A DNA stretch of 64,000 nt from an uncultured Lachnospiraceae bacterium. GTDB taxonomy: Bacteria > Bacillota > Clostridia > Lachnospirales > Lachnospiraceae. The position numbers and the translations under genes were made by a program. Shown here one piece after another: positions 1 to 64,000 of the stretch. Numbering within the stretch: position 1 is the first letter of the stretch; every line of letters begins with the position of its first letter. The notes under the pieces were generated by a model. That model saw only the letters and a program-made list of their open reading frames with translations, did not search any database and was not told the origin of the DNA. Where the stretch lies: contig CAYUYJ010000013.1 of assembly GCA_964449325.1 (NCBI GenBank), forward strand, positions 9,006 through 73,005, written 5' to 3'.

Positions 1-33
1 TCCAAACATTACTCCAAACATACACATTCTCCT

Positions 34-966
34 TTATGACTCTAACAAGCTGCCTGTTTCTATATGATATCCAAGTAAAAAGTCCTTTACTGCCATTCGT
101 TTCTTGCCCTCTAACTGTACACTCGTTAAGGCAAGCTGTCCGTCTCCGGTATTGACTATAATTTCTGTCTTTGTTACCTCTGCAACCGTTCCCGGTTCTC
201 CGCAGACTTTTCTGTCCAATACCTCTGCTTCCCATATCTTTAATGTTTTTCCGTTCCGGAAAGTATAAGCACTGGGCCAGGAATTTAAGCCCCGGATAAG
301 CCGCTCGATTTCTGCCGCACTCTTCGTCCAGTCAATATGTCCAAGTTCTTTACTCAGTTTTCCTGCATGGGTGCTTAAGGAATCATCCTGCTTTTCCGGT
401 TTTACCGTACCGGCTTCTATTTGAGATAATACCTCCACAATCATTTTGCCACCTAAGACACTTAATTTTTCATACAGGCTTTCTCCCGTTTCCTTGGCGG
501 AAAGCTCTATGGATTCTTTTAGCAGTATATCCCCGGTATCCACTCCCACATCCATCTGCTGAATGGTTACGCCGGACTCCTTTTCTCCGTCAATAACTGC
601 CCACTGTATAGGCGCAGCACCACGATATTTTGGAAGAAGCGAAGCATGAATATTGATACATCCGTATTTCGGCATATCCAGTATTTCCTTGGACAGAATC
701 TGTCCGAATGCTGCCACTACAAAAATATCCGCACCAAAATCTCTAAGTGTCTCTACTGCTTCCTCTGTTTTTACCTTCACCGGCTGAAAAACCGGAAGAT
801 TATATTTGACTGCACACTGCTTAACAGGCGGAAACTGCATTTCCTTTCCTCTGCCCTTTGGCTTGTCAGGCTGCGTTACCACACCTACCACTTCATGTTC
901 CGACTGTACCAGCGCTTCCAGCGCATTCACCGCAAAATCCGGTGTACCCATAAACAAAACCTTCAT
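34..966 (-). CDS. fmt: methionyl-tRNA formyltransferase
   Basis: 310-aa ORF with MKVLFMGTPDFA N-terminus and HASLLPKYRGAAPIQ formyltransferase motif. It lies 3 nt downstream of def, the conserved def-fmt pair. Confidence 0.95.
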   Translation of the reverse strand: MKVLFMGTPDFAVNALEALVQSEHEVVGVVTQPDKPKGRGKEMQFPPVKQCAVKYNLPVFQPVKVKTEEAVETLRDFGADIFVVAAFGQILSKEILDMPKYGCINIHASLLPKYRGAAPIQWAVIDGEKESGVTIQQMDVGVDTGDILLKESIELSAKETGESLYEKLSVLGGKMIVEVLSQIEAGTVKPEKQDDSLSTHAGKLSKELGHIDWTKSAAEIERLIRGLNSWPSAYTFRNGKTLKIWEAEVLDRKVCGEPGTVAEVTKTEIIVNTGDGQLALTSVQLEGKKRMAVKDFLLGYHIETGSLLES

Positions 967-969
967 ATA

Positions 970-1473
970 CTACTCTTCCTCATCTACTTCTTCCGTATCC
1001 GTTACGTCCAGAAGCTTTCCTTCTACTTTTTCTACATAAAGATGTCCATCCAGATGGTCCAGCTCATGACAGATTGCTCTTGCCAGAAGTTCCGTACCCT
1101 CCAGCTCGTATTCTTCCATATTTTCATTGAGTGCCACTGCTTTTACATAATTGGGTCTTGTCACAACACCGCTTTTTCCCGGCACGGAAAGACATCCTTC
1201 CTGTCCGGTCTGTTCCCCATCGGATTCAATGATTCTGGGATTGATTAAGACAAACGGGTCCTCTCCGGTTACATCAATGACCACAATTCTTTTCAAAATT
1301 CCGACCTGAGGTGCTGCCAGACCTACGCCGTTTGCCTCATACATCGTATCTAACATATCCTCGATAAGTTCTTTGATTCTTGGTGTCATTTCCTTTACTT
1401 CTTTACAGGTTTTCGTCAAAACCTCATCACCGATTTCACGAATATTTCTGATTGCCATCTCGTTTTCCTCCAA
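970..1473 (-). CDS. def: peptide deformylase
   Basis: 167-aa ORF carrying all three deformylase motifs: [13 protein letters not shown] and HELDH. Confidence 0.95.
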
Positions 1474-1512
1474 CTGTTTTTCTTTTCCTGTATTTTCTAT
1501 ACTAATTCTATA

Positions 1513-3759
1513 CTAAAAAGTATTTATCGGGTCAAAATCAAACTGTACCGTTTCTGTTTTCAGCTGCTGCCTTTGTATTTCCTCCTCAAGCATATCCTTT
1601 ACCTGTATCAGATATTGGTATTCCCTGCATTTTAAATAAAATACAAAACGATATATATCATTGATTTTGCCGATTCCCGCTTTTGCCGGTCCGATTACCG
1701 ACATCTGCCGGTTCGTTCCCTGTTCCTTTGCTTCTTTTTTCACTTTCTCAGCAAGATAAACGGAAAGCTGTTCCCCCCGTTTTTCTTCCTTTGCCATAAT
1801 CTGTACCGCCACCATATGTGCGGCAGGGGGATAGGAAAGCAAATCCCGATAGGTCATTTCCGCTTCATAAAAGGCTTCATAATCCTGCGAGGCGGCATGA
1901 ACCACGCTGTAATGCTCCGGCTGATACGTCTGAATGACTACCTCTCCGGGATTTTCTCCTCGTCCAGCCCGTCCTGCAGCCTGTGTCAGAAGCTGAAAAG
2001 TACGTTCCCCCGCACGATAATCGTTTGCTGACAAAGAAAGGTCTGCTGCCAGAATCCCCACTAATGTCACATTAGGGAAATCATGCCCCTTCACAATCAT
2101 CTGGGTACCGACCAGAATATCCGCCTCCCCATTGGCAAAGGCAGACAAAATCTGCTCATAGCTTTCTTTTTTCCGGGTCGTATCGGCATCCATACGAAGC
2201 ACTCTTGCTTCCGGAAATTCCTTCCGCACCTGCTCTTCCACCTGTTCAGTTCCTGCCTTAAAGCCTAAAATATAAGGAGAACCGCAGGAAGGACACTTTT
2301 TCACCGCGGACTGTTCATAACCGCAATAATGACAAACCAGTTTTCCTCCCCGATGCTCGGAAAGAGAGACATCACAATGGGGACATTTCATCACCAGCCC
2401 GCAGGAACGGCAGGAAACAAAGCCGGCATAGCCCCTCCGGTTTAAAAACAGCATGGTCTGCTGCTTCTTTTGCAGCCGTTCGTCCAGCAATTCCTTTAAT
2501 TTTACACTAAAAACAGAACGGTTTCCACTCTTTAATTCTTCCCGTAAATCCACCGTATAAACCTCGGGAAGCTTTCCGCCCGTAAGCCGTTCCTTCAGGG
2601 TAAACAGTTTGTACTCTCCGCACTTTGCCCGGTAATATGCCTCCATGGACGGAGTTGCCGAGCCTAATACCACGCTTGCCCCATGCATCCTCGCGATTTC
2701 TATTGCTGTTTCCCTTGCATGGTATTTCGGCATGGTTTCACTTTTATAGCTGCTTTCGTGCTCTTCGTCAATAATAATCAATCCAATTTCAGGGAAAGGG
2801 GTAAACAAGGCCGAGCGGGGCCCGATAATCACATCGATTTCCCTTTTTTTGGCACGTTCAAACTGGTCGTACTTTTCTCCGTTTGAAAGTGTGGAGTTCA
2901 TCACCGATACCCGATCTCCAAAGCGCCTGTAAAACCGCATCAGTGTCTGATAAGTAAGGGCAATTTCGGGAATCAGTACAATGGAAGCCTTTTTCTTCTG
3001 TATCATACCTTCTATCAAGCCCATGTACACTTCTGTTTTTCCGCTTCCGGTAATACCATGAAGCAGATAAGTTCCCGGATTTCCCACCGAATAATCGGAA
3101 AGCACCGTGTCTACAATTTCCTGCTGTTTCTCACTCAATATCTTCCTGTCTTCCTGTGCGTTGGATGCTTTCACCGGATTACGATAAACACTTTGCCTGC
3201 TTACTTCTATTATGCCCTGACTTTCCAGACTTTTCACTGTGGAAGAGGATATATTCAGTTTTCCCGTTACCAGTTCATAGGGCAGTTCTTCTTCCGTAAT
3301 CAGTTCCTTTAAAAGCCTCTCCTTCGCCTTTTGATGCTTCCGTACCGCTTCCGCCCAAAACTCGTAAACTTCTTCCTCGCTCACCAATCGCTTTATTGTT
3401 TTCTTTTCCAGCTTCCGTATCTCTTTTTTTACCGGCAGCACGGTTTTCAGTGCCTGAATCATAGTGGAACCATAGGTGGTTTTCATCCACCATGCAAGCC
3501 GTATGGCATTTGTCTCTGCGCTGACAGTCCCTTCTGCCACACGGCTGATTTCCTTTAATCTTGTCACGTCAAATTCCGCTTTGTCCGTTACTTCAATCAC
3601 ATATCCCTTTAAAGGTTTATTGCCCGTTCCGAAGGGCACCTCTACACAGGTTCCGACTTCGATTTTTCCGCGAAGTCTGTCAGGTATTTTATATTGAAAC
3701 GGTCGGTCAACCTTTTCATGGGAAATATCCACAATAATATTGGCAAAGTTACCTTCCAA
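1513..3759 (-). CDS. priA: primosomal replication-restart helicase PriA
   Basis: 748-aa ORF with Walker A GITGSGKT, a DEEH box, and paired Cys clusters (CRSCG..CPHCD, CHYCG..CPSCG) typical of the PriA zinc-binding insert. Confidence 0.93.
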   Translation of the reverse strand: MEGNFANIIVDISHEKVDRPFQYKIPDRLRGKIEVGTCVEVPFGTGNKPLKGYVIEVTDKAEFDVTRLKEISRVAEGTVSAETNAIRLAWWMKTTYGSTMIQALKTVLPVKKEIRKLEKKTIKRLVSEEEVYEFWAEAVRKHQKAKERLLKELITEEELPYELVTGKLNISSSTVKSLESQGIIEVSRQSVYRNPVKASNAQEDRKILSEKQQEIVDTVLSDYSVGNPGTYLLHGITGSGKTEVYMGLIEGMIQKKKASIVLIPEIALTYQTLMRFYRRFGDRVSVMNSTLSNGEKYDQFERAKKREIDVIIGPRSALFTPFPEIGLIIIDEEHESSYKSETMPKYHARETAIEIARMHGASVVLGSATPSMEAYYRAKCGEYKLFTLKERLTGGKLPEVYTVDLREELKSGNRSVFSVKLKELLDERLQKKQQTMLFLNRRGYAGFVSCRSCGLVMKCPHCDVSLSEHRGGKLVCHYCGYEQSAVKKCPSCGSPYILGFKAGTEQVEEQVRKEFPEARVLRMDADTTRKKESYEQILSAFANGEADILVGTQMIVKGHDFPNVTLVGILAADLSLSANDYRAGERTFQLLTQAAGRAGRGENPGEVVIQTYQPEHYSVVHAASQDYEAFYEAEMTYRDLLSYPPAAHMVAVQIMAKEEKRGEQLSVYLAEKVKKEAKEQGTNRQMSVIGPAKAGIGKINDIYRFVFYLKCREYQYLIQVKDMLEEEIQRQQLKTETVQFDFDPINTF

Positions 3760-5230
3760 TGTCTGCTCTTCCTCTTTCCTCTAAAATATCCCGGATCAAA
3801 TCTCTCTCATCCATCGGATATTTCACGCCTTTGATTTCCTGATAGTCCTCATGCCCTTTGCCGGCAAGTACAATAATGTCTCCCGGTTCTCCAATGTCAA
3901 TGGCATAGGCAATGGCTTCTTTTCTGTCACAGATTTCCACATATTTTCCATCTGTTTTTCCGATTCCCTCTTTAATATCGTCAATAATTGCCTGCGGCTC
4001 CTCGAATCTCGGATTATCGGACGTAATAATGGTCAAATCCGCCAGCCTTCCGCTGACCTCGCCCATTTCATAACGGCGAAGCTTAGAGCGGTTTCCCCCA
4101 CAGCCAAAAAGACAAATCAGCCGATGAGGTTTATATTCCTTCAGGGTGGAAAGCAGACTTTCCAGACTCATGGCATTGTGAGCGTAATCAATCATCAGTG
4201 TAAAGTCATCGGATACTTTCACCATCTCAATCCGCCCCTTCACTCTGGCTGCTAAAAGCGCTGCTTTCATTCTTTCCTCATCCACGTTAAAATGTCTGCA
4301 CACTGCAATTGCCGCCAATGCATTATACACGCTGAAACGTCCCGGTGTTGCCACCTCGACAAAAGAATCCATGAGCCCCTTTACATGGAAGCTGACACCG
4401 ATATGACCGCCTTTTGTTACCAGTTCCAGATTTTCGGCACGCAAATCCGCCTTTTTAGAGAACCCGAAGGTCTCCAGCTTACAGGTATGCCCCTCCACCA
4501 CGCTTTCGCAATGAACGTCATCCACATTCACAATCCCTGTTTTGCACTGCTTAAACAGAAGTCCCTTGCACATACGGTATTCTTCAAAGCTTTCATGCTC
4601 ATTAGGGCCGATATGATCCGGCTCTAAATTGGTAAAAATTCCGATGTCAAATACGAAGCCCTGGGTTCTGTGAAGCTTCAGACCCTGAGAAGAAACCTCC
4701 ATGACTACCGCATCCATGCCGGCATCCGCCATCTCTTTAAAATACTTTTGAAGCAAAAAGGACTCCGGTGTTGTATTTTCCGCATGAATATGCTTCTCGC
4801 CGATAATTACCTCAATGGTACCGATTAGTCCTACTTTTAAACCCGCCTGCTCCAGAATCGATTTAATCAGATAAGTCGTGGTGGTCTTTCCTTTTGTTCC
4901 GGTAATACCGATAACCTTCAGTTTTTCCGCCGGATTTCCAAAGTATGCGGCAGAAATAAACGCCATGGCATAACGGGTGTTATCAACTTCAATAACCGTC
5001 GTGTTTTTCCCTGCTTCTACAGGTTTGGATACTACAAGCGCTACAGCACCCTTTTCTGCCGCTTCCTTAGCAAATTCGTGTCCGTCAAAGTTTGCTCCTT
5101 CAATGCAGATAAAAAGACAGCCCTTTGTAATTTTACGGGAGTCGTATACGACTTCCGTGATTTCTACATCTGTAGTTCCCTGCACACAGGTATAAGAGAG
5201 CTTTTGTAACAGTTCATTTAGTTTTGGCAT
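3749..5230 (-). CDS. murE: UDP-N-acetylmuramoyl-L-alanyl-D-glutamate--2,6-diaminopimelate ligase
   Basis: 493-aa ORF with Mur-ligase P-loop GITGTKGKTTT and a DNPR motif (TSDNPRFEEP), which marks meso-DAP-adding MurE enzymes. Its 3' end overlaps the priA start by 11 nt. Confidence 0.9.
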   Translation of the reverse strand: MPKLNELLQKLSYTCVQGTTDVEITEVVYDSRKITKGCLFICIEGANFDGHEFAKEAAEKGAVALVVSKPVEAGKNTTVIEVDNTRYAMAFISAAYFGNPAEKLKVIGITGTKGKTTTTYLIKSILEQAGLKVGLIGTIEVIIGEKHIHAENTTPESFLLQKYFKEMADAGMDAVVMEVSSQGLKLHRTQGFVFDIGIFTNLEPDHIGPNEHESFEEYRMCKGLLFKQCKTGIVNVDDVHCESVVEGHTCKLETFGFSKKADLRAENLELVTKGGHIGVSFHVKGLMDSFVEVATPGRFSVYNALAAIAVCRHFNVDEERMKAALLAARVKGRIEMVKVSDDFTLMIDYAHNAMSLESLLSTLKEYKPHRLICLFGCGGNRSKLRRYEMGEVSGRLADLTIITSDNPRFEEPQAIIDDIKEGIGKTDGKYVEICDRKEAIAYAIDIGEPGDIIVLAGKGHEDYQEIKGVKYPMDERDLIRDILEERGRADIGR

Positions 5231-5526
5231 GCAATTTCGCTCCTTTTCGGTAGTTTAGAGGATTATTTCAAATTCATTATATACATATTATTCCATCTAA
5301 ATAAGATAACATAATAGGGTGTTTTTTTCAATACCGGCAGCCTGCACCACGCCTTAGGAATGCTGAATATTATCGTCCTTTGTCGTGTTTGAAGCCGATT
5401 TTATAAATACTTAATAAACCCGTTTTTTCTTTATAAATTCATTACATTTTGAACACATTTTGAACACATTTTCCACTTATAGTATTTATTAGATAGTTGA
5501 TGAACTCACTATCTCCCCCCTCATAA

Positions 5527-5569
5527 GAAATGAAAACCCCCGGTTTCCCGCCGGGGGTTTTCGTTTTCC
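5527..5569 (-). terminator. intrinsic terminator downstream of recJ (possibly bidirectional)
   Basis: GC-rich stem CCCCCGG/CCGGGGG (5537-5557) flanked by T-runs on both strands. It begins about 30 nt after the recJ stop. Confidence 0.7.
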
Positions 5570-5589
5570 AAACCTTTTCTTCCGCACGC

Positions 5590-7311
5590 TTATTTGTAGT
5601 TCTGCATTACTATCTGTATGCTCCTTTTCCCCATATATTCATGAAAAGAAGGATAATACGTAATAAAAATACTCTCTCTTTGTCTATAATATGCCCCAAA
5701 GGTCTCCACATCTCCGAAATACATCATTTCATACACCTTTCCGAAGCTGTCCCGTATTTTGTATTTCCCTACATTATGGTTTTTCCCGAGAAGCTGCTCT
5801 GCCAAAACTACGATTCCTTTTTGTGCAAACACAGGCTTACTGTTTCCTACACCAAAAGGCTCCAGTTTTTCCAGTTCCGTCACAAATTCCGTTGTTACCT
5901 GCGATAAGGGAAGCGCAATATCAATATGTACCTTCTCTTCAAAATCCTCCTCGTTCAGTGTACACGCTTCATTTAATGCCTTCCGAAAGGCTTCCACATT
6001 CTCTTCCCTTAGTGAAAGCCCCGCCGCCATCTTGTGACCACCGAACTTCGTATACAGTTCCTTGCATACACACATCTCTTCATACATATTGTAGCTTTCG
6101 ACAGACCGGCCGGAGCCTTTTACCTCTTCTTCCCCTCTGGTCAGTACAAAGGTTGGCTTTCCGTATTTTTCCCGCACCCTTCCGGCAATAATTCCGGCAA
6201 GGCTTTCATGGCACTCCGGCAAAAACAGCACCAATACCCTATCCTGCTTTATGGAAGTGGTCTCCACCTGAGAAATTGCCTGTTCCAATCCTTCTGCAGT
6301 CAAATCTTTTCTGGCATCATTTAACTCTTTTAAATCTACTGCCGCCTGTATTGCCTTATCATAATCCTTTTCCTGAAGAAGTTCCAATGCCCTCACTGCC
6401 GTATCCAATCTCCCCGTCGCATTCAGACAAGGCCCCAGAATAAAGCCGATATGATAAGGAGAGAGCTTTTTTCCTTCCAGACCGGTTGCCCGAAGCAGGG
6501 CACGAAGCCCTACATTCGTTGTGTTCTCCATAAGCTCTAACCCTTTTTTTACCAAAATCCGGTTCTCATCCTTTAACTCCATCACATCACCTACCGTTGC
6601 AAACGCTGCAAACTGCAACAGCTCCTCCATCAGCTCCTGATGGGCATTTTCCTTACCTGAAGCCCGAAGCAGTGCTTCTACCAGCTTATAGGCAACCACT
6701 GCCCCGCAAATCCCGTCAAAGGGGTAGGGGCAATCCTCCTGTTTCGGGTCTATCACCGCTGCCGCCGGGGGTAACGTATAAACTTTTTTCCCCTCCTCTT
6801 CCGTAAAGGGCACCTCATGATGGTCGGTCACAATGGTGGTAATCCCCAATGTATTCCCATAGGCAATCTGCCCTGCTGCCGCAATGCCGTTATCGCAGGT
6901 TACAATGGTCTGTACACCCGCATCACAGGCTTCCTCAATCAAGGTCTCGTTCAATCCGTAACCATCCTTGATGCGATGGGGAATTGCAGTGTCCACATTT
7001 CCGCCGAGAGCCCGGATACCGCTTGATAAAATATAGGCTGCACAAATTCCATCTATATCATAATCACCGATAACCCGTATTTTTTCTTTCGTTTCCATAC
7101 GGGGCAGTAAAAGCTCCACCGCCTTTTTCATATCCTTCATAAGAAAAGGGTCATAGAGTGCATGCAAATCTCCGGATAAATATTTTTGTATGTCCCCTTC
7201 TTCTACTATGTCTCTGTTTCGTATCAGCCTTGCCAAAATCGGACTGATACCGAATTTTTTTGCAATCCCTTCAAAATCCGCCCGCTTCGCGGTAATAAAC
7301 CACTGTGCCAT
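5590..7311 (-). CDS. recJ: single-stranded-DNA-specific exonuclease RecJ
   Basis: 573-aa ORF with DHH-family motifs (GDYDIDG, VTDHH) and DHHA1-like GGHKMAAG. Confidence 0.9.
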   Translation of the reverse strand: MAQWFITAKRADFEGIAKKFGISPILARLIRNRDIVEEGDIQKYLSGDLHALYDPFLMKDMKKAVELLLPRMETKEKIRVIGDYDIDGICAAYILSSGIRALGGNVDTAIPHRIKDGYGLNETLIEEACDAGVQTIVTCDNGIAAAGQIAYGNTLGITTIVTDHHEVPFTEEEGKKVYTLPPAAAVIDPKQEDCPYPFDGICGAVVAYKLVEALLRASGKENAHQELMEELLQFAAFATVGDVMELKDENRILVKKGLELMENTTNVGLRALLRATGLEGKKLSPYHIGFILGPCLNATGRLDTAVRALELLQEKDYDKAIQAAVDLKELNDARKDLTAEGLEQAISQVETTSIKQDRVLVLFLPECHESLAGIIAGRVREKYGKPTFVLTRGEEEVKGSGRSVESYNMYEEMCVCKELYTKFGGHKMAAGLSLREENVEAFRKALNEACTLNEEDFEEKVHIDIALPLSQVTTEFVTELEKLEPFGVGNSKPVFAQKGIVVLAEQLLGKNHNVGKYKIRDSFGKVYEMMYFGDVETFGAYYRQRESIFITYYPSFHEYMGKRSIQIVMQNYK

Positions 7312-7384
7312 CTTTTCTCCACTTTCTAAAAAGAAAGCTGCCGCATTCTTTACGACAGCTTTTCTTCTTTCTTGATTTTCTAAT

Positions 7385-9661
7385 TTATTTTGCTTCTTTT
7401 TTCTTGCCTAACTTCGTGCGGAGCACATACCACAAGGCACCGGTGATGCATACGGAGGAATAAGTACCGCACACAATACCAACCATCAGAGGCAGTGCAA
7501 ATTCACGAATGGAGCTTACGCCCATTACAAAGAGCACGGCTACCATAACAAAGGTAGTCAGGGAAGTAAATACGCTTCTTGAAAGTGTCTGTGTAATACT
7601 TCTGTTTACCACTTCCACCAAATCATCCTTCTTACCCATAAGTGCCATATTTTCACGAATACGGTCAAAAATAACAATCGTTGCATTGACAGAGTAACCT
7701 ACAATTGTAAGCATACATGCAATAAAGGTACTTCCTACGGAAATTCTTGCTGCCGCATAGAAGGTCAGCACTACCAGCACATCATGAATCAAAGCAATAA
7801 CACTGCTGGCACCGAAACGTACGTCTTTAAAGCGGAACCAGATATAAATCAGCATAAATACTGCCGCAACGATAACTGCAAGCAAAGATTCCATGCGCAT
7901 TTCCGAAGAAATGGTTGAACTGATGCTTTCGGTTGTAATGGAAGCTGCATCCACACCGAAGTTTTCCGTCATAACGGTTTCCAGTTCTTCACGCTCTTCC
8001 ATATTTAACGCTCTGGTTTTGAAGATAACCTCGTTAGTTCCTTCTACCTTCTGTGTCTGTACGTTTCCGTCTCCGGTAATATCTTCAATCATCGGAACAA
8101 CATTGGCATCAATATCGGCAAGTGCCATATCTTCATTAAAGGTAACGTTTGTAGAGGTACCGCCTTTAAATTCCAGACTGAAATTCAACGCATCGTTTCC
8201 GGCAGCTTTCTGTCCTGCCATAATTCCGAAGCCTGCCAAAACAATGACACCGGAAAGAATAAAGAATACCGCTTTTTTAGAAAGGAAATTAACGGTTTTC
8301 CGCTCCTTTGTCACACCGTAGAGCTTCTCACTCTTACATCCTAAATGATAGAACGCATTTAGCAACAGTCTTGTAACTACGAGAGACGTAAACAGGGAAA
8401 GCACAATACCCAGTGCTAATGTATACGCAAAGCCCTTAATTGAACCGGAGCCGATGATAGCAAGAACCGCTGCAGCGATTAACGTGGTAATATTTCCGTC
8501 AATAATGGCAGACAGCGCTTTTTCAAAACCAATTTTCATTGCACTGCTTACGGTTTTGCCGGTTGCCAGTTCTTCACGGATTCTTGCGAAAATAATCACG
8601 TTTGCATCCACCGCCATACCGATGGAAAGAATGATACCTGCCACACCCGGAAGGGTCAATGTAATATCAAAACCATACAATAAAACAACAATCAAAGCTA
8701 CATATAATAACAAAGCAAGCGATGCTGCAAGTCCCGGAAGGAAATAAATTGCTATCATTAAGAGAATCACGATTACAAGGCCAATGGCACCTGCCTTTAA
8801 GCTTGTCTCAATAGCTTCCGAGCCAAGCTGTGCACCAACCACCTTGGAATGCAGCTCTTCCAGTTCCAGCTTCAAACCGCCGATACGAATCGTGGAAGCA
8901 AGCTTCTCTGCCTCCTCAAAGGAACCCATACCGGAAATTTCTGCCGTACCACCGTTAATCACGCTGTTTACCTGCGGTGCACTGACAATCTTACCATCAT
9001 AATAAATAGCAATCGATTCTCCGGCATTGTAAGCAGCCTCCGTTGCCTGCGCAAACTTCACACTTCCTTCGTCCGTCAGTTCCAACTGTACCACATAATC
9101 CGTTCTCTCCATCTTATCTACTCTGGAGCCTGCCTGTGCTTCTGCCACATCCGTACCGGTCAGCACAATAGAACTGTCTGCTTCAATTTCCTCAATCGGT
9201 TTATTCAATACATAAACAATTTTCATTTCCCCGGTTGTTTCATCCGTACCGTAGGACTGAACATAATTCTGATTTCCCTCATCGTCAGTCTGTTTAATAA
9301 AGTAAAGGGAACCCGGCTTTCCAAGTTCTTCCAGAATCGCATTGGCATCCGATACACCCGGAATTTCAATATTGATTCTGTCTGTACCTTCCTGATAAAC
9401 CTGTGCTTCCGTACTGTAAGTAAATACACGCTGTTGCAGCTTGTAAATCGTATCCGCCATATCCTTGCTGTCCGGTTCTTCTTCACCGACTACCTGATAT
9501 GTAATACTTACACCGCCTGCCAAATCCAGTCCCAAAGAAATACTGGACGCAGAACCCGCTTTTTCTTCACCGAAGCCTGCAATTGCCGTATAGGAACAAA
9601 GTCCAAGCAAAAGTGCAAAAACAAGCAGAACGATGACGCTTTTTGTTTTCTTGTTTTTCAT
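7385..9661 (-). CDS. secDF: protein translocase subunit SecDF (fused)
   Basis: 758-aa ORF. It has an N-terminal TM, a large extracytoplasmic loop and six TMs (SecD-like), then a second loop plus six-TM block (SecF-like). Its position next to recJ is typical for Firmicutes. Confidence 0.9.
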   Translation of the reverse strand: MKNKKTKSVIVLLVFALLLGLCSYTAIAGFGEEKAGSASSISLGLDLAGGVSITYQVVGEEEPDSKDMADTIYKLQQRVFTYSTEAQVYQEGTDRINIEIPGVSDANAILEELGKPGSLYFIKQTDDEGNQNYVQSYGTDETTGEMKIVYVLNKPIEEIEADSSIVLTGTDVAEAQAGSRVDKMERTDYVVQLELTDEGSVKFAQATEAAYNAGESIAIYYDGKIVSAPQVNSVINGGTAEISGMGSFEEAEKLASTIRIGGLKLELEELHSKVVGAQLGSEAIETSLKAGAIGLVIVILLMIAIYFLPGLAASLALLLYVALIVVLLYGFDITLTLPGVAGIILSIGMAVDANVIIFARIREELATGKTVSSAMKIGFEKALSAIIDGNITTLIAAAVLAIIGSGSIKGFAYTLALGIVLSLFTSLVVTRLLLNAFYHLGCKSEKLYGVTKERKTVNFLSKKAVFFILSGVIVLAGFGIMAGQKAAGNDALNFSLEFKGGTSTNVTFNEDMALADIDANVVPMIEDITGDGNVQTQKVEGTNEVIFKTRALNMEEREELETVMTENFGVDAASITTESISSTISSEMRMESLLAVIVAAVFMLIYIWFRFKDVRFGASSVIALIHDVLVVLTFYAAARISVGSTFIACMLTIVGYSVNATIVIFDRIRENMALMGKKDDLVEVVNRSITQTLSRSVFTSLTTFVMVAVLFVMGVSSIREFALPLMVGIVCGTYSSVCITGALWYVLRTKLGKKKEAK

Positions 9662-9682
9662 GATTTTCCTCCAAATTTCGCT

Positions 9683-11104
9683 CTATTCTGCAAGAGCCGC
9701 TTTTATCATAATTGCACATTCCACACGTTTTTTCTGCAGTTCACAGCCTACTTCGTAAACATCATTTATCTTCCCTGTAAAGTTATAGGAATTTGCCGCA
9801 CAACCGCCACTGCAATAAAACTTGGCAAAGCAATTTTTACATTTTTCCTTGGCATAGACATTGCAGCTTTTAAACTCATTGCAAATGTCCTGTTTCACAA
9901 TGCCTTCATCCACATTTCCCAATAAAAATTCTTCCTGTCCCACAAACTGATGGCAGGGATAGAAGTCACCCCAAGGGGTTACAGCAAGGTATTCCGTCCC
10001 TGAGCCACAACCCGAAAGTCGTTTTGCCACACAGGGGCCGCCCTCCAAATCAATCATAAAATGGAAGAAATTGAAACCGTTTCCTTCTTTGCGGCGTTTA
10101 ATGATTTCCTTCGCCAGCTTGTCATATTCTTCCATCAGTTTCGGAATATCTTCTTTCCTAAATGCATAATCCTCTTCCGGTTTTGCCACAACCGGCTCTA
10201 CCGAAATCTGCTTAAAGCCCAAATCCGCCAGATGAAGTACATCCTCTGAGAAGTCCAAATTGTGGTGGGTAAATGTACCGCGCACATAATAATTCATCTG
10301 GTCACGGCTCTCTGCCACTTTCTGAAACTTCGGCACAATCATATCATAGCTGCCCTGCCCGCCACGGAACGGACGCATTTTATCGTGAACTTCCTTTCTT
10401 CCGTCTATACTCAAAACGATATTGCTCATTTCTTTATTGGCGAATTCCAGAATTTCATCATCCAGTAAAACACCGTTTGTAGTCAGCGTAAAACGGAATT
10501 TCTTATGATGAGGCTCCTCCAAAGATCTGCCGTAAGCTACCAGATCCTTTACCACCTGCCAGTTCATAAGCGGTTCGCCTCCGAAGAAATCCACTTCCAG
10601 ATTCACCCGGTTTCCGGAGTTGGCAACCAGAAAATCCAGCGCCTTTTTCCCCACCTCGAAACTCATAAGAGCTCTTCTTCCGTGGTACTCTCCTTCCTCT
10701 GCAAAGCAATAACGGCAGGCGAGATTACAGTCATGCGCTATATGCAGACACAGTGCCTTTACCACCGTTTCCCGGTTTTTAAAGTCAAAAACATAATTTT
10801 CATAAATATCCGAGGTAAAAAGTTGTCCTCTTTTTTCCAGTTCCATAACCTCTTCCACAGCCTCTTCAATTTCTTCCTGTGAAAAAGGAAGTTCGGTACA
10901 ACCTAAAACCGCCATTTTAATTGTATCCAGATCCTTGATGCCTTCCATCACTAACGGCTCGACAAGCGGAATCATGTCATAAACAATGTCATCCACTACA
11001 TGAACGGAACCACTGTTTACGTCCATAACGATATTGTACCCGTTATTTTTATACTGATGTATCACAATACTTATTCCTTTCAGTTTCTTTTTCCTTATTA
11101 CCAT
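9683..11104 (-). CDS. scfB: SCIFF peptide maturase (radical SAM/SPASM thioether-forming enzyme)
   Basis: 473-aa ORF with radical-SAM CNLACRYC (CxxxCxxC) and a Cys-rich SPASM C-terminus (CxxCxxxxxCxGGC). It lies directly downstream of a SCIFF precursor. The true start may be the GTG at 11065 (VIHQYKNNGYNIV), which follows an AAAGGA SD. Confidence 0.9.
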   Translation of the reverse strand: MVIRKKKLKGISIVIHQYKNNGYNIVMDVNSGSVHVVDDIVYDMIPLVEPLVMEGIKDLDTIKMAVLGCTELPFSQEEIEEAVEEVMELEKRGQLFTSDIYENYVFDFKNRETVVKALCLHIAHDCNLACRYCFAEEGEYHGRRALMSFEVGKKALDFLVANSGNRVNLEVDFFGGEPLMNWQVVKDLVAYGRSLEEPHHKKFRFTLTTNGVLLDDEILEFANKEMSNIVLSIDGRKEVHDKMRPFRGGQGSYDMIVPKFQKVAESRDQMNYYVRGTFTHHNLDFSEDVLHLADLGFKQISVEPVVAKPEEDYAFRKEDIPKLMEEYDKLAKEIIKRRKEGNGFNFFHFMIDLEGGPCVAKRLSGCGSGTEYLAVTPWGDFYPCHQFVGQEEFLLGNVDEGIVKQDICNEFKSCNVYAKEKCKNCFAKFYCSGGCAANSYNFTGKINDVYEVGCELQKKRVECAIMIKAALAE

Positions 11105-11108
11105 AAAT

Positions 11109-11132
11109 AAGCAGCGATATAAATCGCTGCTT
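11109..11132 (-). other. perfect 10-bp hairpin between SCIFF precursor and maturase genes
   Basis: AAGCAGCGAT-ATAA-ATCGCTGCTT lies in the 60-nt spacer between the two genes. It is a candidate attenuator or processing/stability element that sets the precursor:enzyme ratio. Confidence 0.5.
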
Positions 11133-11164
11133 ACATAAATTCTGCATTTTCCAACCTGTTTTGC

Positions 11165-11308
11165 TTATTTTACCTTTTCACAGCTCTGGTTACCAACAGT
11201 ACAGGATGTTTTACAAGCTGACTGGCAGGATGTCTGGCACTCACCGCAGCCGCCTTTTTTCATGGATTCTTTTAAATCTCTTGTGTTTAATGTTTTAATA
11301 TGTTTCAT
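11165..11308 (-). CDS. scfA: six-cysteine ranthipeptide precursor SCIFF
   Basis: Hand translation gives MKHIKTLNTRDLKESMKKGGCGECQTSCQSACKTSCTVGNQSCEKVK (47 aa, six Cys). A GGAGG SD lies 7 nt upstream. The ORF is below the ORF-track length cutoff. Confidence 0.9.
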   Translation of the reverse strand: MKHIKTLNTRDLKESMKKGGCGECQTSCQSACKTSCTVGNQSCEKVK

Positions 11309-11450
11309 CAGATTGCCTCCTTATGCATCCGTTTCCAATCTCTTTTTGAAAACCGTCGCTTAATAATCTACTGTAGTATAGCATAGTTTCCTTGCAAGGT
11401 AAAGCATTTTTTCGCTAACTCCGCACTAACTCCGCATGCTTACGCATCCC

Positions 11451-11804
11451 TTAACTCAGCATACCGCCTAACATGCCGCTTCCTGCACAAATCAGAAAGG
11501 TTGTCAGACCTTTTCCGAAAATAACCTGAAAATCCTGCTTTATCAGAAGCGAAACGACAAGCAATACAACAAAATAAAGCACCCCGATAAGCAGCCCCCA
11601 GAGGAACTGTCTTTTTACTTCCGTCTTTCCTGCAATGAAACCGGCAACAAAACAGCTTACGGCATAAATAATCATAATGCCGATTTTTACCGTACCCTCC
11701 CGCAGTTGCATCTTATATAAAGCAAAAGAAAGTATGACCAGCATCACCGCTGTGATTATGTATGCAAAAGAAAGCTTTTTTAAAATGGAAAGCGTTTTTT
11801 CCAA
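11451..11804 (-). CDS. small integral membrane protein (four predicted TM segments)
   Basis: 117-aa hydrophobic ORF upstream of the SCIFF pair. It is possibly the TIGR04086-type membrane protein often annotated beside SCIFF loci. That family assignment is from memory and not verified. Confidence 0.6.
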   Translation of the reverse strand: MEKTLSILKKLSFAYIITAVMLVILSFALYKMQLREGTVKIGIMIIYAVSCFVAGFIAGKTEVKRQFLWGLLIGVLYFVVLLVVSLLIKQDFQVIFGKGLTTFLICAGSGMLGGMLS

Positions 11805-11925
11805 TTCATTTCCCTTTCATTTTATTTTCTATATATATATTCTTTATAGATTGATAACTTGACAATCATTTATACATATTATAAGATTTCGTTAAAACTA
11901 CATAAGAATAGGAGTTGGTTAAATT

Positions 11926-13239
11926 TTGGATACCTCCGGTGTCATACAATTGATTTCACTGTTTGTTTTGTTAGTGCTCTCCGGCTTTTTTTCATCTGCC
12001 GAAACTGCATTTACAACCGTGAACCGGGTCCGCATACGTACTCTTGTAGAGGAAGGGAGTAAACGGGCGGTGACCACGCAGAAGATTCTGGATAACTACA
12101 GCAAAATGCTGAGTACCATCCTCATTGGCAACAACATTGTAAACCTGACTGCATCTTCTCTTGCAACTACTCTTGCAATCAAAATCTGGGGCAGCTTTGC
12201 AGTTGGTATTGCAACCGGAATATTGACCATTCTGGTGTTGCTTTTCGGAGAAATCGTTCCGAAAAACCTCGCCATGCTTTATTCCGAAAAAATTTCGCTT
12301 ATGTACTCCGGCATCATTTATTCTCTGATGCTTTTGTTCACTCCCGTTATCTTTATTGTGGACGGGCTTTCAAACGGTATTATGAAGCTGCTTCATATTG
12401 ACCCGAACAAGAAAATGTCACTGATGACAGAAAGCGAATTAAAAACCTATGTGGATGTCAGCCATGAAGACGGTGTTATCGAATCGGAAGAACGTGAAAT
12501 CATTTACAACGTGTTTGATTTTTCCGATGCTGTTGCAAAGGATATTATGATTCCTCGAATTGATATGGTAACTGCTGATTTAGAAACAAGCTACAAGGAT
12601 TTGTTATCTGTTTTCCGTGAATCCATGTATACTCGGATTCCGGTTTATGAAGGTGATAAAGATAATATTATCGGTCTTGTCAATATTAAGGATTTCTTTT
12701 TAGTGGAAGACGAAGCACATTTTCATATTAAGGACATCCTTCGGGACGCCTATTATACTTATGAATTTAAGAAAACAGCGGACTTAATGATGGAAATGCG
12801 TGACCGGACAAACAACGTTGCATTCGTATTAAACGAATACGGCTCCACGGTAGGTATGATAACTTTAGAAGATTTGCTGGAAGAAATCGTCGGGGAAATC
12901 CGGGATGAATATGACGAGGACGAAGAAGAATTCATCCAAAAAATTGATGACAACACATATCTTGTGGAAGGCGGCATGAAGCTTGATGATATCAACGATG
13001 CTTTAGATACCGCTCTGGATTCCGAAGATTACGATTCCCTTGGCGGTTTAATGATAGAAAAACTGGACAGGCTGCCGGAAGAAGGCGAAGAAATTCTTTT
13101 AGATTCCGGTATCAGTCTGAAGGCACAGGGCATTGTGCACAATCGCATTACAAAGGTATTAATGTCAATTCCCGAAAAAGTGCCTGATGAAGCAGATGCT
13201 TCTGCTCCTGAAAATGAATCGGAAACAGCCGATGTATGA
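11926..13239 (+). CDS. CNNM/DUF21-CBS-CorC_HlyC family protein (hemolysin-family, putative divalent-cation efflux)
   Basis: 437-aa ORF with an N-terminal four-TM DUF21-like block containing FFSSAETAF, a CBS pair, and an acidic CorC/HlyC-type C-terminal domain. The start is an apparent TTG. Confidence 0.85.
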   Translation: MDTSGVIQLISLFVLLVLSGFFSSAETAFTTVNRVRIRTLVEEGSKRAVTTQKILDNYSKMLSTILIGNNIVNLTASSLATTLAIKIWGSFAVGIATGILTILVLLFGEIVPKNLAMLYSEKISLMYSGIIYSLMLLFTPVIFIVDGLSNGIMKLLHIDPNKKMSLMTESELKTYVDVSHEDGVIESEEREIIYNVFDFSDAVAKDIMIPRIDMVTADLETSYKDLLSVFRESMYTRIPVYEGDKDNIIGLVNIKDFFLVEDEAHFHIKDILRDAYYTYEFKKTADLMMEMRDRTNNVAFVLNEYGSTVGMITLEDLLEEIVGEIRDEYDEDEEEFIQKIDDNTYLVEGGMKLDDINDALDTALDSEDYDSLGGLMIEKLDRLPEEGEEILLDSGISLKAQGIVHNRITKVLMSIPEKVPDEADASAPENESETADV

Positions 13240-13298
13240 TTTCTCAATACATCGGCTGTTTTATGTTTTCACTTTTTATTCTGCATTTCCAATTCAAA

Positions 13299-15767
13299 TC
13301 AACGATTTTCATTCACATAGATTCTCGCACGGCTCTGTATGATATCCGCTACCTCTTTGGCACTCTTCTGTCCCGCAAAGAACCCTTCGGCTTCTTCCAT
13401 AATGATATTCAACAAATCCTCATCGTATGTTACGGTCTGGTCTATGGAGAATATAAAATCTTCTACCTTCTGCACTTCCGCTTCTGTCATCGGCGGAATA
13501 ATCACCTCTAAGCCATTCACGTAATATGTATCATCATATTCTACCTTATTATTATTTTCATCCAGATAATAAGGCTTCTGCATTGCTTCCTTCTTCAGTT
13601 CCTCGTAGCGTTCCAGATTGGTCGGGAATCCCCAGGTTTCTTTCTGGTACTCATAAGTTAAAAAGTATCTTAAAAATTCCCATGCTCCGTCTTTATATGC
13701 CGATTTAGCAGACATGGCAAAGCTGGTATTGTAATCAAAAGCCGAGCCTTTTTTATTGTCTGACGGAAATCCAATCAAAGTAATCGGTTCTCCGAAAGTT
13801 CCCTTCTCTAATCGGTTGTATTGCGCAAAATCGGACAAATAGCTGATAGACAACAATGCTTTCCCATCCCGGTAAAGATTATCATAACCTTCCCAATAAG
13901 ACTCATCCTGAAATTTTACATCATCCCAACTCTCCGGAAACGGTTTGACAAACTCCAACAGTTTCACAAAACCTTCCGAATTAAAATTGCACTCTCCTGT
14001 TTCCCAATTAATAAACTGCTCACTGGACATCTGCATCCAGTTAGCCATAATGGAACTGCGGATACTGTCATAAAAAACTTCCGTTCCTTCCGGTTTGGAC
14101 TGAACCAGAGCGTTTAATTCATCCAAAGTCCATCCGCTTCCTGTGCCTACGTCAGCAGTCTTTCCTGCCACTGTAATTACCGAGAACGTAGGAACCAGCT
14201 TATACAGCTTTCCGTCTGTACTGAACGCATCCATTACATTGGTTAAAAGCTTGCTTCTGTTCAATTCTTCGTCCGCATCAATATAGGGATATAAGTCTTC
14301 AAACAGCCCTTTTGCAATATAACTTTCCACCGGCAGGGAAGAATTCAGTTGCAGAATGTCCGGTACATTGCCGGATACAATATCCGTATTCAGTTTTGTA
14401 TATGCCTGTGTGTAATCATCTTCCGTATTATAGACAGAATAGTCTTTAATCTGGATTCGATAATTTTCATTGCTCTTATTAAATTCCACAACATGCTTTC
14501 TTACATTATAATCAATGTAATTGCAGGCAAGTGTCAGAAGCTTTTTATCTTTTATCTCCTTCGGATCAACCTTGGTAAATAATCCGTAATTGACTGTTCC
14601 GTCAGTATAGGAATAATAACTTGCATAAAACTGCGTATTACTGATTCCGAAAATATTATACAGGCTATCCGAATCCAAATCGGAATCCACAAAGTTCATT
14701 AACTCTGTTACCGCCTCATCCCCCAGATTATAACCATAGAGGGAAGACATATTCGTTAAAAACAAATCATAACCATACCCCGGATAGAACGAGTAATTAT
14801 AGGAATTTCCCGGAATCTTATACTCCTCAGAAAGTTCTCCCGTCAGGGTATCCAGTTCTTTAATGTACTGCCCTTTTTCGCCCCAAAAGCTTATCATCAC
14901 CTTGCCGCTGTCGGAAACCATTACATTTCCGGAATTCTCTTCGTCCAGCTTAAACTCCTTTACAAGCTCACTGTCCTTAGAGTATACCAGCACCTTTTTG
15001 TTATCAAGGAACAAAAGAATCTGTCCCTGTTTATCACAAACAAGAGAGTTTACATAAAGGCTCTGCTCTTCTTCGGCAAATTCATCCAAAGAAACACTCC
15101 ACACATCCGTTCCGTCCGGATTCTTTTTCACCAGATTCCGATGTTCTTCCCAAATATAATTGTCCGGGTCACTACTGTCTTCAAAATAGTTTTCCGAAAT
15201 ACAATAGATGGCCTCTTCTCCTACTGCCGGTTCACACTGACCAATCCACGTATTCGCTTCCAATTCGGTCTCGTTATAGGAAAGCCGATTTCCTTCATAA
15301 TCATAAACAGCAAAGAAAAGCTTCTGAATCTCTGCCGGATACTCTTCCATCACACCGAAATCCTCATCAACTGCTACCGGTTCAACCGAACTCAATGCTT
15401 TTTCCATATCCTCCTGTGCAGTCTCTTCCGATGCGGTTTCTGCTTCAGTCGTCCCCTCTCTTGGCTGAATCGGTGTAACTTCCGTCTGCTCTGTCTGGCT
15501 TTCTCCTTCCGTATCGGCTTCGTTATCTTCAACAGTTTCCCATTTGTAGCCCATCGCTACCATCCGGTTTTCAAAAAAGAATACTTCATTTACGGAATTC
15601 ATATCCAAATCTTTTAGTTCCAAAGTTTCCATTTTGTAGACATGTTCCTTGGAAGCTGCCGTGTTCGTTGAAGTTTGAACGGTTTCCTCCTTTTTACCGC
15701 ATCCTCCAAGCACTGTAGACAGTACCAGCAATCCACTGATAAAAACTGCTAATTTTCTCTTTTTCAT
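13299..15767 (-). CDS. giant extracellular solute-binding lipoprotein (paralog 2)
   Basis: 822-aa ORF with lipobox LGGC. The C-terminal ~450 aa is SBP-like and ends ...AKEVADIIQSRARIYVNENR, near-identical to the end of the 20831-23056 protein. The N-terminal ~350 aa is an extra acidic, repeat-like domain. Confidence 0.8.
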   Translation of the reverse strand: MKKRKLAVFISGLLVLSTVLGGCGKKEETVQTSTNTAASKEHVYKMETLELKDLDMNSVNEVFFFENRMVAMGYKWETVEDNEADTEGESQTEQTEVTPIQPREGTTEAETASEETAQEDMEKALSSVEPVAVDEDFGVMEEYPAEIQKLFFAVYDYEGNRLSYNETELEANTWIGQCEPAVGEEAIYCISENYFEDSSDPDNYIWEEHRNLVKKNPDGTDVWSVSLDEFAEEEQSLYVNSLVCDKQGQILLFLDNKKVLVYSKDSELVKEFKLDEENSGNVMVSDSGKVMISFWGEKGQYIKELDTLTGELSEEYKIPGNSYNYSFYPGYGYDLFLTNMSSLYGYNLGDEAVTELMNFVDSDLDSDSLYNIFGISNTQFYASYYSYTDGTVNYGLFTKVDPKEIKDKKLLTLACNYIDYNVRKHVVEFNKSNENYRIQIKDYSVYNTEDDYTQAYTKLNTDIVSGNVPDILQLNSSLPVESYIAKGLFEDLYPYIDADEELNRSKLLTNVMDAFSTDGKLYKLVPTFSVITVAGKTADVGTGSGWTLDELNALVQSKPEGTEVFYDSIRSSIMANWMQMSSEQFINWETGECNFNSEGFVKLLEFVKPFPESWDDVKFQDESYWEGYDNLYRDGKALLSISYLSDFAQYNRLEKGTFGEPITLIGFPSDNKKGSAFDYNTSFAMSAKSAYKDGAWEFLRYFLTYEYQKETWGFPTNLERYEELKKEAMQKPYYLDENNNKVEYDDTYYVNGLEVIIPPMTEAEVQKVEDFIFSIDQTVTYDEDLLNIIMEEAEGFFAGQKSAKEVADIIQSRARIYVNENR

Positions 15768-15788
15768 CTTCTCCCTCCGTTCTTGTAC

Positions 15789-16907
15789 TTAATTCAAATC
15801 TGCTTCCTGTTCGGTTTTCTTTTTGTACTTCCTCACTCCTTTTCCGATACCCTTTATTCCTTTCCCCAGCACTCCAAAAAACTTTTTCAAAAGTTCCGGA
15901 ATATCTTTCCGGTTCCATGTACGTCTTTTCCAAAGTTTTACAAGTAATATTGCCACCAAAACAACCGGAATCAATAAAAGGAGAACTTGAAACAACAGCA
16001 CCAATGCAAGGATATCCTCCCATCCTCTTGCCACATTTTCCCAGTACGGATAAATAATTGCTTTTTGGCTCATGGAGCGACTGCCAAAACCAAGAAAAAC
16101 CTTGCCTAAAGAAAGAACGGAAAAGCGGGCGGAATTCTCCACACACTCCATCGTGTCTTCTGATATCCCGATATTTTCCTTTACTTTTTTTAGTGCATAC
16201 CCGGTAATCGGATTAGGCATTACGATTTCATAACAGCTTATGCCCTGACTCTTCCCATAATTCTCCAAAGTATGCAAGGATACATAGACAGTTGTAGTAT
16301 TATTTCCTGCTGCATCATTTAAGTGTCCTTCTGCTCTTTCAATTACACCCGATACAATATGCGGTACTCCGCCGATACTTACCTGCATTCCTGCCACATC
16401 ATTAGAGCCGAACAGCTGCCATGCCGTGTCTTCATCAATCACTACATAATCCTGCATCAAGGCATCCCCGGAAAACAAACTGCCGTTTAACAGCTTTAAG
16501 GGGTGAAAAAGGAAAAAATCCCCCTCCACACCGAATGCCTTTGCTTCTACTGTTTTCTTTCCGTTTGCCAGTGTAATTTTCCCCGTCGCACTGTAGGCAT
16601 CTGCCCACATTCTCGCCCCTTCATTTACACTGGCACCGGTTATGGATTCTTCTTTTAAAACAGAATTCAGCTTGGCTTCAAATCCTTTAATGGTATCTCT
16701 TGTTACCTCTGTGCCCTGCGAAAAGAAACAACTGATTTGTGCGGATTCGCTCACATTGGACCATCGCTTTGCCATCTGCTGCTCCTGTAATCCATTTGTC
16801 ACAACCTTGCAAAAGCAACAAAGTATCAGAAAAAACAGTAAGGAAACTGCCCCTGTAATGCAGCAGATTATCTGTCGTAATGTTAAGTTTTTTGTTCCGT
16901 TTTTCAC
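15789..16907 (-). CDS. MacB-like periplasmic-core-domain membrane protein lacking the FtsX 4-TM module
   Basis: 372-aa ORF. One N-terminal TM is followed by an extracytoplasmic domain with MacB_PCD-like stretches (FGVEGDFFLFHPLKLLNGSLF, DYVVIDEDTAWQLFG), a single C-terminal TM and a Lys-rich tail. Confidence 0.6.
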   Translation of the reverse strand: MKNGTKNLTLRQIICCITGAVSLLFFLILCCFCKVVTNGLQEQQMAKRWSNVSESAQISCFFSQGTEVTRDTIKGFEAKLNSVLKEESITGASVNEGARMWADAYSATGKITLANGKKTVEAKAFGVEGDFFLFHPLKLLNGSLFSGDALMQDYVVIDEDTAWQLFGSNDVAGMQVSIGGVPHIVSGVIERAEGHLNDAAGNNTTTVYVSLHTLENYGKSQGISCYEIVMPNPITGYALKKVKENIGISEDTMECVENSARFSVLSLGKVFLGFGSRSMSQKAIIYPYWENVARGWEDILALVLLFQVLLLLIPVVLVAILLVKLWKRRTWNRKDIPELLKKFFGVLGKGIKGIGKGVRKYKKKTEQEADLN

Positions 16908-16931
16908 AAAAAACGCCTCCTGCCTGTTTCC

Positions 16932-18884
16932 TTAATTATCTGTCAAACGCACCTGTTTTCCTGCCTCTACCGGTTTGGTTGCGGTTGTTATTACATATTC
17001 ATAACCATATAAGGCTCCCGAGACTGCCGTCTGTGTATCATCCGAAGCCAATACCTGTACATCAATTCTCGTGGCAATGTAACGATTACCGAGAGGGCTG
17101 CTTTTTGACTCTACTATCAGAATAAATTTGCCGTTATTATCTTCACGAATAGCACTATTGGGAACAATCAGTTCATAGTTCGCACTCTTTTGCCCTACGG
17201 AAAGACTGACAGACTGTCCTGCCGTTACCTCTTCTCCTGTCACATTAAATACAAGCAGCTTGTTTTGGGACGGATTTGCCGGGTCCGGCTTAATGGCTGA
17301 TAAGGTTACTGTCAAATCATTATAATACCAAGAGTTTTGCAACTCTGCAACATCTCCCACACTGACCTTCTTCGCCTGCTCATTTGTAACGGAAAAGCTT
17401 GTTGTAAAACCTTTTCCTGCCACCTGAATAACCGCTGCATTTTCGCCCGGCTTTGTGGTTTCTCCGGAAGCATAGCTTACAGACATAATCTTACCGGAAA
17501 CCGGAGCCGTAATGACCGGATTAGCCGTTTCTTCTTCTATCTTAGCAATTTCTTCCTTCTTTTCCTTTACTTTTTCACGAGCTCTGGCAATTTCATCACT
17601 CTGGAATCCCAGATTCAATTCACCTGCCACATCCGCAAGTATCTGGGTCTGTTCTTCCTGTGCCTGAGCAATCTGTGCATCTATGCTTGTAATAGCTGCG
17701 GTAAGCTGTGCTTTCTGGTCTGCAAGGCTCTTCTGTTGCTCGGCAACGTCTGTGGAAGTAGAGCCGGCGTTTAGATTGGCAATGGTCTGGTTACAGTTTG
17801 CGACCTGCTGTTCGGCAGATGCTTTCGCTGACTGGGCATTCGCAAGTTCCTGCTGTTTTCCGGCAAAGCTTACTGCTACGGACTTGGCAGAATTGTAAGC
17901 TGCTACTGCCGTCTCATATTCAGCCTGTTTTGCCTTGATTATTGCCTCCCATGTAATTCCTTGGTCTTTATAGTCCGTCAACCAAGCCTTCATTGTATCA
18001 CCTGTAAAAATACCATCATTGCCTATATGCGTATCATCATCAATATCATATATTTTATTATCATTATGATCCCATCCAGATGAATTTGCATGCGCCCTAA
18101 TTGTATTCACAATTTGTTCTCTTGCCTGCATATCCGCTTCAGCAGCTGCCATTTGCTGTTTTGCCATTTCTTGAGATGTCACCGTTCCAAACCATGCCGT
18201 CAAAGATTCTATCTGCGCTTTCGCCGTATCCAACTGCGCCTGCGCCACGTTCAACTGCTTTGTTGCTTCATTTACTTTTGCTTCCTTTTCTGCCGCATTA
18301 TACGTTGTAGAATTGGCAAGCAGGCTTTCCTGACTTGTAATATTGGCAACACTTGCCTCATACCCTGCCTTTGTGCTTTGCAGATTTGCCAGTTTATCCT
18401 TTGCCGCCTGTACCTTTGCCTGTGCCGTTGCAAGAGAATCCGTATTTCCGCTCTGCACTCCTGCAATAGTACCTGCTGACAATGTTCCGTCCAAAATCTT
18501 CGTTTCATAAGTAAGAATCGCATTATCCAAAGCTGTTTCCAAAGTAACCAATTCTGCCCTTGCTGCTTTTAATTCTTCACTTTCTTTCTGCTCCAATACA
18601 AAAATCGTGTCACCCTTTTCCACATCATCCCCGGTTTTTACGGCAACGCTTTCGATGACACGGGTGTCATTGATAATTAAGTTGTAAGGGTCACTTGCTT
18701 CAATGGTACCGGTCCCACGTACCTTTGCCGTTATGCTGCCGCTTTGTACATACTGGGTTGCCACCTCCGGCAGGGAATAATTCATAATTGTATTGGAAAA
18801 AAAGGTCAGTACCAGCATCACTGTCAAAAAGATAATCAATGCGTTCTTAACCCAATCCCGCCTTTTTGTTGACTTCTCGTTCAT
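16932..18884 (-). CDS. HlyD/membrane-fusion-family periplasmic adaptor with very long coiled coil
   Basis: 650-aa ORF. It has an N-terminal TM, a lipoyl-like hairpin (GDDVEKGDTIFVLE ... VTAPVSGKIMSV), ~350 aa of Ala/Gln-rich coiled coil, and a C-terminal beta-barrel region. Confidence 0.8.
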   Translation of the reverse strand: MNEKSTKRRDWVKNALIIFLTVMLVLTFFSNTIMNYSLPEVATQYVQSGSITAKVRGTGTIEASDPYNLIINDTRVIESVAVKTGDDVEKGDTIFVLEQKESEELKAARAELVTLETALDNAILTYETKILDGTLSAGTIAGVQSGNTDSLATAQAKVQAAKDKLANLQSTKAGYEASVANITSQESLLANSTTYNAAEKEAKVNEATKQLNVAQAQLDTAKAQIESLTAWFGTVTSQEMAKQQMAAAEADMQAREQIVNTIRAHANSSGWDHNDNKIYDIDDDTHIGNDGIFTGDTMKAWLTDYKDQGITWEAIIKAKQAEYETAVAAYNSAKSVAVSFAGKQQELANAQSAKASAEQQVANCNQTIANLNAGSTSTDVAEQQKSLADQKAQLTAAITSIDAQIAQAQEEQTQILADVAGELNLGFQSDEIARAREKVKEKKEEIAKIEEETANPVITAPVSGKIMSVSYASGETTKPGENAAVIQVAGKGFTTSFSVTNEQAKKVSVGDVAELQNSWYYNDLTVTLSAIKPDPANPSQNKLLVFNVTGEEVTAGQSVSLSVGQKSANYELIVPNSAIREDNNGKFILIVESKSSPLGNRYIATRIDVQVLASDDTQTAVSGALYGYEYVITTATKPVEAGKQVRLTDN

Positions 18885-18910
18885 TTCTTTCTTCCTCCAC
18901 TATCTGCTCA

Positions 18911-19873
18911 TTAGCCTTTGATACCGCCCTGATAGGTTATACCCTCTACCAGATAATCTTCACCATAGAGGAACACCAAAAGGCTTGGCACCATATATAT
19001 TGTTGCAACGGCGAAAGCAAGTCCGATTTCACCGGCATTTATTTTCGATAAAAATACGGATAAGGGATGCATTTCTGCATCGGATAATAAAATCAGCGGC
19101 TGCTCTACCATATTCCAATAATCAATAAAAATTAAAATTGCAACGGAACAGATAGCGCCTTTACAAAGCGGCATACAAATCTGCCTGAACACCTGCCATT
19201 CTCCGGCACCGTCTATCTTCGCCGCTTCGATAACCGATACGGGAATACGACGCATGAATTTTGTAAGCAGATATACCGCAAACGGAGAAAAAATACCCGG
19301 CAGCCAGATTGCCCACCTTGTATCGACCAGATGCAACCAGTTTGATACAAGATAATTCGGCACCAGCGTAACCTGATAAGGCATCAGTGTCAAAATAATA
19401 TAACTAAAAAAAATGATTTCCTTTATTCTTCCGCGAAATCTGGTAAAACTGTATGCTGCCAGTGAAGCGGTTCCCAACTGAAACACTACAATCGGCACAA
19501 CATAAATAACCGAATTCCAAAATTTTAATAAATATTCGGGACTTTTAAAAAGCACCGTAATGTACTGACTAAAGGATACCATATCCGGTATAAATTTCAA
19601 ATTTACTTTTTCCGAAATATAAACCTTTCCTCCCGTATCCGTCGTTGCAAATACGGTACCGTAATTGGATGAAATTTCCGATGCCGACATAAACGAATTG
19701 GTTATTGTCAAAATAATCGGCAAAAGAAAACATATTGCAAAAATTGCCGTTAAAACCGTCAGCACCGTAATACATACATCATGCTTCCATTTCCTTTTTC
19801 GGGAAAGCTTTTTCTTTTTCACAGTGGGCACAGCAAGTTGTGGTGCCTGTAGCGTTTTTTGTTTCCTGCTCAT
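18911..19873 (-). CDS. carbohydrate-type ABC transporter permease
   Basis: 320-aa six-TM ORF with the EAA loop EAAKIDGAGEWQVFRQICMPL. It overlaps the upstream permease gene by 4 nt. Confidence 0.88.
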   Translation of the reverse strand: MSRKQKTLQAPQLAVPTVKKKKLSRKRKWKHDVCITVLTVLTAIFAICFLLPIILTITNSFMSASEISSNYGTVFATTDTGGKVYISEKVNLKFIPDMVSFSQYITVLFKSPEYLLKFWNSVIYVVPIVVFQLGTASLAAYSFTRFRGRIKEIIFFSYIILTLMPYQVTLVPNYLVSNWLHLVDTRWAIWLPGIFSPFAVYLLTKFMRRIPVSVIEAAKIDGAGEWQVFRQICMPLCKGAICSVAILIFIDYWNMVEQPLILLSDAEMHPLSVFLSKINAGEIGLAFAVATIYMVPSLLVFLYGEDYLVEGITYQGGIKG

Positions 19874-20805
19874 CCTTCCACATCCTTTCCGAAATGATTC
19901 TCCGTCACAAACAGGATGCCAATGATAACAATCATAACGAGTGACATCACAATCGCTGCCGCAGATAATTTCTGGTAATCAAGATTACGGAAGGTATTAT
20001 TCATAAAATGCTGAAGCATGTATATGGAGTCAAAGGGGTAGTCTCCCGACAAGAGATAAATTTCCCGAAACACCTTAAAGGAATTAATCAGGGACAAAAT
20101 CGTAACGAACAATGTGGTGGAAGATAAATACCTGATTTTAATATGTATGAAAATCTGCCACCTTGAAGCACTTTCCAGTCTTGCTACTTCTATCAGGTCT
20201 TTCGGTATGCTTCCGATTGCCGCCATAAATAAAATCATATTATATCCCAGATTTTTCCAAAGAAACAACAGGATAACCACAACCTGTCCGTACCCGGATT
20301 TCAGCCAGTCTATCTTTTCCACGCCGAAATTAGCAAGAAAATCGTTTACTACACCATTATAGTGAAACAATACCTGCCAGATTAACACGATGGAAGCTAC
20401 CGGAACCATCATAGGACTTAAAAAGAAAGAACGGAACTGACTCCGAAAGGGAATTTTACAGTCCAATGCTGCTGCCAGTACCAAAGACAACACAACTGCA
20501 AGCGGCACCGCGACAGCGGAAAATTTCAATGTATTCAAAGCAGCAAGTCGAAAAGAAGAATTACCGAGCACATTTTTAAAATTGTCTAAAAAAACAAAAT
20601 TGTGACTGATTGGATTGTCCACCACCGCATAATAAATGACTACAAAAAAGGGCAGGATAAAAAAGAGTAAAACGCCAATTAGGCTTGGCGCTAAATATAG
20701 CGCCGAGCCTGCTCTTTCTTTCCATACTCTTTTTTTGTTCACATGACCTTTCTTTGGTCTGATTTTCTTTGCGGACACGTCATCCTTTTGCCTTATCTTC
20801 TTCAA
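19870..20805 (-). CDS. carbohydrate-type ABC transporter permease
   Basis: 311-aa six-TM ORF with the EAA-like loop EVARLESASRWQIFIHIKIRYL. Confidence 0.88.
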   Translation of the reverse strand: MKKIRQKDDVSAKKIRPKKGHVNKKRVWKERAGSALYLAPSLIGVLLFFILPFFVVIYYAVVDNPISHNFVFLDNFKNVLGNSSFRLAALNTLKFSAVAVPLAVVLSLVLAAALDCKIPFRSQFRSFFLSPMMVPVASIVLIWQVLFHYNGVVNDFLANFGVEKIDWLKSGYGQVVVILLFLWKNLGYNMILFMAAIGSIPKDLIEVARLESASRWQIFIHIKIRYLSSTTLFVTILSLINSFKVFREIYLLSGDYPFDSIYMLQHFMNNTFRNLDYQKLSAAAIVMSLVMIVIIGILFVTENHFGKDVEG

Positions 20806-20830
20806 GCAAATCCTCTTTTCCGTTTTTTAT

Positions 20831-23056
20831 TTATCTGTTTTCATTCACATAAATCTTTACACGACTTTGAATAATATCAGCTACATCCTTGGCAGTCTTT
20901 TGTCCTTCAAAATAAGCAGCCGCTTCTTCTGTAATAATATTACCGATTTCTTCATTGTAGCCGGCAACTCCATCCACGCTGTCAATCAATGCTTTTACAG
21001 CATCTACCTCTTCCTGTGTCGCAGCGTAAATCTCTACTTCAAAATCATCATAGTTCCAAGTGGTTTTTGGCTGTTCAATCTTTTGCCCGTTTTCATCCTC
21101 GGTATACTCCGGTGTCATGTCTTTTTCAAACTTAGCATCCAATGCGGATTTCAGTACCGGGAAATACCATTCTATGTCTTCTTTTTGGTATTCCTCCGTT
21201 AAGAAGCTTTTCAAGAATTCCCATGCCCCTTCTTTATTTTCTGCTTTGGCATTGATTCCCAAAGCACCTGTTACATTGATATAAGAACCGGTTCCTCCGT
21301 TAGACGGAAATCCGATAAAGGTAACAGGTTCTCCGAATATCTTCGCATACATCTGATAAGACTGCATATCGGAAATGGCAATTTCCTGCAGTAAAAGTTT
21401 ACCGCCTTGAATTTTGGAAGGAACGCTTTCATCATCCTCATTATACTCTACTTCCTTCGGAAACTGATTGGCAAACTCCAATATTTTTTCAAAATAACCG
21501 TCATCAAACGAACATTCACCCGTTTCCCAGTTAATAAAGCTATCCAGCGACATATGGCACATATAGTACAAAATAGTTTCTTTGGAACAATAATTAAACA
21601 ATTCTGTTCCTTCCGGCTTTGAATTCATAAGCGCCATCACGTCATCTATCGTCCAGCCTTGTTTTTCACCTACGTCCGAGGTTTTTCCCATAACGGTAAG
21701 AATTGTAAAGGACGGAACAAGTCCATAAAGTTTACCGCCGACTTCATAGGCGCTAAACACATTTTCCACATAATCCTCGCGCTTTAAGTCCCTTTCCACA
21801 TAAGGGGTCAAATCTTCCAAAATACCTTTTGCAATATACATATCCGTACTGCCAAAAGATAAATCAATGATATCCGGTCCATTTCCCGAGACCACCTCAT
21901 TATTCATCTGTGTCATTCCGACTTCCCAATCATCCTCAGAATATTCTTTTACTTCTATTCGATATTTTTCATTCGTTTTATTAAAATTAATCACATTTTT
22001 CTTTACGTTGGAATCCAGATACAACGCGCCTAATGTAATTGTCTCTTTCTGCGTAATCTCTGATGCCGCTTTCTTTGTCAGATAAATAAATTCTGTCTTC
22101 GCTTCTTCTTCATCCCAGTTTTGAGAAATCGCCAGAATTCTTCCATCCTCCAGCATTGCAATAGTACGGACATCATCTCCGTTAATATCACAATTCACCC
22201 AGTTCAGAAGTTCTTCATTAGATTCTGTTTCCATATTGTAAGAAAATACACCGTTTCCGTTGCTTCCAATAATCGTATTTTCCTCTCCTGCCGTAAATCC
22301 GTTATAAACATCCGGGAGATTCTGATAGGTTTTCCCTAATTTTTTTGTTTCTGCATCAATTTCCGCAAGTACCGTGTTTCCTTCATTTCCCCAATAAGTA
22401 ACGGCAACCTTTCCGTTTGGCAATGTAAACATGGAATTCAGCCAACTCTCTGTTGTCAACCGGCCAGTCTGTTTTCCATCCTTATCCAGAATCCGGACTT
22501 CATTATCCCCTATTGCCAAATAAATATTTCCGTCACTGTCTGCAGCCAGATACTGAATATAAAAGGATTCCATCTCTTTTCCCATTTCTGTGATATCCTG
22601 ACTTTGCAGTTCTGAACCATCCTGCGCATAACGCTTCAGAAAATAGTTTTCTGTAATTTCTTCTTCCCCTTCACTTGTATTTAAAACCGTCAGAAAATTT
22701 CCTTCTTCATCAATATATAAACAATTTATATAGCTGTTTTGTTCTACCTCAATCGGAAGCACCGTCGCCTGTGTCTCTCCGATTTTTAAACTTTTTACTT
22801 CCTGTTTAAACGTATCGGTTTCTTCATTATAATTACCCTCCACATAATAAACCGTACCGTTTTTTATTATCATGGTACCTATATCACCGACATCTACACT
22901 TTGATATTCTGCCGTATAAACAAAATCTTTTCCCTTTTCTTCTTTTCCTGTCTTTGATGTGCCGTCTTCTTTTCCCCCACAGCCTGCAAGGGAACCGATA
23001 CATCCCACAGACAATAAAAGACAAAGCAGTTTTTTGCAAATACTTTTCTTTTTCAT
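20831..23056 (-). CDS. giant extracellular solute-binding lipoprotein (paralog 1)
   Basis: 741-aa ORF with lipobox LAGC. The N-terminal ~330 aa is beta-rich and repeat-like, and the C-terminal domain is SBP-like. It is the first gene of the operon. Confidence 0.8.
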   Translation of the reverse strand: MKKKSICKKLLCLLLSVGCIGSLAGCGGKEDGTSKTGKEEKGKDFVYTAEYQSVDVGDIGTMIIKNGTVYYVEGNYNEETDTFKQEVKSLKIGETQATVLPIEVEQNSYINCLYIDEEGNFLTVLNTSEGEEEITENYFLKRYAQDGSELQSQDITEMGKEMESFYIQYLAADSDGNIYLAIGDNEVRILDKDGKQTGRLTTESWLNSMFTLPNGKVAVTYWGNEGNTVLAEIDAETKKLGKTYQNLPDVYNGFTAGEENTIIGSNGNGVFSYNMETESNEELLNWVNCDINGDDVRTIAMLEDGRILAISQNWDEEEAKTEFIYLTKKAASEITQKETITLGALYLDSNVKKNVINFNKTNEKYRIEVKEYSEDDWEVGMTQMNNEVVSGNGPDIIDLSFGSTDMYIAKGILEDLTPYVERDLKREDYVENVFSAYEVGGKLYGLVPSFTILTVMGKTSDVGEKQGWTIDDVMALMNSKPEGTELFNYCSKETILYYMCHMSLDSFINWETGECSFDDGYFEKILEFANQFPKEVEYNEDDESVPSKIQGGKLLLQEIAISDMQSYQMYAKIFGEPVTFIGFPSNGGTGSYINVTGALGINAKAENKEGAWEFLKSFLTEEYQKEDIEWYFPVLKSALDAKFEKDMTPEYTEDENGQKIEQPKTTWNYDDFEVEIYAATQEEVDAVKALIDSVDGVAGYNEEIGNIITEEAAAYFEGQKTAKDVADIIQSRVKIYVNENR

Positions 23057-23181
23057 AATTTCCTCCCTTTTGCTTTCAATATACTCATGTTTTCATTGTA
23101 TACCATATTCACAAAAGTTTCATCTTAAGAATTTATGAAGTCCTTATTGCAAGTGTGGTCCGGCTTTGCCGACTGCCATAA

Positions 23182-23208
23182 CAAAAAAGAGACGTATTTC
23201 TACGTCTC
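23182..23208 (-). terminator. intrinsic terminator of the HD-GYP gene
   Basis: The minus strand reads GAGACGTA-GAAA-TACGTCTC followed by TTTTTTG. The stem overlaps the stop codon. Confidence 0.7.
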
Positions 23209-23959
23209 ATCCTGCACATCTTATTTCTTCTTTTCTTCCCAAAAATGCATCCACAAGAACCGGATCAAAATGGGTTCCCGAAGAATCACGGATTATCTGA
23301 AATGCCTTCTCATAAGAATAAGCTTCTTTATAGCATCTCTCAGAGGTCAGTGCATCAAATACATCCGCAACTGCCATAATTCTGGCACATAACGGAATCT
23401 CCTCACCGGAAATTCCATTCGGATAACCGCTTCCGTCCCACTTTTCATGATGGCACAATGCCATATCGTAGGCCAAATGCAGATAATCCTCCTCGCTCAC
23501 TTCGCATAGCACTGATTCCAGCATTTCTCTTCCGACACGAGGATGCTCTTTGATTTTTTCAAACTCTTCCTCCGTCAGCTTTCCGGGCTTGTTCAATATA
23601 GTATCAGATACAGCAATTTTCCCTACATCATGGAGCGGTGCCGCATTGCTTATCTTCTCCACATACTCTTCATCAACGCCGTACATTCCCCGCTCTTTTA
23701 ATTCACTTGCCAAAATTCTCACATAAGTACTGGTTCTCTTTACATGTTTACCGGTACAATCGTCCCGTTTCTCAATCATATCGGCAAAACTTAAGATTAC
23801 CTTTTTCTGAATGTCATCCAATTGCTTATCCATTTCATCCAGTCTGTCCTTCATCCGCTTGGAGTATTGGCGTCTTTCATATACAAGCAATACATACAAC
23901 TCCACAACAATTGCAAGCAACAATACGATTGTAAGCGCTTTCAAAATTGTGTAAATCAT
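23207..23959 (-). CDS. membrane-anchored HD-GYP domain protein (putative c-di-GMP phosphodiesterase)
   Basis: 250-aa ORF with an N-terminal TM, then HDVGK and HHEKWDGSGYP motifs. Confidence 0.85.
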   Translation of the reverse strand: MIYTILKALTIVLLLAIVVELYVLLVYERRQYSKRMKDRLDEMDKQLDDIQKKVILSFADMIEKRDDCTGKHVKRTSTYVRILASELKERGMYGVDEEYVEKISNAAPLHDVGKIAVSDTILNKPGKLTEEEFEKIKEHPRVGREMLESVLCEVSEEDYLHLAYDMALCHHEKWDGSGYPNGISGEEIPLCARIMAVADVFDALTSERCYKEAYSYEKAFQIIRDSSGTHFDPVLVDAFLGRKEEIRCAG

Positions 23960-24145
23960 CCCTTATATATCCCCTTCTTTTTGAAGTAATTTGATTAAAA
24001 TGCATTCCCCTCATGCATTCATGTTACAAACTATATGATATATAAAGAATGAAGAAATAGCAAGACTTATTTTACAAAAATTTTACATTTTGAGCTTTTT
24101 TTAACACTTTTTTTATTTTTTCGACACCATACAGCAGCCGAACCC

Positions 24146-24673
24146 CTATTGTATAGTTTCTATAATTCCTCTCGCAATTGCATCGGCTGTCTCATAAAAC
24201 TTCGTATCAAAAAGATAATTGTCGGTATCGGAGTTAATAAATCCGACTTCAACCAGCACAGTGGGAATTGACGTTCTCCTCAAAACTACAAGATTCTGCC
24301 GTTCATTAACCCCCTGATTGATAAAGCCGACCTGTTCTAACTGCGCATTAATATTTTCTGCCATCCGTCCTGCCACGCTATATCGATTGTATACCAGGCT
24401 TTCCACGCCGGAATACTGATTCGGATAAGGACTGGAATTACGATGAATCGACACTGCATAATCTGCTCCCGACTCATTAATCATTCTCGCTTTTTCAATA
24501 GGAAGGTCGTACACATCCTCTGTCCTTGTATACAAAACATTTACTCCTGAGCTTTGTAAAATATCACCGATTGCCAATGTCAGTCGAAGATTGTCATCTT
24601 TTTCCATTCTTCCGTTATAGGTTGCACCCCAGTCGGCACCACCGTGTCCTGCATCTAAAATAACTGTTGCCAT
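24146..24673 (-). CDS. N-acetylmuramoyl-L-alanine amidase (Amidase_3 family)
   Basis: 175-aa ORF beginning MATVILDAGHGG, with SIHRNS and later motifs of the zinc amidase fold. Confidence 0.85.
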   Translation of the reverse strand: MATVILDAGHGGADWGATYNGRMEKDDNLRLTLAIGDILQSSGVNVLYTRTEDVYDLPIEKARMINESGADYAVSIHRNSSPYPNQYSGVESLVYNRYSVAGRMAENINAQLEQVGFINQGVNERQNLVVLRRTSIPTVLVEVGFINSDTDNYLFDTKFYETADAIARGIIETIQ

Positions 24674-24826
24674 TCTATACCTCTTGTTTTTTCCTTCTAT
24701 GACAATATATGCAAAACACGAATGGTTGCTATTTCTCTTTTATCACCCGATAGATTTATTCAACAATTTTATCCACTAATGCTTCTATATGAATCTTCAT
24801 GGTGTCCAGACATGGTATCGGACAAT
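24673..24826. repeat. left direct repeat (DR-L) of the accessory island
   Basis: This 154-nt copy matches 38384-38538, with 5 substitutions and a T6/T7 length difference by my manual alignment. It corresponds to the racemase 3' end plus the racemase-amidase spacer. Confidence 0.9.
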
Positions 24827-26868
24827 GCATCCTTAATGGCAGTACGGGCTTCTGCAAGCTTTGTGCCCTTAGCCTCATTGTAGTTGCTGGCTATCAATGC
24901 GTTACTGGCATTCATTTCAGGCACAGTGCTTCCGGATGCTGTCTCACCAGCCGAAGCTGCAGCTTCAACTGTTGTTGTGGACATTTGATAAAAGGTATAG
25001 TTTGGAACTTCCTTGGTGTAGCAGTGATAGGTACGCTTGTAGTCATCCTCACAATAGCGGAACTGCATGTTAACAATGTACTGGTTACCACCCATAGAAA
25101 CAAATAAGTCTTCAGTGGTAGGAGTTCCCGCCATTGCTTCATACTTCTCGGCGTCAAGTCCTCCCTGTTTTATCTGAGCAAACGGGCCTTCGATAACTTG
25201 CTGGAAAGTATAAGTCTTTTTGTCGCCAGTAGAGTATACAATCCAGTGGCAGCTCTCATTAGTTAACGGAACAGACTGCCCTCCTGCTCTGACATTGACG
25301 TCCATAGCATAAGCAACGGAAAGCATACCGTTGTCATTAAGACTTGGTCCAAGCATATCTGTAGCTAGGTCGAAAGTTTTTGTCTCGTTCTCCAGTGCTT
25401 CAAAGAACTCCGCTTTGCTTAGCGTAATCTCCTGAGTAAAGCTACCTGTAGAATTGTGGATACCGTTTCCTGTACGAGTCTTTCCACTACTCTTTATTTT
25501 ATCTACATTTGTGGTAAAGCTGTTCTGTCCTAAGTGATAGGTTTTGATTTCCAGAGTCGCTGTGTCTGCTCCAAGACTATTGAACCAACTTTCCCATAGA
25601 GCATAGTTCTCCTGTGCAATGCACAATTCTCCCACGTCATTGGAATAGTCCGGTTTTTCACTGGTGTAAACAATCTGGTCTTCACAGTAACCTGCACTGT
25701 TAGGAATAGCATATTGAGCATTGATGTGCCAGTCAAAGTATCCGGTAGGAATCCCTGCGACTCCGGCTCCCCCAATAGTAACAATAGTACAACCATTGAT
25801 ACCTTTTTCTGAGCCGCCGGCAGATAGAGTCTGCCATGCTGTCTGTGCCCAGAGAGAACGTGTTCCGGAACTAGGCAAGAATTTGATTGTGCCGGGTTTC
25901 CATGTGGTAGCGAAGAATCGCTTTACCCAACGATAAGGCCATGTATCGTAGTCGTTTGTTCCGCTGTCATAGCCACAGAGACTGGCGATTGCCTTGTCCG
26001 TAAGTGAAGTGACTGTTCCGCCATAAGCATTCAAATCTGTTGTCAGAAGTGCTTCGTAAGCGGTCTGTCCGCCAATACGTAGACACATGTCAGATGGTGC
26101 TGCGAAGTAATTGGCACCATCGCCAACAACGACACCGCAGACTTCAATGACGATTACGACCGGGTGCGTGGAAGCGCTGCCGGAAGTAAGCTCGCTCTGC
26201 CACAGCTGGTAGAGCCCTTGATTGATTCCGTCAAGGGAAGCAAGTTCGGACATGAGGGCGTCGATGACGCCAGCCTCCGGCACAATGTAGAGGGAACCGT
26301 CGTCACGAGCAGCAACGTTGACTCCATCCGGAGTATTCGTGTATATGCATTGCAAAACCTTTTCAGCAGTAGAACCGGCAGGCGCGGTGACGCAGGCATG
26401 TCCACGGTAATCTTCGGTAGCAAGGGAAGTTCCGTGTCCATAAACGAATGAGGCTCCCTGCGTAGCAACATAGTATTTGGCACCGTATTGCTGAACAGCT
26501 AAGGCTTTGGAATCTATGTCGTTAGCGTAGACAACGTCTTCATTTGTGAGCTGTGCAAGTCCCATACGGAATACCAAGGCGTTGCTGCCATCACTGTCGG
26601 CGGCAGTGAATCCTGCCTTGGAGTTGGATTTATTCTTACCTCGTACGGAAGTATCATTGGCACCAGCTGTGGATGTGGAAGCATCAGCGGGGAGTGAGTC
26701 GGTTTCTTCGAGGAACGTAATATCGTTATTCATCTCTTCATTTTCTTGTTCTGCCTGTTTTTTACTCTCTTCCCAAGCTGGCTCTTGTCCTAAAGCATAA
26801 GCGGTAATACATGCTAAAACAAATATACAAGATAGTCCTATTGCGATTATTTTCTTTATATTCTTCAA
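24769..26868 (-). CDS. secreted protein of unknown function
   Basis: 699-aa ORF with a signal-peptide-like N-terminus (MKNIKKIIAIGLSCIFVLACITAYALG) and an acidic linker. I recognise no motif. The last 18 codons lie inside DR-L. Confidence 0.7.
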   Translation of the reverse strand: MKNIKKIIAIGLSCIFVLACITAYALGQEPAWEESKKQAEQENEEMNNDITFLEETDSLPADASTSTAGANDTSVRGKNKSNSKAGFTAADSDGSNALVFRMGLAQLTNEDVVYANDIDSKALAVQQYGAKYYVATQGASFVYGHGTSLATEDYRGHACVTAPAGSTAEKVLQCIYTNTPDGVNVAARDDGSLYIVPEAGVIDALMSELASLDGINQGLYQLWQSELTSGSASTHPVVIVIEVCGVVVGDGANYFAAPSDMCLRIGGQTAYEALLTTDLNAYGGTVTSLTDKAIASLCGYDSGTNDYDTWPYRWVKRFFATTWKPGTIKFLPSSGTRSLWAQTAWQTLSAGGSEKGINGCTIVTIGGAGVAGIPTGYFDWHINAQYAIPNSAGYCEDQIVYTSEKPDYSNDVGELCIAQENYALWESWFNSLGADTATLEIKTYHLGQNSFTTNVDKIKSSGKTRTGNGIHNSTGSFTQEITLSKAEFFEALENETKTFDLATDMLGPSLNDNGMLSVAYAMDVNVRAGGQSVPLTNESCHWIVYSTGDKKTYTFQQVIEGPFAQIKQGGLDAEKYEAMAGTPTTEDLFVSMGGNQYIVNMQFRYCEDDYKRTYHCYTKEVPNYTFYQMSTTTVEAAASAGETASGSTVPEMNASNALIASNYNEAKGTKLAEARTAIKDALSDTMSGHHEDSYRSISG

Positions 26869-26887
26869 TTTATTAGGCTCCTTTCGT

Positions 26888-26895
26888 TGAAAAAG
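26888..26895. repeat. IS66 target-site duplication, left copy (TGAAAAAG)
   Basis: The identical 8-mer abuts both IS ends. An 8-bp TSD is the IS66-family norm. Confidence 0.85.
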
Positions 26896-27037
26896 GTAAG
26901 CGCTTAAATTTTGCCCGGATAGAATAATCCTCAGAAATCTTTCATAATGGAGTTAGTGTTGTAGTCTTTTGCTACGACTCGAAACTCAAGTGTTCTGTAT
27001 GTTAGACACTTTTACTACGATTATGGAGGATTCTATT

Positions 27038-27457
27038 ATGGCAAGATTTCAAAGCCCTCGCCGTTCTGACGAAGAATGGTTCCAACTCATCAACGAATGC
27101 CGCAGAAGCGGCCTGTCAGATTCCTTATGGTGTAAGCAGCAGGCCATCCCTGTTTCTTCTTTTTTCTGTGCAGTGCGCAGATTACGGGAAAAGGCATATG
27201 CGCTCCCGGAGCGTGAACGTTCCATTGATATCGTTTCGAATCCGCTTCCTTGTCAGGATGTGGTACGAATTGATATAGAACCGAATCCTTTAACAGTAAA
27301 GGAACCGGAATCTTTGCAGGTAATTCCTGCAACGCACCTTGACAATTCACATACAGTTGAAATAGAAGTTCACGGGATGAACATTCGTATCTTTAATGGT
27401 GTTGACACAGGACTCCTTAAGACAGTCCTTTCTTCTTTGGGAGGTGCCGGATGCTAG
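27038..27457 (+). CDS. tnpA: IS66 accessory protein TnpA (orf1)
   Basis: 139-aa ORF from the ATG preceded by GGAGGA. It has the position and size of IS66 orf1, and its stop overlaps the tnpB start. Confidence 0.8.
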   Translation: MARFQSPRRSDEEWFQLINECRRSGLSDSLWCKQQAIPVSSFFCAVRRLREKAYALPERERSIDIVSNPLPCQDVVRIDIEPNPLTVKEPESLQVIPATHLDNSHTVEIEVHGMNIRIFNGVDTGLLKTVLSSLGGAGC

Positions 27458-27810
27458 GTGATATCTCAGGAGTAAGGGAAATCTACATTGTGACAGGGTA
27501 CACCGATATGAGAAAGTCTTTGGATGGATTATGTGCCATCATCGAAGAGCAGTTCTCTATGAGTGTGTCATCCAGTGCCCTTTATCTTTTTTGCGGGAAG
27601 AAATGTGACCGCATCAAGGCACTCCTTCGCGAGCCTGATGGAATGACTCTTTTGTATAAAAGGCTTTCCGTATCACAGGGAAGGTACCGTTGGCCCAGAA
27701 ACAAATCCGAGGTAAGAAACCTTACCTGGCAGGAGTTTGACTGGCTGATGTCCGGTCTTGATATCGATCAACCCAAGGCAATCAAAGTGGATTACAGTGC
27801 TGCTTCGTAG
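27451..27810 (+). CDS. tnpB: IS66 Orf2-like protein TnpB
   Basis: 119-aa ORF with characteristic IS66 Orf2 sequence (IYIVTGYTDMRKSLDGL..., LYLFCGKKCDRIK). Confidence 0.88.
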   Translation: MLGDISGVREIYIVTGYTDMRKSLDGLCAIIEEQFSMSVSSSALYLFCGKKCDRIKALLREPDGMTLLYKRLSVSQGRYRWPRNKSEVRNLTWQEFDWLMSGLDIDQPKAIKVDYSAAS

Positions 27811-27910
27811 TGTCGAAAAGTACGATGTTTTCGGCATTTTAGGCTATCAAAAATTACTCAAAAGTGGTATAATAAAGACAGTTAAAACCACCGTTTTGAG
27901 GAGAAAAAAA

Positions 27911-29551
27911 GTGGCCAGAAATTCTTTGGAATCCCGTCTCATGGAGCAGAGCGACATGATCATGCAACTGAATAAGACGATCCTTTCTCTGCAGCAGACC
28001 ATAGAGAGTTTCAATGCCAAAGAAGCTGCTATGCTGCAGGAGATACAAACCCTTAAGGAGCAGAATGACTATCTTACCAAGAAGCTCTTTGGGAAATCCA
28101 GCGAAAAGAATCCCTGGGATATGGAAGGTCAGCTCAATCTTTTCAATGAGGTCGAGCAGGAACAGAATACATCATTACTTGAAGAAGAACAGGAAGAAAC
28201 AAAAACCGTTACTTTCACGGTTAAAAAAGGCCGTTCTACCGACAAGGATCGTTATGCAGGTCTTCCTGTAGAAAAAAAGTATCTGGATGTTCCTGAAGAA
28301 GAACGCTTCTGTCCGGATTGTGAGTCACCGCTTTTAGAAATCGGCGAAACCTTCGTACGCAGGGAACTGAAGTTCAAACCTGCATCTTTTAAGGTGGTTG
28401 AGTATTACAGTAAGAACTACAAGTGCCCTAAATGTTCTCCGAACCTGAAAACACCTGTAATCGTACAGGGAAAGGATGGAAGGGCTCATATGCTCCACGG
28501 CATGGCCTCTGCTTCTACTGTTGCCTGGGTGATGTCCCAAAAGTATGTCAATGCGATGCCTCTTTACCGTATCGAAAGAGATTTTAAACAATACGGTGTA
28601 AATATCACCAGAGCAACACTTGCCAACTGGGTCATTCAGAATACAGACCGTTTTTTTTCACCCTTTTATAACTATCTGCATAAGCTGCTGCTAAAACGGG
28701 TCTTTATCATGGCAGATGAAACCGTTGTACAGGTGCTTCATGAAGAAGACCGCAGACCGGAAAGCAAGTCCTACATGTGGATTTTCCGAAGTGGCGAAGA
28801 TGGACAGGAGCCCATCATCCTCTATCAGTATTCTCCCACCAGAGCAGGAGAAACAGCCACGGATTTCCTGGATGATTTTTCAGGATATATCATGTGTGAC
28901 GGATACAGTGGTTACAATAAGCTAAAGAAAGCCAAACGAACCACCTGCTGGTCTCACGTCAGGAGATATCTTCTGGATGCCATCCCCAAAGGAAAAAAGA
29001 TGGACTACACACTGCCTGCTGTACAGGGGGCTATGTATGTAGACAAGCTTTTCCACTTGGAAAAGGAAATCAAAAAGAAGCACAAAAATGACTACGAATC
29101 CATAAAAGCAGCCCGCCTCGAGAAAGAAGTACCTGTTCTGGAGGGCTTTTGGTCGTGGTTTGAGAAACAGCATGCCGTAAAAGGATCCAGAATGGAGAAA
29201 GCCCTTACCTACATCCAAAACAGAAGGTCTGATATGATGACCTATCTGGAGGATGGGCGTTGCAGTTTCTGCAATAACCTAAGCGAAATCGAGGTAAAAC
29301 CCATTGCACTTGGAAGAAAGAATTATCTCTTCTCTGACACTACCGCAGGTGCGGATTCCAGTGCTGTCATTTATTCTCTGGTAGAAACTGCCAAAGCGAA
29401 TGGACTGAACATGTACCATTATCTCTGGTATCTGTTGGAAGAATTGCCCCAAACAGACTTATCAGAAGAAGCCTTTGAAAAGTATCTGCCCTGGAATCCG
29501 GAAGTAAAAACTGCCCTGGAAGAAAAAGCACAAAAACTTCTGGAAGATTAA
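27911..29551 (+). CDS. tnpC: IS66-family DDE transposase TnpC
   Basis: GTG start after GAGGAG. It has an N-terminal leucine-zipper-like helix, a CPDC..CPKC zinc-ribbon, and DDE-region strings MADETVVQV, CDGYSGY and CWSHVRR. Confidence 0.9.
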   Translation: MARNSLESRLMEQSDMIMQLNKTILSLQQTIESFNAKEAAMLQEIQTLKEQNDYLTKKLFGKSSEKNPWDMEGQLNLFNEVEQEQNTSLLEEEQEETKTVTFTVKKGRSTDKDRYAGLPVEKKYLDVPEEERFCPDCESPLLEIGETFVRRELKFKPASFKVVEYYSKNYKCPKCSPNLKTPVIVQGKDGRAHMLHGMASASTVAWVMSQKYVNAMPLYRIERDFKQYGVNITRATLANWVIQNTDRFFSPFYNYLHKLLLKRVFIMADETVVQVLHEEDRRPESKSYMWIFRSGEDGQEPIILYQYSPTRAGETATDFLDDFSGYIMCDGYSGYNKLKKAKRTTCWSHVRRYLLDAIPKGKKMDYTLPAVQGAMYVDKLFHLEKEIKKKHKNDYESIKAARLEKEVPVLEGFWSWFEKQHAVKGSRMEKALTYIQNRRSDMMTYLEDGRCSFCNNLSEIEVKPIALGRKNYLFSDTTAGADSSAVIYSLVETAKANGLNMYHYLWYLLEELPQTDLSEEAFEKYLPWNPEVKTALEEKAQKLLED

Positions 29552-29688
29552 TTTCAAATGTATGTGAATTGTCAAGGTGCCTTGGCCATAGAAATATGGC
29601 CGGGTATTTTTATTTTAAAGAACCGGAAGGTTCATCAAAATCAGAAAATAGTGCTAAGTAGACAAACGGCTAAATTTTAAGCGCTTAC

Positions 29689-29696
29689 TGAAAAAG
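29689..29696. repeat. IS66 target-site duplication, right copy (TGAAAAAG)
   Basis: Identical to 26888-26895. Confidence 0.85.
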
Positions 29697-29723
29697 AGCC
29701 CTCGTATTGAAGACTCTTTATTA

Positions 29724-30590
29724 TTAATATCTTATATAATTTTCAGGTATTTCAGATAATTCTGTATTGTTTACGTTTGTAAGTTCATACTCTAAGTGTA
29801 CTGTACATGTGAGTTCGTCAGTAGAATATCGAACGGTTTGAATTGATATGTATTCACCAGGCGTATCTAAGTACAAATAAATATCAAATGTTAATGAGCC
29901 ATTCTCCGGCTTTAAGGTATCTGCATCAGCATATAAAAACTGAAGAAAAGTTTCTTCTGTATAATCAAGCAAGTTTTCTACATGTAGAGCTGGACGTCCA
30001 TTATACTCTGATACAGAGGATTTTTGAACAACGATAGCGATATCTTCGTCTGTTATTGAAAATAAATCAAAGAATTTTGCATAAGCTAATCGCTTGGTTT
30101 CAGTACCCTCTTTAAAACTTTTCCAATTGACATTAGCAGAATCGATGTAGTTTGTTGCATAAGTACCGTCCTCAAGGAAATAGTGTTTAGCATATGTGTC
30201 GTCTACTAAGTCTTCTTTATCAGCAGTATTCTGCTTTTCTTCCTCTAGGATGTTCCCATCTTCATCTACACTAATCCATGTATCCTCCCAGGTATGGTCG
30301 TCCATAGGATTTCCTTCTGAGTCTGTTCGGTCGGTATAATAGCGTGCTTTCCTGAAAGTATAGGAGTCATAGTCCATATCCCTTACCTGCTCCAAGAAAG
30401 CAACGATTTCTTCCTCTGTCATAGAGAGGGTTTCCTCTTCCTCCGCTGTAGATTCTTCCTCAATCGTAGATTCCTCGATGATAGTCTCTTCCACTGCTAC
30501 AGTAGACTCGGGAACTTCTTCCTCTGCGGTTTTCTCACAAGCTGTGAGGGTTAATGTTAATAATGTTACTAATAATAAATTTTTCTTCAT
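29724..30590 (-). CDS. lipoprotein of unknown function
   Basis: Start taken at MKKNLLLVTLLTLTLTAC (lipobox LTAC). A Glu-rich linker is followed by a ~200-aa domain with no motif I recognise. Confidence 0.7.
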   Translation of the reverse strand: MKKNLLLVTLLTLTLTACEKTAEEEVPESTVAVEETIIEESTIEEESTAEEEETLSMTEEEIVAFLEQVRDMDYDSYTFRKARYYTDRTDSEGNPMDDHTWEDTWISVDEDGNILEEEKQNTADKEDLVDDTYAKHYFLEDGTYATNYIDSANVNWKSFKEGTETKRLAYAKFFDLFSITDEDIAIVVQKSSVSEYNGRPALHVENLLDYTEETFLQFLYADADTLKPENGSLTFDIYLYLDTPGEYISIQTVRYSTDELTCTVHLEYELTNVNNTELSEIPENYIRY

Positions 30591-30728
30591 AATGATTATC
30601 TCCATTTCCCGGTGCAATCCAGAACTGCACCGATTTATTGTTCTATTGATATATGTAATAAAACGGATAATTCCGTTGGGTTTTCATAGGTAGAATTGAG
30701 GGAGTCGTGGGACTCTCTCGTGTTTGGT

Positions 30729-31019
30729 TTATTCTGCTATGTAGGCACCAAATCCGCCACAATTCATAAGAAAAGACATTTGCAATGATTGGAGCTCTTC
30801 CTTGGTCGGATTCTTGTTAGGCAGGTCTATTATTCCATCTACAAGTATCCGGAAGTAAAGCTGTAAAGCTTCTTTTCGAGTAGGTGTGATATCATAGCTG
30901 TCAAGGAACCCTTCAATGTTATTCCAGTCTACATTGTCAGGGTTCTCCGAAAAATACGTCGCTACATCATCAATAATGCGAATAAAGCCTTCAACACCAT
31001 GTCCATTAATTTTCTCCAT
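30729..31019 (-). CDS. hypothetical protein
   Basis: 96-aa ORF from the second ATG (MEKINGHG...), which is preceded by GAGGT. No recognisable motif. Confidence 0.5.
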   Translation of the reverse strand: MEKINGHGVEGFIRIIDDVATYFSENPDNVDWNNIEGFLDSYDITPTRKEALQLYFRILVDGIIDLPNKNPTKEELQSLQMSFLMNCGGFGAYIAE

Positions 31020-31651
31020 ATCATGTACCTCCATATTAAAGTTTTATTGTACTTTAATATAGCGGATGATTGTTTATTCTTGCGGAGTTGAGTTGACACC
31101 CAATCTAAATGATTGACCCTAAATCCTCCATAGAGTTGATTTCTTTTTTCAATTAGCTGCTTTTCTCCTATTAAGCGCTTCATGCAAGTTATTCCTGCTT
31201 TACGGGATTCTGAGCCACCATTAGAATCACAATAGGCTGTGAGCACTATTGGACGAATATTGTATTCAAATATTGCAGTAGCAGTTGTCAATACACAGCA
31301 GTCTGTATCAGCACCTACAATAAAAACATGTTTTGGAAATTCGCCGTCGTTTAACTGACACAATCTTTGGATAAAACTAGAATTGACACAATTATAAATA
31401 TACTTGTCCTCTGTATAGTCCATAGATTTCAACAACCCATCTGGAATAGATCTTTCTTGCTCTGTTTTAAGTCTTGACCAATTAAACATTTTCTCGTACA
31501 TGCTATTATCAGAATTCAAAAAGCGTGTTCCAATAACTACATCAAAAATCTTTGAATCTAGTAATTTTTCAATTTTTTTTTGATAACTCGATAGTATGTT
31601 TGTATCTTGTAAAACCGTTCTGCATATCAACTACAATTAATATGTTTTTCA
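30962..31651 (-). pseudogene. isochorismatase/cysteine-hydrolase family gene, frameshifted in an A9 run
   Basis: The ATG at 31651 gives MKNILIVVDMQNGFTRYKHTIELSKKN*, the typical family N-terminus, and stops at 31568. The long ORF continues in another frame with GADTDCCVLTTA (catalytic-Cys motif). Removing one A from the run at 31572-31580 joins the two frames. Confidence 0.75.
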
Positions 31652-31707
31652 TAAGGAACCCTTTCCTCATTTATTTAAATAATCTACTACCACTGCGCCT
31701 ATTGCTA

Positions 31708-31842
31708 TTACAAGTGTGGTAATAAGAAGTCTGCATCATCTGGGAATCTTCCCAAAGCCGTATCACGCGATTTTAGAAATCTTGCTTTCGCTGTACTAAA
31801 ATTAATAATAGGAATAGTTTCACTTTTAGCTTTGTCTGTCAT
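31708..31842 (-). CDS. small hypothetical protein (44 aa)
   Basis: Hand-translated as MTDKAKSETIPIINFSTAKARFLKSRDTALGRFPDDADFLLPHL. A strong SD (AAGAGGTG) lies 7 nt upstream. It sits just upstream of the hydrolase pseudogene. Confidence 0.4.
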   Translation of the reverse strand: MTDKAKSETIPIINFSTAKARFLKSRDTALGRFPDDADFLLPHL

Positions 31843-31898
31843 AATATTCACCTCTTAGTTTGTTACATTGTATTTAGTAACAAATTATGGTACACTAA

Positions 31899-31928
31899 CC
31901 TCATCAACTGATGTAGCAGTTGATGAGG
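31899..31928 (-). other. perfect 12-bp hairpin downstream of the DUF262 gene
   Basis: CCTCATCAACTG-N6-CAGTTGATGAGG, about 95 nt after the DUF262 stop. No clean U-tract follows, so a terminator role is uncertain. Confidence 0.45.
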
Positions 31929-32021
31929 CACCGAGCAGCTTGTAACAGTTCAAGCAAATTTTGCTCAGAAAGGAGTACATATGTGCACTCAATTCGATTA
32001 CTAGGAGGTACCAAATGGGAA

Positions 32022-33779
32022 TTACACGCGTACTGTTTCATTAGAGTGGCGGACATATTTTACCCCGTTGTAAAAACATGTTTCACCTATATTTTTGCTT
32101 TTAAATACAAGCAATTCTGTATCGTGGTAATCAAAAGGCTCGAAAGTCTCCAGAATGTACTCTTTAAGCTTTTCTGAAATAGGTTCGGTGTCTAGAAGCT
32201 TCCGTATGCGTCTGTAGTAAGAATCAGTACTGCCACATAATTTCTCAGCTTCTTTTGTTATACCCGGTATATAATGCTGGTTATTAATTAAAGCCTGCTC
32301 TTTGTAAGTACTGTACCAGCTATCATAGGCTTCTTTTGAATCAGCAACACCTAAAACAACTAATCCCTCCTCTTTGGCGCTAGTGGTGTTCGCCATTGCG
32401 ACAAGGGTTTTTGCTATATCGTGAATTACATTCATGTTGACAGATGTAGAAGAAAAATCAGATATACCGACTTTAAATTCTGTCATCTGCCTTTCAATTT
32501 TGGAGTAACCTAATCGTTTGTCTATTTCATCCTGTAGTTCACTATGTTTCTTTGCAATCTGCTTAACAAACGCCGGACGAAGTAGTTTATAGACTATATC
32601 TATTGTTTTGCTTACTTGAGCGTAATCAATCCGGGAGCTTTTTGTAAAAGCATCAAAACTGCCTGCTGCATCTTTTATTGCATTAGCTACCTCTTGATAA
32701 TTCGAAATTACAAACCCTTCTTCCAGCAGTCTGTACACTGCTATAAAAAGAACTTTAAAACATTCGTCTTTATTGCTTACGCGCCGGCTGCTAAATAGAA
32801 AAGATGAAAAATCAGAATTTACTGAGTCGAAAACCATATCTATTGTATCAAAGGTTTTCCTGAATTTGTTTTCCAGATTATCTTTGCCAAGTTCTGAAAT
32901 CCGATTCTCAATCTGGTTGTTCAGGATGGTACCTTTTTCGTACAGCTGGTCTAAACGGTCTTTACTCTTCTTAAAGTCTTTCAATAGAATCATAGCAAAT
33001 AAAGTCTCTATGATTTCTTCATCTTTAGACTCTTTGATATTCTGCGGGTCGATAAGATCATGCCTTCTCCAGAAGACTGCATCCAAGTCAACTCCATAAC
33101 CATACTGTTTATAGCCGACACTAATTTTAGGTATATCGCATAAGCAAATATGGTCATCGTAAGTATGGTCTAAGCGCACATCACTTGCTACGCGTCTAAC
33201 CAAATCAGGAAACTCTCCGACTGCCTTAGACTGTCTCAAATCATGTGAGGAGATTTGTCTTCCAGTTGAATTTATCCTACTGAATATCATATCCACAGTA
33301 GCATTATCCTTACCTGTTATTATAGCAGGAATCTGATATCTGCAGAATTCAATGCACAATTCTTTCGGCAGCAGTCTATCATGCTTCTTTAACTGCTTGT
33401 CCTGATTCATGAGCAGTTGAAATGTTTCATTATTAGCATTAGGGTCAAAGTAACAGTTTTCGTTGTTGTATTCAATTGAGAACTCTCCCAATACAAACGA
33501 GATAATAGCATTGAGTCGCTGCATTCCGTCGACTATCTCGAGAATGTTTCTTTTATTCTCAGAAGGAACATCATATTTAACCAAAAGAATTGCAGGCAAG
33601 GGTATTTCTCTAATCATGGAATCGATAAGGAGTCTTTTTTCATCGATTCCCCATACTAACTTTCTCTGGTATCTACGGTTAACATAAAACAGATTCTGTA
33701 CGTAATTAGCTATTATGTCATTTACAGTATATTTTTCTACAGTTAATGTGTTGCTCATAGTACGGTCACTCCAATTCAT
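32022..33779 (-). CDS. DUF262 (ParB/Srx-like NTPase) - AlbA_2/Schlafen-like fusion protein, defence-type
   Basis: Start taken at MNWSDRT (GGAGG SD 7 nt upstream), giving 585 aa. The N-terminus has DUF262 strings (RRYQRKLVW..., EIVDGMQRLNAI, the DGQQR-type motif). The C-terminal ~150 aa has the AlbA_2 pattern (MTEFKVGI..., IAKTLVAMANT, GLVVLGVAD, KYVRHSNETV). I see no DUF1524 His-Me nuclease motif. Confidence 0.8.
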   Translation of the reverse strand: MNWSDRTMSNTLTVEKYTVNDIIANYVQNLFYVNRRYQRKLVWGIDEKRLLIDSMIREIPLPAILLVKYDVPSENKRNILEIVDGMQRLNAIISFVLGEFSIEYNNENCYFDPNANNETFQLLMNQDKQLKKHDRLLPKELCIEFCRYQIPAIITGKDNATVDMIFSRINSTGRQISSHDLRQSKAVGEFPDLVRRVASDVRLDHTYDDHICLCDIPKISVGYKQYGYGVDLDAVFWRRHDLIDPQNIKESKDEEIIETLFAMILLKDFKKSKDRLDQLYEKGTILNNQIENRISELGKDNLENKFRKTFDTIDMVFDSVNSDFSSFLFSSRRVSNKDECFKVLFIAVYRLLEEGFVISNYQEVANAIKDAAGSFDAFTKSSRIDYAQVSKTIDIVYKLLRPAFVKQIAKKHSELQDEIDKRLGYSKIERQMTEFKVGISDFSSTSVNMNVIHDIAKTLVAMANTTSAKEEGLVVLGVADSKEAYDSWYSTYKEQALINNQHYIPGITKEAEKLCGSTDSYYRRIRKLLDTEPISEKLKEYILETFEPFDYHDTELLVFKSKNIGETCFYNGVKYVRHSNETVRV

Positions 33780-33791
33780 AATGATACCTCC

Positions 33792-33819
33792 ATTATAGCT
33801 TAATATATTATTTTGTAAA
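33792..33819 (-). promoter_or_regulatory. putative sigma-A promoter of the DUF262 gene
   Basis: The minus strand reads TTTACA-N16-TATAAT, and the -10 element ends 1 nt before the GGAGG SD. The region is AT-rich, so a chance match is possible. Confidence 0.35.
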
Positions 33820-33925
33820 TATAATGTTTTCCGTAGACATTGTCTCTGAATTAAAGAGAGTCGCTGCACACGTAGCATAAAAGTATTTACATATTGAGCA
33901 CATACTACTTTGTGTCGAACAAGCT

Positions 33926-33950
33926 GGGTACTAGTAACTTACTAGTACCC
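33926..33950. other. 25-nt near-perfect palindrome (12-bp arms)
   Basis: GGGTACTAGTAA-C-TTACTAGTACCC, followed on the plus strand by TTTCGCTTTAT. Confidence 0.6.
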
Positions 33951-34045
33951 TTTCGCTTTATAATTAATAGCGACAATTGAGACGCTACTGCTGACTTCTC
34001 AGCATAAATAAATTTGTAAAGGGGTACTTTTACCCTTCTTGCGGT

Positions 34046-34099
34046 GCTTATGCCAGGCATTACAGCTTTGGCTGTAATTGCAACGATTGTTGTGAAATG
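34046..34099. repeat. island repeat copy 1 (~55-nt element)
   Basis: GCTTATGCCAGGCATTACAGCTTTGGCTGTAATTGCAACGATTGTTGTGAAATG. It contains a perfect 8-bp dyad ATTACAGC/GCTGTAAT and the CAACGATTGTTG palindrome. Confidence 0.8.
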
Positions 34100-34164
34100 T
34101 GCCTGTTTTTAAAATTAAAATAAGCAATGCCATAGCCAGTGGATTTTCTTATTATGAGGCGCTT

Positions 34165-34219
34165 GATTATGTGTTGGTGTTACAGCTTTAGCTATAATTG
34201 CAACAATTGTTGTGAAATG
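34165..34219. repeat. island repeat copy 2
   Basis: GATTATGTGTTGGTGTTACAGCTTTAGCTATAATTGCAACAATTGTTGTGAAATG, 119 nt after copy 1. Confidence 0.8.
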
Positions 34220-34285
34220 CATACAAACTAAAAGGGGAAGGAATTCGTAGGGTATGCGCATGCCCAATGAATAGCCCTTCTGTTT

Positions 34286-34324
34286 GATTATGCGTTGGTA
34301 TTACAGCCTTAGCTATACAATGTT
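34286..34324. repeat. island repeat copy 3 (truncated/diverged)
   Basis: GATTATGCGTTGGTATTACAGCCTTAGCTATACAATGTT, 121 nt after copy 2. Confidence 0.7.
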
Positions 34325-34478
34325 ATCTACGGGAGCTTGCACTCCCATCATAGATACAGGAGGCAGATAGGGACAGCCCTCTTACTCATTGTCGAAGAAT
34401 ACAATAGAAACTTCTTAATACCTGTGACATAAACACTGCAAGAAAGATAAAAGATATTTTAGTAATACAGCATAGCTT

Positions 34479-34506
34479 GGATACCTATGCGAGCACATAG
34501 GTATCC
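34479..34506. other. perfect 11-bp stem hairpin
   Basis: GGATACCTATG-CGAGCA-CATAGGTATCC within the ORF-poor region. Confidence 0.6.
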
Positions 34507-34586
34507 AACTTGAATCCGCTGCTCTGTAAAAGAACTCAATACAATAAGATTTACAGTGCGGAACGCTGCAACTACATTTTAAAGGG

Positions 34587-34615
34587 GCTGGTAAGTTACC
34601 AGCTCTTTCCTTTTT
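34587..34615 (+). terminator. intrinsic-terminator-like hairpin plus T-tract (plus strand; possibly bidirectional)
   Basis: GCTGGTA-AGT-TACCAGC followed by TCTTTCCTTTTT on the plus strand. On the minus strand it lies 60 nt after the stop of the hexapeptide-repeat gene, with only a weak U-tract. Confidence 0.5.
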
Positions 34616-34662
34616 AGAGAATGACATATTACAAAACCTTTTCAAAAATTTGTCATCGGTAA

Positions 34663-35166
34663 TTAGGACAAAAGTGCTTTAAGTGCTGTGTTTACAGCCT
34701 CTTTGAACGCTTCATCGTCCAGTTCATTAATGCATGTAGGCATATAAAGAGCTGCATTGCTGACTAATTCAGTAATGTACGTAACGAATCGGTCGTCAGA
34801 CGTTATACTCAGCAGAGTCGCAGCGTTGTCTAAGTTGAGCTCACCAGAATTCTGAGTAGGCGCACTCTGTCCCAATAGTTTGGCTAGGTCACTATCTGTA
34901 CTTATATCAACACTGCCGTCAACTATAATATTTTCGCCAATATGCACATTACCATGCACTTTAGCATTTCCATGGACGATAGCAAATCCATGAACATGTG
35001 CACTTCCATAAACATGTGCGACTCCATAAACCTGAGCCTTTCCATAAATCTCAGCATCTCCAGAGACGCAAGCAAATCCACAGACATACGCATTCTCAGA
35101 AACCCGGGCATTCTTGGCAATATTCTGTACAGAATCTGCAGTTGATGAAGTGTATTTTATAATCAT
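34663..35166 (-). CDS. hexapeptide-repeat (left-handed beta-helix) protein with His/Tyr ladder
   Basis: Eleven consecutive 6-residue repeats: NARVSE NAYVCG FACVSG DAEIYG KAQVYG VAHVYG SAHVHG FAIVHG NAKVHG NVHIGE NIIVDG. A helical C-terminal ~70 aa follows. The start is uncertain (ATG 35166 or 35190, neither with a good SD). The upstream part of the tracked 248-aa ORF is judged spurious. Confidence 0.55.
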   Translation of the reverse strand: MIIKYTSSTADSVQNIAKNARVSENAYVCGFACVSGDAEIYGKAQVYGVAHVYGSAHVHGFAIVHGNAKVHGNVHIGENIIVDGSVDISTDSDLAKLLGQSAPTQNSGELNLDNAATLLSITSDDRFVTYITELVSNAALYMPTCINELDDEAFKEAVNTALKALLS

Positions 35167-35188
35167 TAACAAAGAAAGGAGGAAAAGC

Positions 35189-35485
35189 ATGGATAGTATT
35201 TCCAAGGACAAAAGTGAGCTTAAAGTAATTGCCACAGGGATTTTCGTGATTTTGTATCTTTGCACTGTAATAACAGCTGCCGATAAGCTACCCCTAGCTA
35301 TTGGCATTGCACTCTCGTTTACGAATATTATTAGTGCATCAATACTTTGCTGGATTGTAAGTATTACGTTTAAGCATTTACAAAATTTGTGGATATACCA
35401 ATTATCCAAACGCGTGTACTATGCAGCATTGTTGTTCTCAATGGCATTTGTTCCGTTTACTGTATCTCTTAATATTGGTAATTGA
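35189..35485 (+). CDS. small three-TM membrane protein
   Basis: 98-aa ORF (MDSISKDKSELK then three hydrophobic helices) with a strong AAAGGAGG SD 5 nt upstream. It is antisense to the 5' extension of the beta-helix ORF. Confidence 0.55.
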   Translation: MDSISKDKSELKVIATGIFVILYLCTVITAADKLPLAIGIALSFTNIISASILCWIVSITFKHLQNLWIYQLSKRVYYAALLFSMAFVPFTVSLNIGN

Positions 35486-35692
35486 TACGACACTGAACAG
35501 CTTATTTCAATTATCATTTCCTAGGCACATCTAATCTGGTTAGGTGTGTGTCTTTGTGCTTTCACGCTTATTTTTCATTTGATTTAATTAAGACTTTATT
35601 ACTCCAATTATATATGTACTATATGCCCAAAATTTGGCGTTCCTTTACGACTTAAATAGGGAAGACCATAAGCCTTCCCTGTAATCTTTGTC

Positions 35693-36070
35693 TTATCTTT
35701 TCCGTTGCTCCAACGTAGGCCGGAGCACATTGATGTCCCTGAAATACTCTAAATCCTCTCCCTCAAACCGTATCCACAAATCATCGCGATTCGTATGCCC
35801 GTGAGTGCATTTCACAATGTCGAAAGGATTATACTGAGTCAATCCCATAGACGCAAGGATTTCCTCTTTATCTGGTCTTCCTTCCTCAAAACATCTGTCT
35901 CTGAATTTATTCAAGACTGACTGTATTGTTTTTGGACGTCTGCCAAGAAACTTATAAGGTATCTCATCAGTAAACTCTTGGCAAGTAACCTCTTTGGTTT
36001 CTCTGTTTACCTCAACATGAGCCACTACAGTATTGATAAGCATCCAATCAAATATTAGCATCTTTTCCAT
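35693..36070 (-). CDS. HipA-kinase-associated small protein (possible detached HipA N-terminal-like module or antitoxin)
   Basis: 125-aa ORF whose start overlaps the HipA-like gene end by 16 nt, suggesting translational coupling. No HTH motif is evident. Confidence 0.6.
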   Translation of the reverse strand: MEKMLIFDWMLINTVVAHVEVNRETKEVTCQEFTDEIPYKFLGRRPKTIQSVLNKFRDRCFEEGRPDKEEILASMGLTQYNPFDIVKCTHGHTNRDDLWIRFEGEDLEYFRDINVLRPTLEQRKR

Positions 36071-36828
36071 GCAATACCCTCCGTTTCTGACAACGCTCTT
36101 AGAACTGTCTTTAGAGCACGTACACTCATTCTGTCACTGAAGTTCACGCTGTTGACAAAATCATCATAGTGCAACTCCAATAACCTATTGTTTACCAGAT
36201 TACGTGGGAAGTCTGTGTAAAATGGTTTTGCTGATATACTGCGGTAGTTCGTGTCAAAGTCTACCTCTAGCGGATATGAAAGCACATCCGACATGCAAGC
36301 TGCTCCATTATCAAAAATAGGAGCGGGTGAGTATTTGCCATCGGAGTAGAGGAAAGAAATATTTTTAAAATGTCGGTCATCATTTCTGGTCATAGCATCG
36401 ACACAGAGTATTGTGTCGATATAACTTTTTACATCAAATCCAACAATGCCAAATAAATAATCTCTCAAGTCATCATAGGAAATGGAATAGGATTGCAAGC
36501 CTTCATCCAGCAAATTCGCTACTGTCATTTCCACAGCATCTCCGACAAAATCTTGAGAATAACAACCAGAGCCAATCCTTTTTCCGTCCTCGTATATTAG
36601 GCACGCGCGGTACTTCACATAATCTTTCTCTGATAAGTCTGTAAAACTCAATAGGTGAGAGACGAGCACTTCTGCAGTATTCTCGTACCCTAAGCAATTC
36701 AATTTCACAAATTTATCGTTATGTTTCCATTTTATCTGATTGCCTAATGAGCTACTGAAGGCATCTAATCGCTCAGAACTTTTAACATGTATGATAGGTA
36801 AAGCATTAATACTAATATCTTCTAACAT
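36055..36828 (-). CDS. HipA-like Ser/Thr kinase core (short form)
   Basis: 257-aa ORF with a GxQxK-type loop (SLGNQIKWK), a HipA_C catalytic-loop-like TRNDDRHFKNISFL, and an APIFDNGAA Mg-binding-like motif. It lacks the ~150-aa N-terminal domain of canonical HipA. Confidence 0.75.
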   Translation of the reverse strand: MLEDISINALPIIHVKSSERLDAFSSSLGNQIKWKHNDKFVKLNCLGYENTAEVLVSHLLSFTDLSEKDYVKYRACLIYEDGKRIGSGCYSQDFVGDAVEMTVANLLDEGLQSYSISYDDLRDYLFGIVGFDVKSYIDTILCVDAMTRNDDRHFKNISFLYSDGKYSPAPIFDNGAACMSDVLSYPLEVDFDTNYRSISAKPFYTDFPRNLVNNRLLELHYDDFVNSVNFSDRMSVRALKTVLRALSETEGIAWKRC

Positions 36829-37122
36829 GTAACAATCTCCTTTCAGTTACCCAAATAATATTTTGGTCTGTCGCTTCAACAAGCATATCCTCGAAATCAA
36901 AATATAAAGCCGGCTTATCCTCTAACATAATGTATGTAGGCATTCACTCTCTGTATGGGTATTCACTGCAGTGCACGTAGTAACTTTTCTCTTTGGAGTC
37001 TCAGACAGCATAAACTCTAAACAAGTCAGCCAATCATTATCTTCACCGAATTCACTCTCAATAACGCCAAAACCATAGAGCTATTTTAGAACAATAGCCT
37101 CTTACATCTTTAAATTTCAACG

Positions 37123-37917
37123 TCATACTTCTACCTCTTTCCTTGCAAGCTGAATAGCCGGGTATATGTCTTCTACGTCCATAGAACCATAACAACTAGG
37201 CAGTAAAGACAAGAACTTTTCTTTCTGCTCAGCTGTATAGTCCCTAGTAATATGCTCTATATACACTTCTGTTTGAGATGTAGTAACTTCTTGAGCCACA
37301 AGCAGAACACAGTACTTCTGCATAAAGGAAATAAGTGCTGTGTCATCTGCTGTCTCATAGTAACGTACCAACAGCGTTTTGAACTCTCCAATACGTTCAA
37401 TAGGAACTTGGAATATGCCGATGTTGTTCTGTATTAGCACCTTATTAGCTATAAGCTGTGCAACTCTTTTATTGCCGTCAATAAACATTTGAGTACGTGC
37501 TACATAGCAGAAATACTTCAAGGCACGCAACGTAATGTCCGGAATCTGCTCGATAGCATTTAAAGCATCCAGAATGATTCCGGTATTGGGTATCTCAGGT
37601 TCCCATGTAGTACCACCAATTCTTACCGGTAGCGTTCTGATTGCACCTGCATCATGAAATAGCATGGCACCAACAATCTTATTGTATTCGCGCAATAGCA
37701 TAAGGCTATTGTCGTAGTCGATATTATCCAAAAGAAACTGCCATGCACGTTTCATGTTAATGATAAAGAGCACTTCTTCACTTGTAGTTGTGGTAGGTAC
37801 ATTAAGCAGTATCTCCTCTGTCTTAGGAAATGTTGTTCCAAGTCCCTCTAAGTTAGCACTCTTCCAGATACTATCGACTAAAAGTCTTTTTGCCATTGCA
37901 ATTGCTGAGTCTTTCAT
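37123..37917 (-). CDS. Fic/Doc-family protein with degenerate active-site motif
   Basis: 264-aa ORF from the ATG after GAGGTG. It has an N-terminal inhibitory-helix-like SANLEG ([S/T]xxxE[G/N]). The Fic core reads QMFIDGNKRVAQ instead of HxFx[D/E]GNGRxxR, with Gln (CAA, 37489-37491) in place of the catalytic His. Confidence 0.75.
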   Translation of the reverse strand: MKDSAIAMAKRLLVDSIWKSANLEGLGTTFPKTEEILLNVPTTTTSEEVLFIINMKRAWQFLLDNIDYDNSLMLLREYNKIVGAMLFHDAGAIRTLPVRIGGTTWEPEIPNTGIILDALNAIEQIPDITLRALKYFCYVARTQMFIDGNKRVAQLIANKVLIQNNIGIFQVPIERIGEFKTLLVRYYETADDTALISFMQKYCVLLVAQEVTTSQTEVYIEHITRDYTAEQKEKFLSLLPSCYGSMDVEDIYPAIQLARKEVEV

Positions 37918-38130
37918 AATGTACACCTCACATTCCTAATCGAATACATTTTAACAGAATTCTCTAATAGAGTAAAGACAGCGATTTTCACTAGAGAGTA
38001 GCGTCTACCTCCTCAAGCTTACTTTGCATACAAAAAGCAATAGTCTATGTCCGGAATCCAGTTGTCCTTAATTAGATAATCGACGACCTTTTTGATTTTC
38101 AATCTTCTCACCTTCTTTCTACATCCATTA

Positions 38131-38173
38131 CCCCAAAAAAGGTAAAAAAATAGCCCCTACTTTCGTAAGGGCT
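38131..38173 (-). terminator. intrinsic terminator just inside the island right end
   Basis: The minus strand reads AGCCCTTAC-GAAA-GTAGGGGCT followed by ATTTTTTTACCTTTTTTGGGG. It would stop read-through from the racemase gene into the island. Confidence 0.65.
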
Positions 38174-38383
38174 TGCCGATGAATCGCCAGATTCACCATA
38201 ACTGAATCAATTTTTACCGGTCAGTCGCCAGACCAACCATATCTGTATGCTTATCGTACATCGATATTATATGAAAAGTCAAATATTTTATGAACTATTC
38301 CTACATGCTATAACAACATATATTCACACAGGATTCCACAAAAACTATTGATGGATTGGCAGCTTGCATCCTGCAATCTTCCT

Positions 38384-38538
38384 TTCTATACCTCTTGTTT
38401 TTTTCCTTCTATGACAATATATGCAAAACACGAATGGTTGATATTCCTCTTTTATCACCCGATAGATTTATTCAACAATCCTATCCACTAATGCTTCTAT
38501 ATGAATCTTCATGGTATCCAGACATGGTATCGGACAAT
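38384..38538. repeat. right direct repeat (DR-R) of the accessory island
   Basis: This 155-nt copy contains the last 71 nt of the racemase ORF plus 84 nt downstream. Confidence 0.9.
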
Positions 38539-39160
38539 TCTCATCATTCAATGCCAACGGAAGTTCGGTACATCCAAGTACAATCGCTTCAATCCCGTCC
38601 CTTGTCTGCATATTCCTGATAACATCAAGCAGTTCCTGTCTTGTGGATTCCCTGACAATTCCCATCTCCAGTTCATTCGTAATTCTGTCATTTACCAGTT
38701 CCATCGTTTTTTCCGAAGGTGTCACAATTTCTATCCCCTGCCTTATAAACGGCTCCTTAAAAAAATCTCCCTTCATGGTAAATATGGTTCCCAAAAGACC
38801 GATTTTTCTCAATTTTCTTCGTTTTGCTTCCTCACAGACCACCTCCACGATACTTACCAGCGGAATCGGAGATTGCTTCTCTAATGAATCAAACACAATG
38901 TGCAATGTATTCGCTGACAACGCTGCAAATTCCGCACCGCCTCTTGCAAGGTTATGGATTGCCTGCAAAAGATACGCTGTCAATTCTTCATATTTTTCTT
39001 CCCGGCAATAAGACAATGCCCGATAAAGATTAATACTCTCTATGGAAAACTCCGGAAATTGTTTTCCGTCAGTTCCGGTATTTACCATGTGATTAATCTC
39101 CCGATAATAAACCAAAGTGGACTCCGGTCCTGTTCCGCCTACTAAGCCTAATTTTTTCAT
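38468..39160 (-). CDS. aspartate/glutamate-family amino-acid racemase (aspartate racemase-like)
   Basis: Start taken at MKKLGLVGGTGPEST (GGAGG SD), giving 230 aa. It carries both catalytic-Cys-region signatures of the Asp/Glu racemase family (GGTGPEST..., VLGCTELPL). Confidence 0.85.
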   Translation of the reverse strand: MKKLGLVGGTGPESTLVYYREINHMVNTGTDGKQFPEFSIESINLYRALSYCREEKYEELTAYLLQAIHNLARGGAEFAALSANTLHIVFDSLEKQSPIPLVSIVEVVCEEAKRRKLRKIGLLGTIFTMKGDFFKEPFIRQGIEIVTPSEKTMELVNDRITNELEMGIVRESTRQELLDVIRNMQTRDGIEAIVLGCTELPLALNDENCPIPCLDTMKIHIEALVDRIVE

Positions 39161-39191
39161 ATATACCTCCATACTGCAACGGCTTCCCAAA

Positions 39192-40454
39192 TCAAATGTT
39201 TTCCAACAATTTCTCCAGCCTTCCGAAGGTTTTCTTAAGTGCAACGGCAAGAGCCACTGTTAATGCTGCTGCCACAAAAAATACTATGTAAACACCACTC
39301 TTCAACACTTCAAACAAACTTCCGTAAATCGCCTGACCTATCGGTGATGCACACATCCCGATGCACATAGCACAGGATATAACCTTCCCTATTAAGTCTC
39401 CCGGCACAATCATTTGTAAATAGGACATAATCTGAATAGAAAACAAGGTTGCCAAAAACATCATCACAAAACAGCTAATCATAATAATAACATAAGAAAG
39501 CATGGCAGGAATCGGCAATAAAACAGCAACCCCAATCGGAATCAGCGTTAAAGCATCATAAAGAAGCAACAAATATCCGTTTCGTGCCTTCCATTTGTTC
39601 GCCAACATTCCGGCCCCCATTCCTCCGCATAAAGAACCGGCAGCCATAACACCTCCGGCATATCCATAAAGCTGATTTGCCGTTTCTGTATCAAAATCAA
39701 GCATCTGTGTTACAATAACAGGAAGTCCGATAATCATCAATGCACTCAGTACCATGTTGATGGCGGCAATGGCAATAGAAAACTGCATAATAAGCGGTTG
39801 TTTGTGTCTCATATAATGAAAACTTTCTTTCAAATCTCCAAATCCGATTGCAAAAATACTTCCCTCTGCTTCCTTCTTTTCAAACGGAATCCTAATAAAA
39901 ATTTCCATAACAGCAGATATCAGAAAACATACTCCGCTCACATACAAAATCGGTGTAATGCCAAAGAATCCGAACAATGCACCGCCAATAATCGGACCCA
40001 TCAATCCCGAAAAGGAGTTTACAAGATTGATTACTGCATTTCCCTGCATAATTTGCTCTCCGGAAAGAAGTGCCGGAATACTCGCCTGTACTGCCGGCTG
40101 ATAGGCTCCCTGTATTCCGTAAAGCAGAAACAGTGCCGTAAACAAAAGCCCCACAATATTCACATTTCCAATCAATACAATAATTCCTGTCACAAGCAGT
40201 GCGGTTGAAAAATCCAAAATCACCATAATGTTCCGTTTGTTGACACGGTCCGCAAAAATTCCTCCTATCGGTGCTAAGATAATCATTGGAATAAATGCGC
40301 ATGCACTTACAATTCCAAACAAGGCAGCCGAACCTGTCTCATTAAGCAAATACAACGGCAGTGCAAATCTTAAAATTGCATTCCCGAACAGGGAAATAAT
40401 CTGCCCCACTACTACCATTGTAAAATCACGACTCCACATTTTCTTTTTCTCCAT
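39192..40454 (-). CDS. MFS transporter
   Basis: 420-aa ORF with 12 predicted TM segments and the MFS loop motif GGIFADRVNKR between TM2 and TM3. It lies downstream of a TetR regulator. Confidence 0.85.
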   Translation of the reverse strand: MEKKKMWSRDFTMVVVGQIISLFGNAILRFALPLYLLNETGSAALFGIVSACAFIPMIILAPIGGIFADRVNKRNIMVILDFSTALLVTGIIVLIGNVNIVGLLFTALFLLYGIQGAYQPAVQASIPALLSGEQIMQGNAVINLVNSFSGLMGPIIGGALFGFFGITPILYVSGVCFLISAVMEIFIRIPFEKKEAEGSIFAIGFGDLKESFHYMRHKQPLIMQFSIAIAAINMVLSALMIIGLPVIVTQMLDFDTETANQLYGYAGGVMAAGSLCGGMGAGMLANKWKARNGYLLLLYDALTLIPIGVAVLLPIPAMLSYVIIMISCFVMMFLATLFSIQIMSYLQMIVPGDLIGKVISCAMCIGMCASPIGQAIYGSLFEVLKSGVYIVFFVAAALTVALAVALKKTFGRLEKLLENI

Positions 40455-40467
40455 GATACTCTCCTTC

Positions 40468-40488
40468 TTACATACCTTCGGTATGTAT
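40468..40488. promoter_or_regulatory. palindromic operator upstream of the MFS gene (putative TetR site 1)
   Basis: TTACATACC-TTC-GGTATGTAT lies immediately upstream of the MFS SD and nearly matches the site at 41190-41210. Confidence 0.6.
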
Positions 40489-40528
40489 CTGATTTTTTTA
40501 ATGGTCAGATTTCTCTGACCAAAAAGTC

Positions 40529-41176
40529 TTATTTTTCCGCCACATTCCGGTATGATTTTAACAAATCCATTACCTCCGGTGCAATCAGGTTAAGACCAAA
40601 ACCTTTTAGCAAATCGTTAATCAAAAGCATTCGATTGGAAAGCTGCACATCCGAAAGTGGAAAAATAATCGGATTCATCCACACGTCCGCTAAAAACATA
40701 ATAATATCGGCAAGTTCCTCCGGATATTCCGTTTTTATTGATCCATCCGCAGCTCCTTCCTTAACAACCGGCACAATGTATTCCGGCACAATGGTATAAG
40801 CGACCATTTTCAGATAATAGCTTAAAAGCCTCGGATTCTCCAACAAATTCGGTGTTACTGCAAACATTTCCTTCTGCTTTGGATTCACCATAGACTTGGA
40901 AAACATCTTTTCAAGCTTTTCCTTCCCATTCAGGGAACTGTCATCCCGAACCAAGCTCATCATATAAGCATTTTCCCTGCTTAAGCGTTCAACCACCGCA
41001 ATAAGAATCTCCTCTTTGGAACGAAAATGATGATATATGGCTCCCTTTGTCATTCCACCAAGTCCATCAATGATATCCTGAAGGGAAGTCTGGTCGTATC
41101 CTTTTTCTAAAAATAATTTTGTAGACACATCCAGAATCAATTGATACGTTTCTTCGGGATATTTATTTCTTGACAT
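40529..41176 (-). CDS. TetR/AcrR-family transcriptional regulator
   Basis: 215-aa ORF with an N-terminal TetR HTH (FLEKGYDQTSLQDIIDGLGGMTKGAIYHHFRSKEEI). Confidence 0.9.
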   Translation of the reverse strand: MSRNKYPEETYQLILDVSTKLFLEKGYDQTSLQDIIDGLGGMTKGAIYHHFRSKEEILIAVVERLSRENAYMMSLVRDDSSLNGKEKLEKMFSKSMVNPKQKEMFAVTPNLLENPRLLSYYLKMVAYTIVPEYIVPVVKEGAADGSIKTEYPEELADIIMFLADVWMNPIIFPLSDVQLSNRMLLINDLLKGFGLNLIAPEVMDLLKSYRNVAEK

Positions 41177-41189
41177 TCACTCACCGTCC

Positions 41190-41210
41190 TTACATACCGT
41201 TGGTATGTAT
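41190..41210. promoter_or_regulatory. palindromic operator upstream of the TetR gene (putative TetR site 2)
   Basis: TTACATACC-GTT-GGTATGTAT lies 14 nt upstream of the TetR start codon, with the same half-sites as site 1. Confidence 0.6.
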
Positions 41211-41307
41211 ATTAGCATATCGCAACACCAATGTCAACCGTATTTACTATTTTTTATTTCTCTTTTCATTCATCCTACTGCCCTTCCGAATTAGTATATC
41301 ATGTGTA

Positions 41308-42669
41308 TCAGGACGCCTTCTGCGATACCAAAGATTTTAGCTGCCATTTTCCCCGCCAATAGCGAATCAGACAAACAGCTGCTGTTGTAATCCATGTAGC
41401 CCCCGTTGTCACCCAGATACCCCAGAATCCAAGAAACGGAATTCTCGTCAGCACCTGTGAATAAACCACACGACACAATACCTCTGTGACACCGTTAATC
41501 ATAGCAAAACCGGTATCCCCACATCCATTCAAAACTGACCGTGGCACATAAATCATTCCCAGCCCGAAATAACATACACTGGTAATTTTAAGCGCCTTCG
41601 CACCAATCGCAATTACTTCCGGTTCGTTTACAAAAATCCCAATAATCTGTTCTGCAAAAAAGTAAGCAACCGGAATCATGCAAAGACTGAATACCAATAC
41701 CATAAGCGTCGCCTGACGGAATCCTTTTTTCACTCGTTCCAATTTTCCGGCTCCCATATTTTGTCCGCTAAAGGTTGTCAATGCAGTGCCGAGAGAAGAA
41801 AACGGTTGCTGCACAACCTGTTCAATCCGCCCGATAATGGTATAGCTTGCTATAACAGTCTCGCCAAATATATTCACAACCCCCTGCAATACCATACAGG
41901 ACACGGCTATCATGGAATTTTGCATGGCAATAGGAAGCCCTACTTTAACAGAACGTACAATAAGCTGTGGCTTCATCCGAAGCTGCTCTTTTGTCAATCG
42001 GAAATAGTCCACCTTGCGATACGCAAAAATGATACATGTAATTGCCGAAACTGCCTGTGCAATAATAGTCGCCAATGCCACACCAAATACACTCCACTGA
42101 AATCCCATGACAAACAATAAATCCAGTCCCACATTAACAACACTGGCCACAATCAAAAAATACAATGGTGTTTTAGAATCTCCCAATGCGCGAAGCATTG
42201 CCGCAATACCATTATATGCTGCTACAAAAATCACTCCGGCACAGGTAGTCCGCATATAGATAACAGAATCACCCATAATGGAAGCCGGAGTCTGCAATAG
42301 ACGCAATAATGCCGGAGAAAACAAAATCCCAACTACACTCACTATAATTGATGCTCCGGACAACACATAAATAGAATTTGCAATCATATTGCGAACATTG
42401 TTTTCGTCACCTGCTCCAAAATATTGTGCCACAATAATTCCGATGCCAATGGCAAGTCCTGCGCTTAAAGAAAAGAACAAAAAATTCATGGAGCCGCAAG
42501 TACCAACTGCCGCCAGTGCATCTGCACCTACATGATTTCCTACCACAATCGAATCTACCATATTATAGAACTGCTGAAATAAATTTCCCAATAAAAGGGG
42601 TAATGTAAATTCTATGATATGTCTTGCCGGACTTCCTACAGTCATATCTTTCACACTGTTTTTACTCAT
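41308..42669 (-). CDS. MATE-family efflux transporter
   Basis: Start taken at MSKNSVKDMTVGSP (AGAGGAG SD), giving 453 aa with 12 TM segments. MATE N-terminal signature: PLLLGNLFQQFYNMVDSIVVG. Confidence 0.88.
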   Translation of the reverse strand: MSKNSVKDMTVGSPARHIIEFTLPLLLGNLFQQFYNMVDSIVVGNHVGADALAAVGTCGSMNFLFFSLSAGLAIGIGIIVAQYFGAGDENNVRNMIANSIYVLSGASIIVSVVGILFSPALLRLLQTPASIMGDSVIYMRTTCAGVIFVAAYNGIAAMLRALGDSKTPLYFLIVASVVNVGLDLLFVMGFQWSVFGVALATIIAQAVSAITCIIFAYRKVDYFRLTKEQLRMKPQLIVRSVKVGLPIAMQNSMIAVSCMVLQGVVNIFGETVIASYTIIGRIEQVVQQPFSSLGTALTTFSGQNMGAGKLERVKKGFRQATLMVLVFSLCMIPVAYFFAEQIIGIFVNEPEVIAIGAKALKITSVCYFGLGMIYVPRSVLNGCGDTGFAMINGVTEVLCRVVYSQVLTRIPFLGFWGIWVTTGATWITTAAVCLIRYWRGKWQLKSLVSQKAS

Positions 42670-42848
42670 TTTTCCAATCTCCTCTTTGTGCTTTGTAACT
42701 CCTGCTGTCCCCTTGTTTTTCACTGAAAGAACTTTTCGTCTTTCTTCGGAAACTATCTGTAACACATTCTAATTTCTATATAACTTCTTTGCTATAAATA
42801 TATCGCACAAAAATTGTAAAAACCTATTTAAGTGAAAGCAAGGAACAC

Positions 42849-44149
42849 TCAACCAATCAGTACGGTTTTTCCTTCAAAGGCAAAGCCATAGCTGCGGATA
42901 TTTTCTCTTGAAATACCACGTGTCATCAACTGCGAAGCATACTGTTTTTCCTCTATCTGTAAAAGCGCTGCCTGTACGGTTTTTTCCAAACTTTCTTCTT
43001 TTTTCTTGTTTCTGACCTTAAACTCAAGAATGATGGCATCATCCTCACCCGGATTTACAGGCTCCAGCATCACATCATATCTGCCAAAACCACTCTCTTT
43101 ATTGGAACTGATGATATATTTCCCTTGCAAATCCACCAGAAGTCCGAGGACAAACCCATGATAAAACCGCTCAGGTTCCTCACCGGATGGTTCTTTTCCC
43201 GTGTCAAAATAACTGAATGTTTTGAGTGCCACACGGTTCATATAAGAATTCATGGCTTCCAAATCATCCTGCAGCAAAGCTTTGATAAAATCATTATAAT
43301 CCTCTTCCGCTTCCATAAACCAGTCATGAATCATATTACGGAACATCAGTCTGACCTCCAGATTGGTCAATGTAAGCTGATATTTTGGCAACGTTCCCTC
43401 CGGAATGTCACGGTAGCTTTCATAGGAAAGCACCTTTAAATATCCGCCGGCTAACAGAAGACTCCACACTGCCCTCTCATTGCCGTTCAATTGATTATAA
43501 ACAATCTGCTCGTCAATGACTGACTGAATACTCTCTCCACGAAGCAATACCTCAAACTTCTCTTTTATCTTTCGATTGCCTTCCCGCAAAAGCTTGCCTG
43601 CCAGGCTATTGGAACTGGTATTTGCCCAGTAAGTGGTATAATTTCCCTTATCCAGAAAGTTCAGAATAGACCATGGGTTATAAATCTCCTTATGCTCTCC
43701 AAAGATAAAGCCGTCATACCACCGCTTCACCTGCTCCTTTTCCTTGGAAAGTCCGCATTCCTCCAAAGCGGCAAACACTTCGCTCTCTGTAAAACCAAAG
43801 GAAGTGGCATACTTATCTGCCTCCGTCATCCATTCGCAATTCCTTACATATGCATACTTAATATATAAATCAACAAGCAACTGGCATATTCTGTCTTTTG
43901 TTGCCTGATAGTCTCTCTCCTTCACCGTAGCAAAGGACAGACTGATAACCGGATATGTTCCCTGCAGTTCTCTATATTTCTCCTCCTTCCAGATGGAAAG
44001 TCCTTCAAATACCTCTCTATGTTCTGCATAATCAACAGAAAAAAACTGTTCCACCATTCCTTAATAAAAGAGGTTTTATCAATATAAAAACAATTCTTTT
44101 GTATCAAATCTCCAAAATTTTGTATTCCGATTGCCACAGTTCTTGCCAT
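42849..44149 (-). pseudogene. AAA-ATPase-like/PD-(D/E)XK (DUF1703-type) family gene with internal deletion and frameshift
   Basis: The N-terminal fragment MARTVAIGIQNFGDLIQKNCFYIDKTSFIKEWW (ATG 44149, GGAGG SD) runs out of frame. The main ORF resumes at MVEQFFSVDY... in another frame. The segment that in family members carries RPRRFGKS/T is absent. The junction sits on the 9-mer ATGGTGGAA (44049-44057). Confidence 0.6.
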
Positions 44150-44258
44150 AACTACCTCCAAAAAAATTCGCTACACCAAGTCTTTTCCTTAGTATAGCGA
44201 ATTATTCGCAAAATTACAATGAAATTGCTCTTCTTTATGGTTTATGCAGCCCCTCGAA

Positions 44259-46256
44259 CTATCTCAATGTAAAGGAGTCCGCCATCTGCTTTAAGCTCTG
44301 TGCACATTCATTTAACTGTTGGCTGATAGCCGTATTTTCTTCTGCACTTGCCGCATTGTTTTCAACGCTTTCAGCAACTTCCTTTAATTCTTCATTGACG
44401 TCCTCAATTGCCTTCTGCTGTTTCTCAACAAGCTCCACAATTTCATCAATATGCTGTTTTGACTGAACAGAATCGTCCATTCCCTGCTGAATGGTTGCGG
44501 AAGTAGCGGTAACCAGTTCTTTTCCCGCCAAAACAGCCGATTGGGATTCCACAATCAGCTTATCAATATTCTCACTTGCCTGTGCACTGGATGCAGCAAG
44601 CGTACTGATTTCACCTGCAACAACAGCAAAGCCCTTTCCTGCTTCCCCAGCCCGGGCTGCTTCAATGGAGGCGTTTAGCGAAAGCAGATTTGTCTGGGCT
44701 GCAATGCTCTTAATTGTTCCCACAAAACCTGCAATCTCGCCATAACATTGTTCGATGCTTTCCATTGCCCTTACAAGGTCGTCCATCTCACGGTTGCCTG
44801 TCTTCAAATGTTCCTTTGTAATTTCTGCCGTATCGCGGATAAAGATGGCACGTTCTGTAATCTGCTTTGTCTGCTCCGTCAACCGTGCCATATCGTCCGA
44901 TACATTGGCAACCGCCTCATTCTGCATAGAAGCACTCTGTGCCACACTCTCTGTTGTTTTCCCCAATTTATCTGCAAAATCCAATACACTCTCGGCTTCC
45001 CTGCTGATTTGTTTGAAGGATTCATTCAGATTGCTTACAATGCTTTCCAGTGCATCCTTAATCTGCACATAGCTTCCCTTAAACTCTCCGTCGATTGTAA
45101 CCGTCAGATTTTTATCCGAAATTGCCGTAACCGTATCGGAAATACTGTCAATATAAAACTTAAGACTCTCAATCGTTTCGTTAATGGCATCTGTCAGTTT
45201 CTCAATTTCCAGAGAATTCTTCTCTTCGTCAAATATTACTGACAAGTCGCCCTGTGCAACCCGTGTCATTTTCCCGCTGATGGATTCCATCGGCCGGAAC
45301 AGTATACTGATTTTTCCATGAACATCTTTCCTGATAACAGCAGTCAGCCACAGGTAAATCAGCAGATTTACACCAACAATCAAAACAAAGAAAAGCAATA
45401 TCGTATTTAAAGGTTTCACAGCAACCACATTCCAACCCGTTACCTCGGAAGTATTACCGATTCCAAATTTAAAACCGCCTTTATAATCCAAAAAAAGTCT
45501 TGTCGCCATATTTCCCTTCATAAAGGGCTCATATCTTCCCGCATTTACTTCCTGTACAGTATGGGTACTATCTCCGCTCATCGAATAGTCTTTATTCGGA
45601 TGTACGAGAATCGTTCCGTCAGAAGTAGTCAGGAACACATAGCTGCTTGTCGCATAACTTTCCTCAATAAGGGAAACCAGATTGTCCATATACATATCCA
45701 TTCCGACAACACCTGACACTTCTCCGTTTCGGTAGGTTGCTTTGGACAATGTAATACAGATTCCACCTGTCTGCAAATCCACATACGGGTCGGAAATATA
45801 TACTTTCTCCGGTTCTGCCTGTGCTCTCTTATACCATTCACGCTCTGTTACAATAAAGTCCTCCGGCGGCTGCCATCCTCCGCTCATAATGGTGACATTC
45901 TCGTCATAACAACTGTAAACCGCTGAAATCTGTTCATCCATCGTCACCATGGAATCCACATAGCTTAAAACATCCTCCCCTTCTTCAAGGGTTCCGCTAC
46001 TGATTCCGGATGCAATTGCCTCAAGCATACTTACCTTGCTCTGCATGGCGCGGTCAATTTGCTCCTTATAATCTCCGGCAGAACTACGGTTGTCTTTCAA
46101 AGTATACATGATTGCAAAAAAACCACCAATCAGGATGGATACCAAACATACAATAATCAGTGCGCGTCGCAGGAGCACTACAAACATGCGCCCAATTCTG
46201 CTGCTTAATCCTTCCTTTACGTTCTCTGTTTTCGTCTCATTTCCAATCTTATTCAT
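44259..46256 (-). CDS. methyl-accepting chemotaxis protein with extracellular Cache-like domain
   Basis: Domain order is TM, ~250-aa Cache-like sensor, TM, HAMP, then MCP signalling domain ([26 protein letters not shown]). The start is chosen at MNKIGNE (GGAGG 9 nt upstream). ATGs at 46262 and 46277 are alternatives. Confidence 0.88.
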
Positions 46257-49200
46257 CTGCATTTTCCTCCAAAACAAGGTTGTCGTATAATTCTTTGTAC
46301 TTCTCCATCAGTTCTCCATGGTGTGCACGAATGTAATCCAAATCTTTGGTTTTTGCCGCCATTTCCAGTTCCTTTGCCTGCGCCGACAGCTCTACGGCAC
46401 CGATGGTCAGGGAAGTACTTTTTAAAGCATGTACCGTAATACGATAGTTTTCCCAATCTTCCTTTGCTAAAAATTCTTCTAAAGCGGCGTGTTTATCGTT
46501 TTTCAGATATTCTCCTATCATTTCATGATAAAAATTCATATCATCCATACAGTAACTTAGACCTGTGCTGATGTCCAGTCCCGGAATTGCAGCAAGCCCC
46601 TTCACTTCCTCTGTTGCGGACTGCACACCTTCTTTTGCCTGCGCTTTTCCTGCAGCATGTGCACTCTCGGTGTTTTGTATATCTGCCGTTTCTTTCTGTG
46701 TATCCTCCAGCCGCCTAAGTGACAGCTTCTCCGGCGGCAGATATCTTAAAAGAACTGCATTCAGTTCTTTCTCCTGAATCGGTTTGGACAGATAATCCGC
46801 AAATCCCGCCTGCATGTATTCTTCCCTCGCCCCGAGAATTGCATTGGCTGTCAATATTACAACCGGCGTGGTAATGTTGGGATGATTTTCCATTTCCTTC
46901 ATTTGATGGAAGCATTCCACACCGTCCATGACCGGCATCAGATGATCCATGAAAATCAAATCATATTTATCCTTTTGTATCTTATCAAGCGCATCCATCC
47001 CGCTTTCCGCAGTATCCACTGCGACGGCCGTATATTTGAGCAGTCCTTTTGCCACCAAAAGATTCATAGGCACATCATCAACTACCAGAACCTTTGCATC
47101 CGGAGCATAAACCAACTCTGTCTCAAGGTTTTCCCTCTCCATCTGCTCATGATACCGCTTGGAAAAATCCCCGATTGGTTCATGATTCCTGATGTGCTGC
47201 TGTATTCTCGCCTGAAATGTGGAACCCTGTCCGTAGACACTGCTTACCGAAATCTCTCCGCCCATCATTTCCACCAGATTTTTGGTCAAATTGAGTCCTA
47301 AACCTGTTCCCTCAATATTTCGATTTCTCTTTTCATCCACTCTGGTGAAATTCTCAAACAGCCTGCCGATATCCTCCTTTTTGATACCGATTCCTGTGTC
47401 CTTCACAGTAATGACAAGCATCATGATGGCATCTCTTTTTCCCTCATAATCCACATGCAGTTCAATTTCTCCCTCATTTGTATATTTCACTGCGTTGGAA
47501 AGCAGATTATTGATAATCTGTCGTACCCGCACCTCATCCCCGTAAAGACCACAGGGCATGGACGGATTGATCGAAATAGAAAATTCCAGTCCCTTCTCTG
47601 CCGCCCTTGATGCAGTCATATTATAGCAGTCGTTTAATACGGAAAACAGTTCATACTCCACAGGAATAATTTCCAGCTTTCCCGACTCAATTTTAGAAAT
47701 ATCCAGAATATCATTAACAATGGAAAGTAACGACTGACTGGCACTCTGGATGTTTTTTCCATATTCTCGAAGTGTTTCATTATCCTCACACTCCCTGAGT
47801 AACATGGTATCCATACCGATAATTCCATTGATGGGAGTACGGATTTCGTGAGACATATTCGTCAAAAAGGTGCTCTTCGCATGATTGGCAGCCACCAGTT
47901 CTTCTTCATGCTCCAGGAGCTGTTTTCTCTGTTTTTCATAAAGATGGTTCTGATATTTTAAAATAATGCCAAAGATACAGGATACAAAGAAAATTGCCTG
48001 TATGACATCAAAAACCATATACCCCTCCGGCATCTCTACAAGAAGTTCCGGATATCTGTTTGCCACCAAAATACACCCCGTCATCGTAGCAAACCCTAAC
48101 AGGAACATAATCAGGCATGTCCAACCCTTCAATATCAGCCATGTGAAAATCAATCCCAAAACAAACCATACCGGCATACCGCTGTAAATACCTCCGGATG
48201 CAAAAAACATCAGCGGAAATACAATAATATTAGCTCCAAAGCAAATCAGCATTCCTGCCATCCGCATATTATTGGTTTTTACCGATAAATACATGGCACC
48301 AAATACCAAAAGCAAGATCAGCATGATAACAGCCACACTTTCATAGGCTCCCATCGCTAACGTGGCAATCAGAGCAGCTGATCCGCCAACTAATGCTGCT
48401 GTCAGGATTAAATGCATCATTCTCTGCTGAATGCTGTATTCCTCTTTCAGAATGGTATTCGCATACCAGTTGGTTACTCTTTTCACACTGCTTTCCCGTC
48501 TCGTCCTTTTATCATCCTTCTCTGCCGCAGTTCTTCTCTCTTTCCTGAAAAAGAACAATCCCCATGTTCCCTCTCCACTGTTACATGCAATTATTGATGA
48601 AGCCTTTTGAAAGTATATATGCTTAAAATGACATCTCTTTTCTACCTCATTTTTAATATATTCCAGCGTTTCCGCATCCAGATTTACATGGGCAATAAAA
48701 AGTATATCCTTGTCAATTCTCCATTTGTTTCTTAATGTACATTTTATATATTTGCTAATTACCTCTGCCCATTGTCCGACAAAAACATGTTTTGGCACAA
48801 TGTTTGCACCTTTCATGGTGAGCATGGGGTGCATAAGCATTCTTTCACAAATGTTATTGACTCCCTTGGAAAGTCTGCCGGAGCGATACAGAAACCGGGT
48901 TTCCTTTAAAACAAATCCGGAAGACACCAGATTTTCCGAATCAGAAAGTACGTTCAAAATCTGTGTCAGGGATGCACCCTCCTGCGCCATTTTTGCCGCT
49001 TTGATTACAAACAGTCCCATCCCGTCAGAAAGCTGTCCGGAATCGAATACTGACACATTAGAACACTTTTGTGCTGCTTTTACCGCATTGTAATAACCAT
49101 CACTGACCTTTTTTGCCATGGTAATATGCAAAATATGTTCTGCCACAGTCAGCTGTTTTGCAAAAAAAGCCTCATATTCCTCTACCGTAGGAGGGTCGGA

Positions 49201-49398
49201 AATAGCAAGCCTGTTTTCCTGTTCCATATAAAGCAACAAATCGTTCTGGTCTATTTCCACACCATCGACAAACCGTCCTGCCTCTGTCCGGACATAATAC
49301 GGATGAATGACAACTCCATACTGACTAATCAGTTCTTCCGGCAAATCGCATACACTGTCAGCTGTAATCAAAAGAGAAACTTTATTATGCATCTTCAC
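46249..49398 (-). CDS. DegV-domain / multi-TM / hybrid sensor histidine kinase (HisKA-HATPase-REC-Hpt)
   Basis: 1049-aa ORF. The N-terminal ~290 aa is DegV-like ([15 protein letters not shown]..., ...[14 protein letters not shown]). About six TMs follow, then H-box [11 protein letters not shown], the ATPase N/G boxes (NAVKYT, DTGIGI, GTGLGL), REC (DHLMPVMDG) and Hpt ([12 protein letters not shown]). Confidence 0.88.
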
Positions 49399-51466
49399 TT
49401 TTTCCTCCTTTCAGTACTTTTCGCAATGTACGCGACATTTCAGCCAATTCTATCGGTTTGGATACAAACTCATCAAAACCTTCCTTTAAGAACATTTCCC
49501 TTGCACCGCTCACTGCATTGGCAGTCAATGCAATAATCGGAATATTCCTGTAATGTCCGTTCCGCAACTCCCGTATTTTCTGCATGGCTACGATTCCATT
49601 CATCCCGGGCATCATATGATCCATAAAAATAATCTGATAGTCCGTGAAGCTACATTTCTCTATGGCAAGTTCTCCGCTTAAGCAGGTATCTGCCTCAATT
49701 CCATACGTGTCTAATACTCCCTTTGCTACCATCAGATTCATATGGTCATCATCTACTACCAGTGCACTGATATCTGTAAAATGTAAATCCTTTTCCTCTT
49801 CTTCCTTTCTATTTTGTCCGAATGTCCCGGGTACTATGGCATTTAACAGGTTCACCACCGCCATCACGTACACCGGTTTTCTCAAAATATGAATATTACT
49901 GTTCTTCGGCAGAATAAAAGTGTCATCAGCGAAGACTACCGTAAAAATCTTTTTACTTAGATCTTCGAAATAGTGCCTGTCCATCTCATATTCCCAGCTT
50001 GAAACAAACACATGGGTAAGCGGATTGGTTTCTACAATTTTTTTCAGTGCATCCAGTGAATCCACCTGACTGATATTTAATCCAAGACCACTTTTGATAT
50101 GACCGACCATCGTACCATAATATTGTGCAATCTCAGGACACACATATTTTTCTCCATTGAAATAGCATGCAACCAGGAAATCACTACTCTTTTTCACGCA
50201 GATAGATGCCTTATGATCCACCACCTGCTGCGGAATTACCACATGAACATGAGTTCCCTCGGAAACCTTGCTTTGAATGGATATAAATCCGCCCATGGCA
50301 GCTACCATTCCGTGCACAATTGCAAGTCCGAGACCAAGTCCTCCTGTTTTACGTTCAACATCGGAATCCCCTTGGTAGAAATGTGTAAATATCTGCTTAA
50401 GCTGCTCCTCGCTCATTCCTATGCCGGTATCCCATACATCAATATTCAGATTGATTCCATATTCTTCCTCTCTTTTTCCGATATACAAGTATGCCCCACC
50501 GGACTTCGTGAACTTGATTACATTATCCATAAGTGCCTGAATAATTTTTTTCAGTTTCCCTGCATCCCCATGTAACACCTTCGGAATATCCGGCTGTATA
50601 TCAATTGCTATATCCAGCTTTCGGTTCATCCTCTGCCATTGAATGCCGGAAACGGCATCATTGATTACGGACAGCGGCTCATAATCCTCGGCGGATACCT
50701 CCAGTGTATTCGTAATCAATTCCGAATAATCCAAAATATCGCTGACCTGACCATACAGGCGTCTTCCGGCACTCTGAATAGCCTCTATCTCCTTTCTCAG
50801 TCCGCTATCCAGTTCTCTGTGAAGAATAATCTCACTCATGCCGTTAACCGCATTAATCGGAGTGCGTAACTCATGTGAAACATTGACAAGAAACCTCTCA
50901 CTCTCCCGCCTTGCATTGAGCAGTTCCTTTTCCATTTTATCCAACAGCATCGTCTCCCGATTCCGGTACCTGATAAACACTCTGGAAATAAAAACGGCAC
51001 ACAAAAGACATACGATACCAAGAATCACCCTCATCCAGATAATCTGCTCTGTACCCGGACCAATAAATCCGGTTACAAAAAAATGCCACAAAAGAACGAC
51101 CGGAAAAGCAGATGCTATCAAATAGATTAACATCATATTCTGCTGTGCAGACAGGATACTCATTAACAGACAAAGTATAATCGGAACATCCGTTGCAGAA
51201 TTCCCATGTCCGCCGTAATACAGCACACCGCCCAGTGCAACAATAGTATAAAAACAGATTCTCGCATTTGCTGTTCCCACCTGAAAGAAATGCACAATCC
51301 AACAGGAAAGAATGAATACTCCGGTTAAAGGACCTATAATCTGCCAGAATTTCCAATTGGCAGTCACCATAACCACCACAAGCAATATCTCCAAAACAGT
51401 GATTAGTGTTATAAATGTCATATGAAATAATGTCTGAATTTCTTTTTCGGATTTTCTTTCTCTCAC
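49385..51466 (-). CDS. hybrid sensor histidine kinase (multi-TM sensor, HisKA-HATPase, linker domain, REC)
   Basis: 693-aa ORF with five or six N-terminal TMs, H-box VSHELRTPINAV, ATPase G boxes (DTGIGM, GGLGLGL), a ~150-aa intervening domain, and REC (DHMMPGMNG). Its stop overlaps the DegV-kinase start by 14 nt. Confidence 0.88.
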   Translation of the reverse strand: MRERKSEKEIQTLFHMTFITLITVLEILLVVVMVTANWKFWQIIGPLTGVFILSCWIVHFFQVGTANARICFYTIVALGGVLYYGGHGNSATDVPIILCLLMSILSAQQNMMLIYLIASAFPVVLLWHFFVTGFIGPGTEQIIWMRVILGIVCLLCAVFISRVFIRYRNRETMLLDKMEKELLNARRESERFLVNVSHELRTPINAVNGMSEIILHRELDSGLRKEIEAIQSAGRRLYGQVSDILDYSELITNTLEVSAEDYEPLSVINDAVSGIQWQRMNRKLDIAIDIQPDIPKVLHGDAGKLKKIIQALMDNVIKFTKSGGAYLYIGKREEEYGINLNIDVWDTGIGMSEEQLKQIFTHFYQGDSDVERKTGGLGLGLAIVHGMVAAMGGFISIQSKVSEGTHVHVVIPQQVVDHKASICVKKSSDFLVACYFNGEKYVCPEIAQYYGTMVGHIKSGLGLNISQVDSLDALKKIVETNPLTHVFVSSWEYEMDRHYFEDLSKKIFTVVFADDTFILPKNSNIHILRKPVYVMAVVNLLNAIVPGTFGQNRKEEEEKDLHFTDISALVVDDDHMNLMVAKGVLDTYGIEADTCLSGELAIEKCSFTDYQIIFMDHMMPGMNGIVAMQKIRELRNGHYRNIPIIALTANAVSGAREMFLKEGFDEFVSKPIELAEMSRTLRKVLKGGKSEDA

Positions 51467-51490
51467 TTGTTTCCTCCGTCTGTCTCTTCC

Positions 51491-54400
51491 TTACATTTGC
51501 TCTGTTACTTTACGGATAAGGTTCTTTAACACCTGATAGTGTTCTGTCAGTGCCTTATGGTTAGCTACGACTTCTTCCGTATGACCCTCTTTTGCTGCCA
51601 TTTCCTGCATTCGTGCCTCCTCGGAAAGCTCCGCTGCACCAATGGTTTTTGCGTTACTCTTCAAAGCATGCACTGTAATCCGGTAATTTTCCCAGTCCGC
51701 TTTCTGAAGAAAGTCTTCCAATTCCTCATCCTTTTTCCCTTCAGCAAATTCATTCAGCATCTCTATATAAAACATTTTGCTTTCCGCACAGAAGGCTAAT
51801 CCTTCCTTAACATCCAACTGTGGTATCTGCATGGAAAAGATCTGTAATTCCTCCGGTGAGAAAGAATCCTCCGGTGTCATATCCTGCATATTTTGCGGCT
51901 CAATCTTCTCCGTTTTTTCTGAAACCTCCTGACTTGCAGTCTCCTGTACGGATGCTTTCTTTTTTTCTTTATTCTTAAAACCAACCTTTTCTTTCGGAAG
52001 GTACTCTGCCAATATCTTCTCCAGTCCTTCCACAACGATTGGCTTTGAAAGGTAATCGTCAAAACCTTCTGCCAGATATTGTTCCTTCGCACCTGTAATT
52101 GCATTGGCAGTCATGACAATAATCTTTGTATACACCGGTAGGAATTTGCTTTTCCTTAAAGCCTTCATTGTCTCAATGCCATCCATCTCCGGCATCATAT
52201 GATCCATGAAAATAATATCATACTGCTTTTTCTCCACCATTCGGATGCACTCCATACCGCTTGATGCCGTATCTACTTTGATACTGCTTCGTTTTAACAG
52301 TCCCACTGCCACTTTCAGATTCATCTGATTATCATCAACAATCAGAATTTCCGCATCAGGAGCGTAAAGATATCCTTTTTCCTCTTTCTTCATTTTTTCC
52401 TTTTGAATAACATTGTGTCCAACCGGTGTCCGGTCTACAATTCTCTGTTTTAAGTCAAAAGAAAATTTGGAGCCTTTCCCGTACTCACTCTCAACCTCCA
52501 AAGAGCTTCCCATCATTTTCAGCAGACTCTGCACGATGGAAATTCCCAGTCCGGTTCCTTCAACATTGTGATTTTTTTCTTCATCCAGTCTCTGGAAGGA
52601 TTCGAAAAGCTTTCCCATATCTTCTTTTCGGATACCGATACCGGTATCGATTACCTCCACATGAAGGAGGATATCTTCCGTTTCCTCTGCCACATCCTGT
52701 TTTTGAATAACCAGAGTCACTTTACCTTCCCTTGTATATTTCACTGCATTCGTCAAAAGATTGATGATAATCTGCCTTATTCTTACATCATCACCATACA
52801 GGGAGCACGGAAGCTTTTCATCAATCTTTAATTCCAGCAGCAGCCCCTTCTTTTCTGCCTTATCGGCTATCATATTTATCAAATCATTGATAAGATCCGA
52901 TGTATCGTACCGCACCGGAACTATCTCCATTTTTCCGTCTTCAATCTTGGAAAAATCAAGGATACTGTTAATCAACGCCAGCAAGGTCTTTCCGGCACTC
53001 TGAATGTTTTCCGCATATTCACAAATATCTTCGTCTTCACTTTCCCGAAGAATCATTTCATTCATGCCCAAAACTGCATTAATCGGGGTACGAATCTCAT
53101 GGCTCATCTGTGCCAGAAATTGAGATTTTGCCTGTGTAGCCTGCACTGCTTCATCCGCTGCATCCTTTAAACGTACACTTACCGCCTGCTGCCATATCAG
53201 CAGTCTGCGTATCAGATATCTAACGGCAAAAATACAAAATCCAAACATCGGTAAGAAAGCCAGTATAAAAAAAACGATTCCGCCGTAGATTGACCACCAG
53301 TCCTTTACCACCATGATGGTAAAGTTGGAAACATCATCATGCTCCGAAATACACGCCTTATATTTTCCATCGTAATCCTTCAAAACACTGATTTCCGAGT
53401 TTTTGGAATACACCTTCGCATAATTTAAATCCCGTACATTTACAGAACTGTTTCCGGAGAGCTGATATTCTTCATTCGGATGATTGATAATGATTCCGTT
53501 ATTATTTATCAGAAAAGCATATCCATCCTCCGAATAGGTATTCTGCATAACCTCAGTCAGCTTATCCAGATTAAAGTCAATCGCAAACACTCCCAAAAAA
53601 GTACCATCTTTTCCATAAACCCTTTTGGAAAAGGTTAAATAGTACCTCTTCTCCTGTGTATCATAGTAGGGGCTGGAAATGAAAAAGCCCTCCTTATCAC
53701 TCATGGTATCCGCATACCATGGATAAGCCTGCAATATGTAATCCTCCCCCGGCACCCATCCATTGTTCATGATTACTTTCCATGAAGTATCCGGATTGCC
53801 TATATACACAAGCGAAATTTCAGGATAATTTTCTGCAACAGCATTCAAATAAGCGGTTGCCTGCGAACGTTCCTCCAACAATTCAGGCTGTGCTGCTATG
53901 GAATGACAAAACATTTCCAATATGGTCTTCCTGTCTTCCATCCATTCAATCAGTTTTGCATTATAGCCACTCACTTCTTCTGACATACGGGTTGCACCCA
54001 AGTCCAGAAGCATCGTGTCGCAAAAGAACAAAATCAGAAACATTGCTATGATAAGCACGCCCGTGACCTGCCATCTGGTTCTTTTTCCGATACGGGACTC
54101 CGTCTCTTCCCTGTCGGTTTTCGTTGCCTTTCTTTTCTGCCCCTCATCTGCCTTTGTGAGCCCGGAATAGGAAAAAAGATTATCCAGCATATTCGACAAC
54201 AGCAGTGCCGATTCTTGAATTTTGTCAATATTATCTTTTAAGTCGGTACTCATGCTCAAGGATTTCCTGTTACTCGAATTCAGTATCCTTTTTAACGGTG
54301 TCTTAAGCTCAGAGGATAAATTGGACAGAAAATTTTCCTTGACAGACAGAGCCTTTTCAGCCCGCATACGGTCATTCTGGGCACGAATATATAGCACAAC

Positions 54401-55345
54401 CACGATTCCTATCAGCAAAAGATTCAACAACGAATTTCTTATTAACTGAAGATAACTTTCTTTATACAGTTCCCATTCCTGTACACTCAAAATCAAATAC
54501 CAGTTGTTCTGTGTACGGGTAAAAAACACCTTGTTTTTCTTCCCGTTAATATTACTGTCAAAGGATAACTGCTCTTTTCTCTGTACGGTAATCTCTCGGA
54601 ACACATTATCATACTCCGGCAGTGCTTCCGACAGGCTTTTCCCAAGATAATCCGCATTCGCATAGCCGATAATCATTCCCTCATCATTGACAATGAGAGC
54701 CTCACTCTTATTATCACTCTGCATTTCCTCAATGGAATTCTGTATTTTGGACAAACTGAAATCCAGTGCCACGATACTTCTTCTGTCAGAAAGCAGTTCG
54801 GCTACCGTAAAGCACATATTTCCTGTAACAAGGTCTACATAGGGAGGAGAAATATAAATATCACCGGGATTTTGCTTCAGTGTCTCTGAATACCAGATTC
54901 GCTCCTCCACCTTAAAATCTTCCGGCAGATCATACCCCGGCAGAATAATATATTCATCACGCACCAGAAAAGTATTCATACAGACACCGTCCGACAACTG
55001 CTTCTGTAATATGCTCTGTTTCCTGAAAAAATCGGTCATTTCTTCCTTGGAAGCCCCTTGTTCCATACGTTCTTCCACTTGATTTGCCAAAATGGAAGTC
55101 ATATATTCCGATTCCGAAAGCATCGACTGCAGATTCCCGGTAATGCTTTCCGCCTGATTCTGTCCAATGGTTTCTATCTGCCTTACAGTCATGCTGTAAA
55201 TCAGCAAAATATTAAGAAGAAGCACAATTACCAAAACAACAAAAACCGCGCCGATAAAGCCATAACTGGTTTTTTTCCCATGCCCAAAGCCGAACTTTTT
55301 CCGTAATGAATCCTTTGTCTTTTCAAACATACTCCACAGCCTCAC
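51491..55345 (-). CDS. hybrid sensor histidine kinase with two tandem TM-Cache-TM modules (HisKA-HATPase-REC-Hpt)
   Basis: 1284-aa ORF with four TMs bracketing two Cache-like extracellular domains. A degenerate H-box LSSELKTPL follows module 1, and the bona fide H-box [12 protein letters not shown] follows module 2. Then come the ATPase (DTGIGI, GTGLGI), REC (DHMMPEMDG) and Hpt (HALKSNAKTIGA). Confidence 0.88.
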   Translation of the reverse strand: MRLWSMFEKTKDSLRKKFGFGHGKKTSYGFIGAVFVVLVIVLLLNILLIYSMTVRQIETIGQNQAESITGNLQSMLSESEYMTSILANQVEERMEQGASKEEMTDFFRKQSILQKQLSDGVCMNTFLVRDEYIILPGYDLPEDFKVEERIWYSETLKQNPGDIYISPPYVDLVTGNMCFTVAELLSDRRSIVALDFSLSKIQNSIEEMQSDNKSEALIVNDEGMIIGYANADYLGKSLSEALPEYDNVFREITVQRKEQLSFDSNINGKKNKVFFTRTQNNWYLILSVQEWELYKESYLQLIRNSLLNLLLIGIVVVLYIRAQNDRMRAEKALSVKENFLSNLSSELKTPLKRILNSSNRKSLSMSTDLKDNIDKIQESALLLSNMLDNLFSYSGLTKADEGQKRKATKTDREETESRIGKRTRWQVTGVLIIAMFLILFFCDTMLLDLGATRMSEEVSGYNAKLIEWMEDRKTILEMFCHSIAAQPELLEERSQATAYLNAVAENYPEISLVYIGNPDTSWKVIMNNGWVPGEDYILQAYPWYADTMSDKEGFFISSPYYDTQEKRYYLTFSKRVYGKDGTFLGVFAIDFNLDKLTEVMQNTYSEDGYAFLINNNGIIINHPNEEYQLSGNSSVNVRDLNYAKVYSKNSEISVLKDYDGKYKACISEHDDVSNFTIMVVKDWWSIYGGIVFFILAFLPMFGFCIFAVRYLIRRLLIWQQAVSVRLKDAADEAVQATQAKSQFLAQMSHEIRTPINAVLGMNEMILRESEDEDICEYAENIQSAGKTLLALINSILDFSKIEDGKMEIVPVRYDTSDLINDLINMIADKAEKKGLLLELKIDEKLPCSLYGDDVRIRQIIINLLTNAVKYTREGKVTLVIQKQDVAEETEDILLHVEVIDTGIGIRKEDMGKLFESFQRLDEEKNHNVEGTGLGISIVQSLLKMMGSSLEVESEYGKGSKFSFDLKQRIVDRTPVGHNVIQKEKMKKEEKGYLYAPDAEILIVDDNQMNLKVAVGLLKRSSIKVDTASSGMECIRMVEKKQYDIIFMDHMMPEMDGIETMKALRKSKFLPVYTKIIVMTANAITGAKEQYLAEGFDDYLSKPIVVEGLEKILAEYLPKEKVGFKNKEKKKASVQETASQEVSEKTEKIEPQNMQDMTPEDSFSPEELQIFSMQIPQLDVKEGLAFCAESKMFYIEMLNEFAEGKKDEELEDFLQKADWENYRITVHALKSNAKTIGAAELSEEARMQEMAAKEGHTEEVVANHKALTEHYQVLKNLIRKVTEQM

Positions 55346-55355
55346 CTGTTAATTT

Positions 55356-56348
55356 CTATTTAAGCGCTTCATAATCATCCGGAACCGTAATTCCTAATGC
55401 TTCACAATTCTCCGGATTATATTTCTTGGTAACCTTTTCCGCATAACGAACATCAATTTCTCCCGGATTTTTTCCCTCAGCTAAAATCTCATATGCCATC
55501 TCGCCTGCAGTATAACCTATGTCATAATAGCTGATTGACAGAGTTGCAATTCCTGCTTCACATAATCCTTCCTCTCCGGCAATCATCGGAACCTTCTCCG
55601 AAATCAAAATTTTTTTCAGAATATCTGCCTGAGATGCTATCGTATTATCTGTTGGGATATAAAGCACGTCACATTCCGCTGCCGCCTTCTGTACCTTCTT
55701 CTCCAGTTCCTCTTTATCTGTTATGGTATAGGTTTCAAAAGCTATCCCCTTTTCTGTAAGAACAGCACCCATCTTCTGTGCCTGAAAAATAGAGTTTGTC
55801 TCGACAGAACAATAGACGATGCCAACCTTTTCAGCATCCGGAACAAGTTCCTGAATCATATCTGCCTGACTCTCTATCGGTGCCAAATCAGAGGTTCCTG
55901 TTACATTCACACCGGATGCTCCGTTCCATTCTCTCATATTCAAGGCCGTTCCATAATCCGTAATGGAGGTTGCCACAATCGGAATTGTATTCGTAGCCTG
56001 TGCAGCAGCCATTAAAGCAGATGTTGCATTTGCCATAATCAAATCCATATCCGCTGATACGAAACCATTTAAAATATCCTGACAATCCTGTGTGCTGCCT
56101 TGCGCTATCTGAACATCAAATACAACTTTTTCACCCAGTTTCTCAGTCAATGCATCCTGAAAGCCTCTCGTCGCTTCATCTAATGCTGCATGTTCTTCCC
56201 ACTGACAGATTCCGATGTGATACTTTCCGTCATCCTCTTTTGCCTTCTCCTGATTACCGCAAGCAGTCAGGCTGCATACCAATGCAGCAAGTATTGCCAG
56301 GGAAACTTTTCCTCCGGTTTTTTTTCTGTTTTTCATTTTTGTTTTCAC
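55356..56348 (-). CDS. ABC-type periplasmic-binding-fold lipoprotein (orphan SBP, ABC_sub_bind-like)
   Basis: 330-aa ORF with lipobox LTAC and an alternating beta/alpha pattern typical of type I PBPs. There is no adjacent permease or ATPase. Confidence 0.75.
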   Translation of the reverse strand: MKTKMKNRKKTGGKVSLAILAALVCSLTACGNQEKAKEDDGKYHIGICQWEEHAALDEATRGFQDALTEKLGEKVVFDVQIAQGSTQDCQDILNGFVSADMDLIMANATSALMAAAQATNTIPIVATSITDYGTALNMREWNGASGVNVTGTSDLAPIESQADMIQELVPDAEKVGIVYCSVETNSIFQAQKMGAVLTEKGIAFETYTITDKEELEKKVQKAAAECDVLYIPTDNTIASQADILKKILISEKVPMIAGEEGLCEAGIATLSISYYDIGYTAGEMAYEILAEGKNPGEIDVRYAEKVTKKYNPENCEALGITVPDDYEALK

Positions 56349-56369
56349 TCCTCGTATCTTTGTAACATT

Positions 56370-57806
56370 TTATATCTCACGCATCCGATATTCCGTATCC
56401 TCATCGATTATGGTTAACATCACATCGGCAAAGTATGGGTCAAACTGCGTACCTTTTCCCTTTTCAATCTCACCTCGTACCACCTCCTGTGGCAACACAT
56501 CACGATAACTGCGCTTTGAAGTCATAGCATCATATGCATCGGCAACACCGATAATTCTTGCCACCTCCGGAATTTCTTCGCCCTTTAGCTTATCCGGATA
56601 ACCTCTGCCGTCATAGCGCTCATGATGCCACCTTGCCCCGATTCCGATATTCGGAAGTTCTGAAATATTCTTAAGGATATCACTTCCAATCACAGGATGC
56701 GTCTTAATGATTTCGTATTCTTCATCCGTCAGTCTGGAAGTCTTATTGATAATCTCATCCGGTACACCAATCTTGCCAATATCGTGCAGAAGCCCCATAT
56801 AATAGATGTCCTCCTGCTCCTTCTCACTCTTGCCGATTCGCTTTGCAATCTCTTTTGCATATTCTGCCACGCGGGTGGAATGACCATTTGTATATTTATC
56901 CTTGGCATCAATGGTTCCCGCAAGTGTACGCATAATCTGTAAAGACATGCGCTCTACCTTCCGTCTTCTCTCCTCTGCTCTCCATGTCTGCTTTTCAACC
57001 TCCTGCTGCAGATTTTTCTGCAGACGGTCAAGCTGCAAAATACGGCTTACGCGCTGTATCATAATATCCGCAACAAAAGGCTTTGTGATAAAATCAAGTG
57101 CACCTTCCTTAAAGCATCTTATCTCTGTCTCCCTGTCATCATCCGCTGTCAGGAAAATTACGGGAATACTCCGGCAACCGTCGTCAGCCTGAAGCTGCTT
57201 CATAACCTCAAATCCATCCATTCCGGGCATATGCAAATCCAACAGAATCAATTCAGGACGTTTGTCCTTTAAGAAGTCCAAAGCTCTTTCACCCGAATCC
57301 ACGCTGCTTACCTGAAATTTTCCCTCTAACATTTTCTCTGCCATCCGCAGATTCATGCTATTATCATCCACTACAAGAATATGCGGCAAGATTTCCGTCT
57401 GCTCTTGCACTGTCTGCCCTTCCGTCTCCGATTTTCCAAGGATTTTTTGCAAATGATACAACAGTTTTCTGTAATTCTCCATTGTACTGCCGTGATGCTC
57501 TCTGATAAAACCAAGGTCACTTGCCTTTGCCGCCATTTCCAGCGACTTTGCCTTATCAGAAACCTCGACAGCTCCAATAGAAAGAGAGGTGCTCTTCAGC
57601 GCATGCACCAAAATCCGGTAATTCTCCCAATCTTCCTTCTGATAGGCTGCCTCTATACTGTCATATTTCTGATTATCCAAATAGGAAAGCAGCATTTCTT
57701 TATAAAATTCCTCGCTGTCACAGCAGTAAGAAAGCCCTGTGGTAACATCCAATATCGTATCCAGTTTTCCGATAAAATTCTCTTGACTATTACTTGTTGA
57801 TGACAT
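56370..57806 (-). CDS. Hpt-REC-HD-GYP response regulator (putative c-di-GMP phosphodiesterase output)
   Basis: 478-aa ORF with an N-terminal Hpt ([12 protein letters not shown]), REC (LLDLHMPGMDG), and a C-terminal HD-GYP (HDIGKIGV, HHERYDGRGYP). Confidence 0.88.
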   Translation of the reverse strand: MSSTSNSQENFIGKLDTILDVTTGLSYCCDSEEFYKEMLLSYLDNQKYDSIEAAYQKEDWENYRILVHALKSTSLSIGAVEVSDKAKSLEMAAKASDLGFIREHHGSTMENYRKLLYHLQKILGKSETEGQTVQEQTEILPHILVVDDNSMNLRMAEKMLEGKFQVSSVDSGERALDFLKDKRPELILLDLHMPGMDGFEVMKQLQADDGCRSIPVIFLTADDDRETEIRCFKEGALDFITKPFVADIMIQRVSRILQLDRLQKNLQQEVEKQTWRAEERRRKVERMSLQIMRTLAGTIDAKDKYTNGHSTRVAEYAKEIAKRIGKSEKEQEDIYYMGLLHDIGKIGVPDEIINKTSRLTDEEYEIIKTHPVIGSDILKNISELPNIGIGARWHHERYDGRGYPDKLKGEEIPEVARIIGVADAYDAMTSKRSYRDVLPQEVVRGEIEKGKGTQFDPYFADVMLTIIDEDTEYRMREI

Positions 57807-57815
57807 AACCTACTC

Positions 57816-58181
57816 CTATTCCAAGAGTGTATCCACACTCTCATACAACTTTTGCGGCAAGATTGGTTTTTGGATAAATCCCTGTACTGCGTATTCTCCG
57901 TTTGCCACCGCCTGTTCCATGTCCTCGGATGAAGATAAAAACGCTATCGGAAGCTCTGCCCATTCACTTCTTGCACGGATTGCATCCAGCGTTTCCATTC
58001 CATTCATTACCGGCATTTCCACATCCAAAAGAACCAAATCTACTGCTTCCTCCTGCAAAAGAGCAAGGGCTGCCTGCCCCGAATCCGCTTTTTTCACATC
58101 ATAGCCCTGCTTCTTAAGAAGCATTTCTGCCATTCGTAAATTCATGGCATCATCATCGACAACTAAAATTGTTTTTCCCAT
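57816..58181 (-). CDS. single-domain response regulator (CheY-like REC)
   Basis: 121-aa ORF with ILVVDDD..., LLDVEMPVMNG and a conserved K-region. It is the first gene of the signalling operon. Confidence 0.9.
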   Translation of the reverse strand: MGKTILVVDDDAMNLRMAEMLLKKQGYDVKKADSGQAALALLQEEAVDLVLLDVEMPVMNGMETLDAIRARSEWAELPIAFLSSSEDMEQAVANGEYAVQGFIQKPILPQKLYESVDTLLE

Positions 58182-58383
58182 TTATCATTCTCTCCTGTCT
58201 TTTATGACTTAAGTTAACTCTCTTTTCCGTAATAATTCGTTAAAAATCGACAACTTTATTATACATATTAAAGAAGAATAAGTAAACTATCCAAATGGGT
58301 ATATTTTCCTATTTGGAGGTTCTTTTTTCCATATCACTGATTTTTTCCGTTATTAAATCCAATACGTGTAATATCTTCACATC

Positions 58384-58418
58384 AAAAAAGCTCTCCTCCG
58401 CAGTTGGAGTAAAGAGCT
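58384..58418 (-). terminator. intrinsic terminator upstream of the signalling operon
   Basis: The minus strand has an imperfect hairpin (GCTCTTTACTCC-AACTGC-GGAGGAGAGC) followed by TTTTTTG, downstream of the 58472-58888 gene. Confidence 0.6.
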
Positions 58419-58471
58419 GTATTCGTTACACTGACCTTCCTATTCGGCACCATTTATTAAAATTTGTTATA

Positions 58472-58888
58472 CTATATTTTTTTATCAAATAATGATTTAT
58501 TCTCCTTGTTTGTCATACTCATAAAAGTATCTTTATCGTTATGAGGAAACAGTAATTCCATATACAAATTTCCCAACAAACTCTTTACCTGCTCAGCATC
58601 AATATCCGTAACGGGGAAATCATGAATTTCCATGCGCTTTAAATTCTCCAAAACCGTATCTATATTCTGCTGCTCAGAAGCTTCCGGTTTCACTTCCTCA
58701 CTTAATGGTTCTGAGGCGGCCGGTTCCATAATCGGCTTCGTTTCAGGAATATTGTATACTACATTCTTGCATGTTTTTTCAAAGCATTCCGGAGCATACT
58801 CTGCCAGATAGCGCAAATCATCCATCGTTAAGGTTTGTTTATTATGTATTTTAAGATAAATATTAACAAGATGAGTATCTTTTCCCAT
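58472..58888 (-). CDS. hypothetical protein
   Basis: 138-aa ORF from MGKDTHLVNIY (TAGGAG SD). No recognisable motif. Confidence 0.55.
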   Translation of the reverse strand: MGKDTHLVNIYLKIHNKQTLTMDDLRYLAEYAPECFEKTCKNVVYNIPETKPIMEPAASEPLSEEVKPEASEQQNIDTVLENLKRMEIHDFPVTDIDAEQVKSLLGNLYMELLFPHNDKDTFMSMTNKENKSLFDKKI

Positions 58889-58963
58889 AATTGCTCCTAT
58901 CGTGAATCTCAAAATTATTATTCTTCCTATAATTATTATCGGATCATTCCAACAATATCATAA

Positions 58964-60352
58964 TCAATGACTTTTTGCACATATTCCCGCATAGCCGAAT
59001 CCGCATATAACTGCCCCGCATATTGCAGCAACCAGACATGGCGAGTTCCACACCAGTAACGTCCGGTAATTATAATGTATAATATAAGGAAACGCCGCAA
59101 CAATAACAGACAATGTGGAAAAAACAATTGCCTTGGTAACCCCATGCTTTATGCTTCTGTTTCTTCTTTCCCAAATGCATATTCCAACAAACAGTTCCAT
59201 CAGGCATATTATCACACTTATGAAATCTGCCAATGCAATTCCGTCCACAAAAAATCCGATTTTTACTGTTTCCCCGCAAAGCATACGAAATATCCCATCT
59301 GCGGTGGCTGTAGCTGCTGCACTGCTGATATTGGACAATGCAAAAACTGCTTTCGTTCCATCCCGACAGACAATCACTTGAGAAGAAAAATTCGGATTAT
59401 TACCACTATGACTAAAATAACTGTCATATAGATTCCAACCTGCCCAATAGTTCTGTCCTTTCTCTATCGGATAAGAATGAGATTCCCTGATGGCAGCATA
59501 CACCTTTTCCAAGGATTCCGTCATATCCTTTTCCAATATGCCCATCTGCGCTTTCATCCATATCATCAAATCTTCAGTAGTCGATACCAGATACCCGGCT
59601 GCCGTATTGCCGTAAAAAGCCGGTGCATCGTATTCCTGTACCCTCATCAGCAGGTAACGATAGCCCTGTGCCAATTGTTCTGTTTTTGCATCGTCAACTC
59701 TGAAATAACTGTCCTTCATGCCTAATGGTTCCAGCACATTCTGCTCTATGTATTCTTCATATGTTATCCCCGTTACTTCTTCCAAAACAAGAGCTAAAAC
59801 ATCATAATTAATGGTTGCATAGCTATGTACTGTCCCCGGTGGATTATCCAGTTCCACTGATTGAATCTTTCTGACTGTCTGCTCTAACAGACCGGTATCG
59901 CTACTCGTACCGGTGGGCAACGTGGAAACCGTCCATACCGGAATACCACTTGTATGACACAATAAATGTTCGATTGTCACATCCGCCTTTTCACCATCAT
60001 AAACAGGCTCAAACCACGGCAGATATTCCCTGACTGAATCCTTTCTGTCAAGCAGTCCATCCTGCTCTAACAGCAGAATCCCCAGCGCAGTAAACGCTTT
60101 GGTCGTAGACCCCAATTCATATTGTGTATTCCCGGCTGCTTTCACTTTTGCGCTTTTATCTGCATATCCGACATTGATATAGCGTTCCCGATTATCCTTC
60201 CAAACGACTATAGACATCCCCGGTACATTGGCTATTTCGCACATTTTCTCAACGTATTCGTCTGCCTGTTCTATCGCATATTCCTTTGTGTCATAATGTG
60301 CTAATACATAACTTGCCAGACATAAAATTATGATTACGCCAACTGTTCCCAC
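58964..60352 (-). CDS. beta-lactamase-related serine hydrolase with C-terminal membrane region
   Basis: 462-aa ORF with an N-terminal TM, an SxxK motif (GSTTKAF), a YxN-like region, and three or four C-terminal TM helices. Confidence 0.8.
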   Translation of the reverse strand: MGTVGVIIILCLASYVLAHYDTKEYAIEQADEYVEKMCEIANVPGMSIVVWKDNRERYINVGYADKSAKVKAAGNTQYELGSTTKAFTALGILLLEQDGLLDRKDSVREYLPWFEPVYDGEKADVTIEHLLCHTSGIPVWTVSTLPTGTSSDTGLLEQTVRKIQSVELDNPPGTVHSYATINYDVLALVLEEVTGITYEEYIEQNVLEPLGMKDSYFRVDDAKTEQLAQGYRYLLMRVQEYDAPAFYGNTAAGYLVSTTEDLMIWMKAQMGILEKDMTESLEKVYAAIRESHSYPIEKGQNYWAGWNLYDSYFSHSGNNPNFSSQVIVCRDGTKAVFALSNISSAAATATADGIFRMLCGETVKIGFFVDGIALADFISVIICLMELFVGICIWERRNRSIKHGVTKAIVFSTLSVIVAAFPYIIHYNYRTLLVWNSPCLVAAICGAVICGFGYAGICAKSH

Positions 60353-60412
60353 TATTCAACATATAGCACCTACCATCACTCGTTAAATAGTGGATACTCA
60401 CAGTAATATATA

Positions 60413-60874
60413 TTATCTGTTACCATAGGAATGAGGGTGATATACTTCAATATCGTTGTAATACTTTTCATGAATCACCATAGTGTCCCTATACATTTCT
60501 TTTTCCGCCGGATTATAGTTCCAGATTACATAAGGTTTTATAATATATAACTCATTCTTTTCTCTTTCAAAAATTTCTTTATATTGCGGAAATCTTTTAT
60601 CATAAATCGCTCTTCCTGCCCGGTATTCATCCGTACCATACTCAACAATGCCTGCTTCTCCATGGATTTGAAGCGTGCCGACAGTAACCGCAACTACTTT
60701 GTTATTAGAAATATTTTTGCATTTTAATGTATCTGAGTAACTGCCAAAATACAGATTACAGTTATCATCATAGGAAAAACACACGACCGAATTGTCCGGA
60801 TAATTCTTTCCATATGTAGCCAAACTCATTAATGTCTGCTTACTTAATAGTTGTAACACTGTATTTTTTTCCAT
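60413..60874 (-). CDS. pyridoxamine 5'-phosphate oxidase-like (split-barrel FMN-binding) family protein
   Basis: 153-aa ORF. The pattern MSLATYGKN...VCFSYD...LYFGSY resembles the PNPOx-like fold. The assignment rests on general similarity only. Confidence 0.55.
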   Translation of the reverse strand: MEKNTVLQLLSKQTLMSLATYGKNYPDNSVVCFSYDDNCNLYFGSYSDTLKCKNISNNKVVAVTVGTLQIHGEAGIVEYGTDEYRAGRAIYDKRFPQYKEIFEREKNELYIIKPYVIWNYNPAEKEMYRDTMVIHEKYYNDIEVYHPHSYGNR

Positions 60875-61010
60875 ATTGACCTCTGCTCTCTTTGATATAG
60901 TAAAAATTTTCCTTTCCCATTATATAGTACCCTAATCTTTTCTACAACAACATTTTTTCATCTGCCTTCAATACCCCCGCTATCAGAAAATGCTTCCTAT
61001 TTTAGACACG

Positions 61011-62924
61011 CTACACCTGAATCTCCAACTTGTCTTGCTCGTTACCTTTAGAACTATATCTAATAAGTTTTCCGCTTTCCTTTTCATACCATCCATAGCC
61101 TGTCCATATAAAACTATATTTCGATATGACGGTGCTAATTTTGATACATTCATAAGAAATCCCTGACACCTCAATGATTTCAATTCCTTCTTTGCGAGAG
61201 GTAAATTCTGTCATTTCCAGCGCTCCTCGATTTTCACCTGTTCCAATGGAGAAGTAGTTAATTTCCTCTTCCTGTGCTTTGGCAAACGAGCAAAGATTGA
61301 ATTCTCCCATCTGCATCCACAGTTTCCCACTCATATCAAAGCGTTTATCAACGGTCTTTCCATTAAATTGGCCTGACAACGATACATTACCATTTTCCCA
61401 GACTCCATAAAGTTGATTGCCTCCGGACTCGTTATTATAAGCCCACTCCTTTGTCAACAAGTTTTGTTCACAAACAAAATGTTCTTTTATTGCAATGCCA
61501 TTATCATAAATGCATTCTATTTCAGCAGTGCATTCGTTTTCCTGTTTCTGCATAATTAGCCTTCTGCGACCAAGTTTGCTTTCTTTTTTATGAAGTTCAT
61601 CCTTGTAAAGAAGATTTAAAGATTTTTCAAAATTAAAATTTGGTAATACAACGCTTTTTTGAGTATTCTTTGAAAAAACCATTTTACCTTTTTTCCAAAC
61701 AACTTCAATATCCTGAATGTTTTGAATATCTACGAGCGGATTACTATTCAATAAAATCAAATCAGCATCTTTTCCTATCTCAACTGTGCCGGTTTCATCA
61801 AGAATCCCCAAATATTCAGCACCGTTGCGGGTAGCTGTCACAATTGCCTGCATCGGCGTAAGTCCTGCCTGCACATAATAAGCAAGTTCCTTGTGAACCA
61901 CATCTCCTGACAAAACTTCTAACATATTATCTGTCCCAAGTGCAATTTTGATTCCTGCATCAAAGATGAATTTCAAGTTGTGCATGCTGTGGCAAAATAA
62001 CGTTTTATCATGCTCATAAGTCAATGCATTGATGGTGGGAATATAATACGCCCCCTGCTCTTTCCAAAGAGAAAGAATAGCATCTGTTGCATCAATATCA
62101 ACATCTGTAATCCCATGGTCAATTCCATAGATACCGGCCTGAAGCAATTCCATAACATCAGCCTTGTTTCTAACATGCGCTGACACCAATAAATTACACT
62201 TACTTCCTTCATCAATAATCACTTTCACAAGACCAATTTCCAATTTTTTAATATAAAGCTCTGTATCAAAATAGAAATACTGACCACCTTGATAGACAAT
62301 TTTAATAAAATCCACCTTGTTTTCCGCCAGTTCTCTTACAATCTGTCGCGCCTCCTCCTCCGTGGAAATCTCAGCCGCCAGTTCTTTGCGTATCCATTGA
62401 TTATCCCCGCCAAGTGTGATTGCCGGATGTCCATCTCTCGCAGTAATATTAGGTCCTACCACAAGCAGCCTTGGTCCAATAATTTCTCCACTGTTAATTT
62501 TATCTTTCAACTGATAAATGAAGTGACGTGGAGAGCCCAACTCCTTAATGGTTGTAATTCCATAAGGAAAAATATTTTCCCGAAAAATCATCGGCACTTT
62601 ATTATTTAGAAATTCGTTGCTTTCAGCTTCACTCTTATTTGTCGTCCCTTGCATATGGGTGTGCGAGTCAATCAAACCGGGCATGAGTGTCTTACCCTTT
62701 GCATCTATTACTTTTACGTTATGTACACAAATGTCTTTTTCAGAAATTTGTGTAATTTTCCCATGTTCAATTAGAACATTCTGATTCATGAATTCGTTCC
62801 CATTGCCATCTATAACATGGACATCCTTTATTAACACACAATCATCTTCAACAGATAATCTTTTTTTAGAAAAAAACAGAATTCCTACCAATATGACAAG
62901 TATTGCCAATATAATATAACTCAT
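61011..62924 (-). CDS. membrane-anchored amidohydrolase-family protein with extra C-terminal domain
   Basis: 637-aa ORF with an N-terminal TM, then metal-dependent hydrolase strings (LMPGLIDSHTHM, ...SAHV..., GTDN..., GKDADLILL). A further ~210 aa follows with no motif I recognise. Confidence 0.8.
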   Translation of the reverse strand: MSYIILAILVILVGILFFSKKRLSVEDDCVLIKDVHVIDGNGNEFMNQNVLIEHGKITQISEKDICVHNVKVIDAKGKTLMPGLIDSHTHMQGTTNKSEAESNEFLNNKVPMIFRENIFPYGITTIKELGSPRHFIYQLKDKINSGEIIGPRLLVVGPNITARDGHPAITLGGDNQWIRKELAAEISTEEEARQIVRELAENKVDFIKIVYQGGQYFYFDTELYIKKLEIGLVKVIIDEGSKCNLLVSAHVRNKADVMELLQAGIYGIDHGITDVDIDATDAILSLWKEQGAYYIPTINALTYEHDKTLFCHSMHNLKFIFDAGIKIALGTDNMLEVLSGDVVHKELAYYVQAGLTPMQAIVTATRNGAEYLGILDETGTVEIGKDADLILLNSNPLVDIQNIQDIEVVWKKGKMVFSKNTQKSVVLPNFNFEKSLNLLYKDELHKKESKLGRRRLIMQKQENECTAEIECIYDNGIAIKEHFVCEQNLLTKEWAYNNESGGNQLYGVWENGNVSLSGQFNGKTVDKRFDMSGKLWMQMGEFNLCSFAKAQEEEINYFSIGTGENRGALEMTEFTSRKEGIEIIEVSGISYECIKISTVISKYSFIWTGYGWYEKESGKLIRYSSKGNEQDKLEIQV

Positions 62925-63151
62925 TTTGTGTCCTCCTGTTCGTTTAATCTTCCGGTTTCAAAAACAGTACCGGCAATCTGCGAAAATAAATTTTTGGGCG
63001 GTATCGCAATACCTCGTTCTACATCACCGAGAACAATCAAAGTATCTCCCGGGTGGATATCAAAAATCTCCCTTGCCTCTTTCGGAATCACAAATTGCCC
63101 TTTTTCCCCCACCTTAACTGTCCATGCATATTTATCAGTTGCTTTTTTCAA
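62921..63151 (-). CDS. AbrB/MazE/SpoVT-family DNA-binding protein
   Basis: 76-aa ORF with a SpoVT-AbrB swapped-hairpin signature (KVGEKGQFVIPKEAREIFDIHPGDTLIV). It overlaps the amidohydrolase start by 4 nt. Confidence 0.8.
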   Translation of the reverse strand: MKKATDKYAWTVKVGEKGQFVIPKEAREIFDIHPGDTLIVLGDVERGIAIPPKNLFSQIAGTVFETGRLNEQEDTK

Positions 63152-63397
63152 TATAAAACCTCCATTCTGTTAAGTATGAAAAGTATGAATTTTATGATTA
63201 TATTACCATTACATACCTTTTGTGTCAATAGAAACCTTCTGTCTCACCAAGAAAATAACCAATGTCCAATGCCAAGTGTATTTTTTCTTGACAGATTTAG
63301 TCTTATATGATACTTTTCAAGTGGGGTTTTTATTCAAAAAGTCACTTGAGCTTTTGAATATTACATATTTATATCAAAACTTAACTGTAGGAGTAAT

Positions 63398-64000
63398 ATG
63401 TCACAATTTAAAAAAGAAGATAAAGAACAAATACAAAAAAATATTCTACTCACCGGAGAACATTTTTTTAGTGAACTCGGTCTAAAAAAAACAACGGCGG
63501 AACAGATTTCAAATCAGGTAGGCATTGCAAAGGGAACTTTTTACCATTTTTATCCCAACAAAGAAAGCCTTTTTTTAGAAATTTATATCCAAAAGCAACA
63601 TGATTTATTTGCAAAAGCACTAAAATGTTTATATACAACCCCATCTTTACCACCCCGTGAAAAATGTTATCAAATCATGCTTATCATCATCAATGGTTTC
63701 TGTAACGATCCAATTTTAAGCATGACCGATACTGCAATGTGGAAAAAAATTAAATCAAAAGTTTCAAAAAAGCTTTCATCTGCAAATGATATTGCTGACA
63801 CAGCTTTTTTTAATGAACTTATCAAAAATGGAATTACTTTTCGGTATCCCTTAGACCTCATTCTGGAAATTATACAATTAACATGTATGAATGCTGTTTT
63901 ATTGAAACAAAAAAACGCAAATGCGCAAAAAATTGAAATTCTGCTGCGAGGAACAATTATGTATTTAGTGGAGGAAGAAAATGAAAAAGAAGATTCAGAA
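63398..64000 (+). CDS. TetR/AcrR-family transcriptional regulator (3' end beyond window)
   Basis: Hand-translated from the ATG at 63398 (GTAGGAG SD): MSQFKKEDKEQIQKNILLTGEHFFSELGLKKTTAEQISNQVGIAKGTFYHFYPNKESLF..., a TetR HTH. The frame stays open to the window edge. It is absent from the ORF track, presumably because no stop is reached. Confidence 0.8.
   Translation, partial: MSQFKKEDKEQIQKNILLTGEHFFSELGLKKTTAEQISNQVGIAKGTFYHFYPNKESLFLEIYIQKQHDLFAKALKCLYTTPSLPPREKCYQIMLIIINGFCNDPILSMTDTAMWKKIKSKVSKKLSSANDIADTAFFNELIKNGITFRYPLDLILEIIQLTCMNAVLLKQKNANAQKIEILLRGTIMYLVEEENEKEDSE

Follow-up and report, generated by a model that had tools for sequence, protein, structure and literature searches.

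The window, by which is meant the whole stretch of 64,000 nucleotides that was analysed, comes from a gut Lachnospiraceae bacterium and contains an operon of signalling genes on the reverse strand, including a gene for a membrane-bound hybrid histidine kinase that begins with a DegV domain. The first gene in the operon encodes a single-domain receiver of 121 amino acids (57816-58181, from the ORF and its sequence), and such a gene also heads the clusters in two of the comparison loci, L005 and L002. It is followed by genes for an Hpt-REC-HD-GYP protein (56370-57806; Pfam HD_5 E 2.9e-36, REC and Hpt), a solute-binding protein (55356-56348; PF04392, E 2.3e-56), a double-dCache hybrid kinase with Hpt (51491-55345; 1284 amino acids, Pfam), a hybrid kinase here called the partner kinase (49385-51466), the DegV kinase (46249-49398) and, as the last gene, a methyl-accepting chemotaxis protein built up by dCache, HAMP and MCPsignal (44259-46277; Pfam and junction sequence). 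A promoter-like site (58258-58286; TTTACT-17-TATAAT, 10 of 12 positions) lies upstream of the first gene and a terminator-like hairpin with a 16-pair stem followed by TTTTT (44165-44203) lies after the last; both are on the reverse strand and are consensus matches only.

The partner kinase has 693 amino acids and lacks Hpt. According to Pfam, a TM region is followed by HisKA and HATPase, and some 150 amino acids without a strong Pfam family are inserted before REC. There is a 14-nt overlap between the end of its gene and the start of the DegV-kinase gene, whose stop is in turn overlapped by the start region of the chemoreceptor gene. An orthologue of the partner kinase with 69% identity, for which a weak Receiver_CRE1 match is on record, is found upstream of the DegV kinase in locus L001, and comparison of the whole partner kinase with the Hpt-bearing partner of locus L002 gives 40% identity. 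The closest paralogue of the DegV kinase is the double-dCache kinase of the same operon (51% identity in the kinase core and 50% in REC). The Hpt-REC-HD-GYP protein has the HD motif (LLHDIGK) as well as HHERYDGRGYP and is likely to be the output of the operon as a c-di-GMP phosphodiesterase. A REC-HD-GYP gene is present in four of the five loci examined, and the genome has 19 GGDEF genes and five flagellin genes.

The DegV kinase is encoded in a single unbroken frame of 1049 amino acids when counted from the GTG at 49398. The true start is probably the ATG at 49392, giving 1047 amino acids, because Met3 is invariant in 18 orthologues, a relative with 97% identity has 1047 amino acids and a GGAGG ribosome-binding site is located 11 nt upstream. 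The ORF list, the translation and Pfam give the domain order as a full-length DegV, a disordered basic linker, six TM helices, HisKA, HATPase, REC and Hpt. The same order is found in 19 independent sequences from NCBI, ENA, JGI and Logan, and an orthologue with 68% identity occupies the same operon in another genus, so the fusion is not an assembly artefact. The initial annotation had proposed an N-terminal fusion of DegV to a membrane hybrid kinase, and this is confirmed by the ORF, Pfam, NCBIfam, the fold and the 19 sequences; the two strings of 15 and 14 residues that it quoted are also found in the protein.

The DegV domain (residues 10-285, 48544-49371, reverse strand) is identified by profiles, PDB matches, alignment columns and structure comparison; it has the EDD fold of FakB-like proteins and is here referred to as Asn-type. 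Pfam DegV (PF02645) matches residues 10-285 with E 2e-39 and 136.1 bits (cut-off 27), spanning 3-279 of the 280 model positions, and NCBIfam TIGR00762 gives 154.5 bits against a cut-off of 99.7. Sequence matches in PDB are 2dt8, 4x9x and 6mh9. In the AlphaFold model, residues 5-288 have a pLDDT of 85-93, and Foldseek superposes this part on fatty-acid-loaded DegV/FakB crystal structures (matches 2DT8, 1PZX, 5UTO, 4X9X and 7W7H_E) with target-normalised TM values of 0.80-0.89 and an rmsd of 2.5-3.6 Å over about 285 columns. The family assignment made by the initial annotation is supported by two curated profile libraries and by the fold, and the structure prediction that it suggested agrees with the crystal structures. 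The elements that roof the fatty-acid tunnel of FakB appear to be retained in the modelled domain, where the fold match extends over the full length; these elements are absent from the tunnel-less FakA_C (PMC9136124).

The key residues of the domain, with FakB1 equivalents in brackets, are D14, S67 (T62), K96 (S92), S99 (S95), S173-G174-R175 (S171-G172-R173), V207 (R205) and N273 (H270). D14, S67, S99, G174 and N273 are invariant across 119 close relatives, and the residues around the ligand head group (S67, S99, S173-G174-R175 and N273) show little or no variation within the clade. The initial annotation had raised the possibility of a degenerate pocket, and the conservation of these head-group residues speaks against it. 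K96 is a new invariant Lys or Arg beside the head-group loop. R175 is invariant in the clade with N-terminal DegV and is K, R, Q or H in the clade with C-terminal DegV. DegV is conserved to the same degree as the TM module and Hpt: mean identity among orthologues is 65% for DegV, 68% for the TM module, 68% for Hpt and 19-36% for the linkers.

Several of these residues separate the domain from FakB. The carboxylate of the fatty acid in FakB is held by the hydrogen-bond network Thr62-Ser95-Ser171-His270 (PMC8892158), which is only partly present here: S67, S99 and S173 are kept and His270 is replaced by Asn273, with Asn in 119 of 119 close relatives. Arg205 of FakB docks on FakA, at FakA_C, and on the membrane (PMC9136124, PMC8892158); this position is Val207 here and I, V, M or F in all 119 fused relatives, while Arg is kept in seven of eight canonical proteins in the column analysis. 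Arg173, required for phosphorylation by FakA (PMC9136124), is present as R175. The FakB1 equivalog NF038249 scores 77.8 bits, far under its cut-off of 350. In the tree, the Asn-type sequences group together in a single clade (support 0.95). Outside it lie FakB1, FakB2, the DegV proteins of Thermus and Bacillus and the four ordinary stand-alone DegV proteins that the genome encodes in addition to FakA. Judged by the hydrophobic residue at Arg205, the Asn at His270, the new invariant Lys and the low FakB1 score, the domain is not a FakB, and the residue pattern of the Asn-type clade indicates that it has left the FakA/FakB fatty-acid-kinase pathway. The domain is probably no substrate of FakA. 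With the docking Arg lost and Asn in place of the network His, the domain is not FakB-like in its function, and it is only the fold that points to a fatty acid as ligand.

The DegV domain is connected to the membrane module by a basic, disordered linker (residues 286-303, 48490-48543, reverse strand), which has 19% mean identity among orthologues and a pLDDT below 50 in residues 289-303. An amphipathic helix (304-316) and a six-helix membrane module (323-481) follow (47956-48489, reverse strand). Hydropathy with the positive-inside rule and AlphaFold each give six TM helices, in agreement with the initial estimate of about six; in the model these are 323-349, 352-373, 378-400, 408-422, 426-448 and 462 onward, with TM6 continuing as a single helix into DHp. 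The loops are very short and a motif P..FF..GG...G.P.WF is conserved. The topology is N-in/C-in, so DegV and kinase are both cytoplasmic, as had been assumed initially. No Pfam family matches the module at E<=10 in the query and none was found in 50 relatives; MASE6 (PF20966) in particular is absent from the query at E<=10 and from 50 relatives at E<=0.01, and occurs only in the kinase of a split locus with a sub-threshold score of 20.9 bits (cut-off 27.4).

The remainder of the protein is a complete phosphorelay array, as initially described, with all four domains recognised by Pfam. HisKA/DHp (residues 507-573, 47680-47880, E 2.8e-19) has the invariant phospho-acceptor His517 (codon 47848-47850). 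HATPase_c (620-733, 47200-47541, E 8.5e-29) has intact N, G1, F and G2 boxes, with N631/N635, D667-G671, F681/F684 and G697-L702 invariant in 18 orthologues. REC (Response_reg, 770-882, 46753-47091, E 2.6e-24) has the phospho-acceptor Asp818 (codon 46945-46947), and D774, D775, D818, T850 and K872 are present and invariant in the same orthologues. The four-helix Hpt module (941-1047, 46258-46578) carries His990 (codon 46429-46431), which like K993 is invariant in the 18 orthologues; the Pfam match covers residues 970-1020 with 26.9 bits (cut-off 24.6), and the module shares 61% and 50% identity with the other two Hpt modules in the operon. All four domains are on the reverse strand. The codons of H517 and of the REC residues were checked, and all phosphorelay residues are intact.

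The placement of the Asn-type DegV varies between relatives. It is N-terminal in the window; elsewhere it is found C-terminally after REC, inserted between REC and Hpt, on dCache kinases and in DegV-Hpt forms, and it also occurs as a gene of its own that overlaps the kinase gene. DegV directly after REC is the majority form (100 of 121 close matches and 68 of about 100 fused representatives), and the N-terminal arrangement, which the window shares with at least two other lineages, is a derived minority form. In the split form (locus L004), a gene for an Asn-type DegV of 283 amino acids shares 4 nt with the end of a hybrid-kinase gene and adjoins a REC-HD-GYP gene. The partner kinase is orthologous across the architectures; the Asn-type DegV is always accompanied by this conserved hybrid kinase and usually by a REC-HD-GYP regulator. 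Since DegV and Hpt exchange places between forms, DegV acts as a tethered accessory module and not by way of a fixed helical linker. The direct wiring of an N-terminal sensor to the kinase, as proposed in the initial annotation, fits neither the disordered, poorly conserved linker to TM1 nor the relatives in which DegV is placed after REC, between REC and Hpt or in a separate gene. The architecture is already catalogued in databases, a possibility that had been left open; the NCBI name is 'DegV family EDD domain-containing protein', and multidomain DegV proteins exist (PMC12288450). No paper characterising a DegV-hybrid-kinase architecture was found in the literature searched, in line with the initial statement that no characterised example was known. 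The Asn-type DegV is a conserved, unstudied branch that in every case travels with phosphorelay kinases.

The reading we favour, with a probability slightly above even, is that DegV is a cytoplasmic lipid-ligand sensor modulating a two-kinase phosphorelay over c-di-GMP and motility. The DegV kinase would be an active unorthodox hybrid kinase with the relay His517 to Asp818 to His990, paired with the upstream partner kinase within a seven-gene phosphorelay operon whose output would be the Hpt-REC-HD-GYP phosphodiesterase, with the chemoreceptor attached. DegV, kept at the membrane by the flexible basic linker, would pick up a fatty-acyl ligand from the cytoplasmic leaflet, either a long-chain fatty acid or one of its derivatives. 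FakB1 switches between closed and open states, and in a similar way ligand occupancy would shift the conformation of DegV. DegV would then touch the kinase, REC or Hpt core differently, either in its own chain or in the partner, and the flux through the phosphorelay would change. The six-helix membrane module could be a second input, coupled directly through the continuous TM6-DHp helix. We infer lipid binding and the kind of ligand, as well as the direction of regulation and an output in c-di-GMP and motility; if correct, DegV would feed a lipid signal to the control of c-di-GMP and motility and not to lipid synthesis.

Several observations count against a lipid sensor. The commonest position of DegV, after REC, is the usual place of an output domain. 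His270 of the carboxylate network is replaced by Asn, and hydrophobicity is reduced at the positions that correspond to the membrane-insertion helix of FakB1 (W180 to N, L184 to R). No fak, pls, fab or other lipid-metabolism genes are present in the neighbourhoods examined. The full-length model has a pTM of 0.36 and is uninformative on the domain arrangement. In more distant fused relatives the S95, R173 and D8 positions also vary, and some Asn-type members may for this reason bind another head group or nothing.

The position after REC, together with the occurrence of REC-DegV and REC-DegV-Hpt pieces, would suit DegV as an output, where phosphorylation of REC controls the uptake, holding or release of fatty acid and the relay regulates lipid handling; DegV might, for instance, withhold fatty acid from FakA/PlsX or deliver it to the membrane. 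This is unlikely, since DegV in the window and in at least two more lineages is N-terminal, where an input domain classically sits, and distant from its own REC, a split form with a free DegV protein exists, and the operons already carry a dedicated output regulator in REC-HD-GYP. Handing over to the Fak pathway is improbable because the FakA-docking Arg is lost. It is no more probable that DegV has lost ligand binding and is a protein-protein or scaffolding module docking the partner kinase, Hpt or the HD-GYP regulator. Such a role would agree with the replacement of His270 and Arg205, but the invariant S67, S99, G174, N273 and K96 gather at the carboxylate site of FakB and form no surface patch (PMC8892158). 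The drift of head-group residues in distant members and the tolerance of DegV to several chain positions also favour a scaffold, while the full-length fold with its tunnel-forming elements argues against it.

Acyl-phosphate is the product of PlsX and FakA and a central intermediate of phospholipid synthesis in Firmicutes, and acetyl phosphate phosphorylates many response regulators. DegV might bind acyl-phosphate and report the pool size, or pass the phosphoryl group directly to a receiver Asp as acetyl phosphate does, and we regard this as quite improbable. In FakB, the Arg that corresponds to R175 offsets the charge on the acyl-phosphate product (PMC9136124); all members of the N-terminal clade have R175, K96 adds positive charge by the head-group loop and DegV adjoins REC in most relatives. 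However, the Arg position is K, R, Q or H in the C-terminal clade, and a bypass phosphodonor is not needed because the kinase core is fully intact. That DegV is an ordinary FakB tethered to the kinase and supplying FakA with fatty acid at the membrane has very little probability, for although DegV retains the fold and several head-group residues and FakA is encoded in the genome, Arg205 is lost, His270 is replaced, the FakB1 score is far below the cut-off, the clade is apart from all canonical FakB/DegV including the genome's own four, and no fak, pls or fab genes are nearby.

Comparisons with FakB1, FakB2 and other DegV proteins (PF02645; PDB 5UTO, 4X9X, 2DT8, 1PZX and 3FYS) show the two-lobed EDD fold in common over the full length, together with the DS motif, a hydroxyl at FakB1 T62 (Ser here), S95 and S171-G172-R173. 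These are free proteins of about 280 amino acids, whereas the DegV in the window is joined to a membrane hybrid kinase, has Asn for His270, Val for Arg205 and the new invariant Lys for S92 of FakB1, and falls in a separate clade. Uncharacterised hybrid kinases with a C-terminal DegV from gut and rumen Clostridia (for example P0021 from Colidextribacter, and P0054) share the membrane module, kinase and REC with 41% identity, which is also the identity of their N-terminal module to the membrane module in the window; their Asn-type DegV is 45% identical and their partner kinase orthologous. In these proteins DegV is after REC and Hpt is on the partner, whereas the DegV kinase of the window has DegV at its N-terminus and carries the Hpt itself.

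In the H-NOX/HnoK and NosP/NahK systems a ligand-binding protein is next to or fused with the kinase and regulates it by contact, with no helical linker, and these systems often feed multi-kinase relays controlling c-di-GMP enzymes. They offer a parallel to the accessory cytoplasmic ligand sensor proposed for DegV, and the split form in locus L004 mirrors their operons. H-NOX and NosP have another fold and bind NO or haem, whereas the ligand of DegV is presumed to be a lipid.

In Xanthomonas, RpfG is a REC-HD-GYP regulator that degrades c-di-GMP. The RpfC-RpfG system of DSF quorum sensing follows the same logic, in which a multi-TM hybrid kinase bearing REC and Hpt is combined with a fatty-acid-type signal and REC-HD-GYP. 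RpfC, which binds DSF, is a precedent for histidine kinases under fatty-acid control (PMC5391125). Such a set, a hybrid kinase with REC and Hpt and a REC-HD-GYP regulator in one cluster, is found here. The likeness is in logic only: RpfC binds DSF by a 22-residue N-terminal periplasmic/juxtamembrane peptide, whereas the input in the window is DegV and a six-TM module, homology between the input regions was neither found nor expected, and RpfC-RpfG is proteobacterial whereas the present system belongs to Clostridia. In Staphylococcus aureus, fatty-acid handling by Fak is linked physiologically to the output of the two-component kinase SaeS (PMC12859096); that link is indirect, without fusion or a dedicated DegV sensor, whereas in the window the kinase itself contains the lipid-binding fold.

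The DegV domain of this kinase is part of a clade that has, as a whole, parted from the Fak pathway and that, in Clostridia of gut and rumen, is firmly tied to hybrid kinases, partner kinases and HD-GYP regulators. Its gene (46249-49398, minus strand) is a single unbroken open reading frame, with 1049 residues when the translation is counted from GTG 49398. The start is probably ATG 49392 because Met3 is invariant in 18 orthologues, GGAGG is found 11 nt upstream and the 97%-identical relative P0002 has a length of 1047 amino acids. Pfam places DegV at residues 10-285 (E 2e-39, model positions 3-279 of 280), HisKA at 507-573, HATPase_c at 620-733, Response_reg at 770-882 and Hpt at 970-1020 (26.9 bits, cut-off 24.6), and the NCBIfam DegV model TIGR00762 gives 154.5 bits (cut-off 99.7). 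From hydropathy and the positive-inside rule, six membrane helices are predicted within residues 327-481, with both termini inside (N-in/C-in). Six are also seen in an AlphaFold model with 18 orthologues as input (mean pLDDT 72), in which the sixth helix runs unbroken into the DHp helix. The DegV domain is modelled confidently (pLDDT 85-93) and is followed by a disordered linker (residues 289-303) and an amphipathic helix (304-316), but the full-length pTM of 0.36 makes the model uninformative on the arrangement of the domains. In Foldseek comparisons the DegV part superposes on fatty-acid-loaded DegV/FakB crystal structures including 2DT8, 1PZX, 5UTO, 4X9X and 7W7H_E (target-normalised TM 0.80-0.89, about 285 columns).

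Judged by its sequence the kinase is functional: an alignment of the 18 orthologues, with checked codons, shows no variation in the phospho-acceptor His517, in the boxes N, G1, F and G2, in D774, D775, D818, T850 and K872 of the receiver, or in His990 of the Hpt. Mean identity among the orthologues is 65% in the DegV domain, 68% in the membrane module and in the Hpt, and 19-36% in the linkers. The initial annotation, an N-terminal DegV domain on a membrane hybrid kinase with about six membrane helices and a complete HisKA-HATPase-REC-Hpt array, is thus correct in every particular. An assembly or frameshift artefact is ruled out by 19 independent sequences and a syntenic orthologue with the same architecture. 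The partner kinase (49385-51466, minus strand) and the DegV kinase are encoded in different frames, and their overlap recurs in a further locus of the N-terminal form. No Pfam family was found for the membrane module, either when it was searched alone (no match at E<=10) or in a search of 50 relatives. The sole Pfam signal for this type of module is a sub-threshold match to MASE6 on the kinase of the split locus.

The DegV domain was aligned with FakB1 and FakB2 of S. aureus, with DegV proteins of Thermus and Bacillus and with the genome's own DegV proteins, and the roles of the FakB residues were taken from PMC8892158 and PMC9136124. In FakB1 the carboxylate is held by the network Thr62-Ser95-Ser171-His270 (PMC8892158), while phosphorylation depends on Arg173, and Arg205 serves in docking on FakA and the membrane (PMC9136124). 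The DegV kinase has Ser67 for Thr62, Ser99 for Ser95 and Ser173-Gly174-Arg175 for Ser171-Gly172-Arg173, together with Asn273 for His270, Val207 for Arg205 and Lys96 for Ser92. Ser67, Ser99 and Asn273 do not vary among 119 close relatives, in which position 96 is Lys or Arg without exception and only hydrophobic residues occur at position 207. In seven of eight canonical proteins the residues corresponding to FakB1 His270 and Arg205 are His and Arg. The 153 Asn-type sequences all group together (support 0.95) in a tree built from 161 DegV domains, and no canonical protein falls within their clade. This separation and the conservation of the changed residues show a head-group site that is remodelled and conserved, and not degenerate.

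By the same comparisons the DegV domain is not a FakB. The FakB1 equivalog model gives it 77.8 bits against a cut-off of 350. FakA is encoded in the genome as well (contig C2, 174117-175748; 657 bits), and so are four stand-alone DegV proteins with 207-257 bits, one of them adjoining fakA, compared with 139 bits for the fused domain. One of these four paralogues (contig C12, 47699-48511, plus strand) is a second kind of divergent DegV in this genome, with Tyr at His270, Val at Arg205 and Asn at Ser171, which is placed outside the Asn-type clade in the tree.

The DegV kinase is the sixth of seven genes running from 58181 down to 44259, all on the minus strand and with ends overlapping or almost abutting. 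They encode a single REC, an Hpt-REC-HD-GYP protein of 478 amino acids, a PF04392 binding protein, a double-dCache hybrid kinase with Hpt, the partner kinase, the DegV kinase and a chemoreceptor. The likely limits of the operon are a promoter-like site ahead of gene one and, after gene seven, the best of the terminator-like hairpins, both as consensus matches only. For the chemoreceptor, the listed TTG start (46277; gene end 44259) is probably placed too far upstream. Within 46249-46277, GGAGG is followed by ATG codons at 46262 and 46256 that overlap the stop of the DegV kinase, which suggests translational coupling. Three paralogous Hpt modules (46258-46578, 57450-57806 and 51491-51890, minus strand), 43-61% identical and with the string DWENYRI.VHALKS in common, sit on the DegV kinase, the N-terminus of the HD-GYP protein and the double-dCache kinase, which points to duplication or shuffling of modules inside the cluster. 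Between the ATPase domain and REC of the partner kinase lie about 150 inserted amino acids (residues ~415-568). The insert has no strong Pfam family, and a weak Receiver_CRE1 match is on record for the partner orthologue in the further N-terminal-form locus. The match to ShkA, a hybrid kinase gated by c-di-GMP (PDB 6QRJ), is confined to the kinase core of the partner (E 1e-37). The layout DHp-CA-pseudoreceiver-REC recalls ShkA, and by this analogy a c-di-GMP feedback onto the partner kinase is conceivable.

Comparisons with other loci show the same kinase pair with the DegV domain in different places. A 68%-identical orthologue in another genus has the same operon without the chemoreceptor, and the further N-terminal-form locus consists of a REC-HD-GYP-GGDEF gene, a partner kinase (69% identity) and a DegV kinase. 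One locus of the C-terminal form comprises a single REC, a partner kinase and a DegV kinase, and its partner is 40% identical to that in the window across all 693 residues and carries an additional Hpt. Both forms of the pair therefore contain the same domains, but DegV and Hpt have changed places. A split form was found in a genome of the same genus (L004; G001, contig C90, 8912-16162, minus strand). It encodes a 1064-aa hybrid kinase with Hpt, a REC-HD-GYP protein and a 709-aa partner-type hybrid kinase, and the gene of this last kinase is followed, with a 4-nt overlap, by one for an Asn-type DegV of 283 aa that stands free (39% identity). This order, partner REC and then DegV, is the gene-level order of the window, and suggests that the window form arose when a free or upstream-attached DegV was fused to the following kinase gene.

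A search limited to long proteins gave 209 clusters with an Asn-type DegV, and kinase domains were found in all of the best 120. The majority are proteins of about 900 amino acids that share the membrane module, kinase and REC at 41% identity. Their DegV (45% identity), however, comes after REC at the C-terminus, in the place of the Hpt of the DegV kinase. Among the source names are Roseburia, Coprococcus, Colidextribacter, Provencibacterium, Lachnospiraceae and Oscillospiraceae. When 1.84 billion representatives were searched exhaustively, 207 matches were obtained at E<=1e-30: N-terminal DegV (~950-1070 aa), the majority form with C-terminal DegV (~890 aa), TM-kinase-REC-DegV-Hpt (~1150 aa), DegV at either end of dCache kinases, DegV-Hpt, and about 50 free DegV proteins of 280-300 aa. 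The Asn signature is present in 41 of 50 free and 78 of 100 fused representatives, and further head-group residues differ among more distant members. P0126 (1568 aa) and P0133 (1004 aa) have an Asn-type DegV at the N-terminus and C-terminus, respectively, of dCache-type kinases, so the DegV module is not bound to one kind of membrane input. A contig scan with H-box peptide patterns found generic hybrid kinases of many phyla and a single true relative with N-terminal DegV, the locus L042, so that it does not bear on distribution.

Of 41 related genomes about ten have a fused form, against only about five of 200 in an even sample of the class. The N-terminal clade of the window is nested within the C-terminal forms in the tree. 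The genome itself has the N-terminal form only, and other species of the genus have the C-terminal form; ORFs of 900-911 aa with C-terminal DegV and 41-42% identity were seen in G001, G002, G004 and G005. The nearest orthologue of the N-terminal form (68%) is in another genus of the same family, which suggests that the cluster was replaced or horizontally transferred.

The DegV domain is attached by a disordered linker and is found equally well ahead of the membrane module, behind REC, flanked by REC and Hpt, or in a gene of its own, which is incompatible with signalling through a fixed helical connection, and it must then dock on another part of the relay. The N-terminal placement, the DegV/Hpt exchange and the split form argue for the same, since the position of the module is free. 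The membrane module, rigidly joined to DHp, is a conventional input. In the reading that we propose, the DegV module would be a tethered lipid-ligand sensor tuning the kinase or phosphotransfer activity of the kinase pair, and gene order suggests an HD-GYP phosphodiesterase as the output. With 19 GGDEF genes and five flagellin genes in the genome, c-di-GMP control of motility is plausible.

The DegV domain might also be an output controlled by REC, as its place directly after REC in the C-terminal forms could be read, or a scaffold without ligand, a reading that the conserved head-group site speaks against; both are less likely than the sensor. It might, further, sense or donate acyl-phosphate, which we regard as a long shot. 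The Asn-type DegV, built into the phosphorelay, would then act as the receptor of acyl-phosphate or of one particular signalling fatty acid. In the strongest form, the acyl-phosphate bound by the domain would give up its phosphoryl group directly to a neighbouring receiver Asp. If such donation were true, the pool of a key intermediate in phospholipid synthesis would be read into c-di-GMP and motility control with the kinase step bypassed. An ordinary FakB, merely tethered, is the least likely reading because Arg205 is lost, His270 is substituted by Asn273 and the clade is separate from the canonical proteins.

The architecture is already catalogued in public databases, as the initial annotation had allowed for, but the bare NCBI name of these kinases, "DegV family EDD domain-containing protein", masks their signalling role. 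A network analysis of PF02645 from 2025 mentions in passing DegV as one domain of multidomain proteins, and trimmed such proteins to the domain (PMC12288450). DegV genes mentioned in the CREST and L. ruminis papers are stand-alone only, and full-text searches for DegV with histidine kinase, sensor or fusion gave no study of a DegV-kinase fusion. New from the window are the N-terminal permutation, the exchange of DegV and Hpt inside a conserved kinase pair, and the split form. Beyond the commoner C-terminal forms, the window shows that the module also works in N-terminal position and that DegV and Hpt can trade places between paired kinases. A tethered lipid-ligand sensor of this kind is a candidate route by which fatty acids from the diet, the host or the membrane could influence c-di-GMP, motility and chemotaxis in these motile, butyrate-producing commensals.

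Lipid sensing in the cytoplasm is poorly understood for two-component systems. The cases known to us (DesK, RpfC and the effects of fatty acids on PhoQ or SaeS) rely on transmembrane or juxtamembrane segments, without a dedicated lipid-binding fold. In role, the nearest analogues to the DegV module are the accessory sensors H-NOX and NosP. In logic, RpfC-RpfG is nearest to the DegV-kinase system: RpfC works together with a REC-HD-GYP regulator. It is itself a hybrid kinase activated by a fatty acid (PMC5391125).
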